From positions 1-14,314 of the forward strand of contig JAWXCN010000157.1 of the NCBI GenBank assembly GCA_034408725.1: a DNA stretch of 14,314 nt. Reading direction: 5' to 3'. Below, in pieces: positions 1 to 14,314 of this stretch (position 1 is its first letter; every line of letters starts with the position of its first letter). The stretch comes from Candidatus Hydrogenedentota bacterium. Lineage in GTDB: Bacteria; Hydrogenedentota; Hydrogenedentia; Hydrogenedentales; SLHB01. The translations under genes and the position numbers were made by a program. The notes beneath the pieces were generated by a model. It had not been told where the DNA came from. It saw nothing but the letters and a program-made list of their open reading frames with translations, and made no database searches.

Positions 1-2940
1 ACCCGCCTTGAGTTTCGCGACGCTGCTTTCCGGGTCGCCCTGATTTCCAAAAACGATTGCGCCGCCGGGGCACGCTTGCTGGCATGCGGTCGTGATTTCA
101 CCGTCGCGCACGCTACGGCCTTCCTTTTTGGCGTCAATGCGCGCCAGATTGATGCGCTGCACGCAATACGTACACTTTTCCATGACGCCACGCGTGCGCA
201 CCGTCACGTCCGGGTTATACATCATTTGCAAGGACGGCGAGGTCTGGTCGGAATAATGAAAGAAGTTAAATCGCCGCACCTTGTACGGACAGTTGTTCGA
301 ACAGTACCGCGTGCCGACGCAGCGGTTGTACACCATGTCGTTCAGGCCTTCTTTGCTGTGGACCGTCGCGGCAACGGGGCATACAACTTCGCAGGGCGCG
401 TTTTCGCACTGCATGCACGGCACGGGCTGGTGGACGACTTCGACTTCGCCGGCCGGATCGCCTTTGTAATAACGGTCTACGCGAATCCAGTGCATTTCGC
501 GCGACGCGATTACCTGCTCCTTGCCAACAACCGGAATATTGTTTTCCGCCTGGCACGCGATGATGCAAACGCCGCATCCCGTGCATTTGCTCAGGTCAAT
601 GGTCATTCCCCATGCGTAGCCTTCGTAGGTCGATGGTGGGTACAGGGACTCGGCGTTGCTTGGCTCGTGGCCGGGATGCACGTGTTTCGCGAAATCAGGA
701 TGCTCGTGGTACTCCGCGAGCGTACCAGTTCGCGCGAGCGGCCGGTGTTCTTCGGTCAAAGTCTGGTGCAGTTCCGTGCGCGCGAACTGCGGGCCGCCTT
801 CAATTCGTTTCAGCACCGCCCCCGGCGCAAACCAGGGCGCCGCGGACGTCCTCACGGTATAGGCGTTGTACCCCGTATTGTTGCCGACGTGTCCCGCGCG
901 GGTCCGGCCATATCCAAGGTGCAACGTTACGACATGATCGGGATGTCCGGGCTGTATCCATGCCTGGCCGCGAACAGTGCGTTCTCCGACGGTGACATCA
1001 ACATAATCGAAATTCGATATGCCATGCTCTTCGGCGGTGTGGAAGGAAACCAGGACCGCGTTGTCCCACGTAATGCGCGTGAGCGGCTTCGGCAACTCTT
1101 GTAGCCAGCCGCTATTGGCCCAACGTCCATCGCCGATGGTCGGGTCCGCCTGGAAAGAGACTTCAAGTGCGGACTGTTGCACCGGTTCCTGGGCCCTGGC
1201 TGTAACGCCAGCGCGTACCCGCACCGATTTCACGGGGCTGCCGGTGCCATCGACAATACCCTTGGCCAGTGACTCGCGCCAGAATATTTCAAACGATTCA
1301 GGACGTTGGGTTTGCCAGTATTGACGGACGATGTCGTAGCTCGTGCCGCCTTTTCCAAATAGCGCCGCCAACAACTCGTGGGCCGTTTTACCGCTGTACA
1401 AAGGCGCGATCATCGGTTGAATGAACGTTACCGTCCCATCGTATGCACGGCAGTCGCTCCAGGATTCGAGGTAATGCGCTTCCGGGATGTGCCAGTGGCA
1501 CAAATCGGACGTCTCGTCCTGGTACACGCCCATGTGGATGCGATGATTGACTTTTTGCAGCGCGGCGGCGAAATTCAAATCCGCGGGCGATTCGTAGACC
1601 GGGTTCACGCCTATCATGAAAAGGGTATCGACATTGCCGGCTTCCATGTCGCGGGCCAGTGTCCGCAACGATTCGGTCTGGTCGACAGGTTCGGCTTCAA
1701 TGGAATCCGTGTAAAGCACCGTTGTGCCGGCGTTTCCAAGTGCGTCGTTCATCGCATGGACAATTGCATGGACGATGGGGGGCTGGTTGTCACCCGCGAT
1801 AATGATAGATTTGCCGGCATGCGCTTGCAGGTCCCCGGCGACTGCGTCAACGAATTTTGCGTGCGCTGCATCAGGCTCGGCGCCGGGTGCTTCGAGACCC
1901 AGCTTGCGCGCGATCGCGCGGGCAAAAGTCTCGATCTGGGACGGGCGCGCGTGAAGGTGGTTATCGGCAGTGGCGCCGGTTAATGTCGGCGAGCTCTCGA
2001 TTACATATAGCCGGTTCATCACCGCGCCATCCTCGGCGCTCCGGCGGCTTGTGAAATCGCGAGAATAGCGCACGCGCGTCGGCCCGTCACTCAGGAAATT
2101 AGAATCCAGGGATAACACGACGTCAGCGACATCAAACTGATGGACCGTGTTGACCGCGTCGTCGAACGCGATACGCGCGCCAGCCTTTGCATTGTCGCGG
2201 TTCACTGGTTCGTACTGGTGCCAGCGAGCGCCTGGGACCGTCGTCAGAAATTCGTTCAACTGCGCCGTGAGCGTCGGAGAAGTAACCGTGCCGGTCAAAA
2301 GGCGGATGCCAGAATCGGGTTTGTCCCGAAGACCCTGACTCAACTTAGCGCCCGAAGTCGGGTCTTTCTCGCCGTTGATCTGCACATCCAGGGCCGCGAC
2401 AAAAGTTTCCCAAGTCGTGATCGTTCCCCGGCGCAGGGCGACGGTCGAACGATCCGGGTCGTAGAGCGACAGTATCGATGCTTGCGCAAAAATATCCGTG
2501 GAACCGAGGCTCGCGGGATGATGCGGATTGCCCTCGACCTTGGTCGGGCGGCCCATGTGGTTCTCGGCAAGCAAACCCATCGCGTACCCGCTGAGGGGCA
2601 TTGCCGTTGCAAACATCAGGGCATTGCCCGGCGTCAATTCTGCCGGGGGCTTGACGTACGGCACAATATGTTCGTCAGGCTGGCGCGAACACGCCGCCGT
2701 GACACCCGCGAGCGCGAGCGACGCGCCCATGCACTTCAGGAAACTGCGGCGTTCCACCGCTGTTGCAAGCACGGATGCGCCACGCGGAAATTCCCGGTGA
2801 AGCATGTCCATGAACCCGTCCGTCTCGGCGAGTTCTTCCAGGCTGCGCCAATATTCCGGCCCGCGCTTCGACGCCAGTTTTTGGCGGACTGCACCCAGAT
2901 CGATTGGCTCTGCCACTGATATAGACTCTTCATGTGTCAC
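1..2940 (-). CDS. actB: Alternative complex III subunit ActB (molybdopterin-oxidoreductase-like domain fused to a 4Fe-4S domain), 3' end runs off the window
   Basis: Both ends translated by hand in one frame. GTG start at 2940 (alternative GTG 2916) gives MTHEESISVAEPIDLGAVRQKLASKRGPEYWRSLEELAETDGFMDMLHREFP...ERRSFLKCMGASLALAGVTAACSRQPDEHIVPYV...GRPTKVEGNPHHPASLG. The C-terminal part carries Fe-S motifs WGMTIDLSKCTGCGVCIIACQAENNIP, CMQCENAPCEVVCP, RCVGTRYCSNNCPYKVRRFN, GVMEKCTYCVQRI and TACQQACP. It lies directly downstream of actA. The middle was not translated codon by codon. Confidence 0.93.
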   Translation of the reverse strand, partial: MTHEESISVAEPIDLGAVRQKLASKRGPEYWRSLEELAETDGFMDMLHREFPRGASVLATAVERRSFLKCMGASLALAGVTAACSRQPDEHIVPYVKPPAELTPGNALMFATAMPLSGYAMGLLAENHMGRPTKVEGNPHHPASLGSTDIFAQASILSLYDPDRSTVALRRGTITTWETFVAALDVQINGEKDPTSGAKLSQGLRDKPDSGIRLLTGTVTSPTLTAQLNEFLTTVPGARWHQYEPVNRDNAKAGARIAFDDAVNTVHQFDVADVVLSLDSNFLSDGPTRVRYSRDFTSRRSAEDGAVMNRLYVIESSPTLTGATADNHLHARPSQIETFARAIARKLGLEAPGAEPDAAHAKFVDAVAGDLQAHAGKSIIIAGDNQPPIVHAIVHAMNDALGNAGTTVLYTDSIEAEPVDQTESLRTLARDMEAGNVDTLFMIGVNPVYESPADLNFAAALQKVNHRIHMGVYQDETSDLCHWHIPEAHYLESWSDCRAYDGTVTFIQPMIAPLYSGKTAHELLAALFGKGGTSYDIVRQYWQTQRPESFEIFWRESLAKGIVDGTGSPVKSVRVRAGVTARAQEPVQQSALEVSFQADPTIGDGRWANSGWLQELPKPLTRITWDNAVLVSFHTAEEHGISNFDYVDVTVGERTVRGQAWIQPGHPDHVVTLHLGYGRTRAGHVGNNTGYNAYTVRTSAAPWFAPGAVLKRIEGGPQFARTELHQTLTEEHRPLARTGTLAEYHEHPDFAKHVHPGHEPSNAESLYPPSTYEGYAWGMTIDLSKCTGCGVCIIACQAENNIPVVGKEQVIASREMHWIRVDRYYKGDPAGEVEVVHQPVPCMQCENAPCEVVCPVAATVHSKEGLNDMVYNRCVGTRYCSNNCPYKVRRFNFFHYSDQTSPSLQMMYNPDVTVRTRGVMEKCTYCVQRINLARIDAKKEGRSVRDGEITTACQQACPGGAIVFGNQGDPESSVAKLKAG

Positions 2941-2964
2941 GGTTCAGGCTACCCGTTTCTTAGT

Positions 2965-3657
2965 TTATCGATGGCAAATGGAGCAATTGGTAAGCTGCTC
3001 CTTGTTGATTCCCAATTGCTGGACCAATTGCGGTCCAATCTCAGTTTGCTTCAATGGTTCCGGCTCGCCGGTCACCGGGTTTTTGTTTGTGCCGGGGGTC
3101 CACTGCATATCAAAAACCTTATCCGCTGGCCGGATGAATTTTTCAGGGTGTTCGTGGCAATTGAGGCACCACTTCATGTGAAGGGTTTCGGCTTTCATCA
3201 TCAACGGCATATCGTCCACCTGACCATGGCAGGTTACGCAACCGATGCCGCGGTTGACGTGGATACTGTGGTTGAAATAAACGAAATCAGGAAGATCGTT
3301 GATGCGGTTCCATTCGAGCGGCTGGCCGGTGTCCCAGCTTTCGCGGACAGGAGCCAGCATGGGCGCCTCGGTCCATACCTGGGAATGACAGGTCATGCAC
3401 GTTTCGGTTGGAGGAATCCCAGCGAATGTTCCCGTTTCCACCGTCGTATGGCAATACCGGCAATCAATGCCCATTGCTTGAACGTGGTGCCGGTGGCTGA
3501 AAGGAACTGGTTGCTCTTTTGCGACGTTTACGTTCGTGCCAAACGGAGACCAATACATGTGCATGGCCCCCGCTCCACCTGCTAGGACGAAGAGCAATCC
3601 CCCGACAATCGTGACGCGGGCGACGGTATTAAAACTGGACGGAAAAAGTTGAGCCAC
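2965..3657 (-). CDS. actA: Alternative complex III pentaheme cytochrome c subunit ActA (cytochrome c3 family)
   Basis: 230 aa with an N-terminal MAQLF motif, one hydrophobic helix and QPVPFSHRHH. Five CxxCH motifs (CRYCH, CMTCH, CVTCH, CLNCH, CSICH) and LPDFVYFNHSIH. SD-like GAGGT just upstream of the GTG start. Adjacent to actB. Confidence 0.93.
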   Translation of the reverse strand: MAQLFPSSFNTVARVTIVGGLLFVLAGGAGAMHMYWSPFGTNVNVAKEQPVPFSHRHHVQAMGIDCRYCHTTVETGTFAGIPPTETCMTCHSQVWTEAPMLAPVRESWDTGQPLEWNRINDLPDFVYFNHSIHVNRGIGCVTCHGQVDDMPLMMKAETLHMKWCLNCHEHPEKFIRPADKVFDMQWTPGTNKNPVTGEPEPLKQTEIGPQLVQQLGINKEQLTNCSICHR

Positions 3658-3770
3658 GGCTACCTCAAGTCTAATCCATTCGCGCTCAATGAGTTATGCG
3701 AATGCGTCCGCAAAAAACCTATCTACTGTTTGGTAGAATACCAAGGAAATACCACCAAAATCAAGTCTAT

Positions 3771-3786
3771 CGTGATTAACATCACA
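3771..3786. promoter_or_regulatory. CRP/FNR-family (or Rex-type) operator-like palindrome
   Basis: The plus strand reads CGTGA-TTAACA-TCACA and the minus strand AATTGTGA-TGTTAA-TCACG. This is a 9/10 match to the CRP core TGTGA-N6-TCACA with AT-rich flanks, ~115 bp upstream of actA. Confidence 0.55.
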
Positions 3787-3946
3787 ATTAAAAACCGGCC
3801 ATGTCCTACCCCGTAAATGGCATTGGCTCGGATTCATGATTTCCCCCACAATTCCTACCGCGAATGAGGCAACTCCTCGGGTTCGCCACGTCGCGGCTGC
3901 GCACGCCGCATACCTGTAAACAGGTTCAGACAGTCGCAGAGACCGG

Positions 3947-3975
3947 ACTATATACGGTTTAAAAATCAATGTCAA
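3947..3975 (-). promoter_or_regulatory. Sigma70-type promoter directed toward actA
   Basis: The minus strand reads TTGACA (3975-3970), a 17-nt spacer, then TATAGT (3952-3947): perfect -35, 5/6 -10, optimal spacing. Confidence 0.7.
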
Positions 3976-3977
3976 CT

Positions 3978-3997
3978 TTCGTGTGAATCTTCACGAA
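3978..3997. promoter_or_regulatory. Operator-like palindrome (GTG-N8-CAC, Rex/CRP-type spacing) abutting the -35 box
   Basis: TTCGTG-TGAATCTT-CACGAA has perfect 6-bp arms and lies 2 bp upstream of the TTGACA hexamer. Confidence 0.5.
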
Positions 3998-4305
3998 TTC
4001 ATAAGAATTGAAGCGCACATGGTCTTAATTTGAGATGAAATCCCTAACCGGAAACTCGCCCAAAGCGGCGCTTTTACAACAAAGACCGCCGAGCACAAGA
4101 CGGAGATAAGGCCCGAACGCGAAAGAATGACCCAAGTATAGGCGAACCATGATAAACGGCTGTAAACCGAGGAATGGAGCAGCCAAGCAAACTGTTGCCT
4201 ATATTAGGTTCACTAAACGTACAGTAAAGTGCCTCAATCATAGTCTTCAAATCCTGACTTCCCATGAGGTCCGTATCGAATATGGGCTTCAAGGGGAGGT
4301 AATTC

Positions 4306-7300
4306 ATGTCTGCGAGCGATTTCGATTCCTTTCCTTTCGGCGATGATGCGACTACGGACGATGTATTCACGGAGGTCCGGCACGAAGAGGCTTTGCTCAA
4401 AACGGGAGCCTTGCAAAACGCGATCTTCAACAGCGCCAACTTCTCGAGTATCGCCACTGACGAAAAAGGCGTGATTCAGTTGTTCAACGTTGGGGCGGAG
4501 CGTATGCTCGGGTATGCCGCCGCGGATGTGGTGAACAGGATCACCCCAGCCGACATTTCTGACCCGCGTGAAGTGATTTCCCGCGCCAAGGCGCTAAGCG
4601 TGGAACTCGCGACTCCGATTACACCGGGGTTCGAGGCATTGGTTTTCAAGGCCTCTCGCGGTATCGAGGACATTTATGAGCTGACTTACATTCGCAAAGA
4701 TGGCAGCCGCTTCCCGGCTGTCGTGTCCGTCACCGCGCTTCGCGACGCGCAAGACGCGATCATTGGCTACCTGTTGATCGGCACTGATAATACCGCGCGC
4801 AAACAGGCGGAAGAGGCACTGCTTGCGGCAGGCGCGTTGCAGAACGCGATTTTCAACAGCGCCAACTTCTCGAGTATCGCGACCGACGAAAAAGGCGTCA
4901 TACAGTTATTCAACGTTGGGGCGGAGCGTATGCTCGGATATGCCGCCGCCGACGTGGTCAATAAAATTACCCCCGCCGACATTTCTGACCCGCGTGAAGT
5001 GATTGCCCGCGCCAAGGCGCTAAGCGTGGAACTTGCCACTCCCATTACGCCGGGCTTCGAGGCCCTGGTGTTCAAGGCCTCACGCGGGATCGAGGATATC
5101 TACGAGCTGACCTACGTTCGCAAGGACGGCAGCCGCTTTCCGGCCGTCGTGTCGGTCACGGCGCTGCGCGACGATCAAGGCGGAATCATCGGGTACCTGT
5201 TGATAGGCACCGATAACTCCGCGCGCAAGGAGGCGGAAGAGGCCCTGCTCAAGGCGGGCGCCTTGCAGAGCGCCATTTTCAACAGCGCCAACTTCTCGAG
5301 CATCGCCACCGACGCGAAGGGCGTCATTCAGATATTCAACGTTGGCGCGGAACGCATGCTGGGCTACGAGGCCGCAGAGGTGATGAACAAAATCACCCCC
5401 GCCGACATATCCGATCCGGAGGAAGTTGTCGCGCGCGCAAAAGCGTTGAGCATCGAACTCGGGACTCCAATTACCCCGGGATTCGAGGCGCTGGTGTTCA
5501 AGGCCGCGCGCGGGATCGAGGACATCTATGAACTAACCTACTTCCGCAAGGATGGCAGCCGGTTCCCGGCGGTCGTGTCCGTCACGGCGTTGCGCGACGC
5601 GCAGGACGCCATCATCGGCTATCTGTTGATCGGCACCGACAACACGGCGCGCAAGCACGCGGAAGAGGCGCTGCTCAAGGCGGGGGCCCTGCAGAGCGCG
5701 ATTTTCAACAGCGAGAACTTCTCGAGCATCGCCACCGACGCGAAGGGCGTCATCCAGATATTCAATGTCGGCGCCGAGCGGATGCTGGGCTACACGGCCG
5801 CCGAAGTGATGAACAAGATTACGCCGGCCGACATATCCGATCCAGAGGAAGTGATTGCGCGGGCCAAGGCGCTGAGCGTCGAGCTTGGGACCCCGATTGC
5901 CCCGGGCTTCGAGGCGTTGGTATTCAAGGCCTCGCGCGGCATCGAGGACATCTACGAACTGACCTACATTCGTAAAGACGGCAGCCGCTTTCCGGCCGTC
6001 GTGTCGGTCACGGCGCTGCGCGACGCGCAGGACGCCATCATCGGCTATCTGCTGATCGGCACTGAGCTCAAGGCGGGGGCCCTGCAGAGCGCGATTTTCA
6101 ACAGCGCCAATTTCTCGAGTATCGCCACCGACGCGAAGGGCGTTATACAGATATTCAACGTCGGCGCCGAGCGGATGCTGGGCTACACGGCCGCCGAAGT
6201 GATGAACAAGATTACGCCGGCCGACATATCCGATCCAGAGGAAGTAATTGCGCGGGCCAGGGCGCTGAGCGTCGAGCTTGGGACCCCGATTACCCCGGGC
6301 TTCGAGGCGTTGGTATTCAAAGCCTCGCGCGGTATCGAGGACATTTACGAGCTGACCTACATCCGTAAGGACGGCAGTCGCTTTCCGGCCGTCGTGTCGG
6401 TTACGGCGCTGCGAGACGCTCAAGGCGGAATCATCGGATATCTGCTGATCGGCACCGATAACTCCGCGCGCAAAGAGGCGGAAGAGGCGCTGCTCAAGGC
6501 GGGGGCCCTGCAGAGCGCGATTTTCAACAGCGCCAACTTCTCGAGCATCGCCACCGACGCGAAGGGCGTCATCCAGATATTCAACGTCGGCGCCGAGCGG
6601 ATGCTGGGCTACACGGCCGCCGACGTGATGAACAAGATCACGCCGGCCGACATCTCCGATCCGGAGGAAGTAGTCGCGCGCGCCAAGGCGTTGAGCGTCG
6701 AGCTTTCGACGCCGATTACGCCAGGCTTCGAGGCGCTGGTGTTTAAGGCTTCGCGCGGGATCGAGGACATTTACGAGTTGACCTACATTCGAAAGGATGG
6801 AAGCCGCTTTCCGGCCATGGTGTCGGTTACGGCGCTGCGCGACGCTCAAGGCGAAATCATCGGCTACCTATTAATCGGCACCGATAACACGGCGCGCAAG
6901 GAGGTCGAAGCGGACCAGAAACAACTCGATCAGCGCCTGCGCGACCAGCAGTTCTACACACGCTCGCTCATCGAGTCGAACATCGACGCGCTGATGACGA
7001 CCGATCCGGCCGGCATCATCACCGACGTCAACAAGCAGATGGAAGCGCTCACCGGTTGCACGCGCGACGAGTTGATCGGCGCGCCGTTCAGGAGTTACTT
7101 CACCGATCCGGAGCGGGCCGAAGCGGCTATCAAGCTGGTGCTGAGCGAGAAGAAAGTCACTGACTACGAACTCACGGCGTGCGCCCGGGACGGCAAGAAA
7201 ACAGTGGTGTCCTACAACGCGACCACCTTCTACGACCGGGACCGGAAGTTGCAGGGCGTGTTCGCCTCCGCGCGCGACGTCACGGAGCGCAAACGCTTTG

Positions 7301-8505
7301 AGCAGGCGCTGCAGCAGACGAACGCCGAGCTCGAGAGCGCAACTTCCGTGGCGGAAAAGGCCAACCTCGCCAAATCGGAGTTCCTTTCCAGCATGAGCCA
7401 CGAGCTTCGCAGCCCGCTCAATGCCATCCTTGGCTTCGCGCAACTGATGGAGTCCGCCTCCCCAATGCCAACGGCCTCCCAGGCGGAAAGCATCGCCCAG
7501 ATACTGCAAGCGGGGTGGCATCTGCTTAAGCTCATAAATGAAATCCTCGATCTGGCGGTGATCGAGTCCGGAAAGGTTTCGCTATCGCCGGAATCGGTGT
7601 CATTGACCGAGGTGATGGCCGAATGCCAAGCCATGATGGAGCCGCAGGCGCAACAGCGTGGCATCTGCATGACCTTCCCCCGGTGCGACAGCCCCCTCTT
7701 TGTTAAAGCTGACCGCACCCGCCTGAAGCAGATTATCATCAACCTGCTTTCCAACGCGATCAAATACAACACGGAGCAGGGAAAAGTCGTCGTAATTTAC
7801 ACCACGAGCACTCCGGGACGCGTTCGTATTGGCGTCAGGGACACCGGTGTGGGACTATCTCCGGAAAAGCTGACGCAACTCTTCCAGCCGTTCAATCGAC
7901 TCGGACAAGAGGCGGGCGGCGTGGCGGGCACGGGCATCGGCCTGGTGGTGACGAAACGACTGGCCGAACTAATGGGGGGGATGCTCGGCGTAGAAAGCAC
8001 TGTGGGCGCGGGGAGCGTGTTCTGGTGCGAGCTGACCGCGAGCGCGGAACCGCAACTTGTGATCGAACCCAACGAGGCCCCCTTATTTGACGAACCACCA
8101 ATGCCGACGGGCGCGCGGGCGCGCACCCTGCTCTATGTCGAAGACAACCCGGCGAACATGAAGCTGGTGGAGCAACTCATCGCGCGGCGCCCGGACATAC
8201 GGTTGTTGACCGCGGTGGACGGAACCCTCGGCATAGAGATAGCGCGCACCACTCTGCCGACGGTGATCCTGATGGATATCAATCTGCCCGGCATCAGTGG
8301 AATCGAAGCCTTGAAAATTCTGCGCGAAGACCCGGCCACGGCCCACATCCCCGTTGTTGCCCTCAGCGCCAACGCAATGCCCCGCGACATCGAGACGGGC
8401 CTGGACGTTGGTTTCTTTCGCTATCTCACCAAACCAATCAAGGTCAATGAATTCATGGGCACGCTGAACGAAGCATTAGCATTCGCGGAAGAAACGGCCA
8501 CGTAG
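4306..8505 (+). CDS. Cytoplasmic hybrid sensor histidine kinase: 7 PAS domains + HisKA + HATPase_c + C-terminal receiver
   Basis: 1399 aa with a strong SD (GGGGAGGT) before the ATG. PAS/PAC motifs (FNVGAERMLGY, RKDGSRFP, RDVTERK). H-box MSHELRSPLNAILGF, N-box NLLSNAIKY, G1 DTGVG, F-box LFQPF, G2 GTGIGL. Receiver YVEDN...ILMDINLP...ALSA...TKP. No transmembrane stretch is evident. Confidence 0.95.
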   Translation: MSASDFDSFPFGDDATTDDVFTEVRHEEALLKTGALQNAIFNSANFSSIATDEKGVIQLFNVGAERMLGYAAADVVNRITPADISDPREVISRAKALSVELATPITPGFEALVFKASRGIEDIYELTYIRKDGSRFPAVVSVTALRDAQDAIIGYLLIGTDNTARKQAEEALLAAGALQNAIFNSANFSSIATDEKGVIQLFNVGAERMLGYAAADVVNKITPADISDPREVIARAKALSVELATPITPGFEALVFKASRGIEDIYELTYVRKDGSRFPAVVSVTALRDDQGGIIGYLLIGTDNSARKEAEEALLKAGALQSAIFNSANFSSIATDAKGVIQIFNVGAERMLGYEAAEVMNKITPADISDPEEVVARAKALSIELGTPITPGFEALVFKAARGIEDIYELTYFRKDGSRFPAVVSVTALRDAQDAIIGYLLIGTDNTARKHAEEALLKAGALQSAIFNSENFSSIATDAKGVIQIFNVGAERMLGYTAAEVMNKITPADISDPEEVIARAKALSVELGTPIAPGFEALVFKASRGIEDIYELTYIRKDGSRFPAVVSVTALRDAQDAIIGYLLIGTELKAGALQSAIFNSANFSSIATDAKGVIQIFNVGAERMLGYTAAEVMNKITPADISDPEEVIARARALSVELGTPITPGFEALVFKASRGIEDIYELTYIRKDGSRFPAVVSVTALRDAQGGIIGYLLIGTDNSARKEAEEALLKAGALQSAIFNSANFSSIATDAKGVIQIFNVGAERMLGYTAADVMNKITPADISDPEEVVARAKALSVELSTPITPGFEALVFKASRGIEDIYELTYIRKDGSRFPAMVSVTALRDAQGEIIGYLLIGTDNTARKEVEADQKQLDQRLRDQQFYTRSLIESNIDALMTTDPAGIITDVNKQMEALTGCTRDELIGAPFRSYFTDPERAEAAIKLVLSEKKVTDYELTACARDGKKTVVSYNATTFYDRDRKLQGVFASARDVTERKRFEQALQQTNAELESATSVAEKANLAKSEFLSSMSHELRSPLNAILGFAQLMESASPMPTASQAESIAQILQAGWHLLKLINEILDLAVIESGKVSLSPESVSLTEVMAECQAMMEPQAQQRGICMTFPRCDSPLFVKADRTRLKQIIINLLSNAIKYNTEQGKVVVIYTTSTPGRVRIGVRDTGVGLSPEKLTQLFQPFNRLGQEAGGVAGTGIGLVVTKRLAELMGGMLGVESTVGAGSVFWCELTASAEPQLVIEPNEAPLFDEPPMPTGARARTLLYVEDNPANMKLVEQLIARRPDIRLLTAVDGTLGIEIARTTLPTVILMDINLPGISGIEALKILREDPATAHIPVVALSANAMPRDIETGLDVGFFRYLTKPIKVNEFMGTLNEALAFAEETAT
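4405..6900 (+). repeat. Six tandem intragenic PAS repeats, 426-bp period (one 393-bp unit)
   Basis: The GALQ(N/S)AIFNS motif starts at 4405, 4831, 5257, 5683, 6076 and 6502 (spacings 426, 426, 426, 393, 426). Protein sequence is nearly identical while codons differ synonymously. Confidence 0.95.
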
Positions 8506-8557
8506 ATTTTCCCCTGTCAGGATTTTTCGCGTGAGGAACGTTGCCAGCTAATCCGGA

Positions 8558-8586
8558 TTGTTGCTATTCCTCAATGCCGTTAGAAT
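8558..8586 (+). promoter_or_regulatory. Possible internal promoter for the two response regulators
   Basis: TTGTTG, a 17-nt spacer, then TAGAAT in the 140-bp AT-rich gap after the kinase. The -35 match is weak. Confidence 0.25.
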
Positions 8587-8645
8587 AATATGGGACGAGA
8601 TTGCCGCAAAAATTCTATTCCACGCACCGAAAAGGGAACGATAGC

Positions 8646-9830
8646 ATGGTGAGTGCTACCGATGTTCTCAACGCCAAAATCCTGGTCGTTGACGATCAGG
8701 AAGTCAACGTCCTATTGCTTGAACGCGCACTGGACGGCGCCGGCTATGTTTCCGTAGCCTCCACGATGAATCCCCGCGAAGTCTGTGAGCTCCACCGAAA
8801 AAACCGCTACGACTTAATCATTCTTGATTTGCAGATGCCGGGGATGGACGGATTTCAGGTAATGGACGGCCTCAAAGAGATTGAAGCAGGCGGCTACCTT
8901 CCCGTTCTCGTGGTCACGGCGCAGCCGGATCACAAACTACGCGCGTTGCAAGCCGGTGCGAAGGATTTTGTCAGCAAGCCGTTCGATCTGACCGAGGTCC
9001 AGGCGCGCGTCTACAACATGCTTGAAGTGCGGCTGTTGCACAAGGAGTTGCACTGCCACAACGACCTGCTAGAAAAACGTGTGCGGGATAGGACCGCCGA
9101 ACTCCTGGAAAACTATCAGGAAACCATTTTTGCGCTGGTCCGTGCCGCGGAATACAAAGATAAAGACACCGGCACTCACGTACGGCGCATCGGCTTTTAT
9201 TGCGCGAGGTTGTCCGAGAAGCTGGGCCAGGATCGACACTTCCGCGACACGATTTTTTTCGCCAGCCCGATGCACGACGTAGGCAAGATAGGCATTCCTG
9301 ATCATATCCTGCTCAAGCCCGCCAGCCTTACGCAGGACGAGTGGGAGGTAATGAAGGAGCACGCACTCCTGGGCGCAAATATCCTCGGCAGCAGCAGGTC
9401 CCCGTATCTCAGCATGGGCGCCGAAATCGCCTTGGGGCACCACGAAAGTTGGGAGGGTGGGGGATATCCGAACGGACTCAAAGGAGAGTCCGTTCCACTC
9501 TCGGCGCGCATTATGAAAATCTGCGACACCTACGATGCACTTTGCAGCGAGCGGCCGTACAAGTCTGCTTTCGACCATTCGAAGGCGGTGGACATCATCA
9601 CCCGAGGCGATGGCCGCGTCCAACCGGAACATTTCGATCCCGATATTCTTGAAGCCTTCAAGCAGGACCACGAGTCGTTCCGCGAAATCTTCGAGACCTA
9701 CACGGCGCCGGCATCTTCTTCGCCCCAGCAATACGATCGCCATCGCGAGGGGGGGCGAAATAATGCCGGAAGTATTGCTTCGCGCGAACCGTCCAAAGGC
9801 GATGCGGACGAAAGAATGAGGAAGTATTAG
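8646..9830 (+). CDS. Response regulator with HD-GYP phosphodiesterase output (RpfG-like)
   Basis: Receiver ILVVDDQE...ILDLQMP...VVTA...SKPF and a coiled-coil linker LEKRVRDRTAEL. HD-GYP motifs AEYKDKDTGTHVRR, MHDVGKIGIPD, HHESWEGGGYP and DTYDALCSERPYK. ATG 8646 is preferred over TTG 8601 because it follows AAAGGGA and aligns with the start of the paralogous regulator. Confidence 0.92.
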   Translation: MVSATDVLNAKILVVDDQEVNVLLLERALDGAGYVSVASTMNPREVCELHRKNRYDLIILDLQMPGMDGFQVMDGLKEIEAGGYLPVLVVTAQPDHKLRALQAGAKDFVSKPFDLTEVQARVYNMLEVRLLHKELHCHNDLLEKRVRDRTAELLENYQETIFALVRAAEYKDKDTGTHVRRIGFYCARLSEKLGQDRHFRDTIFFASPMHDVGKIGIPDHILLKPASLTQDEWEVMKEHALLGANILGSSRSPYLSMGAEIALGHHESWEGGGYPNGLKGESVPLSARIMKICDTYDALCSERPYKSAFDHSKAVDIITRGDGRVQPEHFDPDILEAFKQDHESFREIFETYTAPASSSPQQYDRHREGGRNNAGSIASREPSKGDADERMRKY

Positions 9831-9831
9831 C

Positions 9832-10932
9832 GTGGTGAATGCGGCCGACATTCTCGACGCAAAGATTCTGATCGTCGACGATCAAGAAGCCAACGTCCTC
9901 CTGCTCGAACGTACGCTGCGCGGCGCCGGTTATACTTCCATCGCTTCCACGATGGCTTCGTGCGAAGTCTGCGACCTCCACCGAAAAAACAGCTACGACC
10001 TGATTCTGCTGGATCTGCAGATGCCCGGCATGGATGGGTTCGAGGTGATGGAAGGCCTCAAAGAGATTGAGGCGGGCGGGTACCTTCCCGTTCTCGTGGT
10101 CACGGCCCAGCCGGGTCACAAGCTGCGCGCGCTGCAATCCGGTGCGAAGGATTTCGTGAGCAAGCCGTTCGATCTGGTCGAGGTGCTGGCGCGCGTTCAC
10201 AATATGCTGGAAGTTCGTTTGTTGCATCTGAAAACCAAGTTGCTCTACGCCCGGGTCGTGGCCGAGCAAAAGGTGTCGGAACGGCTGCTGCTCAACGTAT
10301 TGCCTCATTCCATTGCCGAACGCTTGAAGGGGCGTCCCGAAGTCGTGGCGGACAGCTTCGCGGAAGTCATCGCCGACAGTTTTCCGGAGGTGACCGTGTT
10401 GTTCGCGGATATCGTAGGATTTACAAAGTTTTCCACCGGCGTGAGCCCCGAGCAGCTCGTGGTCCTCCTCAACGAAATATTTAACGATTTCGACACCATC
10501 GCGGACAACCGTGGCCTCGAGAAGATCAAGAGTATAGGCGATGCGTATATGGCTGCCGCCGGACTGCCTGTACCCGTGGATGATCACGCGGCATTGGCGG
10601 CGCACATGGCGCTGGACATGCTTGACGCGTTGGCCCGGTTTAATGAGCGTAGCGGCTACAACTTGCAAATCCGCATCGGCATCAATAGCGGCCCAGTGGT
10701 TGCAGGTGTCATTGGAAAGCGAAAGTTTATTTACGACATGTGGGGAGCCGCCGTGAACATCGCCAGCCGTATGGAATCACACGGCATTGCCGGTCGCGTG
10801 CAAATCACCGGGGCCACCCGGTCGCGCCTCGGCGAACCCTTCCTTTTCGAAGAGCGCGGCGCCATCGACGTCAAAGACATCGGCGAACTTCGAACCTACT
10901 TCCTGACCGGTAGAACCACAATGAAACGTTAA
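9832..10932 (+). CDS. Response regulator with class III adenylate/guanylate cyclase output (adenylate-type specificity residues)
   Basis: A receiver domain followed by the SERLLLNVLPHSIAERLK helix and cyclase motifs VTVLFADIVGFT, EKIKSIGDAYM, RIGINSGPVVAGVIG and YDMWGAAVNIASRMES. Both metal-binding Asp residues, the K/D purine-specifying pair and the N/R transition-state pair are present. It starts 1 bp after the HD-GYP stop, with SD GAGGA. Confidence 0.93.
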   Translation: MVNAADILDAKILIVDDQEANVLLLERTLRGAGYTSIASTMASCEVCDLHRKNSYDLILLDLQMPGMDGFEVMEGLKEIEAGGYLPVLVVTAQPGHKLRALQSGAKDFVSKPFDLVEVLARVHNMLEVRLLHLKTKLLYARVVAEQKVSERLLLNVLPHSIAERLKGRPEVVADSFAEVIADSFPEVTVLFADIVGFTKFSTGVSPEQLVVLLNEIFNDFDTIADNRGLEKIKSIGDAYMAAAGLPVPVDDHAALAAHMALDMLDALARFNERSGYNLQIRIGINSGPVVAGVIGKRKFIYDMWGAAVNIASRMESHGIAGRVQITGATRSRLGEPFLFEERGAIDVKDIGELRTYFLTGRTTMKR

Positions 10933-11004
10933 AAAAATCCGCAGGACAACCTGATCGTATCGGACCAGCGTTTGAGCGCCGCTCAACATTGGGCGCGTCG
11001 GCAC

Positions 11005-11205
11005 GAACAAAACTTCAACCGTTTTGTCGCCGCCGAGGTCAAACGTCAATTGTTGGGCGTTGCCTTGTGGCAGGCTGCTGATGTTTCATCGGTCGAAACG
11101 AGTTCCTGCCCACGTCGCGCGCACGGTAATATCCGTGCTGGCGGGAAACTCGTAGACCGGGCCAGCACCCGCGTTTTCAGGAGTCTCGACTGAAATTGCC
11201 CCCAT
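11005..11205 (-). pseudogene. Remnant resembling a divergent InlB B-repeat / bacterial repeat domain, with an in-frame TGA
   Basis: The frame reads MGAISVETPENAGAGPVYEFPASTDITVRATWAGTRFDR*NISSLPQGNAQQLTFDLGGDKTVEVLF. The pattern G.I.V...Y....T.ITVRA....F..W.......LTF...GDKTV...F fits this repeat family by eye, with TGA (11088-11086) at the expected Trp. Confidence 0.5.
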
Positions 11206-11282
11206 CCATGCCGCGGACTCGACTTCGCACTCGTTGGCCTGCCAGATGCCGCGCAGGGATCGTTGCGACGCAGTTCTAATTT

Positions 11283-12773
11283 TTATTTACGGGGATTTCC
11301 GTGAATTTTCTCGGCAATCTCCTTCTTGGCCAAAAAATAACCGGATTCATCGAAGGAAGATAAAAACGATTGGATATAGAGTTCTGCAGTCGGCGTATTT
11401 TTGAGGGATTTGACACTATCTACGGCCTCGATAAGCGTTTTATTTATCGCTACCTGTTCGGGAGTGCGCGATAATCGCTCGGGCCCCAAAATGGCAGAGG
11501 CGGCAACCAGTCCCGATTCACGAAATGCCGCGTCTTTATGCGCAATTAAACTGAGCACAAATTGCCGTATAGGAACGACAGCAGCCGAAGTTAGGGATTG
11601 TTCACTTTCAAGCTTCGCGAGTCCAAGTGATATCCCGAAGCCAATCTGCAATATGTTTACTGATTTGTCGGTACTGTAAAAGGCGGCGGCAGCTTCCGCA
11701 GTGCTCATCCCAGCAAGCATTATTGCAACACAATACGCTGTATACATTTGCTCCTGCGGATAAAGGTTAATTCTTTCAGATGCAGCCTTGGCGATTTCGT
11801 GCGTTACGAAGGAAAAGCGTTTTGTAAATAGGAATGCAAGAATCTGTATATCAACGTCCTTATTTCTCCGGTCGTCTTGCAGATAATCCTCCAACGCCGC
11901 CATAGCGATTCCCGGCTGTTGATTGTCAATTGCACGCAATCCTTGAAAACACGTCATTTGAACGGCTGGACCTTCGACAAGTAGTCCGGCGCGTAAGAGA
12001 TCTAGTGTCTTTGGAATACTCCCCAATTCTGTTAAAGCAAGAGCCCTATAAGCATTCAACTTCAAATTGGATTCGAGATTGTCTGGCAATTTCATAAGAC
12101 ATTTCTCGATTTCATCCACAAATACCGAGGCACCCATTTTGTCGGTGGTGATGCGAGCGACACGGGAGTCGAAAATCTCACCGCCAAGAACGTCAATTAC
12201 CCAAGTTTCCACCCCAGGCAATGCCAAGGTAGAACTGGTGTTCGAGAACGAATTGATCATACGTTCGATTTCCACATGGGCAGTATCGGAAAAGGCGTCG
12301 GAGTCGAGCGCTGCTTCCAGCGCATTTACAATTTCCGCGTGCATACGTTTAGGAGAATTATCGAGAGAAATCGCGCAAGCATACCGGATTGCAGGGGATT
12401 CATCGGTTAGTCCTTTAAGTATCGCTCGCGTTCCTGGTTGCGTGCGGATTATGGATTCTTGACCAAGCAAGAAATACGCCATCATGCGTGGTCCCGGCTC
12501 ATCGAATGCGGGATCTGATTGCAACCAGCCTTCAATTCTCTTGACTAACTCGGGCACGTCTTGATAAAGAATTTCTGGCTTTGGATAAACAGTGGTATCT
12601 GTCTTAATGAAACCCTGTCTTAGCTGTTCATAAATTGGTTCAATGTCCGCAGCGCTTTCCTTGTTTGGCGGTTCGGCCTGAGCAGAAAAGATTTGCATGA
12701 ATGTCAGGCTCAGTATTGTCCCGAAACAATGTAAGTTTCTTCGAAACTTTAATTTCATGTGCAGTCTCCGCAT
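11283..12773 (-). CDS. Hypothetical exported alpha-helical (HEAT/ARM-like) protein, ~496 aa
   Basis: Long ORF. AGGAGG precedes ATG 12773 (alternative ATG 12758). Signal-peptide-like N-terminus MRRLHMKLKFRRNLHCFGTILSLTFMQIFSAQA-EPP. HEAT-like segments LKGLTDESPAIRYACAISL, LRAGLLVEGPAVQMTCFQGL and LIAHKDAAFRESGLVAA. Visibly AT-richer than flanking genes. Confidence 0.75.
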   Translation of the reverse strand: MRRLHMKLKFRRNLHCFGTILSLTFMQIFSAQAEPPNKESAADIEPIYEQLRQGFIKTDTTVYPKPEILYQDVPELVKRIEGWLQSDPAFDEPGPRMMAYFLLGQESIIRTQPGTRAILKGLTDESPAIRYACAISLDNSPKRMHAEIVNALEAALDSDAFSDTAHVEIERMINSFSNTSSTLALPGVETWVIDVLGGEIFDSRVARITTDKMGASVFVDEIEKCLMKLPDNLESNLKLNAYRALALTELGSIPKTLDLLRAGLLVEGPAVQMTCFQGLRAIDNQQPGIAMAALEDYLQDDRRNKDVDIQILAFLFTKRFSFVTHEIAKAASERINLYPQEQMYTAYCVAIMLAGMSTAEAAAAFYSTDKSVNILQIGFGISLGLAKLESEQSLTSAAVVPIRQFVLSLIAHKDAAFRESGLVAASAILGPERLSRTPEQVAINKTLIEAVDSVKSLKNTPTAELYIQSFLSSFDESGYFLAKKEIAEKIHGNPRK

Positions 12774-12815
12774 GTGACGCCTCCTGCGTGTGAAGATACC
12801 CCCATTTGCTTGTTT

Positions 12816-12837
12816 ATAGGGGACAGCCACCTATTTA
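12816..12837. repeat. Left 22-bp inverted repeat (REP-like hairpin)
   Basis: ATAGGGGACAGCCACCTATTTA is the exact reverse complement of 13534-13555. It is internally palindromic (ATAGG...CCTAT) and contains the transposase stop codon. Confidence 0.9.
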
Positions 12838-13497
12838 CTCCGATTCTTGGTTGTCGGTTTTAATTTTCTGGGGCGGCCTAGTTTGTGTTCGAGTTTGGTG
12901 AGGAACGAGTCGCTTGCGAGCGGACGGCCCGTGTGGGTGTTGAGGCAGAGCGCCGCGACGCTCTCTTTGTTGTCGGGTTGGATAAGCATCTCTTTCCAGT
13001 TTATAGCACCCGCTAACTCTTGCCAAGCATGAAAATCGAGGAGGCGCGCTACGTCTGTTCCACCGGTGTGCGCTGCCGCGCTGGACCAGCGGTAGGTCCA
13101 CGGGCCGCGGGTCATTTTCGCGCGGACGGGATTGCGTTCGACGTAGCGCATAGCGGCCATGGTGTAGGCGCCGTCCATGGGACACGAATGGAACCGGCCC
13201 TGCCACAGGTGGCCGCTACGGCCGTGGAGGCGGTTGATGAGTTGGGTGTAGAGGAAGTGTGTGCGTCCAATGGCGAGGTTGAGCGAGTCCGCATGTGCGA
13301 GCGCTGCGATCATGTGGATGTGGTTGGTCATCAGGCAATATACCCCAGCACCCGAACGCGGTGTTTCAGGCATTGCTCGCGCAACAAGTCGAGATAGGCT
13401 GCCCGGTAGCCATCGACAAAGAAAACGTCCTGCCGGTTATTGCCGCGCTGGGGTTGTGGGGCAGGCCGGGTATGACGATTCGCGTGTGTCGTGGCAT
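12831..13497 (-). pseudogene. REP-associated tyrosine transposase (RAYT, HUH/Y1 family), two frameshifts
   Basis: Reconstructed across three segments: MPRHTRIVIPGLPH / QRGNNRQDVFFVDGYRAAYLDLLREQCLKHRVRVLGY / CLMTNHIHMIA...GRSGHLWQGRFHS...RYVERNPVRAKM...YRWSSAAAH. The HUH motif (HIH) and catalytic Tyr (RYVERNP) are present. Frameshifts near 13452 and 13340 (GGGTATATTGCCTG, extra AT). Confidence 0.9.
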
Positions 13498-13504
13498 GAG
13501 AGAC

Positions 13505-13533
13505 AGCATAGAGAAGGCCGCGCCAAAAATCAA
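13505..13533 (-). promoter_or_regulatory. Putative leaderless sigma70 promoter of the transposase
   Basis: TTGATT (13533-13528), a 17-nt spacer, TATGCT (13510-13505), 7 nt, then ATG (13497). No SD before the ATG. Confidence 0.5.
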
Positions 13534-13555
13534 TAAATAGGTGGCTGTCCCCTAT
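13534..13555. repeat. Right 22-bp inverted repeat (REP-like hairpin)
   Basis: TAAATAGGTGGCTGTCCCCTAT is the exact reverse complement of 12816-12837. Confidence 0.9.
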
Positions 13556-13902
13556 TGTACGCGGCGCGCAAGGCATTGGTCCATCGCGGTCCGCGCGCGA
13601 AAGTGCGGATGCAGGATTTCCAGTCTGCCATAGCAGAACTCAAACGCGATTCTTGGAACCGGAACAAGTGCCAAGCCATTGGGTTTTCGCATCGGCGGAC
13701 GTTAGGATAGGCGTCAGCCATCGCCGTGCTCCCATTCGTAGCGTCGGCTTCCATGCCGGGCGTTTTCAATCCCGTCCGCTTTCCATCTATTAGCGCGGCG
13801 CGATGGAGTGTCCCGCGCGCGCCGGATCGCACGCGTACTCGACGTATGCAAGTAAATTACCGTAACATTGAGTGTGGGTATTTGGGGAGGATGGAGCGGC
13901 AT

Positions 13903-14314
13903 ATGAACATACAGGGTGCTGTACTTAACCGGCGCGAATTTCTTCAACAGTCTACCGCGGCCGCTGGTGCGATGTATGGATTGAGTGCGGGCGCTGGCGT
14001 GGCCGGTCCCGAGCGGCCCAACATCGTGTTTATTCTGACGGACGATCAGGCTTCTTGGACGATTGGCGCGTTGGGTGGGCCGGATGCGCACACGCCGAAT
14101 CTGGACCGGTTGTTTGCGCAGGGCGTGACGTGTCCGAATGCGTTCGTGACAACGCCGGTGTGTTCGCCTTCGCGGGCGGGGTTGTTGGCAAGCCGATATG
14201 GAACGGAAGTGGGTATTACGGATTGGATCAAGCCCGGCGTTGAGGAAGAGGTTGGTCTTGATCCGTCCTTGCCGACGTGGGTGCGGGCGTTGCGGGATGC
14301 GGGGTATGCGACGG
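13903..14314 (+). CDS. Tat-exported formylglycine-dependent sulfatase (Cys-type), 3' end runs off the window
   Basis: Translated by hand (not in the ORF track): MNIQGAVLNRREFLQQSTAAAGAMYGLSAGAGVAGPERPNIVFILTDDQ...HTPNLDRLFAQGV...AFVTTPVCSPSRAGLLASRY...LRDAGYAT. Contains the Tat motif NRREFL, PNIVFILTDDQ and the CxPxR signature. SD GGAG upstream. Confidence 0.93.
   Translation, partial: MNIQGAVLNRREFLQQSTAAAGAMYGLSAGAGVAGPERPNIVFILTDDQASWTIGALGGPDAHTPNLDRLFAQGVTCPNAFVTTPVCSPSRAGLLASRYGTEVGITDWIKPGVEEEVGLDPSLPTWVRALRDAGYAT

Follow-up and report, generated by a model that had tools for sequence, protein, structure and literature searches.

Described systems coupling receivers to nucleotide enzymes

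Among the messengers that govern bacterial lifestyles, c-di-GMP and cAMP are the two principal ones. To our knowledge, the cross-talk known between them runs via transcription or through one messenger binding to enzymes of the other, and a literature text search found no paper in which a phosphodiesterase and an adenylate cyclase are both direct targets of one phosphorylating kinase.

In the RpfC-RpfG system of Xanthomonas campestris (DSF signalling), a hybrid kinase adjoins a receiver-HD-GYP regulator, as in the locus described here, and phosphorylation turns on c-di-GMP hydrolysis. Structures matched by the twin receivers of our locus include that of the RpfC receiver (PDB 3M6M). RpfC, however, is membrane-bound, carries an HPt of its own and is without a PAS array, and the system has a single regulator and no cyclase, whereas the present kinase is soluble, lacks an HPt and is predicted to serve two enzyme regulators. 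In Caulobacter, the PleC/DivJ - DivK/PleD network provides a case of one kinase phosphorylating two regulators, one of them a receiver-GGDEF cyclase. Among PDB receivers, PleD matches each of the twins best (E 3e-27 to 4e-28), but that network, whose receivers are not twins, feeds a single-domain receiver and a diguanylate cyclase and has no known branch to cAMP. RocR of Pseudomonas aeruginosa is a receiver-c-di-GMP phosphodiesterase, and the Roc kinases are periplasmic sensors with HPt domains. The branches of the Roc system lead to a DNA-binding regulator and an EAL enzyme and are not known to lead to cAMP. According to the available part of PMC12051241, Roc is likewise a branched two-component network, and its kinases interact with several regulators.

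Receiver control of a class III cyclase is found in the cyanobacterial CyaC, in which kinase, receivers and cyclase form one polypeptide. The same arrangement is described for Dictyostelium ACR in the accessible text of PMC3009899, while the receiver-cyclase studied here is a separate regulator behind its kinase. RsbK-RsbY of Bacillus cereus (PMC4574943, accessible part) combines a hybrid kinase carrying a regulatory C-terminal receiver with a receiver-PP2C partner, a layout shared by the PP2C branch of the family described below; the comparison concerns layout, RsbK has other sensor domains, and the outputs of the present locus are nucleotide enzymes. A general rule is given in the accessible part of PMC1592074, where a signalling helix joins an upstream receiver to a histidine kinase, HD-GYP, diguanylate cyclase or PAS/GAF domain, and where cNMP cyclases, PP2C and NtrC-like ATPases are listed as domains downstream of the helix. 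The layout and linkers of the present locus fit this rule and the outputs named there overlap those of the family described below, but here a single narrow receiver lineage is tied to a single kinase lineage, and MgtE and DUF1003 are added to the outputs.

Organization of the locus

The window, i.e., the whole stretch of 14,314 nucleotides analysed from a contig of an uncultured Candidatus Hydrogenedentota bacterium from a mat, contains at positions 4306-10932 three genes on the same strand, assigned from ORFs and Pfam: a hybrid kinase, a receiver-HD-GYP protein and a receiver-cyclase.

6 nt 5' of the ATG at 4306, + strand: strong kinase Shine-Dalgarno sequence GGGGAGG (upstream sequence)
4306-8505, + strand: soluble hybrid histidine kinase, 1399 aa (ORF translation, Pfam)
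4396-6909, + strand: six tandem PAS units (TRF period 426/393; tblastn unit map)
4396-4821, 4822-5247 and 5248-5673, + strand: PAS units 1-3 (TRF, tblastn)
5674-6066, + strand: PAS unit 4, 131 aa, without the 11-aa linker, 393 nt (TRF, tblastn)
6067-6492 and 6493-6909, + strand: PAS units 5-6 (TRF, tblastn)
6916-7305, + strand: seventh, divergent PAS (best Pfam PAS stretch, aa 886-994)
7369-8037, + strand: kinase core, HisKA (aa 1022-1089) and HATPase_c (aa 1136-1244) (Pfam)
8131-8460, + strand: the kinase's own receiver, Response_reg, aa 1276-1385 (Pfam, 72.4 bits)
8506-8645, + strand: kinase-to-regulator spacer of 140 nt, with a weak promoter-like site at 8561-8589
8646-9830, + strand: receiver-HD-GYP response regulator, 394 aa from ATG 8646 (Pfam, PDB 4MCW)
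8679-9011, + strand: receiver of the HD-GYP protein (Pfam PF00072, 94 bits)
9138-9617, + strand: HD-GYP domain, after a helical linker (Pfam PF13487 (HD_5), 106.6 bits; also HD)
9708-9827, + strand: non-conserved tail of the HD-GYP protein, last 40 aa (relatives compared)
9832-10932, + strand: receiver-class III (IIIa-like) adenylate-type cyclase, 366 aa, GTG start (Pfam, PDB)
9865-10197, + strand: receiver of the cyclase protein (Pfam)
10372-10908, + strand: cyclase catalytic domain, after a 19-aa helical linker and a presumed cyclase transducer element (Pfam Guanylate_cyc)

A preliminary description had proposed this architecture, with a soluble seven-PAS kinase, an HD-GYP enzyme, a class III cyclase with a K/D pair, near-identical receivers on the two regulators, a second regulator starting 1 bp past the first, and neither an HPt nor a DNA-binding regulator in the cluster. 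All of these elements were recovered from ORFs and Pfam at the positions listed, and the evidence is given below with each protein.

The HD-GYP gene ends with TAG at 9828-9830 and the cyclase GTG follows at 9832, preceded by GAGGAAG 8 nt upstream; the junction sequence shows that the 1-nt gap is real. The TTG at 8601 listed as the HD-GYP start is probably wrong. ATG 8646 is preferred because relatives begin there (M-V-S-A-x-D-I-L-N) and because AAGGGA stands 8 nt upstream. No 19-residue stretch of the three proteins exceeds a Kyte-Doolittle value of 1.45, indicating that all three are soluble. Logan contigs from four mat metagenomes bridge both the kinase 3' end-HD-GYP and the HD-GYP/cyclase junctions with zero mismatch; the best-covering sample may be the source sample of the assembly. 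Scans for promoter-like sites (4 vs 3.0 +/- 2.0 in shuffles, no enrichment) and terminator-like sites (6 vs 9.1 +/- 4.0) speak neither for nor against particular transcription units, and no RNA dataset is among the listed holders of the locus.

None of the 11 flanking ORFs encodes an HPt or a DNA-binding regulator domain. By Pfam, the 92%-complete genome contains no stand-alone Hpt, and its two Hpt domains sit inside ORFs of 1461 aa and 712 aa on other contigs. Genome-wide hits comprise 7 GGDEF, 6 HD_5, 3 cyclase and 4 cNMP-binding domains, the latter all on other contigs; on the basis of these domain hits, the genome holds the remaining parts of both messenger networks. An IS200-like transposase fragment is located 1.9 kb downstream of the module. 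A HEAT-repeat neighbour (11283-12830) was discarded as a conserved partner, being unlike the HEAT protein beside the module of another genome (G025) and absent from every neighbour cluster.

The soluble kinase and its PAS array

By its domains and residues, the first gene encodes a hybrid histidine kinase of the HisKA type. Beside seven PAS stretches, Pfam detects HisKA (PF00512, 61.6 bits, cut-off 26.9) with the H-box S-H-E-L-R-S-P-L, HATPase_c (PF02518, 88.5 bits) and a C-terminal receiver (PF00072) with the acidic pair, acceptor Asp, Ser and Lys all present. This receiver shares only 24% identity with the twin receivers of the regulators.

PAS units 1-6 are 88-93% identical to each other in protein (tblastn unit map) and 79-89% in DNA, with just 53-77% identity at third codon positions, and the seventh PAS is 78-93% identical to the same domain of relatives. 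The figure of six repeats comes from the assembly, as none of the listed Logan contigs spans the array; the very high summed Logan depth over it stems from many short pieces that also fit elsewhere and does not inform on copy number. Homologous kinases of 1399-1417 aa occur elsewhere.

The searches of the sensor returned generic PAS assignments. A PDB sequence search with two PAS units gave 0 matches at E <=0.01, an ESM Atlas search gave generic PAS clusters only, and in the NCBIfam scan no family cut-off was passed except that of the generic PAS S-box domain. The NahK/ErcS family hybrid kinase model (NF041832) scored 151.4 bits against a cut-off of 400, and in the protein collection such kinases are named 'PAS domain S-box protein' only. 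Foldseek and VIA-align with a PAS model likewise returned generic PAS matches, flavin PAS domains ranking first yet tied, so that no ligand can be named; NifL, MmoS and LOV domains (Z 8.5-8.8) are level with other PAS domains. The PAS unit contains no Cys, His or Trp and thus lacks the adduct-forming Cys of LOV sensors, an absence that speaks against a LOV-type sensor but neither for nor against FAD binding. Across phyla, the unit retains about 90% conservation despite saturated synonymous sites, which implies an important cue or partner of the sensor.

The HD-GYP regulator

Based on its domains and motifs, the second gene encodes an RpfG-type receiver-HD-GYP response regulator. The motifs HDVGK, HHESWEGGGYP and DTYDAL are intact, and the HD, HH, GYP and DxxDAL...RPYK stretches all align to PDB 4MCW, an active c-di-GMP phosphodiesterase. 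The NosR family model of response regulator c-di-GMP phosphodiesterases (NCBIfam NF053512) gave 145.5 bits against a cut-off of 400, placing the protein outside that family despite its related architecture. With 394 aa, the protein is longer than most relatives (354-362 aa), and the stretch matching its tail is intergenic spacer in a genome of a second genus, G116.

The best PDB match by far is 4MCW (E 7.3e-47), with every motif residue aligned, and the 7 GGDEF hits of the genome also favour c-di-GMP as the substrate. It is nevertheless conceivable, though improbable, that the protein does not act on c-di-GMP and instead hydrolyses 3',3'-cGAMP or serves as a non-catalytic nucleotide sensor or partner. 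A 3',3'-cGAMP-specific HD-GYP protein, PDB 5Z7C, also matches significantly (E 2.1e-28), the D that relatives carry in the HHE-x-W-D-G stretch is E in the window, and the copy in G116 has a degenerate GYP motif (G-G-D-S-P) without the tyrosine. Thus, the phosphodiesterase role may not be conserved in G116.

The cyclase regulator and its linker

Judged by its residue set, the third gene encodes a class III adenylate-type cyclase of the homodimeric type. Guanylate_cyc (PF00211) scores 205.9 bits, the motifs FADIVGFT, KIKSIGD and YDMWGAAVNIASR are intact, and the PDB matches include AC5, AC8 and mycobacterial Cya. When aligned to the C1 and C2 domains of AC5, a single chain provides both metal Asp residues, the K/D pair of the ATP type, the Asn and the Arg, which we take to be the metal ligands, the Lys/Asp substrate pair and the transition-state residues, respectively. 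A stretch L-L-L-N-V-L-P-x-x-I-A, presumably the cyclase transducer element, aligns with the stretch preceding the C1/C2 domains of AC5 and AC8. The transducer element is described in the available part of PMC5995499, but a different motif is quoted there for its own cyclase.

The linker between receiver and cyclase measures 19 aa in 14 of 21 proteins, including those of the window and G116, 26 aa in one and 47 aa in six. The classes differ by multiples of seven, which fits coiled-coil transmission and register-dependent control of the cyclase, as set out in the accessible text of PMC5995499. Two candidate peculiarities of this region were dismissed: a 29-aa deletion in the window linker, because the 19-aa class is the commonest, and a 24-nt tandem repeat (10335-10388) as a new insertion, because peptide length and motif are the same in relatives.

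Twin receivers of one lineage

The receivers of the two regulators are 81% identical over 135 aa (74% over 151 aa), while the next-best receiver of the genome shares 36% identity with them. D16, D17, D61, T91 and K111 are invariant across the 8 copies compared. Two of the five alpha-1 positions that we assume to determine kinase specificity differ between the twins (V/A, A/T). In DNA, the twins are 80% identical, with 67% identity at third positions and no identical tract, and a recent duplication or gene conversion was therefore rejected. The HD-GYP receiver of the window is closer in DNA to a cyclase receiver of genome G006 (84%) than to an HD-GYP receiver of G025 (73%), and in a poorly resolved receiver tree built from 121 rows and 135 columns (3 of 117 branches starred), 6 changes are required to account for the 6 rows labelled HD-GYP. 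These findings indicate that the receiver tracks lineage and not output.

Synteny and exchange of outputs across phyla

Synteny was scored when the receiver of a homologous kinase, at >=60% identity, lay within 450 nt upstream of the first regulator receiver, and loci were assessable when at least 450 nt preceded that receiver (85 of 105). The kinase lies directly upstream in 82 of these 85 loci, and L110 falls outside solely through a 4-nt gene overlap; further loci of the window's own phylum show the same in 5 of 6. By record title, the adjacency spans at least five phyla, in a sample biased by a metagenome scan seeded with a receiver-cyclase alignment and by many short contigs.

At least 11 outputs are fused to the same receiver-plus-helix, among them PAS, cyclase, GGDEF, PP2C (13 of 124 receivers), HD-GYP, sigma-54 ATPase, MgtE, additional kinases and DUF1003 membrane domains, and 20 of 112 loci contain two or three such regulators. 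The receiver lineage carrying them is narrow (65-86% identity) and tied to one kinase lineage, whose C-terminal receiver is conserved throughout. The trio is, by this comparison of sequences, one combination within a large modular cross-phylum family without a name, and its architecture is not singular. The suggested co-occurrence with Crp/Fnr genes held for the kinase family (26 of 105 loci, nearly all of the receiver-PAS branch) but not for cyclase loci (2 of 24, L097 and L107) nor for the window, which has none. The distribution is patchy: of 135 genomes searched in the phylum, 12 contain the module, and none of the 4 from the same genus does. In Acidobacteriota, 26 of 401 genomes gave matches, with 5 candidates per genome scored, at which depth tandem regulators cannot be judged.

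The trio of kinase, receiver-HD-GYP and receiver-cyclase recurs once in the survey, in the same order but between different flanks, in G116. A sister relationship between the HD-GYP domains of these two trios is rejected (AU p 0.0005), and with it inheritance as one unit for this domain; the rejection covers the HD-GYP domain only, as the cyclase tree is unresolved. The pair in G116 was apparently assembled separately, and its recurrence may be due to outputs being shuffled freely rather than to selection for the pair.

The twin receivers, the kinase-receiver synteny and the trio in G116 together argue for one kinase serving both regulators, as the preliminary description had supposed. We consider it very unlikely that the genes are neighbours without a shared pathway, with other kinases serving the regulators or the kinase signalling via its own receiver and a distant HPt, and with adjacency arising incidentally because recombination is frequent at the conserved receiver sequence. 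The free shuffling of at least 11 output types on one receiver lineage, the transposase fragment 1.9 kb downstream and the Hpt carried by some kinase homologues would suit such a scenario, but it is at odds with an adjacency kept in 82 of 85 loci from at least five phyla, with twin receivers whose next paralogue in the genome shares 36% identity, and with the genome's lack of a stand-alone Hpt by Pfam.

A probable branched pathway

The locus probably encodes a branched two-component pathway in which one kinase feeds a receiver-HD-GYP and a receiver-cyclase protein (rough probability 0.6). A cytoplasmic cue would act on the soluble kinase through its PAS array, and the kinase would autophosphorylate at the H-box histidine and pass the phosphoryl group to D61 of both paralogous receivers directly, without an HPt step. 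From each receiver, the signal would run along a continuous helix extending alpha-5. In the HD-GYP protein, this helix would act on the phosphodiesterase, whose substrate is most likely c-di-GMP; in the cyclase protein, it would act through the transducer element on the homodimeric class III cyclase with its K/D pair, and cAMP would be made. A single input would thus set the levels of two nucleotide messengers. The C-terminal receiver of the kinase most likely serves as a rival acceptor of the phosphoryl group or as a gate on kinase activity; a relay from it via an HPt is possible in principle, a fused Hpt being present in 4 of the 120 homologous kinases listed. The phosphotransfer partners, the enzymes' substrates and what the kinase's receiver does are what we infer from the sequences.

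The preliminary description suggested that a cyclic dinucleotide could fall while cAMP rises, both enzymes being switched on at once, but the two enzymes need not respond alike. In a locus of G109, a receiver-GGDEF and a receiver-HD-GYP protein, both with intact motifs, stand behind one family kinase, a pairing that would be futile under equal sign and is sensible only with opposite sign or differing kinetics; identical receivers therefore need not give outputs of equal sign. A reciprocal or sequential switch is accordingly a possible, if more tentative, reading of the shared kinase: one enzyme would be activated and the other inhibited, or the kinetics of phosphotransfer or dephosphorylation would differ, with one regulator, or the kinase's own receiver, serving chiefly as a phosphate sink that governs threshold and timing for the other. 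Between the twins, 19% of positions differ, the two alpha-1 positions among them, 82 of 85 loci retain the kinase's receiver, and one-residue changes in a coiled-coil linker can invert cyclase regulation, as described in the accessible part of PMC5995499. Against this, the window linker belongs to the commonest class (19 aa, 14 of 21) and gives no hint of an odd register, and the sign cannot be read from sequence.

If the branched pathway operates as proposed, the trio would offer a compact soluble three-protein model of phosphoryl partitioning between two enzyme regulators, showing how identical receivers drive different catalytic domains via a helix. More speculatively, and with considerable doubt on our part, the family may be an undescribed, horizontally spread 'universal adaptor' cassette, in which a near-invariant cytoplasmic PAS sensor drives a hybrid kinase, the receiver-plus-helix dedicated to this kinase was repeatedly fused to varied outputs, and the HD-GYP and cyclase combination was assembled twice independently. 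This would point to selection for a coupling of c-di-GMP and cAMP, with probably reciprocal control by one very widespread intracellular cue. The family provides natural variants in which one receiver bears exchanged outputs and, as the PAS sensor occurs in tandem arrays of 1 to about 8 copies, in which one kinase bears differing numbers of PAS units.

Gene content and catalytic residues

The window is a complete contig of 14,314 bases from a 5.17-Mb metagenome-assembled genome that is 92% complete. Four microbial-mat metagenomes contain 57% or more of the words sampled from it. The gene content and layout that the preliminary description assigned to 4306-10932, including the 1-nt junction between the last two genes, are borne out by the open reading frames and their domains:

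4306-8505, plus strand: hybrid kinase of 1399 aa with seven PAS stretches, HisKA, HATPase_c and a receiver
within 4396-6909, plus strand: six head-to-tail PAS units of the kinase, 426 nt each and one of 393 nt
from ATG 8646, a likelier start than the listed TTG 8601, plus strand: receiver and HD-GYP domain
from GTG 9832, one base past the TAG of the HD-GYP gene, plus strand: receiver and class III cyclase

TTG 8601 is probably not the start of the HD-GYP gene, because relatives begin at residues encoded from ATG 8646. All three proteins lack a membrane-like segment, and the seventh PAS of the kinase is of a different type from the six tandem units. The receivers of the two regulators (the twin receivers) are 81% identical across 135 residues, while any other receiver of the genome shares at most 36% identity with them.

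Residues 152-341 of the HD-GYP protein align with PDB 4MCW, a c-di-GMP phosphodiesterase (E 7.3e-47). The HD, HH, GYP and DxxDAL...RPYK stretches of the HD-GYP protein are all in place. The cyclase, with the mammalian membrane cyclases and the mycobacterial Cya/Rv1625c type as nearest kin, contains both metal aspartates, the Lys/Asp pair, which defines ATP use in class III cyclases, and the Asn/Arg pair in a single chain. D16, D17, T91, K111 and the acceptor D61 are kept in the twin receivers, and the kinase has both its H-box histidine and the acceptor residues of its own receiver. A kinase shared by two active second-messenger enzymes is the likely arrangement, with a probability of about 0.6. 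Hits to 7 GGDEF, 6 HD_5, 3 class III cyclase and 4 cNMP-binding domains indicate that both messenger networks exist in this genome.

The flanks contain genes resembling the menaquinone-reductase subunits QrcA, QrcB and QrcC (a multihaem cytochrome and a molybdopterin-like/iron-sulfur protein), as well as a HEAT-repeat protein, an IS200-like transposase fragment and a sulfatase; none of the flanking genes in the window encodes an HPt or a DNA-binding regulator. The Qrc-like genes occupy 1-3657 on the minus strand, where the QrcA/c7-like cytochrome lies upstream of the kinase and divergent from it, accompanied by a 980-aa protein that bears a TAT-type signal and combines QrcB-like with QrcC-like parts. 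They also resemble the ActA/ActB genes of alternative complex III. On the minus strand at 12831-13373, a 180-aa reading frame is similar to the C-terminal portion of IS200-like Y1 transposases (E 2.4e-5), and the G+C content falls to 0.48 in the adjoining stretch 11500-13000. Together, the transposase fragment, the G+C drop and the absence of the module from four genomes of the same genus fit a recent gain in this genome.

Synteny of kinase and receiver

Related loci were collected from 40 relatives of the genome, from a one-genome-per-species scan with an eight-receiver alignment (22 loci at 65-79% identity, below which identity falls abruptly to at most 50%), from a scan of metagenomes with four aligned receiver-cyclases (78 loci) and from 135 genomes of the own phylum, which added 7 new loci to the 105. 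Of the 105 loci, 85 extend 450 nt or more beyond the first such receiver on its upstream side. The conserved synteny that the preliminary description had named as a check on its reading was found: in 82 of these 85 loci, the receiver of a homologous kinase is encoded on the same strand no more than 450 nt upstream, and the same adjacency holds for five of the six assessable loci among the seven added from the own phylum. L110 falls outside the count solely through a 4-nt gene overlap, and L017 and L027 are true exceptions within the available DNA. This synteny supports the view that the kinase and this receiver type form a dedicated pair. Judged by record titles, the loci found in genomes span Betaproteobacteria, Gammaproteobacteria, Desulfuromonadales, Acidobacteriota, Verrucomicrobiota and one actinobacterial metagenome-assembled genome. 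The own phylum is patchy for the module (12 of 135 genomes, none of the four from the same genus).

Genes of the Crp/Fnr type (cNMP_binding plus HTH_Crp_2), whose co-occurrence had also been suggested as a check, neighbour the kinase family in 26 of the 105 loci, mostly directly behind a receiver-PAS gene; among cyclase loci they are confined to L097 and L107, and the window has none. The 26 loci are L020, L023, L024, L028, L030, L032 and 20 more; often they have two or three such genes each, which flank both the kinase gene and the receiver-PAS gene.

A receiver adaptor with many outputs

The receiver, together with a helix that extends alpha-5 up to the motif N-M-L-E-V-R-L-L-H, occurs in fusions with many different outputs. 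Output types of 124 receivers from the 105 loci were assigned by tblastn against representatives, which were verified with Pfam.

Output types of 124 receivers
Small PAS domain: 35
Cyclase: 24 (share inflated, because the metagenome scan was seeded with receiver-cyclases)
GGDEF: 13
PP2C phosphatase: 13 (L137, scored as 'other', adds one)
HD-GYP: 7
Sigma-54 ATPase: 5
MgtE transporter domain: 5
Further kinase cores: 5
No output: 5 (among them L105, a frame break)
DUF1003: 1
HisKA_3 kinase: 1
Fusion to a copy of the kinase's receiver type: 1 (L125)
274-aa protein without assigned output type: 1 (L030)
Cut at contig ends: 7

Two or three such regulators stand in tandem in 17 of the 105 loci and in three of the seven later ones, so branching is a regular feature of this receiver family. 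The combinations include GGDEF with PAS (six loci), GGDEF with sigma-54 ATPase, GGDEF with cyclase (genomes G111 and G039), MgtE with cyclase, cyclase with PP2C, and GGDEF with HD-GYP (genome G109, and L016 with its HD domain cut). On one metagenome contig (L121:1246-2491), the kinase core is separated from the receiver-HD-GYP gene by three tandem receivers of the type found in the kinase itself. The MgtE fusions (L097:4616-5749, L118:386-1519, L119:8403-9452, L120:3327-4376 and L123:122-1255) and the DUF1003 fusion (L098:1342-2322) are cases in which a two-component receiver may act as the direct gate of a membrane transport domain.

Kinases of this family are very numerous, with at least 8000 candidate proteins at E 1e-50 and likewise at E 1e-100, and they are named generically in the sources as 'PAS domain S-box protein'. 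None of the papers found in the open full-text literature, as far as it was covered, describes one kinase with phosphodiesterase and cyclase regulators, or the PAS-kinase/receiver family; the search extended to tandem PAS duplication and output swapping. The relevant passages of a review on c-di-GMP and cAMP make no mention of such a system (PMC11139211). The HD-GYP plus cyclase combination and its recurrence are new, the single parts being ordinary; new as well is the view of the family, in which an ultra-conserved PAS kinase goes with a single receiver adaptor that carries at least 11 outputs.

Recurrence of the HD-GYP and cyclase pair

The pair of HD-GYP and cyclase regulators is found in two of 112 loci, the window and G116, a genome of another genus in the same family. 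G116 encodes an 845-aa kinase with two PAS units, a 354-aa receiver-HD-GYP protein and a 359-aa receiver-cyclase, in this order and in surroundings that differ from those of the window; the Qrc-like neighbours are absent there. Its HD-GYP domain has G-G-D-S-P where the GYP motif is expected. In a tree of eight sequences, the HD-GYP domains of the two trios fall on opposite sides of the sole well-supported branch, and their grouping as sisters is rejected (AU p 0.0005, in a test chosen after a quick tree). Either two separate assemblies of the pair or the exchange of one partner is therefore probable; the cyclase tree gives no clear answer on this point. Because so many outputs circulate, the recurrence by itself is no proof that the pair was selected for.

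The HD-GYP protein of the window ends in 40 non-conserved residues (9708-9830), which cover what is a 113-nt spacer in G116 (L174:3422-3534). This finding suggests that the 1-nt junction is probably secondary and arose from a lost or displaced stop.

Signal transmission and sign of the outputs

The linker between receiver and cyclase was measured from R-L-L-H to the L-L-x-N-x-L-P stretch. It comprises 19 aa in 14 proteins (including those of the window and G116), 26 aa in one and 47 aa in six, leaving out seven proteins without a pattern match and one spurious match; the longer classes thus differ from the shortest by 7 and 28 residues. In engineered phytochrome-cyclases, helical register determines the coupling that runs through coiled coil and cyclase transducer element: constructs seven residues apart act alike, and a one-residue shift can invert the response (PMC5995499). 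The succession of receiver, signalling helix and catalytic domain is an established layout rule (PMC1592074). Considering the linker steps of seven along with these data, both regulators can be read as helix-coupled dimers, in which phosphorylation of D61 would alter the packing of the alpha-5 helices and hence the activity of the attached enzyme.

The preliminary description had proposed that one signal, acting through one kinase, could lower a cyclic dinucleotide and raise cAMP at the same time. This reading is partly supported: the conserved synteny favours a shared kinase, and the enzyme motifs are intact, but equal-sign outputs of the twin receivers should not be assumed. G109 warns against this, as it places a diguanylate cyclase and an HD-GYP protein, both with intact motifs, behind one kinase. 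A simultaneous fall in c-di-GMP and rise in cAMP is one of two candidate sign models, the other being reciprocal control. The genes of G109 lie on the minus strand (L175, contig C719, 1812-5013), the kinase being followed by receiver-GGDEF and receiver-HD-GYP, so that a maker and a breaker of c-di-GMP are carried on twin receivers.

Nearly all loci retain the receiver of the kinase itself, and Pfam finds no stand-alone Hpt in the 92%-complete genome; both observations would fit a sink or gating role of this receiver. A role of this kind was reported for RsbK from B. cereus (PMC4574943). A fused Hpt occurs in four of the best 120 kinase homologues (P0137, P0154, P0183 and P0210, 1465-1902 aa), indicating that part of the family may run a phosphorelay.

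The PAS sensor unit

The lengths of kinase homologues cluster at intervals of about 142 residues, between about 980 aa and about 1700 aa. Complete arrays have one PAS unit in 29 loci, two in 11, three in four, four in one and six in the window. Between units of the window, protein identity is 88-94%, against only 53-77% at third codon positions; for copies from other phyla (L012-L037, L096-L180) the corresponding values are 73-92% and 42-58%. Among 41 copies, 51 of the 142 columns are invariant. High protein identity against near-saturated third positions argues that the repeats are old and far more tightly constrained than is usual for PAS domains. With third positions this divergent, they are neither the product of a recent expansion nor an echo of the assembly.

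The unit contains no Cys, His or Trp. Its AlphaFold model (pLDDT 80.5) predicts a PAS fold in which an additional helix follows F-alpha, and the nearest solved folds to this model are the flavin-binding PAS domains of NifL, MmoS and LOV proteins (Z 8.5-8.8), with which other PAS domains tie.

In the four mat metagenomes, hundreds of short contig pieces match the array (4241-7132) at 95% identity or more, and the summed word depth reaches hundreds to thousands on the array compared with about 8 on unique parts. Many members of these communities seem to carry locally near-identical PAS sequence.
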